Both the position numbers and the translations under genes were made by a program. From the IMG/VR virus record IMGVR_UViG_3300034062_002237, positions 1 through 28,215 of that record: 28,215 bases of DNA, one strand, 5' to 3'. Origin of the DNA: a virus. Taxonomy: Duplodnaviria > Caudoviricetes. Positions 1-28,215 of the stretch are shown here, one piece after another; position 1 is the first letter of the stretch; each line of letters opens with the position of its first letter. A model generated the notes under the pieces. The model did no database searches. It worked only from the letters and a program-made list of their open reading frames with translations, and was not told the origin of the DNA.

Positions 1-128
1 TAAGTTGGTTGTGCTTCGGGGTCTTTCTTGGCTTTTCGGCGTTCTAGGCGGTTTTTCAGCTTCTTGAGTAGCTGATGATACCCGCCCTTGCGCTTGCTGC
101 TTCCGTCTGCCTGTTCTCCAAGTCCCAT
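1..128 (-). CDS. small basic hypothetical protein, runs off the window edge
   Basis: ATG at 128; reads MGLGEQADGSSKRKGGYHQLLKKLKNRLERRKAKKDPEAQPT open to position 1; follows 135..338 in the same orientation. Confidence 0.55.
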   Translation of the reverse strand, partial: MGLGEQADGSSKRKGGYHQLLKKLKNRLERRKAKKDPEAQPT

Positions 129-134
129 AGTGTT

Positions 135-338
135 TTAATTTAACCAATTTTCTTCAACATCTTCCCAATAACCAATAGCCCCGTCCTCGTTCCAGTAAAG
201 TGTGTAAACCTGTTTCCAAGTCGCCACTTCCAGCCAACGCCACTCTCCCCCAATAAGCTTGGGGATAAAGAGGAACCCTGTGAGGATTCTCGTGTCCCCA
301 CAACGAGGGTCATCTCCTTTTTGTTGTTTCCATCTCAT
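135..338 (-). CDS. hypothetical protein (Trp-rich)
   Basis: tiles tightly with neighbours in the minus-strand block. Confidence 0.6.
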   Translation of the reverse strand: MRWKQQKGDDPRCGDTRILTGFLFIPKLIGGEWRWLEVATWKQVYTLYWNEDGAIGYWEDVEENWLN

Positions 339-340
339 TG

Positions 341-550
341 TTATTTATCCTTAATGAATTGTTGCGCCTCGTCGCGCTCACGCGCCTTGCTACCTACGGC
401 CTTTTTCAAACGCTTTTTTTTGAAAAGATGCGGGGTGGCTTCTTCGCGCGCCTTTCTTCCGCAGGGGTAGCACCTTGTTTCTCCGTTATATCTTTCCCAG
501 TCGTAAGAAAGAGTGTTGCATCTTTCGCATCGTTTTCGTCTTGTTGTCAT
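341..550 (-). CDS. small Zn-finger protein (CxxC...CxxC)
   Basis: CERC and CYPC pairs; ends with an ARERDEA motif shared with 684..1064. Confidence 0.6.
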   Translation of the reverse strand: MTTRRKRCERCNTLSYDWERYNGETRCYPCGRKAREEATPHLFKKKRLKKAVGSKARERDEAQQFIKDK

Positions 551-555
551 ATTAG

Positions 556-687
556 TTACCGCAGAACATCAGCGACAAAGAAAGCGTCTGGCTGATACCC
601 TCGTCCCAACTTTAAAATAAGAACGTCAGCGATTGCCCGCAGTCCACTAGGTCTTAAAGCTGCATCCGTTTCGGGTGTGTCACTCAT
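556..687 (-). CDS. 43-aa hypothetical protein with TPETD N-terminus (not in ORF track)
   Basis: MSDTPETDAALRPSGLRAIADVLILKLGRGYQPDAFFVADVLR*; ATGA overlap with the stop of 684..1064; N-terminus resembles MNNTPETD. Confidence 0.6.
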   Translation of the reverse strand: MSDTPETDAALRPSGLRAIADVLILKLGRGYQPDAFFVADVLR

Positions 688-1064
688 TTCGCCGCCTCCT
701 TTAGTTTGTGGTAGCTGCTTAAAACAAACTCCGCATAATCAGGAAGGTCGCCGCCGCCCAATTCCTTGAGTGCGACAACTAGCATGTCCGCACACTCGCG
801 CCATTCGTCGCGCTCTTTTTGCATGGTTAGGAAGTTGTCGTAATGAATTTGCTCTTGTTGTCTCGCTTCGTCCCGTTCGCGTTCGGCTTTGTGCACTCGT
901 CCCAAGGTGTCATCGGCTTCCTTTTCTGCCGCCTCGCGTTCTCGCAAAGCGTCCCTGTGCAATCGCAATGCCTCGTCGCGCTCGCGTTCCAAGTCCCGCG
1001 CAAACTCTGTCGGAACCACATGGTTGCCTCGCGCTAGGTTGTCTGTTTCAGGCGTGTTGTTCAT
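684..1064 (-). CDS. coiled-coil protein with TPETD start and ERERDEA repeats
   Basis: LERERDEA, AERERDEA and QKERDEW repeats; ATGA overlaps on both sides. Confidence 0.75.
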   Translation of the reverse strand: MNNTPETDNLARGNHVVPTEFARDLERERDEALRLHRDALREREAAEKEADDTLGRVHKAERERDEARQQEQIHYDNFLTMQKERDEWRECADMLVVALKELGGGDLPDYAEFVLSSYHKLKEAAK

Positions 1065-1333
1065 TTATCCCATCCTTTCTTTAAGTGGCCAAAATCCCGT
1101 GGCTCGGTAACTTCGGTCGTTTTCCCGCATATTCCACACTCATCCATGTGATAAGTTGAGCCATAGGGATTGCCCTCTGGACGATTGCCATAGTTTTTGC
1201 CACAGGTGCTGCATATCCAGTCTGGATATTTCTTCCACTGGATAATGTCGTAATTTTTACGATATTTATGCCCATCAACTTTTCTGGGCCTATCGCCTTT
1301 TCCTGCTGGTGCTGATTTTCCGATTGTTGACAT
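1061..1333 (-). CDS. small protein with AGKGDRPR motif fused to a CxxC-CxxC Zn ribbon
   Basis: probable start MSTIGK at 1333; motifs WICSTCG, ECGICG, VTEPRDFGHL. Confidence 0.7.
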   Translation of the reverse strand: MSTIGKSAPAGKGDRPRKVDGHKYRKNYDIIQWKKYPDWICSTCGKNYGNRPEGNPYGSTYHMDECGICGKTTEVTEPRDFGHLKKGWDK

Positions 1334-1439
1334 AATAAAGTCGCGGCTGGGCAAGAGGTATAAACAAAACAGCGCAAAGGAACCACCCAATTGACCTATT
1401 TTATTTTGCCCTCCTGTTTGTCCCAACCGCTAAAAGTAT

Positions 1440-1724
1440 TCATTGTTTTTTTTGTTCTTCAACTTCTTCTCTGATAAATTTTTCAAGCATGGAAATTAGA
1501 CCAAAACATGCGGAGCGGTAGCTTGGATAGGATTGCTCAATGTGGTCAAGAATGTATCCGTAGTGCTCAATAACAAACGCTGGCTCGTCTCCGTAAGACC
1601 ACCTGACAGAAATGTTCCAGTGGCAATCTCTGTCCTTGTGATGGTCTGTTTTGATAATATCATACCATTCACATGTAAGCTTTGTGATCTGCTCTTGAAG
1701 CTCTTTGGTTGATGGTTCGTTCAT
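1440..1724 (-). CDS. hypothetical protein
   Basis: ATG lies 6 nt after the -10 box of promoter 1731-1759. Confidence 0.75.
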   Translation of the reverse strand: MNEPSTKELQEQITKLTCEWYDIIKTDHHKDRDCHWNISVRWSYGDEPAFVIEHYGYILDHIEQSYPSYRSACFGLISMLEKFIREEVEEQKKQ

Positions 1725-1730
1725 GTATGC

Positions 1731-1759
1731 TTAGACCAAGATGATTGCGCCTCGTTCAA
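1731..1759 (-). promoter_or_regulatory. repeated phage promoter, copy 1 (TTGAAC-N17-GTCTAA)
   Basis: exact 17-nt spacer; one of 8 copies; directly upstream of ATG 1724. Confidence 0.8.
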
Positions 1760-1790
1760 AAAAAGTTTGGCTCGGAGGGATTTCGAGCCA
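1758..1790 (-). terminator. intrinsic terminator
   Basis: 7-bp stem TGGCTCG/CGAGCCA followed on the minus strand by AACTTTTTTT, just after stop 1794. Confidence 0.6.
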
Positions 1791-1793
1791 CAT

Positions 1794-1976
1794 TTACGAA
1801 CCGACAAGATGCTTGTTGCTTTCAAGCCAAGCCACACATTTCTTGCAAGATTCCTCTGAAACATCGCTGGCATTTACGGCGTTGTCAGAAAGGTCATAGC
1901 AGCTTTCCGACAAGGCGTTTAACGCCAAGGTTTCATTAAGACTGTGCCAACGAATCCAATTCTCCAGACTGTTCAT
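1794..1976 (-). CDS. hypothetical protein
   Basis: probable start MNSLENW at 1976 within the 1794..2024 ORF. Confidence 0.6.
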   Translation of the reverse strand: MNSLENWIRWHSLNETLALNALSESCYDLSDNAVNASDVSEESCKKCVAWLESNKHLVGS

Positions 1977-2199
1977 TGTTTTTTGCTTCCAAGATTGCTT
2001 TTGCCATTTCTTCGGCATTATCAATGTCTAAAACTATATCAACCTCTTTTTCTCCGCGCTTTCCGTGGATAAAAATGATTTGTTCTCCATTGTATTCGTT
2101 AATTGAAAAGTCCTTAGCCAAGAAAGACGCCAAAATGCGATTTTCAAATTTTTGGATTTCTTCGGCTACCGTTGTTTCGTTTTTCTCTGATTCACTCAT
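1936..2199 (-). CDS. hypothetical protein
   Basis: acidic 87-aa ORF tiling in the block. Confidence 0.65.
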   Translation of the reverse strand: MSESEKNETTVAEEIQKFENRILASFLAKDFSINEYNGEQIIFIHGKRGEKEVDIVLDIDNAEEMAKAILEAKNNEQSGELDSLAQS

Positions 2200-2350
2200 G
2201 TTCTTTGATTTCTATTTTGGTTGTTGGGTCGAACCGTTCTTTGATTCGATACCACATTTCAGCCTCTTTGTCGGCCTCTTCTTTTGTGTTGTGAATAAGG
2301 TCGGACACAGCGTATCCGTCCCGCCTGACTTGGTATGTTTTATTTTTCAT
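2192..2350 (-). CDS. 52-aa hypothetical protein (not in ORF track)
   Basis: MKNKTYQVRRDGYAVSDLIHNTKEEADKEAEMWYRIKERFDPTTKIEIKEHE*; fills the gap between two genes. Confidence 0.65.
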   Translation of the reverse strand: MKNKTYQVRRDGYAVSDLIHNTKEEADKEAEMWYRIKERFDPTTKIEIKEHE

Positions 2351-2351
2351 A

Positions 2352-2558
2352 TCAATGTGAAATCCTTACATAAACTTCTCCACCCAAGAACATGTGGTCA
2401 AGAAGAATCGGCTCCTCTTCGTGACGCCAAAGAAACATGGCCGTTCTGTCGTTGTTTATTTTTTCTTTTGTTATGTATCCCTCGTGCTTGTCTTGGAAGT
2501 TTTTATACTCCATCCATCCGCTGACACGCTCAAAGAGTCTGCTGAACTCATTGCTCAT
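2352..2558 (-). CDS. hypothetical protein
   Basis: 1-bp spacing to both neighbours. Confidence 0.65.
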   Translation of the reverse strand: MSNEFSRLFERVSGWMEYKNFQDKHEGYITKEKINNDRTAMFLWRHEEEPILLDHMFLGGEVYVRISH

Positions 2559-2559
2559 A

Positions 2560-3036
2560 TTATTTGATGTAGTTTAGTTTTACTTTCGCCTCTCTGAACA
2601 TTATTTCAGCGGCCTTAAATGATTCAATCCATCTTGTAATGGTTTTGGTGCTAATGATGTCCGTGTTAGATGGCAAGTAAATATTTTTTATTCCAGTTTG
2701 AATAATTGATGCCGCACATTGGGCGCAGGGGTGGATGTTCCAAACATACAAAGAGTATCCGTTAAGCGGTTCTTTGGCGGAAAGAATGGCGTTTTGTTCT
2801 GCGTGAACCGTGTAAAGCAGCTTTTGATCTCTGTTGCCCAGTCGGGTTTCCGTGTCTTTTACGCCTCTGGCAATTCCGTTATATCCAACAGATGCTATGG
2901 TTTTGTCTGGTCGCACAATAACCGCCCCAACCTTGGTTGACGGGTCTTTGCTCCACCCCGAAACAAGCCTTGCCATTTCAAGAAATCTTGTTTCCCACTT
3001 ATTGCTCTTCTTCATTTTTGAAAAAATCTTTGGCAT
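2560..3036 (-). CDS. dCMP deaminase (ComEB-like)
   Basis: SKDPSTKVGAVIV, GYNG, HAEQNAI and PCAQC zinc-deaminase motifs; start may be 3015. Confidence 0.93.
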   Translation of the reverse strand: MPKIFSKMKKSNKWETRFLEMARLVSGWSKDPSTKVGAVIVRPDKTIASVGYNGIARGVKDTETRLGNRDQKLLYTVHAEQNAILSAKEPLNGYSLYVWNIHPCAQCAASIIQTGIKNIYLPSNTDIISTKTITRWIESFKAAEIMFREAKVKLNYIK

Positions 3037-3232
3037 AACCTATAATGGATGACTTCAACTTTATCTCGTATATTTCTTTTGCCCTTCTCATCCTAAGCTC
3101 TGATGCAAGTAAATCAACCGAACTCACAATGTCGATGGATTCGTGGATTTTGAAGTCGGATATGATGGCTTCTATTTGTTTTAGCTTTAGGGTTGCCGCG
3201 CAACCATCATGTTTTTCATTAAGGTTCATCAA
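2999..3232 (-). CDS. hypothetical protein
   Basis: tiles between the peptidase and deaminase genes. Confidence 0.55.
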   Translation of the reverse strand: MMNLNEKHDGCAATLKLKQIEAIISDFKIHESIDIVSSVDLLASELRMRRAKEIYEIKLKSSIIGYAKDFFKNEEEQ

Positions 3233-3815
3233 ATGCTCCTATTAGTTCTTTGTCTGGATAAAGGGCCGAAGACAGCGGTATAAGTTTTGTCGGCATTGCT
3301 TTCCAGATTTTTTCGTTGCTGTAGCTTTTCTTGCACCATTTGCGGTTTTTAAGAGTCCAGTGGTATCCCAAGATATATGCGTTAGCCATTTGTGCATATT
3401 CCCTGATATTTATTGGAAGCTTGTTGCTTTTTATCTTAAACAAAGAACGCCATTCACAGTCCCATTCCAACTCAATGACCTCTGTAATAGATTGTTTTAT
3501 TTTTGTTTTGCTGTATTTTTTTCCAGCAAGCCACTCATCTATAGTTCCAACCCCCATTTCGCACTGTTTTGTCCATTCTGGTCTTTCAATACCCTGATCA
3601 ACGTGGCAGGTTTCGTGGACAAAAACTCCAAGCCAAACATTAACGTCTCCCGCCGTAGCTATACGAAGCTCTTTGTTGTCGGCCCATCCCGTGGATTCTA
3701 CCTTTCCCTGAACCAGTTTTTCTGAAGGGTGGAATGAAATTTTAATTTTTTTGTGATACTTTAGTATCGAGCGGCCAAGAAAGCTGGCGAATTTGTTTTT
3801 TTCTTCTTGGTTCAT
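3219..3815 (-). CDS. putative zinc metallopeptidase (HExxH)
   Basis: VFVHETCH plus downstream ELEWDCE as candidate third ligand; promoter copy 2 upstream. Confidence 0.65.
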   Translation of the reverse strand: MNQEEKNKFASFLGRSILKYHKKIKISFHPSEKLVQGKVESTGWADNKELRIATAGDVNVWLGVFVHETCHVDQGIERPEWTKQCEMGVGTIDEWLAGKKYSKTKIKQSITEVIELEWDCEWRSLFKIKSNKLPINIREYAQMANAYILGYHWTLKNRKWCKKSYSNEKIWKAMPTKLIPLSSALYPDKELIGAFDEP

Positions 3816-3827
3816 GATGTTGTTTAG

Positions 3828-3856
3828 TTAGACCAAGACTGGGGCAATTCGTTCAA
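3828..3856 (-). promoter_or_regulatory. repeated phage promoter, copy 2 (TTGAAC-N17-GTCTAA)
   Basis: 17-nt spacer; 12 nt upstream of ATG 3815. Confidence 0.8.
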
Positions 3857-3999
3857 TCTTCTTCGGGAATATCGTCGCCCTCAAAAATTCTACGAATAGG
3901 ATTTTCCCAAAAACCTTCTTCTTGTTCTGGGAATTTCATAAAGTCGCCTGTATCGTCGAACTTAATATTTAGGTCGGCATCAAAATCACGTTGGGTCAT
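3853..3999 (-). CDS. 48-aa acidic protein (not in ORF track)
   Basis: MTQRDFDADLNIKFDDTGDFMKFPEQEEGFWENPIRRIFEGDDIPEED*; stop codon overlaps the promoter -35 box. Confidence 0.6.
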   Translation of the reverse strand: MTQRDFDADLNIKFDDTGDFMKFPEQEEGFWENPIRRIFEGDDIPEED

Positions 4000-4387
4000 A
4001 ATTAAACAATTCTATAATCGTTTCTTCGTTTTCGCCAACTTTTTCTTGTCTTGTTTCAATAGTAACGTTTCTTTCACTATCGTCTGGAATCGCTCCAGCA
4101 TACCGGAGGCAGTCAATGTGGTATTTGAAGATAAGGTTATCTGGGTCGATGAGCCGCTTTCTCCTTGCTGTAAGGCGAATATGAATGCGTCCTGTATTTT
4201 TTTCTTTATTGTCAGTCTTTGCCAGTGCGTCATTCCGAATAGCGCGTTTAGGCTTGGGGTTACTCCCCTTACTGTTATTTTTAGGAACGGCTCTTTTTGT
4301 AGTGAGCCTTCGTTGGTAATCTTGTATTCGTTCATAAACCCCCGGTCTAATCTCTACGAAGCCGCTTGGTATCTTGTCCCATCCCAT
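3986..4387 (-). CDS. rusA: RusA-like Holliday junction resolvase, catalytic part
   Basis: RIHIRLTARRKRLIDPDNL...IDCLRYAGAIPDD resembles the RusA DxDN / D / DD catalytic pattern. Confidence 0.7.
   Translation of the reverse strand: MGWDKIPSGFVEIRPGVYERIQDYQRRLTTKRAVPKNNSKGSNPKPKRAIRNDALAKTDNKEKNTGRIHIRLTARRKRLIDPDNLIFKYHIDCLRYAGAIPDDSERNVTIETRQEKVGENEETIIELFNYDPT
4012..4335 (-). CDS. overlapping-frame ORF carrying a RusA-like N-terminal motif
   Basis: LKITVRGVTPSLNALFGMTHWQRLTIKKKIQDAF resembles the RusA N-terminal PSxN..HW..R..KK segment; own ATG at 4335. Confidence 0.5.
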   Translation of the reverse strand: MNEYKITNEGSLQKEPFLKITVRGVTPSLNALFGMTHWQRLTIKKKIQDAFIFALQQGESGSSTQITLSSNTTLTASGMLERFQTIVKETLLLKQDKKKLAKTKKRL

Positions 4388-4390
4388 ATT

Positions 4391-4651
4391 TCATTCAATG
4401 TTCCAAGTTGTAGTTGATACCGTGTCTCCGCACTGTCCGCACGGTTTGGAATAGCTGTAGTCATCTGCGGGGATTAAGTCAACAATCTGATCTATGTAAA
4501 ATTCTCCGCGCCTTACTCCATCCTTAATCCTGTTCAAGACATGATCCAGAAATTCGTTTCGTGATGATTCGGGCATTTCCCAATATTCCACGCCGTTAAT
4601 AGTGGAACTGTTGAGTGTGCATCCCACGCTTTGAACGACTTTGTATTTCAT
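4391..4651 (-). CDS. hypothetical protein with C-terminal CxxC
   Basis: PCGQCGD; ATGA overlap with the upstream gene. Confidence 0.65.
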   Translation of the reverse strand: MKYKVVQSVGCTLNSSTINGVEYWEMPESSRNEFLDHVLNRIKDGVRRGEFYIDQIVDLIPADDYSYSKPCGQCGDTVSTTTWNIE

Positions 4652-4866
4652 TTTTTTATACCAAAAATTTCTTCAAAAATCGAAGTTGATGAAGACCTGT
4701 ATGTTGGTTTTTGCATTTCTGAAGCCGCCACATACCCGTCATCGTGGCCCTTGCCATAAACGATGTCAAAGAACTTTTTAATGCTGGCTGTAGTGAAGTG
4801 GGGGTCTTCCAACAGCCTTGGATTCTTTTGTAGGAGATAATTCCAGAAGTATTCTTTTTTGCTCAT
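4648..4866 (-). CDS. hypothetical protein
   Basis: ATGA overlaps on both sides. Confidence 0.65.
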   Translation of the reverse strand: MSKKEYFWNYLLQKNPRLLEDPHFTTASIKKFFDIVYGKGHDDGYVAASEMQKPTYRSSSTSIFEEIFGIKK

Positions 4867-5018
4867 GGCTGTCCGTAGATGCAGATGTAAAGAAATCCAA
4901 AATTTGCAAAACTGTATCCAGCAAAGGCGACGGCAAGACCCACATTACCTTGTTGCCAGAAGCCAAAAGCTGTTACCAAGTAACATGCGGTTGTTATTAT
5001 TAGGGGTATCAGCGTCAT
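4863..5018 (-). CDS. 51-aa two-helix membrane protein (not in ORF track)
   Basis: MTLIPLIITTACYLVTAFGFWQQGNVGLAVAFAGYSFANFGFLYICIYGQP*; ATGA overlap at 4863-4866. Confidence 0.7.
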   Translation of the reverse strand: MTLIPLIITTACYLVTAFGFWQQGNVGLAVAFAGYSFANFGFLYICIYGQP

Positions 5019-5023
5019 GTGTT

Positions 5024-5788
5024 TTATTTTTTCAACGAATCAAGCATTACTTCAATGCTTTTTCGAGCTTTTTTGTTTAATCCATAAACATATTTTCTTT
5101 GTTTTAGTCCTCGCAATCTTTCAAGTTTTTCTTTATCGGCATTTCCTTGAACGTTATTTCCTCTAATTCTAATAATTCCGGGATATATTTTTTCTAATAC
5201 GTCAAACCTTCTAGTTCCGTGTCTGTGCCAAGCCGTTACAGGATGCAGACGCTCTCCGTTTGGCAAAATATAAAAATCAACTTCCTTGCCATCAATTTCT
5301 ATGGCGTTGGTTGCTTTGTAAATTGTTCCGCTGTTTCCGGCGGACTCGTCTGCATAAGTGATTACAAATTTTATTTTTGGAAATTTGTGCTTCATATAAA
5401 AAAACAAAAGACCAATAACGCGGCTTTCGCTAAATTTTGGCAAATCGTCATGTAGCCACATTCTATCGAATTCGCACCATTCTCCATCTTTGCAAATATT
5501 AGAAAGATTGCCCTTTAGTTTTGGCCTTATTCCGTATCCTAATTGTATTACTCCCCTTCCGTCACAAATTAAAAGGGAGCAAAATGAGTTGGATGTCGGC
5601 TTATGGCTGTAGTGATGTTGGGAAATTATCGGGTCGGCGACTTTTTTTTCTACCTCAACAAACCAAATGTCGCCATCTGAAGCCCCGATAATTTCTTCCT
5701 CAAACAAGGAACTGCTCCTTATGAGCTTTCTTCCCCTTGGGTAAATTGTCGGCGCGGGTAGATTTGATAATTTGGCCTGAAAACACAT
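5024..5788 (-). CDS. mom: Mom-family (GNAT-fold) adenine modification enzyme
   Basis: IISQHHYSHK, GVIQLGYG, EFDRMWLHD...ESRVI and ITYAD..GNSGTIYKATN motifs. Confidence 0.8.
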   Translation of the reverse strand: MCFQAKLSNLPAPTIYPRGRKLIRSSSLFEEEIIGASDGDIWFVEVEKKVADPIISQHHYSHKPTSNSFCSLLICDGRGVIQLGYGIRPKLKGNLSNICKDGEWCEFDRMWLHDDLPKFSESRVIGLLFFYMKHKFPKIKFVITYADESAGNSGTIYKATNAIEIDGKEVDFYILPNGERLHPVTAWHRHGTRRFDVLEKIYPGIIRIRGNNVQGNADKEKLERLRGLKQRKYVYGLNKKARKSIEVMLDSLKK

Positions 5789-6033
5789 TAGGTATTTACT
5801 CTGTTAATCTGGTATTTTCCGTTTTTCCACTCGTGGATTTCTTGAAGTTCGTGGGGTTTTTCGATTTTATCAAGCTCTTTTTTGGTGTAATCTCTGATTG
5901 CCTTGATAAAGTCAACACTTGGTTCTTGGATTATGCTGTTAAGCCAATCGTCACAAGAAGATATTATCTCTTCAAGACAGTCGATTGCGGCGTTTTTGTC
6001 TTTTGATATTTTTTTAAGAATATCCTCGATCAT
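5788..6033 (-). CDS. hypothetical protein
   Basis: TAATG coupling with the mom-like gene. Confidence 0.65.
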   Translation of the reverse strand: MIEDILKKISKDKNAAIDCLEEIISSCDDWLNSIIQEPSVDFIKAIRDYTKKELDKIEKPHELQEIHEWKNGKYQINRVNT

Positions 6034-6344
6034 TTAAGCAGACCCTCTGTTCGCAGTTGCCCCGCAAGCTGTGATACATATTCTCTGGTGCAGTTGTTGT
6101 TTTTTGCAATATCGGCAATTGACGATGTTGAAAAGTTCTTCAGAATATCGGCAATTAGCTTAACAACTCGCGTTGAGGGATATTGGCGGCTTTTTACAGA
6201 GGGCTTGCGACCCTCGTAAATCTTGCATTTTTTAATGGCATGATAAACGGCTGGCGTGGTGCAGTTAAAGAGTTTGGCAATCTCGGTTGCCGATACGGGG
6301 CCGTGGGACAAGATTTCTTTAAGTTTTTCTTTTTGGATTTTCAT
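6030..6344 (-). CDS. double helix-turn-helix DNA-binding protein
   Basis: SATEIAKLFNCTTPAVYHAI and SIADIAKNNNCTREYVSQL; first gene of the left arm. Confidence 0.75.
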   Translation of the reverse strand: MKIQKEKLKEILSHGPVSATEIAKLFNCTTPAVYHAIKKCKIYEGRKPSVKSRQYPSTRVVKLIADILKNFSTSSIADIAKNNNCTREYVSQLAGQLRTEGLLK

Positions 6345-6352
6345 AAGGTGGA

Positions 6353-6381
6353 TTTGACAACTGACTTGGGTGTTCGTTCAA
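6353..6381 (-). promoter_or_regulatory. repeated phage promoter, copy 3 (TTGAAC-N17-GTCAAA)
   Basis: 17-nt spacer; 8 nt upstream of ATG 6344. Confidence 0.8.
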
Positions 6382-6402
6382 AAAAAATTTGTTTGACTTT
6401 AT

Positions 6403-6431
6403 TTGAACGCCAGATAGGTTCCGCTGTCAAT
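6403..6431 (+). promoter_or_regulatory. repeated phage promoter, copy 4 (TTGAAC-N17-GTCAAT)
   Basis: back-to-back with copy 3; points into non-coding structured DNA. Confidence 0.75.
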
Positions 6432-6436
6432 AGACA

Positions 6437-6770
6437 AAGACGAACGGCACGTCTGACATATTTGCCGAACAACAAGCCGTAGGTATGCAAGGATAAAACC
6501 GCCGAACGCTTGGAAAATCCGCCCCAAGGAGCGATTGAGATAGCCGCCTTGGGAATTCATCAGGTGATGATAAAGTGCCAGACTTGTTCTGGGAGATGCG
6601 TTCACTAGCCATCGGTCATAGATTGGCAACCTCGGAGCCGTAGTGAACAAGGCACAACTAACCATGCGCGAAAACGTCAGGGATAGGTTGTTCAGCCATA
6701 TTTTTAGCCCCTTCGCAGGGGCGAGATGTGGGCAAACTCCCATCGCTCTCCCGTAGGGATAGCGTTGATC
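6437..6770 (+). ncRNA. putative structured non-coding RNA (~330 nt)
   Basis: own promoter; helices CCCAAGG/CCTTGGG, GTGCC/GGCAC, CCAGA/TCTGG, GTTCACTA/TAGTGAAC, GCCCCT/AGGGGC and two more 3' hairpins; no credible ORF. Confidence 0.55.
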
Positions 6771-6856
6771 ATATATCGACTTATAGCCATTTATATCCAT
6801 TTATAAACCAAATTTATTAGAAATAACTATAATCTTCCGAAATAAATAAAAAAAGA

Positions 6857-6885
6857 TTGAACATGTTTAAAAAATGTGAGTCTAT
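6857..6885 (+). promoter_or_regulatory. repeated phage promoter, copy 5 (TTGAAC-N17-GTCTAT)
   Basis: preceded by an A-tract; 35 nt upstream of the tmRNA-like RNA. Confidence 0.8.
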
Positions 6886-6920
6886 ACATACATAGCAGTT
6901 TTGGTTCTTTTAAATTTTAA

Positions 6921-6986
6921 GGGGGAGAGAATTGGATTCGACGAACGGCCATGCCTTCGCACTCGGTTTCGATACCGACTCCTCCA
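6921..6986 (+). ncRNA. mini tmRNA-like RNA: tRNA-like domain only
   Basis: acceptor stem GGGGGAG/CTCCTCC with G3-U70 and discriminator A; GGATTCGAC tmRNA D-loop signature; short helix CGAA-c-GGC(CAT)GCC-TTCG; T-arm TCGGT-TTCGAT-ACCGA. Confidence 0.75.
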
Positions 6987-6992
6987 GATTTT

Positions 6993-7428
6993 GACTCCTG
7001 CCATTTTAGACGCAAGTTCATGGTGGACATCAGGGGTCTCGCTGCGGTCATTGAGGGCATCAATGTGAGTAAAGCGTTCCGGCGGGTTCGCATCACGGGG
7101 ATGAGCGACCTGAGCCGTAGCTCCATTTTTTCACGTTCCTGTGTCGGACGAAGTATTCGCAGAACGCAGATTGGGAACTCCCGACGAGCAAGTATCCGTA
7201 GAAAAGTGCGAAAGGACATCAACACGGATAGCCGCGCCGATGCGATGATGCTCTGTGTGGCCACACAACATCTAGCTCGGAAGAAAGTCCCCAAGGACAT
7301 CCAGCCATAATTTTTGTTGGGCAGCGTGACAACTTCACGGCCAGTTCAGCCCTCTACATCCTCGTGATGAATGGCGTCTGGCGGGACGGGCGGGGCATGA
7401 GCCTCTTAGACTCCCGAAAGCCCCATGC
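6993..7428 (+). ncRNA. putative structured RNA(s) downstream of the mini-tmRNA
   Basis: GC-richer than flanks; helices GACTCCTG/CAGGGGTC, CATTGA/TCAATG, GTCGG/CCGAC, TATCCGT/ACGGATA, CGTGA/TCACG, GGGGC/GCCCC; the ORFs in both directions look spurious. Confidence 0.5.
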
Positions 7429-7456
7429 TTGACTTTTATTTGTTTCTATATAAAAT
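7429..7456 (+). promoter_or_regulatory. sigma70-type promoter of the HNH gene
   Basis: TTGACT-N16-TAAAAT, 8 nt before ATG 7465. Confidence 0.55.
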
Positions 7457-7464
7457 ATTCAGAA

Positions 7465-8118
7465 ATGAAACTATTAAAAGTTGCAACAGGAATGCCGCTC
7501 GGAACCTTTAAACACGGAGACAATCACCCAATCCATGGAGAAAAAAGAAAATTTTACAAATATTCAAACGGAAAAGAGCTTTGGTATAAAAAAGAAACAT
7601 TTGAAGAATATTTAAAAAAACAAAGGCGAAATTCAAAAATATACAATAAGCGATTAAGAGAAACGAATTACAAAAAATATATAAACAATAAAAAGAAATA
7701 TCGAAACAAAGTTAAGTCAGCAATTTATAATCGCTTGTGGAGGCAAAAAAACAAAGAAAAATACAATGCCAACATGAGAGAATATTATAAAAGAAAAAAA
7801 CAAGAGCCTCAATATCGAATAAAATTAAATCTGCGATCAAGACTCAAAGATGCATTAAAAAGATCATTTTCCGGGAAGCCGTCGCTGTCATTGGTTGGAT
7901 GTTCTATTGAATTTCTAAAAAAACACTTGGAATCAAAGTGGACTGATGGAATGTCTTGGGAAAATTACGGAAAGTGGCATATTGACCACATACTGCCATG
8001 CAGTAGTTTTAATTTAACAATTCCAGCCCAACAAGAGAAATGCTTTAACTGGAAAAATCTTCAGCCGTTGTGGGCGAAAGACAACATTAAGAAGGGCGCA
8101 AAAATTTTGACCACATAG
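7465..8118 (+). CDS. HNH endonuclease (free-standing, homing-type)
   Basis: GMSWENYGKWHIDHILPC...NLQPLWAKDNIKKG; very basic N-terminus; AT-rich relative to neighbours; ATG 7465 preferred over TTG 7429. Confidence 0.85.
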   Translation: MKLLKVATGMPLGTFKHGDNHPIHGEKRKFYKYSNGKELWYKKETFEEYLKKQRRNSKIYNKRLRETNYKKYINNKKKYRNKVKSAIYNRLWRQKNKEKYNANMREYYKRKKQEPQYRIKLNLRSRLKDALKRSFSGKPSLSLVGCSIEFLKKHLESKWTDGMSWENYGKWHIDHILPCSSFNLTIPAQQEKCFNWKNLQPLWAKDNIKKGAKILTT

Positions 8119-8153
8119 CGCACTCCGTTCCCAACAAATTTTTTAAAAAAAGA

Positions 8154-8182
8154 TTGAACGTTTGTGGTTAATCTGTGTCTAT
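8154..8182 (+). promoter_or_regulatory. repeated phage promoter, copy 6 (TTGAAC-N17-GTCTAT)
   Basis: 17-nt spacer; 8 nt upstream of ATG 8191. Confidence 0.8.
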
Positions 8183-8190
8183 TGACTCGT

Positions 8191-8727
8191 ATGAAAAACC
8201 ACACTAATCCTAGTCAAACAGTTAAAATCCTCAATTACCTTCTCAAAGGTAAATCAATCACACCGCTTGAAGCGTTAAGCCGTTTTAAGTGTTTCCGACT
8301 GGCATCCAGAATCAACGAAATCAAACGCTCTGGCATTAAAATCAGCAAAGAAATCGTTTCCAGAAATGGCAAACGCTATGCGAAATATTCGATTGCCAAA
8401 AAAATCAAAGCAGCAGCAATGCTTTTGATTTTTGTTTGTGGCGCAGCCCAAGCACAAGAAACAATCAACTACAGCGGATATTCGTATAATACTGGTTACG
8501 GGAACAATTCTCCAACATATAACTATGGAACAGCAACCGTGACACAGCCAGATTCCACGGCAAAAAGAACACAAGCATTGGTTGATAACATTGTCAGAGA
8601 CTCTCAGGCTCGCACAGCAGAAGCCTATCGCCAATTGGATGCAAGCCGCGCACAACGGCAGCTTGAGTATCAAACACAAGAACTTCAAAAGCAGACAAAA
8701 CTTTTGCAAAAATTGGCCAACCAATGA
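8191..8727 (+). CDS. winged-HTH domain fused to a signal-peptide-like segment and a polar C-terminal domain
   Basis: ILNYLLKGKSITPLEAL..F.CFRLASRINEIK winged-helix pattern, then KKIKAAAMLLIFVCGAAQA-Q; start set by promoter position. Confidence 0.75.
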   Translation: MKNHTNPSQTVKILNYLLKGKSITPLEALSRFKCFRLASRINEIKRSGIKISKEIVSRNGKRYAKYSIAKKIKAAAMLLIFVCGAAQAQETINYSGYSYNTGYGNNSPTYNYGTATVTQPDSTAKRTQALVDNIVRDSQARTAEAYRQLDASRAQRQLEYQTQELQKQTKLLQKLANQ

Positions 8728-9368
8728 ACTATCTTAACGTAAACATTCCGTTTTTCTTTGCATTCTTGGACAAAGGATTCTTTTATGACCTTGAGCCAAG
8801 CGTGACAAGAGAAAGAGTTGTTGTAGAAGTTTTCGCCTACACGTCAATACCCCAAAGGTGCGGAATGTTTAGCGTTATGACCGAATACGGCTCACAACAC
8901 GCCAGAGTTCCAATTCAATATCTCCATACAGATGAAACGGGTGGCAGCAACTACCCTCTGGACTGGATTCAGCTATGGGACTCCATGAGCTACTACTGCT
9001 CGGTCAACATCTTGGACTACTGCAAAAACCGCGCAGCCAACATTATGTTGAAGAACAAGTCTTTTGAAAAAGCCCAATACATGTTCACCTTGGATTGGTG
9101 CTTGGGGCCACATTATACCTCTGGGTATGGAGAGATGGCGGCTGGCCACAAATGCGGCCATGTGTTTGCTGGAGACGGGCAATACTTTATCCAGCCAAAT
9201 AATCGCGTGTTATGGATGGACGGCGGTTCATTTATTGCCAAGAAATTTGACACCAAGCCAGACTGGAAAGTATTCAGCCAAGAGTTTAGCTGTGAACGCA
9301 CAGGCAGCAGGTGGGTAAGCGAAAGCGAGGAGGAACTATGGTTTTACGACTTCAAAGAGCAGGGATAG
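8724..9368 (+). CDS. conserved phage hypothetical protein
   Basis: YLNVNIP, IQLWD, YMFTLDW, HKCGH and QPNNRVLW motifs, recalled from aquatic phage proteins; ATGA overlap. Confidence 0.8.
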   Translation: MNYLNVNIPFFFAFLDKGFFYDLEPSVTRERVVVEVFAYTSIPQRCGMFSVMTEYGSQHARVPIQYLHTDETGGSNYPLDWIQLWDSMSYYCSVNILDYCKNRAANIMLKNKSFEKAQYMFTLDWCLGPHYTSGYGEMAAGHKCGHVFAGDGQYFIQPNNRVLWMDGGSFIAKKFDTKPDWKVFSQEFSCERTGSRWVSESEEELWFYDFKEQG

Positions 9369-9625
9369 GAATAGCAATACTTATTGCTAACGGTTGTGTT
9401 TCTTATCCACGGCCCTATCCTTGGAACTTCCCCCCAGCCCATGAATGGAACGCGCCACTTGAAACCAGTTGGGTCAATCTTGTTGATAACTGGCGAAAAT
9501 TGACAACTCCAAGCAATAAGGTCTATTGCGAAATCACAAAATCTTACCAGCCCGATTTTGGCTACGAGATAGAAAAACTCAAGGCTCTTGATCGGGATTT
9601 GGAAGAGCATGAACTATATCAATAA
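9338..9625 (+). CDS. putative lipoprotein
   Basis: GGAGG SD before ATG 9338; MVLRLQRAGIGIAILIANG-C lipobox-like signal. Confidence 0.6.
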   Translation: MVLRLQRAGIGIAILIANGCVSYPRPYPWNFPPAHEWNAPLETSWVNLVDNWRKLTTPSNKVYCEITKSYQPDFGYEIEKLKALDRDLEEHELYQ

Positions 9626-9926
9626 TCCAACCCAACTTCCTAGCATCCCTACCATTAGCATGAACCCAATCATGGCACTCACGACACAAAGCGGCAAAAT
9701 ATTCGTATTTACACAACCATTGACCCACCCTGCCAGCCTTATGGTGTATGTCAGTGCTCTTTTTGTTTTTGCAACGCTCGCATTGTGGATGGAGAGCAAG
9801 ATACGCACCCTTTACCTTATCATACTCACGATATTGCTTTGCGCGTTTTGGGGATGCTCCCCGCAACCTGCCGCCTCTTTTTAAAGGAGTTTTTGAACGA
9901 AGTGGAGTTTTTCTTGTCAAATACAT
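9579..9926 (-). CDS. small HNH nuclease (Zn-binding)
   Basis: RKTPLRSKTPLKR N-terminus; CERC..STDIHH...LCRECHDWVH. Confidence 0.8.
   Translation of the reverse strand: MYLTRKTPLRSKTPLKRGGRLRGASPKRAKQYREYDKVKGAYLALHPQCERCKNKKSTDIHHKAGRVGQWLCKYEYFAALCRECHDWVHANGRDARKLGWIIDIVHALPNPDQEP
9893..9921 (+). promoter_or_regulatory. repeated phage promoter, copy 7 (TTGAAC-N17-GTCAAA)
   Basis: 9 nt upstream of ATG 9931; embedded antisense in the HNH N-terminal codons. Confidence 0.75.
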
Positions 9927-9930
9927 AACG

Positions 9931-10155
9931 ATGAATAATTTAAATTTTGTATCTGAACCAATCGTGTGGCACGACTACGGCGATGAAAAGCCAAATGTAG
10001 CTGGAGTTTACATCATTGCCAACGAAAATTGCAACCCTCCATTTAGGACGGCATGTTATTATGATCCCTATTACGGTTGGAGTGGAGTTGGCCACGTTCT
10101 TGAAAAATTGATTAAATATTGGGCGGAGTTTCCTAAATGTCCAAATTCAAAGTAG
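9931..10155 (+). CDS. DUF551-like small phage protein
   Basis: W...DEKP..G.Y...IKYWAEFPKCP pattern; start set by promoter. Confidence 0.65.
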   Translation: MNNLNFVSEPIVWHDYGDEKPNVAGVYIIANENCNPPFRTACYYDPYYGWSGVGHVLEKLIKYWAEFPKCPNSK

Positions 10156-10364
10156 TATTAACGGTCATATCAACAGATTCCGTGTCCCCGTGTCCTGTTG
10201 GGCCAAGATTTAGAAGGGGCTTACCAATGCCGATGGAAAACATTTACCAAGAGCGCGGAGGATATTATTTTGACCCAGCAACAGAGATTGAAGCGGCACA
10301 AAATTTAGCAGAAAGCCTTGAGAGATACCTTAACGATCATAGCAACAAAAAGAAAAGAAAATGA
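10137..10364 (+). CDS. hypothetical protein
   Basis: overlaps both neighbours in the operon. Confidence 0.65.
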   Translation: MSKFKVVLTVISTDSVSPCPVGPRFRRGLPMPMENIYQERGGYYFDPATEIEAAQNLAESLERYLNDHSNKKKRK

Positions 10365-11338
10365 ATATTGTATTTGCATATCATAACGGAGATGTTGAGC
10401 TTGCCATTGAGTCAGCCAAATCCATCAAATCAATAGGGGCAAACATAAGGCATAAAGCCACCATCTGTTGCCCAGCCGAAACCAAAGAAGTAGATCAAAT
10501 TTCGGGAATCCTAAAAGAATGTTTTGTGGATGTTGGCAGGATTGTGGCACAAGATGGATTTAATGGTTGGCCGCTTGGCCCAAATCAGATGTTTGTGGAC
10601 GCCGCTGTTGAATGTTACTCCAAGGGAGAGCCTTGGTATTTTTGGGAGCCAGATTGTGTTCCCGTAAAAGCTGGATGGTGCGACATCTTGCAAGACGAAT
10701 ACGCCAAGAACCCTTCAATCCTTGGGTGCATGTATAATGAGGGGACAACCACCGGAGGGAAAAAAGTTCACAAGCTAATTGTGGGTAGCGCGATTTATCC
10801 GCCAAACTTTTTTGATTATTGCCCCTTGGCGAGAAACTTAAATTCTTACAACCTGTCCTACCGATCTGCGGGGGTCGAGCCAGAACCTTGGGACGTGTAT
10901 TGCCGTTGGGAGTTTTTAAAAATAGCAAGAGACACGCCCCTGATTCGTGCGTATTGGAAAAGCGTGAACTATCAGAGGAAGGACGGCAAAATTGTGTTTT
11001 TTGCCGACAGTCCAGACGCGCAAGAAATACAAAACGTAACCTGTCCAGATCGCTTTGTGTCAATGGACGCTGTGGTTATCCACGGATGCAAAGACGGCTC
11101 GCTCCATAAAATGGTTCAGGAGGGACTTGCGAAAACTTCGGGTTCCGAAAATTTAAAGGGGTTCCCGAAGCCAGTTTCGGCAACCCTTAAAACGTCCAAA
11201 TCTGATTTGAAACCCAAAAAAGAAAAAAAGAAACGCCGCGTTATTTCAGATCAAGAGCGCGAGCGCAGAAGTGATCACATGAAAGCTGTGGCTGCAAAAC
11301 GCTGGGGCAAGCAAAATGTTCAGTCCCAAACTTCTTAA
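10361..11338 (+). CDS. putative GT-A-fold glycosyltransferase-like protein with a basic tail
   Basis: GWPLGPNQMF, WYFWEPDCVP (ExD acidic motif), late IHGCKDGSL; function inferred. Confidence 0.45.
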   Translation: MNIVFAYHNGDVELAIESAKSIKSIGANIRHKATICCPAETKEVDQISGILKECFVDVGRIVAQDGFNGWPLGPNQMFVDAAVECYSKGEPWYFWEPDCVPVKAGWCDILQDEYAKNPSILGCMYNEGTTTGGKKVHKLIVGSAIYPPNFFDYCPLARNLNSYNLSYRSAGVEPEPWDVYCRWEFLKIARDTPLIRAYWKSVNYQRKDGKIVFFADSPDAQEIQNVTCPDRFVSMDAVVIHGCKDGSLHKMVQEGLAKTSGSENLKGFPKPVSATLKTSKSDLKPKKEKKKRRVISDQERERRSDHMKAVAAKRWGKQNVQSQTS

Positions 11339-12629
11339 CCACCAACAGGTTCCAGCATCCCAACTTTTACGCGCCCTGCAAAACGGGACAAGAGAATGGG
11401 GATATGCTGGGGCTGTTGACATGAGCGAGGTTGGTATGGGGAAAACCTACTGCGACCTTGCTGCCGCCATTGAAACTGGACGCAGGGTTGCTGTGCTTTG
11501 TCCTGTTGTTGGCGTTGAGGGGTGGCACAAGGCGTTTTCTCACTTCGGGGCGGAGCCATACCACATTGGGTCTTACGAAGCCGTAAGGGGCAACTGGAGG
11601 CCCAGCATAGGACAGTTTGGCGACAGGTATTTCAAGTGGAACAACCCCAGCGATATTATCATTATTGCAGACGAGGCACAGATAACCCGAAACATGGACT
11701 CCATAACAACCGCCTGTATCGGTGGGGCCATAAAGCAAAACATACCAATAATTTGCGCCAGCGCAACGCTGGCTCTTTCTCCGCTTGAACTGCGTATTGC
11801 AGGAAGGATAACAGGCTTGCACTCTGGAGGAGATGACTGGATAAGGTTTATGTATGGCAATGGATGCCGATACAACCAAGACGAGGACAGGTGGTGGTGG
11901 GACAAAAGCTACACAGAAAAACTTGTCGCAATTCACAAGCAGCTTATTCCACAAAGAGGTTGCAGGATGAGAAAATCAGACCTTGGAAGCGAGTATGCAG
12001 GAACAACAATTGAAGTCCTTCCATTCATTGTTGAGGAGTTTTATGAGATTGAAAGAAAATGGGAGAAAGCCGACAAGCAAGCCAGATGGATGGAGTCCCA
12101 AGGAATAGACAGAAATATCATTATGAACGTTCGGCGCGGCAACAGAATGAAAGCGTGGAAAGCTTCAGAAATGGCCCTTGTTCCTCATGTCTGCAAAAGA
12201 ATCCAAGAAGACATAAAGTGTGGCAACTCTGTAGCCGCTTTCTTTTCTTTTACGGAAAGCAGGGAACTTGCTGGAAGCATCCTCGGAACAAAAGACGGCT
12301 TCTTTGGTGGTCAATCTCCAAAAAAACGAAAAGAACTTATCGAAAAATTTCAATTGAACGAAATACACATTCTCCTGTCTAACATCGGAGCGGGAGGCGC
12401 AAGCGTTAGCCTCCACGACACTACAGGAACCAGACCAAGAGTGAGCTACATATTTCCAACAGATCAACCAGTAAAAATGGGACAAGCCATTGGGCGAATT
12501 GATCGTTGTGGCGGAAAGACCCACGCAAGGCAATACATTCCGTGTATCGCGGGAGGGATGAGCCAATTCATGGTTGAGGGTTGCGCCAAAAAGCTTAGAC
12601 AGCTTCAAATACTTAATGACGGCCAATAA
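11316..12629 (+). CDS. superfamily 2 (SNF2-like) helicase
   Basis: Walker A EVGMGKT, Walker B IIADEAQ, motif III SAT, motif VI QAIGRIDR. Confidence 0.9.
   Translation: MFSPKLLNHQQVPASQLLRALQNGTREWGYAGAVDMSEVGMGKTYCDLAAAIETGRRVAVLCPVVGVEGWHKAFSHFGAEPYHIGSYEAVRGNWRPSIGQFGDRYFKWNNPSDIIIIADEAQITRNMDSITTACIGGAIKQNIPIICASATLALSPLELRIAGRITGLHSGGDDWIRFMYGNGCRYNQDEDRWWWDKSYTEKLVAIHKQLIPQRGCRMRKSDLGSEYAGTTIEVLPFIVEEFYEIERKWEKADKQARWMESQGIDRNIIMNVRRGNRMKAWKASEMALVPHVCKRIQEDIKCGNSVAAFFSFTESRELAGSILGTKDGFFGGQSPKKRKELIEKFQLNEIHILLSNIGAGGASVSLHDTTGTRPRVSYIFPTDQPVKMGQAIGRIDRCGGKTHARQYIPCIAGGMSQFMVEGCAKKLRQLQILNDGQ
12354..12382 (+). promoter_or_regulatory. repeated phage promoter, copy 8 (TTGAAC-N17-GTCTAA), internal to the helicase gene
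   Basis: full consensus, 250 nt upstream of dnaB. Confidence 0.65.
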
Positions 12630-12632
12630 TTT

Positions 12633-13946
12633 ATGAAAGAAATCATATACGAACAATCAGCCGAAGCCGCAACATTGTCATGCATTTGTCATGCACCGAC
12701 AGAGCTGCAAAAGGAAATGGTTGAAAAGATAAAAGAAGATCACTTTTATCTTAACGAACACAAGCTGATTTATCGTGCCGCGCTTCGACTTATTGCACAA
12801 AACTTACAAGCTGACTGGGTTACGATTATGAACGAGCTTGAGGCCCAACAACAGCTTGCATCTGTTGGGGGTCAACAAAAGATTGCGGAGATTGCAACCT
12901 TTTGTCCATCTCATACAAACTGGACAAGATACTATCCAAAGCTTGAGGATGCTCGCTATCGCCGTTCTTTGGAGGTTTTGGCATCCGACATGATTCATAA
13001 AGCGAGAGACAGGGAGATGACCCTTGACCAGCTTAAAAACTGGAGCGAAACAAGTGTTATGAAGGCTGACTTCATGCTTGATGACGGAGACAAACTTTCC
13101 ATTAAGTCCGCTGCTGACGCTGCCGTGTCAAACATTGAAGCTATTCTTCGCGGAGAACCAAGGCGTGGTGTATCTACCGGAATGAAAGAGATAGACAAAA
13201 TATTGGCCTTTGGGCTTCGCGGTGGGGACATGGCGGTTTTGGCGGCTCGTCCAAGCGTTGGCAAGTCTTCTGCTGCAATGCAGATTGCAGAGCATGTTGC
13301 GCTAGACCTTAAAAAGCGCGTGTTGATATTCTCTCTGGAGATGACCAGCGTTTCATTGATGGAAAGAATGATTCGTTCAAGGGCAAGAGTTCCGGTTGCC
13401 CATCTCTTGGCTCGCGCTGTAACCAACGATCAAAAGATGGCTTTGGCAAATGCCACTCAAGAAATCATTGATTCCAACATATTGTGCGATGACTCCTCTG
13501 GCCGAAGCATGGGATATATTAAGGCGGTATCCAGAAGGGCGCACCAGAAACAGCCAATAGACCTAATCGTTATAGATTACCTTCAGCTTATCCACGGAGA
13601 CTCAAAACGCGGAAAGGAAAACAGGGTTTGCGAAGTTGAAGAAATCAGCAATGGCGTTAAAGAATTGGCAAAGAGCTTGAACGTGCCAATTCTGATTTTG
13701 GCCCAACTAAACCGCGACCCAGAGAAGCGCAAGGGCAAGCCAAACATGGCAGACCTAAAAGGCTCTGGCGCAATTGAGCAAGATGCGGATATTGTCATTA
13801 TGATTCATAGGGACGATGAAGACCCAGAAAATCAGACACAGATGCCGTATGTAGAGTTTGTTGTTGCCAAACACAGAGACGGAGCCACGGATAGCTGTAA
13901 GATGCTATTCAACAAGCCAATCACAAGATTTCAAGATATTGGCTAA
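12633..13946 (+). CDS. dnaB: replicative DNA helicase DnaB
   Basis: LAARPSVGKS, FSLEM, IVIDYLQLI, LAQLNR, DLKGSGAIEQDAD. Confidence 0.96.
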   Translation: MKEIIYEQSAEAATLSCICHAPTELQKEMVEKIKEDHFYLNEHKLIYRAALRLIAQNLQADWVTIMNELEAQQQLASVGGQQKIAEIATFCPSHTNWTRYYPKLEDARYRRSLEVLASDMIHKARDREMTLDQLKNWSETSVMKADFMLDDGDKLSIKSAADAAVSNIEAILRGEPRRGVSTGMKEIDKILAFGLRGGDMAVLAARPSVGKSSAAMQIAEHVALDLKKRVLIFSLEMTSVSLMERMIRSRARVPVAHLLARAVTNDQKMALANATQEIIDSNILCDDSSGRSMGYIKAVSRRAHQKQPIDLIVIDYLQLIHGDSKRGKENRVCEVEEISNGVKELAKSLNVPILILAQLNRDPEKRKGKPNMADLKGSGAIEQDADIVIMIHRDDEDPENQTQMPYVEFVVAKHRDGATDSCKMLFNKPITRFQDIG

Positions 13947-14533
13947 ACTTTTTTCTTCCAACACCAATCGGGAAACTCTAAATTTTCTCCACCTTGAACA
14001 CTAACGGGCAAATGAACGCTAACAGAATTGTAGCATCCGCAAATCCCACAAGCTTTAAGCTGCGGGTCAAACGATGTTTTTCTTGCACCAGCAATGTGTG
14101 GAAGCATTCCAGCGATGCCCTTACATCCCCAACATCCAGCCGCCTCAATTTGGTGAGGGCAAGAAGCACAGATTTTAGCTCTCCGTTCAGCTTCTTCTTG
14201 TTCGACAAGTGAAAACTTTGCTTCTTTGGCAAACTTATACATTGCTGTAACCCATCTGGTAATTGCGCCGAATCCAAGGGTCTGTTTCACTTGAGAGCAT
14301 GGCTTGCAGAACTTGTAGCCGGGAAGTTCGTTGCAAATCGCGTTTTCAACCTCTCTTACTAAATCCGCTGGCGGCACAAGCCCAAGGGACATAATCGTTT
14401 TTGTGCATTCCTTTACAAGCTCCCCGAAGTCTGCCGCACGAACCATTATGTCCGTCATGGGGCAAATACAGCGAAAACCATTAGGAGGAACTGCTTCCTT
14501 TCTGCTTAGACAAAATTTAAGGGAATTACTCAT
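13943..14533 (-). CDS. Cys-rich hypothetical protein
   Basis: multiple CxxC motifs (CKPC, CASC, CWGC, CGIC); coupled to the upstream gene. Confidence 0.75.
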   Translation of the reverse strand: MSNSLKFCLSRKEAVPPNGFRCICPMTDIMVRAADFGELVKECTKTIMSLGLVPPADLVREVENAICNELPGYKFCKPCSQVKQTLGFGAITRWVTAMYKFAKEAKFSLVEQEEAERRAKICASCPHQIEAAGCWGCKGIAGMLPHIAGARKTSFDPQLKACGICGCYNSVSVHLPVSVQGGENLEFPDWCWKKKV

Positions 14534-15299
14534 TGACTACCAATTCGGCCTCAAATGTGTTGTTGTCTGGAACCTTTAACGATTCCAGCTTTGTTGCAAT
14601 GTTTATCTGAACCTGTGATTGTTGGTTTGGTTCAGAGAAGTTAATTGTTGCGGCTTCCGCGAGTTGTTTGATGTTACGCATCATACCCAACGCCTCCATA
14701 CCATCAAGCTCTTGCGCGGCATCTGCGGCTTTAACCAAAACCTTGCCAGTCAGAAACTTAATGGACTTCTTCATCGTTTCAAGAGATGCGGTTATGTCAG
14801 AAATAAGGGTTGGGACATCATCGCTTTCCCAAGGTGCTGGAGACTGGTCATTGACAAGACGCTCTCTGCAAATCTTCCATCTTTGAGTGTCGGCCCACAT
14901 GCTTACTGTTGCGTGGCTGGCGTTTAGCTCTTGTGCAATTTCCGCAATATTTCTTCCAGCGCAATACATTGAGAATCCCTTAATGCATTGTATTCTCTTG
15001 TCCTGCTTCATTAAGCTCATGTCTGGCGGAGGGGCCGCAAGCTTAACGGGAGCCTCCTCCTCCCAAGGATACGGCATTTCTTTATCTGGGTTATCAAGCC
15101 AAATTTGCTTGTGTTTTTCCCATTTTTCTGAATAAATAAAACGTTTCGTGTTAGAAATGTTTTTAATTCCCAAAGCTTCTGTAACCTCGGAAAGCTCTCT
15201 ATCGGCTACAAACAGCTTGAAGGCGTTTTGTTTTTTATACCTGTTTTCTGGCGAGTCCCAATCAATAGGCTTCCTGCCGCGCTTCTTTTTTTCTTCCAT
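14526..15299 (-). CDS. tandem-HTH protein, terminase small subunit-like
   Basis: two repeats of an HTH ending ..KW/RW..PWE; C-terminal QVQINI; adjacent to terL. Confidence 0.55.
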   Translation of the reverse strand: MEEKKKRGRKPIDWDSPENRYKKQNAFKLFVADRELSEVTEALGIKNISNTKRFIYSEKWEKHKQIWLDNPDKEMPYPWEEEAPVKLAAPPPDMSLMKQDKRIQCIKGFSMYCAGRNIAEIAQELNASHATVSMWADTQRWKICRERLVNDQSPAPWESDDVPTLISDITASLETMKKSIKFLTGKVLVKAADAAQELDGMEALGMMRNIKQLAEAATINFSEPNQQSQVQINIATKLESLKVPDNNTFEAELVVNE

Positions 15300-15328
15300 T
15301 CGCCATAATATAGTATAATCAAATTCTT
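15300..15328. promoter_or_regulatory. compact bidirectional -10 region between terS-like and terL
   Basis: TATAAT at 15314-15319 (+), overlapping TATACT/TATATT (-); no SD on either side. Confidence 0.45.
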
Positions 15329-17173
15329 ATGGCAACAGCAATTAACGCTGATGGTGCGGTTGAAAAATATGGAAGGCTTTGGTATCCGCAAAGCGGGGCC
15401 GCTGTTACGCCGCTACGAATCGAGATGGACGCATTCCTTGCGGGGTTAACCAAAGAGGATGGAGGGCTTGGCAAGGCCGTTCACTACAAAAATATCGTAT
15501 CAACAATATGGCCAACCTTCGCTTGGCATAAATGGGCAGAGCTTAGGGCGCAAGCCTTCTGCATGAACAACATAGAGGTTGATGGAAGCAATAGATATGT
15601 CAGGGGTGTTACAGGACTCGCTGGCGGAACCGACTCTGGAAAGTCTTGGGACATGGCCGCATTTGGTCTTGTGAACTGGTTTTGCGACCCATTGAACACG
15701 ATGGTTATTGTAGTTTCAACAAGCAAGATTGACGCAAAACAGCGAATATGGGGCGCACTGGTAAAGATGTATCGTGAGGCTCAGGCGTTGGGTGTGGCTC
15801 CGGGGCGGCTAATCGAGTCAATGGACATCATCAAACTTTCTGACGAAGAGGGCAAGGTAATCGACGCCTCCGTTGGCGTGTCCGACGCATCTTCCATCAT
15901 GCTCTTGGCGGCTGGCGACGAATTTAAGGATGACGCACAGAAGCGACTTCAGGGTAAAAAGAATCGTCGCATTGTTTTAATCATTGACGAATTACAAGAC
16001 TGTTCTGCTTCCGTGATTAACGAGGCCATTTGGGGATTTAAGGGGGCGCAAGAGCTTTACGTTGTCGGCGCAGGAAACCCATCATCAATCTTTGACCCCC
16101 ACGGAAAGTTCTGCGAACCCATCAAAGGATGGATGAGCGTTGATGAGGAAACTTCACACTGGAAGATAAGGGTGGCTGGCATTGAGGGAATATGCCTTCG
16201 TTTTGACTCTGAAAAAGACAATCCCAACCAGCAATCGTTTGATGCTGGAAAAGGACTGCGTTATCCGTTCCTTCCCAAGCCTAATGATGTTGCTATTGCC
16301 AAAAAAGAACTTGGAGAACTCAATCCTCAGTATTGGAGAAAGTTTCGCGGGTTTTGGCCACCAGCGGATGCAGATGATACCACGATTTTTAGTGACATCT
16401 TGCTGGCTCGCCACGGCGCATTAGATAAGCCGATATGGGATGGAACACCCAAAGACATAGCTGGGGTTGACCCAAGCTATACAGAAGGTGGAGACAGATT
16501 TGTTTTTACGCACCTAAAATATGGAAGGCTCATATCTGGCAAGTGGGCAGTCGCCGTAGAAAAGCAATATGTTCTCAACAGAAGACAGGGGAGCCAAGAA
16601 GATTTTCAATACGAAATGATTCATCAAATCAAAGACTTGGCCGAAAAACTGGGAATACCAAATCAGTGGATGGGCGTTGACGCCTCCGCTGGCGGCATCT
16701 TTTGGTCTATCGGTGAACGAGAGTTGTTAAAGGGGTGGCACGCGGTAAGTTTTGCTGGGGCCGCATCTGATCTTCCTGTTTCGGCGCAATACGCGCTTAG
16801 AAATGAGGCAACAGGAAAGCCACAGGTGGGCAAAGAGCTTTTTCACAACATGGCAAGCGAGTTGTGTTTTGTTGGTAGATATTTCGTTGAAAACGAACAA
16901 TTAAAAGGAGTCACGCCAGACTTGGCTTGGGAGATGACCCAAAGAAAATATGTTCGCCGCCAAAGAAAAATCATTATTGAATCTAAAACAGACATGAAAA
17001 AACGGATTGGCAAGTCCCCTGACTTGTTTGATTCTTTTGCTGTTGGGCTTTTTGTAGTCAGGAAAGTTTTCGGGGCAATGGCGGGAAGCGAGGCCATTGC
17101 GGAAATCAAACAAAAGAACAGGGAGGGTTTTAAGAAAATAAAACAACGCTTGACTTTAAGGAGTAATTGGTAA
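15329..17173 (+). CDS. terL: terminase large subunit
   Basis: Walker A GGTDSGKS, Walker B VLIIDE, AGNP, nuclease motifs AGVDPS, GVDAS, KSPDLFDS. Confidence 0.92.
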   Translation: MATAINADGAVEKYGRLWYPQSGAAVTPLRIEMDAFLAGLTKEDGGLGKAVHYKNIVSTIWPTFAWHKWAELRAQAFCMNNIEVDGSNRYVRGVTGLAGGTDSGKSWDMAAFGLVNWFCDPLNTMVIVVSTSKIDAKQRIWGALVKMYREAQALGVAPGRLIESMDIIKLSDEEGKVIDASVGVSDASSIMLLAAGDEFKDDAQKRLQGKKNRRIVLIIDELQDCSASVINEAIWGFKGAQELYVVGAGNPSSIFDPHGKFCEPIKGWMSVDEETSHWKIRVAGIEGICLRFDSEKDNPNQQSFDAGKGLRYPFLPKPNDVAIAKKELGELNPQYWRKFRGFWPPADADDTTIFSDILLARHGALDKPIWDGTPKDIAGVDPSYTEGGDRFVFTHLKYGRLISGKWAVAVEKQYVLNRRQGSQEDFQYEMIHQIKDLAEKLGIPNQWMGVDASAGGIFWSIGERELLKGWHAVSFAGAASDLPVSAQYALRNEATGKPQVGKELFHNMASELCFVGRYFVENEQLKGVTPDLAWEMTQRKYVRRQRKIIIESKTDMKKRIGKSPDLFDSFAVGLFVVRKVFGAMAGSEAIAEIKQKNREGFKKIKQRLTLRSNW

Positions 17174-17194
17174 AAAATATTGTCGTATTATTGC

Positions 17195-17539
17195 ATGGAA
17201 CTCCCAATAACCGAAGTAGATATTTGCATTTTAAAGGGGCAAACCTTTAACCAAACTTTGTTTTGGGAAACGGGAGAACCATCAACGCCAGTAAACCTTG
17301 CGGGATACACGGGAAGCATGGAAGTCAAAACCCATCCAAATAGCCCTGATAACATTTTAATCCTAACAACCACAAATGGAAGAATGGTTTTAAACGAACA
17401 AACTGGATCAATCAGATTAACCCTGTCTGCAAATGAAACCTCTGCCGTCAATGTGGACGAGGGCGTTCATAGAGTTTATTTGACAAATGGCAGCGTTGTG
17501 ACCAGAATATTCCAAGGGAAGGTCTATTTTAACACATGA
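17195..17539 (+). CDS. beta-rich virion structural protein (BppU-N-like)
   Basis: I.KGQTF, PVNLAGYTG.MEV, GSIRLTLSA.ET, TRIFQGKV pattern common in phage structural modules. Confidence 0.55.
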   Translation: MELPITEVDICILKGQTFNQTLFWETGEPSTPVNLAGYTGSMEVKTHPNSPDNILILTTTNGRMVLNEQTGSIRLTLSANETSAVNVDEGVHRVYLTNGSVVTRIFQGKVYFNT

Positions 17540-17859
17540 GCAAACTTTGCATTCCGCTACCATCTACTAGCGTGATTGGTGTTGCGTCTTCACAGGCCAG
17601 CGCACCAAGCTCTTCTGTTTTTCGCGTTGAAACCGAAATTACAACCGTGAGCGGAAGTGGCAGCAATTCTTTGAAGTCTATTGCAACCGCTACTGGAAGC
17701 TCTTATCCCGTAGGAATTTGTGTATTTTTGCCTAACGTAACCCCGCCATCAACGTATCAACTGGTAGCGGCAAATACCGCAGAAAACATCCCGCTTGTTG
17801 TGCGTCCCGCTGACTATGCAACGGCCACCAACGAAAAAGTTTGGGTTCAGAGAATGTAA
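17536..17859 (+). CDS. hypothetical structural protein
   Basis: ATGA overlap; C-terminal VVRPADY...KVW. Confidence 0.65.
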   Translation: MSKLCIPLPSTSVIGVASSQASAPSSSVFRVETEITTVSGSGSNSLKSIATATGSSYPVGICVFLPNVTPPSTYQLVAANTAENIPLVVRPADYATATNEKVWVQRM

Positions 17860-17861
17860 CA

Positions 17862-19481
17862 ATGAAAAATATTTTTGCCATTATTGCCGCCCTGTTTCTT
17901 GTTGCTTCTGTTAACGCGCAGACAAGAAATGTTGTAGTAAACACTAATAGCGTTATTATTTCTCCGACAAATTTTTGGTCTGCCGATGCCGCCAATGCAA
18001 GAAGCGGACTTGGGCTTGGAACCGCCGCAACCAATCCTTCTACAGCTTTTCAGCCGTCATCTTCGGTTCTTACTAATTTGGCTAACAATAATGGCGCAAC
18101 ACTAACAAACATCCCCGTTTGGGGGGTGATTGGAGCTTTGGCAACCAACGGAAATGGTTCTGCGCTTACTAACATTACGGCAAGCAATATTGCGGGAACG
18201 GTAGCATTAGCGTCTAACGTAAGCGGAGTAATTGCCATTACAAACGGTGGAACTGGTGCAACAAACGAGGCAACCGCCAGAACCAATCTCGGTCTTGGAA
18301 GCGCGGCAACAAATTCTGAGTCAGCGTTCCAACCATCGTCTTCCGCTCTAACGAATTTGGCGAATAACAATGGAATCAATCTAACCAATATTTCAGTTAG
18401 CGGCGTTGTTGGTGCGTTGGCCACAAATGGAAATGCCTCTGCGCTTACGAATTTCCCAACGCTAAATCAAAACACCACAGGAACAGCATCTAACGTTACT
18501 GGCGTTGTTGCCATCACAAACGGCGGAACTGGCGCAAGCAATGCAGCAACCGCTAGAACCAATCTGGGGCTTGGATGGAGCGCATTAACGAACACGACAT
18601 CAAGCGGATTCCAGACCGCCCTGTTTGGGGCAAACACAAATCCCGTTCTCGTCAATACCAATGGCTCGGTTGTTAGTCCGACAAACTTTTGGCAATCAGC
18701 ACCAATTAGCACTACCGTTCAAAGTTTTACTAACGTTACAGGAACATCAACAAATGTTGCCACAAACTCGCGTAATTTGTATTTGTATAGTTTGTCGCCA
18801 TCAGTTAGCGGCATAACAAACACCATTACCCTTCCAACAAACGGCTCAACATTTAACGGAGATGTGGCAACCATAATTCATTCTGGAAACACGAATTCAA
18901 CAACGGCAGTTAGACAGCTTGGGTCTTCAACCAATATTATTATTCTTAACCAATTGGACGAAGCCGTAAGGCTCATTTATAAAGAAAATGCTTGGACATT
19001 GGCTGACAATATTTCATATATTGAGCCTATTTATTTTTCGGGAACAAATGCTATTGATAATGCTGCGGCTAGCAGAACAAATCTTGGTATTGGGGCAACA
19101 TGGCTCACCAACACCAATGTAACCAATTTTCGCACGGCCATTGAGCTTGGAGTAACCAACAATGTAACATTTTCAAACATTATCGCCTCTGGAACGCTTA
19201 CTTCTACTGGAGTTGTTACGGCTGTTACCAACCTTAATGTTGGTGGTGCAATTGCCGTAACAAACGCCGCGCTTACCAGAACCAATCTTGGTCTTCCCTT
19301 GCCAGCATTAACCAATACAAGCAACACAAATTTTCAAGCTGCAATTTTTACCACAAATTCCATACCAACAAATTCGGCAAACGTTAACGCAATCAACTTT
19401 AATACGGCGGTTGCTTGGATGGGAATAACCGTTGTAACAAATGGCGTAACAAACACGTTTAGAATCCCGCTTTTTCAATAA
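17862..19481 (+). CDS. Thr/Asn-rich fibre-like protein with an N-terminal signal peptide
   Basis: GGTGA...ARTNLGLG fibre repeats; ~93-aa internal duplication; MKNIFAIIAALFLVASVNA-Q start. Confidence 0.7.
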   Translation: MKNIFAIIAALFLVASVNAQTRNVVVNTNSVIISPTNFWSADAANARSGLGLGTAATNPSTAFQPSSSVLTNLANNNGATLTNIPVWGVIGALATNGNGSALTNITASNIAGTVALASNVSGVIAITNGGTGATNEATARTNLGLGSAATNSESAFQPSSSALTNLANNNGINLTNISVSGVVGALATNGNASALTNFPTLNQNTTGTASNVTGVVAITNGGTGASNAATARTNLGLGWSALTNTTSSGFQTALFGANTNPVLVNTNGSVVSPTNFWQSAPISTTVQSFTNVTGTSTNVATNSRNLYLYSLSPSVSGITNTITLPTNGSTFNGDVATIIHSGNTNSTTAVRQLGSSTNIIILNQLDEAVRLIYKENAWTLADNISYIEPIYFSGTNAIDNAAASRTNLGIGATWLTNTNVTNFRTAIELGVTNNVTFSNIIASGTLTSTGVVTAVTNLNVGGAIAVTNAALTRTNLGLPLPALTNTSNTNFQAAIFTTNSIPTNSANVNAINFNTAVAWMGITVVTNGVTNTFRIPLFQ

Positions 19482-19482
19482 T

Positions 19483-21765
19483 ATGGCAAACGAAGGCAAT
19501 GCAGAGTTGGAGAATTTAACAGAAACTGGCAGTGCGCCCCAAAAGCGCATTAAGTCTTCTGGAAGTCTTGTAGCAATCGCGGATAAATACATTGAACAAG
19601 ACGAGGAGGCCAGCTATCTTCGTGCTCGCGCTCAGGCACTAATCAATGGTGAGCCTCCATACGACAGCGACGAACTGCGAGACAAGGGGCTAACTCATGT
19701 TGTTAACAGTAATTTTGGCGAAGCTTCTGCTATTATTGAGGCGGCTCTTGCTCCGTATATTGAGCTTCAAAATGGCGTTCCGCGCATTGCCAATGTAATC
19801 ATGGAATCCTATGAGGGCGATTCAAACGAGGATTCAGAAATTATTTCTGAAGAGTTTGATTGGATGCTCAAAGAGTGGAGCGATTACCCATACAACATGC
19901 AATTGCTCTCACGAGAATTTGTTGGTGATGGTGTTGGTGTTGCCATGTGGCCAGACGAAAGAACCATCTTTTGGGAACCATGCGGATTAAAAGATTTTAA
20001 AGTTGCCAGAGACACCAAGGTTTCTGACGAGGCAATTGAAGTGGCGATTGTTACTCGGAGCATGTCTGTGAGCCAACTGTATCACTACATCAGAAATCCC
20101 AAGGCCGCAAAAGCTATGGGGTGGAACATCAATGCTGTAAAACAGGCAATTTGGAAAGCTTCCACAAAGTCAGATCAATGGAAAAATTATACCCATCACT
20201 GGGAAGATTTTGAGCGCGAAGTAAAAGAAAACGACCTTTATTCAGGCGAATCAGCCTACCATCGCGCACAATTGATTTACGGCTATAACCGCGAATTTGA
20301 TGGCAAATTCACACAGCTTATCTCTTCAAGGGATGCAGACAGCTTTCTTTACGAAAGGTATGGGAAATACAACAATGTTAACAATTGCTTTGTAATCTTC
20401 ACCTATGGCGTTGGCCAAGGAACCTTTCATACCATTCGCGGACTCAAGCAAAAGATTTACAACCCGATTCAAGTTTCCAACAGAATCCTTTGCCAAGCCG
20501 CCCAAGCAGCCATTACCGCAGGGCTAATCCAGTTGCAAGGAGACGCAGAGGCGATTCAAGACTTTCAATACATTGAAGTTGGGCCTTATACATTTATCCC
20601 CAATGGATTGACCCCCATTCAGCTTACACCCCCAAGCGTTGCAACACAGGGCATCCCCGTTTATAACCTAATGAGCCAGACGCTTCAGAACAACACTGGT
20701 AGCTATCGCTCTCGCTCCGTTAATCCAGACGCACAAGCAAGGTCTGCCACCGAGGTTGTTCAGCAAGCCAGACAGGAATCAACGCTTAATGCTGCCGCTC
20801 TTGAATTGTTTTACACGCCATATAACAAATTGCTCACAGAGCAATATCGTAGAGCAGTATCAGAATTTATCACACCTTCTGATCGCGGTGGAAGGCTTGC
20901 CTTAGAGTTTCGCGCTCGCTGCAAACGGCGCGGAGTTTCTATTGAGAGAATGAGAAGATTCTTGAAGGTTACGGCAATGAGAGCGATGGGAGACGGTAGC
21001 CCCGTTATGACGGAAATGGCATCCAAGCAACTCATGGAGCTTTATTCGTTGATGGACGAGAAGGGCAAGGAAAACACCCTTAGAGCCGTTGTTGCTGGTA
21101 TCCCCGGTGTCGGATACCAAAAGGTCGATCTGTTTGTTTCCGAGAAAGGCCCAAGGCGCGTTGTTGACTTTGACATTGCCAACCTTGAAAACGGAAACCT
21201 TCGCCAAGGCGTTCAGCAAATCGTTCACGATAGCCAAAATCATGCGGTTCATATCGAAGCCCACATTCCGCTTATGGCAGAAATCATCGAGCTTCACCGT
21301 CAACAGCAAATCCCAGACGAGCAAGCAATGCAGATTCTTCGTCCTCTGGCAGACCATACCACACAACATCTTGTGTTCTTCTCAAGCAACAGCTTCCGCA
21401 AGCAAGAGGTAAATGAACTTAAACGGCAGTTGCAAAACGTCACGGCATACGTTGACGAGCTTGAACAGCAAGTCATCAACAGAATGATGTCCGAGCAAAA
21501 CAAAATGCAGGAACAAGCCCTTGAAGGTCAACAACAAGGCCAGCAACCCAATCCCAAAGACATGATTGAGTTGGAGAAGGCGCAAATCAAACTTGCGGAA
21601 ATGCAAGAAAAGCGTTTAATGAACCAAGAGGCCCACGCGCAAAGAATGGAAACTATTCGTCAGCAAATGAGCTTGAATGATCTTAAAACAAAAAGCTCAA
21701 TTATGCAAAAGTCAACAACACCGCTGGCAGGAACAGGAAGACCCCCGATGGCCCAAGGTGTTTAA
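19483..21765 (+). CDS. portal protein (probable)
   Basis: 760 aa, located between terL and scaffold/capsid; RSATEV motif; Gln-rich coiled-coil tail as in P22-like portals. Confidence 0.7.
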   Translation: MANEGNAELENLTETGSAPQKRIKSSGSLVAIADKYIEQDEEASYLRARAQALINGEPPYDSDELRDKGLTHVVNSNFGEASAIIEAALAPYIELQNGVPRIANVIMESYEGDSNEDSEIISEEFDWMLKEWSDYPYNMQLLSREFVGDGVGVAMWPDERTIFWEPCGLKDFKVARDTKVSDEAIEVAIVTRSMSVSQLYHYIRNPKAAKAMGWNINAVKQAIWKASTKSDQWKNYTHHWEDFEREVKENDLYSGESAYHRAQLIYGYNREFDGKFTQLISSRDADSFLYERYGKYNNVNNCFVIFTYGVGQGTFHTIRGLKQKIYNPIQVSNRILCQAAQAAITAGLIQLQGDAEAIQDFQYIEVGPYTFIPNGLTPIQLTPPSVATQGIPVYNLMSQTLQNNTGSYRSRSVNPDAQARSATEVVQQARQESTLNAAALELFYTPYNKLLTEQYRRAVSEFITPSDRGGRLALEFRARCKRRGVSIERMRRFLKVTAMRAMGDGSPVMTEMASKQLMELYSLMDEKGKENTLRAVVAGIPGVGYQKVDLFVSEKGPRRVVDFDIANLENGNLRQGVQQIVHDSQNHAVHIEAHIPLMAEIIELHRQQQIPDEQAMQILRPLADHTTQHLVFFSSNSFRKQEVNELKRQLQNVTAYVDELEQQVINRMMSEQNKMQEQALEGQQQGQQPNPKDMIELEKAQIKLAEMQEKRLMNQEAHAQRMETIRQQMSLNDLKTKSSIMQKSTTPLAGTGRPPMAQGV

Positions 21766-21812
21766 AATAATTCTGGACAGGCCGCTTGGATTCATATAGC
21801 AAGTAAGAACAA

Positions 21813-22103
21813 ATGGAATGGACAGATCAAGACGCTCGTGAGTGGGCGAAAACTTGGGAGCAACCGCACATGCTCAAAGGTTTGAGAATTATCGCCAAAA
21901 AGGTAAGACCCCGCCGTATGGTTGGGCAAGTTGCACAAGGGTTTGACCTGTCTCCAGTCTTTATTAAGACGTGTGGATTTTACGAGGGTGGACAAGAAGT
22001 TCTTGACCTTGTTGAAATTTTGGCTAATGGAAGAGTGGAGAACAAACCGAAAACAGAACTTCCAGAACCCTTCTCACATATAACTACAGAAAAAAATAAA
22101 TAA
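21813..22103 (+). CDS. small head-module hypothetical protein
   Basis: position between portal and scaffold. Confidence 0.7.
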   Translation: MEWTDQDAREWAKTWEQPHMLKGLRIIAKKVRPRRMVGQVAQGFDLSPVFIKTCGFYEGGQEVLDLVEILANGRVENKPKTELPEPFSHITTEKNK

Positions 22104-22105
22104 TC

Positions 22106-23425
22106 ATGTCAAACGCAATCCTTAATAGCGCACTTACTGGCGAAGCAGATTTCGCTGGAGCCGTTCTTGGTAGAAATCAAGAGGCCACCCCCGAACCCGT
22201 TGCAGAGCAACAGCCAGCAACCCCAGAACCAGAAAAAACGGCTGAGAAAACGGAGGCCAAAGAACAGCCCAAGCAAGAAGAGAAAACCAAAGCCCCAACC
22301 AGAGAAGTTGAAGAAAAAACCAAAAAAACTGAAGATGTTGACATTTCTAAACAAACTGAAAAAGTTACTGAAAAAACCGAAAGCAAAACTGAAGATTCTT
22401 CTGCTTCCGACTCTGATCTTCCTGTCAACCCCCATTTTAACGACAAAGAGGTTGCAGATAAACCCGCTGGCGATGATTCGGAAAAAGGACTCGCTTCTTG
22501 GAAAGAGCACAAAGCGGAGCTTAAAAAAGCGAGAGAAGAAAGGGACAGGCTCGTTGCGGAACTTAAAGCCGCAAAAGAAGCCGCCTCAACAACGACTTCC
22601 TTTGAAGCCGAAAACTACAAAAAGGAAATCGAAGACTACAAAACAAAAATCGCAGAACTCAGCAGAGAGCTTAAAACAGCCAACTTTGAGCGCAGTCCAG
22701 AATATGTTGAAAAGGTCAAAAAGCCGCTAAACGGATTGCAGGGTGATCTTCGCGCAATTGCAGAAGCCAACGATGCCGATTTTGGCAAGCTCTGGCAAGC
22801 TGTTACGGAACCCGACATTCGCAAGCGCACTGACAGTCTTGAAGACCTTATTGGCGACTTCAAGCGCATGGAGCAGCTTGAGGTTGTTAAGCTTACGGAG
22901 AAGTATCACAATCTGGCGTCCGAGCATGAACGCTTTCAAAAAGATGCGGAATCCCTTGTGGAAAACGAAAGAGCAAGACGCGCCCAAGAGGAGCAGGAGT
23001 TTATTGAAAACGATCTTCGCCTTCAGAAAGCCTTTACTTCACAAACTTGGACGGGGCTTGAAGACCGCTATGACTTCCTCAAAGAAATTGACGGGCAAGA
23101 CGATTGGAACAATCACATTAGAACTGCCAAGAAAACGGCGGCAGAGACAAACCTAGACCGACTAAGCATTGAAGACAGGTCTGCAATTCTTGCCAAAGCT
23201 TCGGTTGTTCCATTCTTGGAGTCTGCTATCAATCATTATTCGGCGCAATTGGCCAAAGTTTCTGAAAGCAAAAACGCCGAAATTGCCGAACTCAAGAAAC
23301 AGATTGAGGGTCTGGTTGGTGCTTCTCCGAATCTTGGAACCGCCACTACAGACAACAGCGATGTTGAAGAAGATATTGACGATAAAAGACTAACCAATTT
23401 TGGAGCGTCTATTTTGGGACGATAA
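22106..23425 (+). CDS. capsid scaffolding protein (probable)
   Basis: acidic low-complexity N-terminus, long coiled coils, immediately upstream of the capsid gene. Confidence 0.65.
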   Translation: MSNAILNSALTGEADFAGAVLGRNQEATPEPVAEQQPATPEPEKTAEKTEAKEQPKQEEKTKAPTREVEEKTKKTEDVDISKQTEKVTEKTESKTEDSSASDSDLPVNPHFNDKEVADKPAGDDSEKGLASWKEHKAELKKAREERDRLVAELKAAKEAASTTTSFEAENYKKEIEDYKTKIAELSRELKTANFERSPEYVEKVKKPLNGLQGDLRAIAEANDADFGKLWQAVTEPDIRKRTDSLEDLIGDFKRMEQLEVVKLTEKYHNLASEHERFQKDAESLVENERARRAQEEQEFIENDLRLQKAFTSQTWTGLEDRYDFLKEIDGQDDWNNHIRTAKKTAAETNLDRLSIEDRSAILAKASVVPFLESAINHYSAQLAKVSESKNAEIAELKKQIEGLVGASPNLGTATTDNSDVEEDIDDKRLTNFGASILGR

Positions 23426-23446
23426 TATTTCCCCCTAATCACAATA

Positions 23447-23481
23447 GAGGAGTGAGAGTAAAATCTCGCTCTTCTTTTTTT
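23447..23481 (+). terminator. intrinsic terminator
   Basis: 11-bp stem GAGGAGTGAGA/TCTCGCTCTTC, loop GTAAAA, T7 tail. Confidence 0.8.
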
Positions 23482-23482
23482 G

Positions 23483-23511
23483 TTGACAAGGCATTGTCAT
23501 TATAGTAGATT
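23483..23511 (+). promoter_or_regulatory. sigma70-type promoter for the capsid gene
   Basis: TTGACA-N17-TAGATT immediately after the terminator. Confidence 0.75.
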
Positions 23512-23517
23512 CAATTA

Positions 23518-23693
23518 TGACTTAGCCGAATTGGTCACGGACGCTGGTTGGTGAGCGACATCGCCTCCTAAAACTAATAGCTGTCTATACCCACCGCAGC
23601 ATGGGAAAAATCGCAAGCGGTCAGATAATGCGTGTGCATTATTTAAGACTTAATGCAAAAACAAAATTAGATTAAATAGGAGAATTTAATATT
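23518..23693 (+). promoter_or_regulatory. structured 5' leader of the capsid mRNA
   Basis: several helices, a candidate H-type pseudoknot, AGGAG SD at 23678-23682. Confidence 0.5.
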
Positions 23694-24914
23694 ATGTCAG
23701 CCCCTACTGGACTCACTTGCGAAGCTATCAATGATAACTTCCAGAGAGAAACCGGACGTATTGCCCTTGGCACTCATCGTCTTGGCCTCTATAAAGACCC
23801 GTATCTGCGTTTTGTCTCGCAGTCCGCTTTCCCTGACAACATGGGCGCGGTTATCACCAACACGATTGCCCAACGCACCAAAGCCACTGGCTCTGGTTGG
23901 GAAGATGTTGGTATTTCGACCGTTAGCGGTCAAGACAACGCCTGTTTGCCGCCCGTCAAAAAGGTTGGCTATGCATTCGATCAGAAAACCTTCAAACTCC
24001 GCCATCAGGCCATTGAGTCGGATTGGATTTGCTTGGAAGATGTTCGCACCTCCGCGTTCCCCGTGGACGATGTTAACAACTACATCAAAATCCTTGCCGA
24101 CAACGTGAACGTTGAGTGGATTGAGCGTTACGATCAAGACTATTTCGACATCTCGGAGCACAAGATGGTTGTTGCCCCCGGTTTGCCTGAAGATGACACT
24201 GCGTTCCCTTCGACCGCCCCGACCAGCGTTTTGACGCCGGGAGTGCTGCGTTCGATCTACGACAATCTCTATCAGGACAACGCTGGCGATGACGGCGATG
24301 CTGTTACCGATGATGGTTCACCTGTTTTCAACGTGTTCGCTGAACGCGCCACGATTGAGAATCTTATCAAGCTTCAGGACGATGTTCGTCAGGACATCCG
24401 TTGGAGTGATCGTGTGAATGATCTGCTTGGCGCAAACGGCTCCTCGCTCCTGCCCCGCAAGAGCTATGGTGGCTTTGTGTTCCACAGCCGTCCGTTCCCG
24501 AAACGCTTCAATGATGACGGTGCTGGCGGTTATACCGAAGTTCCGGCTTATGTTGCCACTGGCGCAACCAAGGGAACCAAGTATGTCATCAACCCGGCCT
24601 ACAAGACGGCGAAATACACCACTACGGTTGTGTTCCACCCGAAAGCGGCTGAATGGCTTGTTCCTAGCACTAACGTCAAAGTCGGCAAATTGGTCTATGA
24701 CGCTCAGAATTATCGCGGCGACTTCAAATGGATCAACGAATACGACAAGACCTGCAACCCCGACAAGAACAGCGGTTACTGGAGAGCGAAGATGGCGAGT
24801 GCCGTCAAGCAAGTGTTCCCTCAGTGGGGATACTACATCCTCCACCTCCGTTGCAACTTGGCAAACGATCTGGTTGCTTGCCCTGCTGGTAGCGGCTACG
24901 GATACCTTTCCTGA
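23694..24914 (+). CDS. major capsid protein (probable)
   Basis: 406 aa after the scaffold; dedicated promoter and SD; strongly C-ending codons suggest high expression. Confidence 0.75.
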   Translation: MSAPTGLTCEAINDNFQRETGRIALGTHRLGLYKDPYLRFVSQSAFPDNMGAVITNTIAQRTKATGSGWEDVGISTVSGQDNACLPPVKKVGYAFDQKTFKLRHQAIESDWICLEDVRTSAFPVDDVNNYIKILADNVNVEWIERYDQDYFDISEHKMVVAPGLPEDDTAFPSTAPTSVLTPGVLRSIYDNLYQDNAGDDGDAVTDDGSPVFNVFAERATIENLIKLQDDVRQDIRWSDRVNDLLGANGSSLLPRKSYGGFVFHSRPFPKRFNDDGAGGYTEVPAYVATGATKGTKYVINPAYKTAKYTTTVVFHPKAAEWLVPSTNVKVGKLVYDAQNYRGDFKWINEYDKTCNPDKNSGYWRAKMASAVKQVFPQWGYYILHLRCNLANDLVACPAGSGYGYLS

Positions 24915-24927
24915 TAGTTAGGTTCCT

Positions 24928-24977
24928 CTCATCAAGGCTTGCCATAGAGTAAAATTTATGGCAAGCTCTATGAGGAG
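24928..24977 (+). promoter_or_regulatory. hairpin after the capsid gene, adjacent to the next SD
   Basis: GCTTGCCATAGA-GTAAAA-TTTATGGCAAGC; outer CTCAT/ATGAG pairing overlaps GAGGAG. Confidence 0.6.
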
Positions 24978-24988
24978 AAATAACTATT

Positions 24989-25228
24989 ATGAAAATTAAA
25001 ATTCCCGAAGGATACACATTGCCTGAAGGCGTTGCTGACGGCGATACATTTGATGAGCTTGTGACCATTCGTCTTGAAGGCGACATGCTTGTTCCGACCA
25101 TGATTGCTGGCGTTGAAATTGCGGCTGAAGATGCCGAGACGGAAGACGCAGAAGACATGGAAGAGGAAGACATGGAAGAAGTTGCCGCTATGGGCAACAT
25201 GGGCGAGCGCATTATGGGCATGGCCTAA
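24989..25228 (+). CDS. small acidic protein
   Basis: GAGGAG SD; D/E-rich tail. Confidence 0.75.
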   Translation: MKIKIPEGYTLPEGVADGDTFDELVTIRLEGDMLVPTMIAGVEIAAEDAETEDAEDMEEEDMEEVAAMGNMGERIMGMA

Positions 25229-25237
25229 TCTGGTAAG

Positions 25238-25753
25238 ATGCCAATTCCGAACCTAAATGACCAAGTAGCCATCAACGCATCGCTCCCCAAAAGGGAGATT
25301 TTTGCGCGGTGGCTTATTGGTGTTCAAGGGTTTGGCGAAACTGGCGACTATGCAACACTCCCAGAGCGATACCTTCTTGCAAAGATTGCAGTAGCTTACG
25401 GATGCCCAAGGGCGGAAGTCGATTACATCTCTCTTCCCAAGCAATATGTCTGGAGCGATATTTACAACGCAATTTCTGGAGATACTAACGTTCATTACGA
25501 TTGGGCAGAAAAACAAGCTTTAGGCTGGATTCTCGGAGCAACCTACGGAGATCAAAACATTTCCCAATTTCTTGCATATTACATTGATCTTCCAATTAGA
25601 ATTCAATTGGCTCTTTTGGTTGAACTAAACGGCGGAACACCACCACCGCCAGTTCCAACAGAAACATTCTTCATCGAATACAACGATAGCGTTGATGTTG
25701 GTGATCTTTTATACGATGATGGAGAAGGCTCCGCAAAACTGATTTACGCATAA
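25238..25753 (+). CDS. hypothetical protein with a repeated Y..LP..Y/Q helix motif
   Basis: NASLPKRE, YATLPERY, YISLPKQY, YIDLPIRI. Confidence 0.7.
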   Translation: MPIPNLNDQVAINASLPKREIFARWLIGVQGFGETGDYATLPERYLLAKIAVAYGCPRAEVDYISLPKQYVWSDIYNAISGDTNVHYDWAEKQALGWILGATYGDQNISQFLAYYIDLPIRIQLALLVELNGGTPPPPVPTETFFIEYNDSVDVGDLLYDDGEGSAKLIYA

Positions 25754-25764
25754 GGAGAAATATT

Positions 25765-26688
25765 ATGGCCGACAAACGAATTAAAGATTTAGCAGCAACA
25801 GCAACATCACCAGCAAATGATGATTTTATTGCTATTGACGGAGCAACCAACAACACGCGCAAGATTGCGGCAGATACATTTTTGCAGGATGCCCCCAGCG
25901 ATGGAACACTTTATGGCCGTCAGGATGGAGCATGGGAAGAGGCCGCAAGCCCTGATGACATTCCGATTGTCCCAACCTTTGTCTATGACGGCACGGCTGA
26001 AACCACACAATTCATTGTTGGCAACATTCCTAATGATTGGCAAAGCTTGGGATTCGGCTACAGCAATAGTGACTTGACTCAACTATCTATCGGCAATTCT
26101 GCCACATCCATTGGAAGCTATGCGTTTTACTCCTGCAATGGCTTAACAGGTAATTTGGTCATTCCAAATTCTGTTACCATAATTGGCGATGGCGCATTCG
26201 GCAACTGCAACGGCTTCACAGGAAATCTAACCATTCCAAATTCTGTTACCATAATTGGCAATTATGCGTTCGGCAACTGCAACGGCTTCACAGGAAATCT
26301 AACCATCCCCAATTCCGTTACCTCCATTGGCAGTTATGCGTTCAGTAACTGCTCTGGCTTCACAGGCAACCTAATCATCCCCAATTCCGTCACCTCTATT
26401 GGCAATTATGCGTTCGGCAACTGCAACGGCTTCACAGGAAATCTAACCATCGGCAATTCCGTTACCTCCATTGGTGATTATGCGTTCAGCAATTGCCTTT
26501 TCTTAACAGCAGCCTACCTCAACCAACCCATAGGACAAGTGGCAGTTAATGCTTTCATGTACGCATCAAATATCGACAACATCTATATCGGCCCAGACGC
26601 CACGGGCTACACCTTGGGCGCGGGGCAAAGTGTTGGCGGAGCCAACGTCACAGTTTCCGTGTGGACAAACTATCCAAATGTTCCATAA
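25765..26688 (+). CDS. BspA-type leucine-rich-repeat protein with a foldon-like motif (putative receptor-binding or decoration fibre)
   Basis: AGGAG SD; 24-aa repeats IPNSVTxIGxYAFxNCxGFTGNL; DAPSDGTLYGRQDGAW. Confidence 0.85.
   Translation: MADKRIKDLAATATSPANDDFIAIDGATNNTRKIAADTFLQDAPSDGTLYGRQDGAWEEAASPDDIPIVPTFVYDGTAETTQFIVGNIPNDWQSLGFGYSNSDLTQLSIGNSATSIGSYAFYSCNGLTGNLVIPNSVTIIGDGAFGNCNGFTGNLTIPNSVTIIGNYAFGNCNGFTGNLTIPNSVTSIGSYAFSNCSGFTGNLIIPNSVTSIGNYAFGNCNGFTGNLTIGNSVTSIGDYAFSNCLFLTAAYLNQPIGQVAVNAFMYASNIDNIYIGPDATGYTLGAGQSVGGANVTVSVWTNYPNVP
26089..26520 (+). repeat. six tandem 72-bp coding repeats
   Basis: units start at 26089, 26161, 26233, 26305, 26377, 26449. Confidence 0.9.
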
Positions 26689-26697
26689 TCGTGGGCT

Positions 26698-27498
26698 ATG
26701 AGTAAAACCATTCACTTCGTATCGGGTCTGCCGCGCAGCGGTTCAACACTTTTAATGAACCTTCTCGCGCAAAATCCCGAAGTCCATTCCACCGCAACAA
26801 GCGGCCTCCATGAAATCGGCTACATCGCTCGTCAGTTCTCCGCGACCGAGGAGTTCAAGACCATCCCGAATCCAAAGGATGGTGAAACCTTGTTCTACGA
26901 TTACGTCAAGGGCGGATGCGAAAATGCATTCAATCGTTTGACCGACCGCCCGATTGTGGCTGACAAGTGCCGTAGCTGGGTTGGTCACTTGGATATGCTC
27001 TTTGCCATCTGGCCCAACGCAAAAGTTTTGGTTCCTGTCCGCGACATGCGCGGCATTCTTTGCTCTTTGGAGAAGAAATGGCGAAGCCATCCCTTTCCCT
27101 TTACGGGAGTTGAAAAACAGTCCCCGCAAAATTGGACTACGGTGGAAAAACGCGCACAGGGCTGGTTGCAAATGCCTCCGCTTGGTATCGCCGTAGAGCG
27201 CGTTTCGGATGCCGTTCGCCGCTATAAAGACAAGCTTCATTTTGTCCACTTTGAATCTCTTACAAAAAATCCCGCAGAAACAATGGGCGAAATTTGGGGC
27301 TATCTTGGATTAAAATTTGATCGCCATGACTTTGATAATGTGCAACAATATACTAAAGAGCATGAGCTTGGCTGGCCCTACGGCGACCACGAAATCCGCA
27401 GCAAGGTCGAACCCGTAGAACCCGACTGGCTAAACATCCTTGGCAGACAACTTTCAGATCAAGTGGCACAAACATTTAAATGGATTAACGAACTATGA
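26698..27498 (+). CDS. PAPS-dependent sulfotransferase family protein
   Basis: 5'-PSB motif GLPRSGSTLL; 3'-PB-like VPVRDMRGILCS; VHFESL. Confidence 0.88.
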   Translation: MSKTIHFVSGLPRSGSTLLMNLLAQNPEVHSTATSGLHEIGYIARQFSATEEFKTIPNPKDGETLFYDYVKGGCENAFNRLTDRPIVADKCRSWVGHLDMLFAIWPNAKVLVPVRDMRGILCSLEKKWRSHPFPFTGVEKQSPQNWTTVEKRAQGWLQMPPLGIAVERVSDAVRRYKDKLHFVHFESLTKNPAETMGEIWGYLGLKFDRHDFDNVQQYTKEHELGWPYGDHEIRSKVEPVEPDWLNILGRQLSDQVAQTFKWINEL

Positions 27499-27968
27499 AA
27501 TATGCAATTATCGGCCCCAAAGGGGCAATTAACCGTATCAGCGACACAGAACCCAAGGCCGTAGCCGAAGGCGCAACCGTTGTTGAAATTACCGACGAGC
27601 AAGCAGCAACCGTCCAAGCTGGACGAACCAGCGAACCCAAGGTGTTTTATTTTTACAAAAATGGAGAACTCGTTACTATGGCGGAGCACCGCGAACAACT
27701 GATTGCCGCTCGTCCGAAACCCGCTGTCACCGCCGAAAAGCATATTGAGCGCGAGGGCTATCCCGCCATACGTCTTGTGACATTGATGGATTTGGAGGGT
27801 AAATTGGCCGAAGCTGGCAAGACTTCTGCCAAGCTCACAGCCGTCCGCTCGTGGCTTGATGCCATTCTTGGTGCATTCGCCGCCAATCCCGAACCCCGCA
27901 ACGATTGGCCCAATGCTCCGTTTGGATTTGAAGAAACCGTGCAAGACGCCGCAAGTAAATTGTTGTAA
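27495..27968 (+). CDS. hypothetical protein (possible fibre assembly factor)
   Basis: ATGA overlap; lies between two fibre-like paralogs. Confidence 0.7.
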   Translation: MKYAIIGPKGAINRISDTEPKAVAEGATVVEITDEQAATVQAGRTSEPKVFYFYKNGELVTMAEHREQLIAARPKPAVTAEKHIEREGYPAIRLVTLMDLEGKLAEAGKTSAKLTAVRSWLDAILGAFAANPEPRNDWPNAPFGFEETVQDAASKLL

Positions 27969-27973
27969 GGGTT

Positions 27974-28215
27974 ATGGCCAACAAAAGAATCAAAGATTTA
28001 GAAGTAACCGCACCGTCCCCAGATTCTGGGGACTTTATTGCGGTTGATGGCAATTCTAATAATACCAGAAAAATTGCCGCTGATTCTTTTCTCTTGGAAG
28101 GCCCAGAAGATGGAGAGCTTTATGGCAGAGAGGATGGAACTTGGTCTGCTGTAGCAAACATACAGAACGTTCCTCTTACCGCCACATTTGTCTATGATAG
28201 CAATATAGGGGATAC
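27974..28215 (+). CDS. paralog of 25765..26688 N-terminus, truncated by the window end
   Basis: MANKRIKDLEVTAPSPDSGDFIAVDGNSNNTRKIAADSFLLEGPEDGELYGREDGTW...TFVYD aligns without gaps to MADKRIKDLA...TFVYD. Confidence 0.85.
   Translation, partial: MANKRIKDLEVTAPSPDSGDFIAVDGNSNNTRKIAADSFLLEGPEDGELYGREDGTWSAVANIQNVPLTATFVYDSNIGD

Follow-up and report, generated by a model that had tools for sequence, protein, structure and literature searches.

Escherichia coli RusA, of prophage DLP12 (PDB 1Q8R, 2H8C, 2H8E; PF05866; PHROGs 34 and 1682), is one chain of 120 residues with a PSxN motif, an arginine-rich loop, a DxDN motif, a lysine and a downstream DD pair. In passages of the work on this enzyme (PMC1636454), D70, D72, K76 and D90 are given as critical residues and N73 and R69 as supporting ones, while residues 13–16 are described as contacting DNA. 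Among enzymes made of two polypeptides, the heterodimeric C5 DNA methyltransferase M.EcoHK31I has a beta chain that is encoded entirely within the alpha gene, in a different frame, and that is needed for activity according to passages of two papers (PMC2836561, PMC3404938); it is the one clear precedent that we found for enzyme halves made from overlapping frames. Passages on M.AquI describe another methyltransferase in which two gene products form one functional unit. The nested spanin genes Rz and Rz1 of phage lambda also give two products with one function, these being different proteins and not halves of one known fold. A literature search at the level of titles and abstracts, outside subscription journals, returned no description of a RusA split across frames.

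The window, by which we mean the whole stretch of DNA analysed here, is an entire linear virus record of 28,215 bases (35% complete according to CheckV), in which profile matches indicate a terminase, two helicases, a dCMP deaminase and a Mom-like gene. It contains a locus with counterparts of the RusA motifs listed above, in the RusA order when a frame called B is read before a frame called A; unlike RusA, the two halves stand in two frames that overlap by six codons. The split RusA-like layout is confirmed as real, family-wide and dual-coding. In this report, we describe the locus and its relatives, the selection acting on both frames, and the ways in which two frames may yield one nuclease.

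Layout of the locus and its recurrence

Both frames are on the minus strand, and B is nested wholly within A, in the +1 frame (Table 1). An earlier note, made from the sequence alone, had given these two frames without their strand, together with the run of seven T and the statement that the same nucleotides encode IQDAFIFAL and GRIHIRLT; all of these are found as it described them, B residues A50–L55 and A residues R67–L72 being read from the same bases. B runs ...ITVRGVTPSLNALFGMTHWQRLTIKKKIQDAFIFAL... and then, as the note had also said, into an S/T-rich stretch, which is followed by a K/R-rich end. A runs ...GRIHIRLTARRKRLIDPDNL...DCLRYAGAIPDD. The N-terminal half of A, which had been called low-complexity, is indeed rich in K, R and N but is not truly low-complexity, since ~20 residues at its start are conserved across the window's clade. 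Presumed strands and helices in A and B are named by analogy with the RusA fold and from hydrophobic patterns.

Table 1. Positions of the features of the split locus within the window
Feature	Position	Strand	Description
ORF A	3986..4387	minus	133 aa; variable leader 1–66, then RusA-like C-half
ORF A, C-half elements	3986..4387	minus	presumed strand RIHIRLT, Arg-rich loop, D81-P-D83-N84, K88, D92, D102/D103
ORF B	4012..4335	minus	107 aa; RusA-like N-half, then stop-free tail
B core, P16–L55	4171..4290	minus	presumed strand of alternating hydrophobic residues, P27-S-L-N30, H37-W38, predicted helix ending AFIFAL
Six doubly read codons	4171..4189	minus	B A50-F-I-F-A-L55 = A R67-I-H-I-R-L72
Predicted catalytic residues, frame A	4079..4147	minus	D81 4145–4147, D83 4139–4141, N84 4136–4138, K88 4124–4126, D103 4079–4081
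B tail	4012..4158	minus	S/T-rich, then K/R-rich; frame open, sequence weakly constrained
A leader over B core	4223..4387	minus	open, variable sequence; own ATG 4385–4387
A7 run (T7 on plus strand)	4197..4203	minus	spans B codons K45–I47, just upstream of the doubly read stretch
B start region	4333..4343	minus	ATG 4333–4335 after Shine-Dalgarno-like GGGGG, within A's P-G-V-Y-E codons; short spacing

The locus is flanked on its own strand by the Mom-like DNA-modification gene (5024–5788, minus; Pfam E 1.9e-34) and by the dCMP deaminase gene (2560–3036, minus). Two other nuclease-like genes are present, one for an endonuclease VII-like protein (7429–8118, plus; phrog_1035, E 1.7e-10), a type that could also cut branched DNA, and one for an HNH protein (9579–9926, minus). 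A scan of positions 3700–5100 gave three promoter-like sites, against 2.5 expected, and no terminator.

Several searches yielded 61 distinct loci, three of which (L104–L106, three of the five genome loci) were dropped as unrelated long proteins with DPDN by chance. All of the remaining 58 carry [PAV]S[LW]N in the +1 frame, exactly 37 codons ahead of A's DxDN. A DNA pattern for the B motif alone retrieved 77 viral loci, 72 of them with DxDN at offset 37 in the −1 frame and the other five with DxDG at offset 36 in the −1 frame. A metagenome scan for the A motif alone gave 457 confirmed stretches; among the best 80 of the 457, the exact layout is present in 77 and a split layout in 79, since L296 and L297 have a variant of the B motif in the +1 frame, and the lone miss, L278, is broken upstream in both frames. 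Homologues with both motifs in one frame, which the earlier note had named as the finding that would tell against it, occur in none of the 77 B-motif loci and in none of the best 80 of the 457 A-motif stretches, and the best 150 of the 288 clusters (at 50% identity) matched by the B-core profile have no in-frame DxDN. DxD is found in all 84 distinct loci, as DxDN in 79 and as DxDG in five. Identical proteins in both frames come from two other assemblies (L001, L002), and the layout recurs in relatives of 56% mean nucleotide identity, with B again nested largely in A, so that a sequencing error is ruled out. The arrangement also goes far past what chance would produce.

The DxDG subgroup (L121, L148, L161, L165, L175, L196) has offset 36, P/ATWN in B and a tree branch of its own, and the most divergent split copy (L199 1231–1722, in G251) has offset 41 and a B without HW. 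Homologues are also found on two MAG contigs labelled Verrucomicrobiaceae and Planctomycetales. One MAG has two A-type copies on separate small contigs (G002:C125:658-885 and G002:C126:1171-1404, the latter being L102). A tblastn search of GenBank phages with window A gave no match. The only split case found in GenBank phages is vir555 (BK063671.1, host given as Methanomicrobiales; L196 2393–2740), and hence no cultured phage with the split was found; the vir555 annotation has frame B only (vir555_00024) and misses the catalytic frame A. In ten long records searched with phrog_34, the split locus is the sole match in eight and two have no match, which is consistent with the split locus serving as the resolvase of the phage itself.

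Homology to RusA and selection in both frames

Profile comparisons support the earlier assignment of both halves as RusA-like. Residues 45–114 of A match phrog_34 (RusA-like; E 3.9e-9), and PF05866 matches four of 54 A rows (best E 0.0014); neither window protein has a RusA match in Pfam or NCBIfam at the curated cut-off, and window B alone matches no RusA profile in Pfam, NCBIfam or PHROGs. One-chain RusA-like proteins for comparison were drawn from phage records and genomes. In hhalign, the B-core profile, whose homology to RusA is based on about 39 columns, aligned to the N-halves of these proteins at 66% (E 5.5e-5) and 92% (E 5.5e-7), and the A profile to their C-halves at 97% and 96%. The one-chain profile A8 matches E. 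coli RusA (1Q8R residues 11–116, E 7.9e-10); searches of PDB sequences started directly from either profile, A or B, or from vir555 A did not return RusA, so that the tie of A and B to 1Q8R runs via the one-chain relatives. In vir555, phrog_34 matches both at the B-frame core, weakly (positions 37–119, E 0.0016, with three stops in the stretch), and in A (positions 121–192). The ESM Atlas gave no usable match for B and, for A, viral clusters without a name and one cluster labelled RusA, which at 0.81 serves as a lead only.

Residues D81, D83, N84, K88 and D103 of A correspond to RusA D70, D72, N73, K76 and D90/91, and all five are invariant in the 54 rows of alignment A6; G replaces N in five of the 84 loci. 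The loop of A is R75-R76-K77-R78, with R76 invariant (A6) and Ile directly before D81, in the place where the RusA loop (66–69) has R69 directly before D70, and the spacing from N to K is one residue longer than in RusA. The PSxN motif and the first helix of the RusA N-terminus are present in frame B and not in frame A. The locus would act as RusA does, but because no single frame of the split loci encodes the whole fold, as in RusA, and the curated cut-offs were not reached, we file it as RusA-like and not as RusA proper.

Selection was measured by fixing the protein of one frame, resampling its synonymous codons and comparing the column identity of the other frame, in 32 representatives of less than 80% identity. 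The z-values overstate significance, because relatives are not independent and unselected regions still give z of 7–8 as a baseline of shared ancestry; read in this way, column identity is 0.474 in the B core against 0.181 expected from frame A alone (z 62), 0.245 against 0.205 in A over the B-core bases (z 8), and 0.292 against 0.251 in the B tail (z 7; 28 loci), while in the six-codon overlap it is 0.404 against 0.182 in frame A (z 20) and 0.54 against 0.21 in frame B (z 27.5). The PSLN frame, for which a lack of conservation would have counted against the earlier note, is thus strongly conserved. Codon choice in the overlap is also distinctive. B's Leu codons are TTR in 36 of 36 cases, compared with CTN in 51 of 62 in the B-only part, and its Ser codons are TCN in 26 of 26, compared with AGY in 24 of 32, and by this choice A stays hydrophobic. 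Position 67 of A is R in 31 of 32 representatives while B varies there, and TTR is found at B's last Leu in 24 of 25 new metagenome representatives.

No stop interrupts frame A anywhere over the B core in 35/35 representatives (13.1 expected), and in the B tail 30/35 (3.0 expected) have no stop for 40 codons beyond A's first catalytic D; the tail is not always needed, as it stops within five codons of that D in 3/35 loci. The six codons at 4171–4189 are selected in both frames.

Two chains or one

We consider it probable, from the sequence evidence and by analogy with M.EcoHK31I, that two separately translated chains complement each other to form one RusA-like nuclease. B provides PSxN..HW along with the strand at the N-terminus and the first helix; the strand that follows, the Arg-rich loop and every acidic and lysine residue of the predicted catalytic site are found in A. 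Ribosomes would start at the ATG of A and at that of B, the strand and helix of B would dock onto the sheet of A with the chain break in the helix-to-strand linker, and two A–B units would form a RusA-type dimer (A2B2), which would cut Holliday junctions or branched DNA in phage recombination, replication or packaging. The leader of A and the tail of B would then be likely dispensable extensions, a model that leaves the open state of the tail unexplained.

An upstream ATG before any stop is present in 33 of 37 loci for each frame, as compared with 36% (+1) and 14% (−1) for the off-frames of neighbouring genes, a null that used 40 codons where A was allowed 60. The order of the starts varies, since in L100 and L102 frame A is not open until after B's ATG; in 19 loci, B's frame opens only downstream of A's first ATG. 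In the window, the B start has a duplex energy of −8.0 kcal/mol with the anti-Shine-Dalgarno sequence (L001 row), and A's own ATG has no Shine-Dalgarno signal. Best-ATG sites reach −4 kcal/mol in 15/33 loci for A and 13/33 for B against 21% at random, figures inflated by the choice of the best ATG. Shine-Dalgarno-like sites are weak overall and clear in some loci, such as at both vir555 starts. At window positions 4330–4345 (minus), B's ATG is made from A's Tyr-Glu codons (TAT GAA) within a G-V-Y-E motif, whose Gly codon also gives a GGAG/GGGG run three bases upstream of that ATG, an arrangement kept across the window's clade. A module of ~45 residues (MTR..LI.AYW..CS.SW.R.AFDVF...LRQY..MGTT) is in frame with the C-terminus of A in L073, L074 and L075, and with that of B in L097 and L164. 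It starts with Met and may thus be a separate small gene; if it is not, it hints that the B tail is translated to its end.

Other explanations start from the same observations. In one of them, both proteins are made, A folding together with its leader into a nuclease that works alone and B acting not as part of that fold but in its own right, as a regulator or DNA-binding protein (an activator, inhibitor or decoy). This proposal agrees with the location of every predicted catalytic residue in A, with the long leader in most loci and with the open state of B's basic tail. We regard it as unlikely, because the leader is not conserved family-wide and extends just eight codons ahead of B's PSLN in L100 and L102, its overlap with the B core is barely above the expected identity, and B is the counterpart of the part missing from A. 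The probability is practically negligible that A's codons give rise to B as a side effect, or that the layout stems from gene decay or from a mistake in sequencing or assembly. Part of the B tail is dictated by A, and the early stops noted above would suit such a view; nevertheless, over the same bases conservation is far higher in the B core than in A, the register is identical across independent assemblies, and the catalytic-site motif is intact in every distinct locus. This reading is refuted by the layout in 58/58, 77/77 and 79/80 loci (the last being the best 80 of 457), together with the z of 62.

The earlier note had weighed overprinted, complementing polypeptides against a programmed −1 frameshift or transcriptional slippage near the A7 run, which would join the N-half of B and the C-half of A in one chain; the former is supported by our results and the latter is not. 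In favour of a shift, the window's A7 is a short way upstream of the overlap, A AAA AAR is found at B's conserved Lys in 5/37 representatives, and databases contain a few B-to-A chimeric proteins. However, the heptamer occurs in 6/37 and a run of at least seven A or T in 5/37, the A7 is explained by B's Lys codons, no canonical X XXY YYZ heptamer in the B frame is present at the window site (window-identical L001), and RNAalifold predicted no conserved pseudoknot-free 3' stimulatory structure, with zero consensus pairs over 22 sequences in the window stretch 4120–4290. A shift before codon 23 would lose B's selected AFxSAL and one after codon 28 would lose A's selected R-h-x-h-x-h, so that no single frameshift product holds both elements, the doubly read bases being constrained in both frames. 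Moreover, the fusion would be 17–18 residues shorter than typical one-chain relatives, and A's upstream open frame and ATG would be unneeded. Among the best 150 of the 288 B matches, six strong and two weak A-profile matches were found. The eight chimeras (P0144, P0179, P0252, P0169, P0235, P0219, P0136, P0256) are single-member clusters with scattered crossovers and without an intact DxDN (8/8), as expected of errors or deletions, and P0144 and P0179 resemble short in-register deletions that removed DxDN. A frameshift or slippage is thus largely refuted on these sequence grounds, and we rate it as very unlikely. A long backward jump of ~40–50 nt, by ribosome back-slide or RNA-polymerase realignment, would read the overlap twice and give a full-length chain, restoring the ~17 missing residues, and a 5-nt repeat does recur 43 nt apart in the window (L001 row). 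Such a jump appears highly improbable, given that a matched pair of take-off and landing codons is common to at most 5/32 representatives, the longest repeats are of 3–8 nt at scattered distances, and both the open leader and ATG of A and the open tail of B would go unexplained; we know of no mechanism of this type.

Origin of the split and comparison with known systems

If the complementation of two chains is taken as the basis, the end of B's helix and A's next strand share six codons, so one core element must have been re-invented by overprinting. Both of them align to one-chain profiles, and either may be the newer. In a tree of the C-halves (79 rows, 73 columns), a free search placed the one-chain PSLN..HW clade (L235, L236, P0273–P0288) among the split loci, where its branch is very long, a placement due either to a long-branch artefact or to re-fusion, while a single clade of split loci was not rejected (p-AU 0.61); the split may thus have one origin or several. 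The split may have arisen once and then spread to viruses of bacteria and to vir555, whose record names an archaeal host. Taken as a whole, we lean slightly towards the wider proposal of a complete nuclease fold woven from two frames of an almost fully dual-coding gene in a widespread viral family, with a core element re-invented by overprinting, possibly a single origin with spread to bacterial and archaeal viruses, and an initiation ratio that sets the active dose. If this is true, the ratio of the two initiation events would set the amount of active nuclease.

The significance of the locus is partly practical. Chains of ~130 and ~100 residues allow easy expression, and the start codon of each can be removed silently in the other frame, an approach already used with M.EcoHK31I. 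As a large and old nuclease family contains the split, the re-creation of a core element of a fold in another frame becomes testable. A naturally split junction-specific nuclease could also serve as a two-component switch. Finally, the locus points to a blind spot of annotation, in that gene callers usually keep one frame, as in the vir555 record.

Of the known proteins, the one-chain PSLN..HW RusA-like proteins (the clade named above, with gp79 of mycobacteriophage Wigglewiggle and the proteins from Gordonia phages in alignment A7) give the best match to the B motif, for example L236, and their N-half and C-half align with B and A respectively. They differ from the split loci in that they are read in one frame and in their spacing, the first catalytic D coming 49–55 residues after the N of the motif in 24 one-chain proteins, as against 33–38 codons here (34 in 78 loci, 33 in five and 38 in one). 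As regards two-polypeptide enzymes, the locus is like M.EcoHK31I, as described in the passages on that enzyme, in that a second chain is nested in the other frame and each frame mostly has an ATG of its own (33/37). The differences are that M.EcoHK31I is a methyltransferase, described in those passages as a single enzyme, whereas the present locus is nuclease-like and belongs to a large family (288 clusters for B), and that the nested chain here supplies the whole N-terminal third. M.AquI resembles it in the union of two products into one functional unit; the passages on M.AquI describe a split by motif blocks and do not describe nesting, while the halves of the RusA-like locus are nested one within the other.

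Follow-up and report, generated by a model that had tools for sequence, protein, structure and literature searches.

The window analysed here, a 28,215-nucleotide stretch of viral DNA, is a fragment of a tailed-phage genome whose genes include those for a terminase, DnaB, dCMP deaminase, Mom and tail proteins. The closest named cellular relatives of its DnaB belong mostly to Verrucomicrobiota, and from their 35–38% identity to the phage protein the host may be a member of that phylum. The subject of this work is a 66-nt element (below, the mini) within a 1.1-kb stretch (6345–7428) that is flanked by divergent genes and in which none of the tested open reading frames has a family match. Two reading frames laid over the mini, 6917–7300 (minus strand) and 6951–7310 (plus strand), were rejected as genes because they match no PHROG or Pfam family and also span units that are exchanged among relatives. 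Nearby lie a Mom-family DNA-modification gene (5024–5788, minus) and an endonuclease VII-like gene (7429–8118, plus); in a tblastn search, matches to the Mom gene were, among the clade loci listed, confined to copies of the same phage. A second non-coding block, at 6403–6730, has its own copy of the promoter-like motif described below at its head. Many clade loci, as well as L125 and L149, have conserved segments of this block; Rfam found no match in it, and it may represent either an origin or a structured RNA of larger size. The features of the region and the motif copies of the window are as follows.

1731, 3828 and 6353, minus strand: copies of the promoter-like motif, from the motif scan of the window
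6403, 6857, 8154, 9893 and 12354, plus strand: further copies of the motif, from the same scan
6857–6885, plus strand: promoter-like motif TTGAAC-N17-GTCTAT, recognized from its copies; putatively active
6886–6920, plus strand: putative 5' leader with a U-rich end, from the sequence; predicted to be removed by RNase P
6921–6986, plus strand: tag-less mini-tmRNA of 66 nt, consisting of the tRNA-like domain (TLD) only; from sequence, pairing check, covariance model, family and lineage
6928–6941, plus strand: stemless D-loop, ending in GGAUUCGA
6942–6959, plus strand: helix 2a with a CAU loop (4 bp, a bulged C, 3 bp), in the place of the tmRNA pseudoknots and tag ORF
6960–6962, plus strand: 3-nt linker CAC, the middle A of which maps to the SmpB-contact base A334
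6963–6978, plus strand: probable T-arm with a 5-bp T-stem (6963–6967/6974–6978), a 6-nt loop and a U53-A61 closing pair
6993–7038, plus strand: predicted hairpin in the second array slot, from folding; the related locus L476 has a different element there
7041–7121, plus strand: module B, an uncatalogued small RNA with an outer stem, an invariant internal loop (CANUGAGGG / AGCGACCUGA) and a variable hairpin
7135–7425, plus strand: further predicted structured non-coding units, from folding; largely near-identical in L476

The sequence at 6921–6986 is the TLD of a tmRNA without the tag region. As the initial annotation had described, the acceptor stem (6921–6927/6979–6985) is paired at 7/7 positions and carries the alanine identity elements G3.U70 (6923/6983) and A73 (6986). 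The stemless D-loop, helix 2 with its CAU loop and the CAC linker were likewise found where they had been placed, and CCA is indeed absent from the DNA, the bases that follow A73 being GAU. The TLD halves stand in standard order, i.e. the RNA is unpermuted, with helix 2 closed directly and no tag ORF. The available part of PMC8363625 names A15, U17, G19 and A334 as the SmpB-contact bases of the tmRNA TLD, and D-loop positions 6936, 6938 and 6940 would correspond by motif to the first three of these. The T-arm turned out to be less clear-cut. Its 6-nt loop and U-A closing pair are where the initial annotation had put them, but folding energy prefers a pairing of the D-loop with the T-arm (−26.2 versus −23.3 kcal/mol for the TLD fold), and the T-stem of the window sequence has a pair probability of 0.06. 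Hence, the support for this T-arm comes from comparison and not from energy. The alternative folds vary between the variants of the window's lineage, the compensatory changes follow the TLD fold, and one compensatory pair supports the T-stem of the lineage, the loop of which has 6 nt instead of the usual 7.

A search with the D-loop/T-loop pattern gave one occurrence in the window versus 0.00 expected from 100 shuffles. We also built a covariance model from 67 relatives, with the window sequence excluded. Its sole strong match in the 28 kb is the mini, at 42.9 bits (E 6.8e-8), a score far under the 64–76 bits of typical members. Rfam and ARAGORN, which the initial annotation had proposed as checks, both failed to detect the element: ARAGORN called no tRNA and no tmRNA in the window, and Rfam gave no match in the window, in 10 related loci or in one array. 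Several other identities were considered and rejected. A standard tmRNA (RF00023) does not fit since an 18-nt hairpin replaces the mRNA-like domain and neither program makes a call, and a permuted two-piece tmRNA does not fit the standard order of the halves, the single model match in the window and the missing ARAGORN tmRNA call. A tRNA-Ala would have a D-stem and an anticodon arm, both of which are missing here. An attachment site (attP) in ssrA was dismissed because both TLD halves are present and no integrase was found, neither in the 41 ORFs scanned in the window nor in 39 further ORFs of the record G001 (estimated to be 68% complete).

The lineage of the window was assembled from 80 viral loci collected via DnaB, 12 of which carry the mini. 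Added to two loci known from the viral scans and to the 13 loci of a metagenome scan, these 12 give 11 distinct variants of 60–67 nt. The acceptor stem is uniform across them, as it was part of the search pattern. Helix 2 varies in sequence and length with compensation, the closing pair U53-A61 becomes C-G in 3/11 variants, and 99% of the cells of the lineage alignment are paired, with a covariation score of 0.333 versus 0.109. CCA is encoded in 7 of the 11. The 6-nt T-loop is shared by 10/11 variants and is, for this reason, a trait of the lineage and not fresh damage; in the wider family described below it occurs in only 4 of 169 members among the matches listed. Three variants combine the D-loop GGAUUCGA with a UUCG T-loop; in seven others, the D-loop is AGGUUCGA and the T-loop UGC(A/G). 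It looks like the 18/55 contact of the elbow changes jointly (G/U to A/G) while G19-C56 is kept, the register of this comparison being our assignment. The bases that would contact SmpB persist while the elbow drifts: UUCGAC is present in 12/12 lineage matches that were found without requiring it, and the middle A of the linker, which lies outside the search patterns, is present in 167 of the 169 listed members of the wider family.

These data bear on the possibility that the element is a non-functional deletion remnant, an attachment-site scar or an assembly artefact, which is extremely improbable and already largely refuted. The initial annotation had considered that related phages might carry a full tmRNA here, which would make the mini a recent deletion remnant, but a full tmRNA was found in 0/80 related-phage loci. 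The identical element sequence recurs in several separate contigs, the 11 variants show compensatory changes, and in the wider family an integrase or recombinase is the nearest ORF in just 2/134 cases downstream and 1/137 upstream (ORFs of at least 700 aa left out). What can be said in favour of a remnant is that the window variant is degenerate and optional, and that such cases do exist. A short ssrA at L381:3823–3899, the sole ssrA-like match in an Achromobacter metagenome-assembled genome (MAG), looks like a collapsed gene and is probably an assembly deletion; it is a warning for anyone counting minis in MAGs.

In the wider family, a loose viral scan returned at least 120 loci; 30 of those listed had a perfect acceptor stem, and the other 90 of the 120 listed were dropped as chance matches. 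Four tighter viral scans gave 26, 8, at least 120 and 57 loci. Among the matches listed, 207 of 210 new viral loci were retained when pairing in the acceptor and T-stem was required, the patterns having fixed only four acceptor pairs. In a GTDB scan 42 of 96 loci passed the pairing filter and 54 were dropped as chance. Altogether, these exact-pattern scans yielded at least 280 loci with at least 208 distinct sequences. Stricter filtering and thinning to less than 90% identity among the matches listed left a working set of 169. The patterns themselves demanded G3.U70 and A73, whose presence in 169/169 is therefore no evidence; acceptor and T-stem pairing served as filters, and the independent features are only helix 2a and the linker. 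Pairs 2–7 of helix 2a, which were not filtered, are paired in 99, 96, 92, 86, 83 and 77% of these 169 listed members versus 39–49% in shuffled sequences, and a 150-row alignment has a covariation score of 0.751 versus 0.169 when shuffled and at most 0.139 when slid. Lengths of the 169 listed members peak at 77–81 nt (helix 2a, an A-rich loop and a second hairpin); 24 of them have 72 nt or fewer, mostly with a single hairpin like that of the window, and 67 encode CCA. The covarying homologues for which the initial annotation had called thus exist in number, and the 11 lineage variants compensate as well. They support its claim of a tag-less TLD RNA; the alanine-identity and SmpB-contact features of this RNA appear to be under selection.

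Neighbourhoods of the family are diverse. There is no constant protein neighbour, the largest shared family, DnaB, being found at 15/145 loci with enough flank among the matches listed; a tRNA lies within 500 nt at 37 of these 145 loci, and an ARAGORN call overlaps the element at three. In five loci (L160, L169, L228, L297, L326) the genes on either side of the mini are those for the prohead protease and the major capsid protein, which is a late, highly expressed position. The record G015, a 136-kb phage, has two different minis (L282, L287). Three Nostoc genomes have 81-nt minis (L335, L350, L377), and the one that was checked also has a full tmRNA. In Verrucomicrobiota, model matches of 73–78 nt occur in 6/151 genomes, two of which have three copies each (L445–L454; five of the six matches listed are minis with an AUCG-type T-loop). 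Three further Verrucomicrobiota matches that had been taken for short minis were rejected as chance.

We also scanned 50 carrier records, picked mostly by length, many of which are incomplete, so that a gene missing from them is not proven absent. SmpB was found in 0/50, including 0/23 of those at least 90% complete, Pth in 0/50 and an RF-1/ArfB domain in 1/50. The RF00023 model scored above cut-off in 47/50 carriers, always with matches of 64–112 nt, and found a full tmRNA in none of the 50; the three records it missed are those of the window lineage. The TLD model recovers the RNA of mycobacteriophage DS6A (JN698994, 28478–28557) at 63.7 bits. With 68–76 bits it also finds members of the family, none of them annotated, in five cultured phages: Shaeky, pSt2308, Jojan60, LuckySocke and BRock. 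A blastn search of the element against cultured phages gave 14 chance-level records, none of them covering 80%.

The element at 6921–6986 belongs to the DS6A-type tag-less tmRNAs; the type is already known, and the window holds a minimal variant of it. The initial annotation named tag-less forms from some protist mitochondria but missed this phage precedent, which is listed as 'TLD only' in the available part of PMC4131195. Both RNAs are phage-borne, one-piece, unpermuted TLDs with G3.U70, A73, a stemless D-loop, a self-closed helix 2, a 3-nt linker and, less certainly in the window RNA, a T-arm, and the same model scores both. They differ in length (66 versus 80 nt) and in the T-arm, where the window RNA has the 6-nt loop and the U-A closing pair; the DS6A RNA lies between protein genes, whereas the window RNA is part of a small-RNA array. 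Compared with the common class of 75–83 nt, the window RNA lacks the A-rich internal loop and the second hairpin. With the standard tmRNA (SsrA, RF00023), which measures about 350 nt in three verrucomicrobial genomes, it shares the acceptor identity, D-loop motif, helix 2a, linker and probably the T-arm, but not the pseudoknots, resume codon, tag ORF and stop codon. The CDS-less organellar tmRNAs also have no tag frame, and according to the available part of PMC11915505 the mitochondrial ones are mostly permuted, those of Mallomonadaceae plastids have genes of about 65 bp, the size of the window RNA, and CDS-less organellar forms persist alongside SmpB. They appear to be the organelle's own tmRNA, whereas the window RNA would be an extra, phage copy beside an intact host system.

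The initial annotation overlooked that the element is part of an array with other small RNAs. The promoter it assigned to 6857–6885 is one copy of a phage-wide motif, TTGAAC-N17-GTC(T/A)AT, which occurs 8 times in the window with at most one mismatch versus 0.20 expected, several copies lying just upstream of gene starts. The motif is a putative promoter; the site itself fails a sigma-70 scan. It may resemble the promoters read by ECF or heat-shock sigma factors. A scan of ORFs from the window and G001 revealed no sigma factor, and the motif showed no enrichment over a reversed control in 101 verrucomicrobial genomes, the candidate hosts. It precedes the mini in 9/11 lineage variants, with a spacing of 17–36 nt in relatives, and heads 36 distinct arrays, in which rows of small structured RNAs separated by U-rich spacers follow it. 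Sixteen of these begin with the mini, 17 with module B, two with module C and one with a tRNA; 10 of the 36 had been selected for mini presence, and among the other 26 the mini is found in 6 and absent from 20. Where present, it is always the first unit (16/16).

Module B has covarying stems on either side of a 7x7 internal loop that is invariant, and was found as 41 distinct sequences, including at 28/120 loci of a motif scan (L462–L665; L671–L673). Its alignment is 94% paired with a covariation score of 0.797 versus 0.201, values that are inflated because the 35 rows were pairing-filtered. In 3/401 verrucomicrobial genomes (four pattern matches) it adjoins tRNA genes. Module C is a three-way RNA of about 80 nt (L471–L534, e.g. 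L475:7058–7136; 19 distinct sequences). Its terminal stem of 10 bp has CCA at the end in most cases, and its hairpins have a UG(C/A)AAA loop and a G-rich loop. Modules D and E are recurrent structured units (arrays of L483, L484, L512 and L459). E is long, with several hairpins enclosed by a terminal stem, and its start motif occurs near 7317 of the window; C and D are absent from the window. Rfam matched none of modules B, C, D and E. The idea that modules B–E are copies of rRNA segments was dropped, as B and C had no convincing match in one verrucomicrobial 16S/23S rRNA. Arrays of tRNAs in phages and mobile elements are similar in having clustered small RNAs with short spacers, and can include a tmRNA as well as further structured RNAs (PMC5966550, available part); unlike them, the window-type array never holds more than one tRNA-like unit, and its remaining units are uncatalogued RNAs that swap between close relatives. 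In the open-access literature searched, we found no report of such an array or of the prevalence of tag-less tmRNAs in phages; what is new here is the mini as the optional first unit of a motif-led array of interchangeable small RNAs.

The invariable first place of the mini in the arrays that hold it would also suit a mere processing signal, a tRNA-like structure that guides RNase P and 3' trimming to release the downstream RNAs, and the tRNA that takes its place in L476 is likewise first. We regard this as very improbable: 19/36 arrays start directly with module B or C, and such a signal would need neither the alanine identity nor the SmpB-contact bases.

The L476 locus is near-identical to the window on either side of the slot, and a tRNA(CAU), for Met or lysidine-Ile, replaces the mini exactly (L476:6190–6264). 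The mini is an accessory that arrays can lack or exchange for a tRNA or other small RNAs. In other clade loci a tRNA-CAU is located elsewhere within or near the array region. The exchange behind the same motif, together with an array composition that differs from phage to phage, is what one would expect if the mini were a counter-defence decoy or replacement, acting against host RNases or modifiers of tmRNA or tRNA acceptor ends in an array of interchangeable RNA baits. Phage tRNAs have been proposed to counter tRNA-depleting defences (PMC10264068, available part), and CoCoNuT defence systems have SmpB-like domains predicted to bind tmRNA (PMC11090510, available part). The latter link is a prediction, however; the mini has no anticodon loop to offer as bait to anticodon nucleases, and modules B and C resemble no part of the one verrucomicrobial 16S/23S rRNA convincingly. 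Overall, we consider a decoy role unlikely.

The reading that we prefer, though with no more than an even chance of being right, is that the DS6A-type tag-less tmRNA becomes alanylated, loads host SmpB and competes with host trans-translation, thus suppressing tagging. The mini would be transcribed first in the small-RNA array from the phage motif and matured by host RNase P and the CCA-adding enzyme, 7/11 lineage variants supplying their own CCA. AlaRS would then charge it via G3.U70 and A73, and the conserved contact bases would let it bind SmpB and EF-Tu of the host; the SmpB would have to be the host's because the phage has none. SmpB would be titrated and non-stop ribosomes occupied by an RNA that adds an alanine but provides no tag and no stop codon. 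As a result, tagging and degradation of truncated proteins by the host should fall. Competition with host tmRNA and less tagging would be the most direct consequence, in agreement with the one reported experiment, in which the DS6A form inhibited endogenous tmRNA in E. coli (Mao et al. 2009, as cited in the available part of PMC11915505). A molecule similar to the DS6A RNA is described as a strong inhibitor of tmRNA, possibly through titration of SmpB (PMC4131195, available part).

In favour of a competitor are the architecture shared with this reported inhibitor, the retention of the SmpB-contact bases while the elbow drifts, the carriers' lack of SmpB and Pth and near lack of RF-1/ArfB domains, and the absence of a full tmRNA from the 50 carriers and 80 clade loci. 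The small size of the element, its promoter-proximal place and its having no fixed protein partner point the same way. Against it, the sole functional datum is second-hand and heterologous and concerns an 80-nt relative. Inhibition accounts less well than a role in counter-defence or in promoting translation for the tRNAs near 37/145 listed members and for the tRNA swap in L476, the window T-arm is not favoured by energy, the window element scores well below typical members, and the mini is missing from most of the arrays that were chosen regardless of it (20/26).

Moreover, reduced tagging would be expected under a rival reading too, in which the RNA serves tag-free rescue: Ala-TLD with SmpB would take over the stalled chain and extend it by template-free poly-Ala until host Pth, ArfA or ArfB frees the ribosome. 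Such tailing would aid translation under stress, much as RqcH tailing does. With SmpB, the TLD can enter ribosomes and hand on alanine in the absence of a template, yielding polyalanine in vitro although no mRNA is present (Shimizu and Ueda 2006, cited in the available parts of PMC3929946 and PMC2481249). The many members located among tRNAs, including those of cultured phages, the seeming retention of G19-C56 while 18/55 co-changes (in the assigned register) and the persistence of CDS-less organellar tmRNAs together with SmpB are consistent with rescue. We nevertheless consider it unlikely, as a stop codon cannot be reached, carriers seldom bring a release factor or Pth, the DS6A-type RNA is reported to be inhibitory, and the shortened, drifting T-loop suggests relaxed demands on ribosome passage. 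The competitor, rescue and decoy readings are mutually compatible, and the computation presented here separates none of them.

Tag-less tmRNA is a common phage gene, with at least 208 distinct sequences found here versus the 9 'standard, no CDS' entries among the 97,179 sequences of a curated tmRNA database (PMC11915505, available part); some of the 208 may be among these 9 or among its 79 phage entries. ARAGORN almost never calls such genes (3/145 listed loci overlapped). Since five cultured phages carry the mini unannotated, LuckySocke on Streptomyces lividans (OR725497; mini at L432:1496–1573) among them, the in vivo role of a TLD-only tmRNA is directly testable by knockout. With 60–67 nt and a 6-nt T-loop, the window lineage illustrates how small a TLD can become. 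The array puts the mini beside uncatalogued RNAs, one of which, module B, is also found beside verrucomicrobial tRNA genes. A wider and doubtful reading is that these phages possess a modular 'RNA toolkit' (the TLD, tRNA-CAU and at least three uncatalogued RNAs behind a non-sigma-70 motif), in which each unit would bait or replace a part of host translation or of anti-phage defence, and the TLD, together with host SmpB, might add alanine tails without a template or serve to divert defence nucleases directed at tmRNA. If the array is indeed a set of baits or stand-ins for translation components, it would constitute a new layer of RNA-based host takeover or counter-defence.
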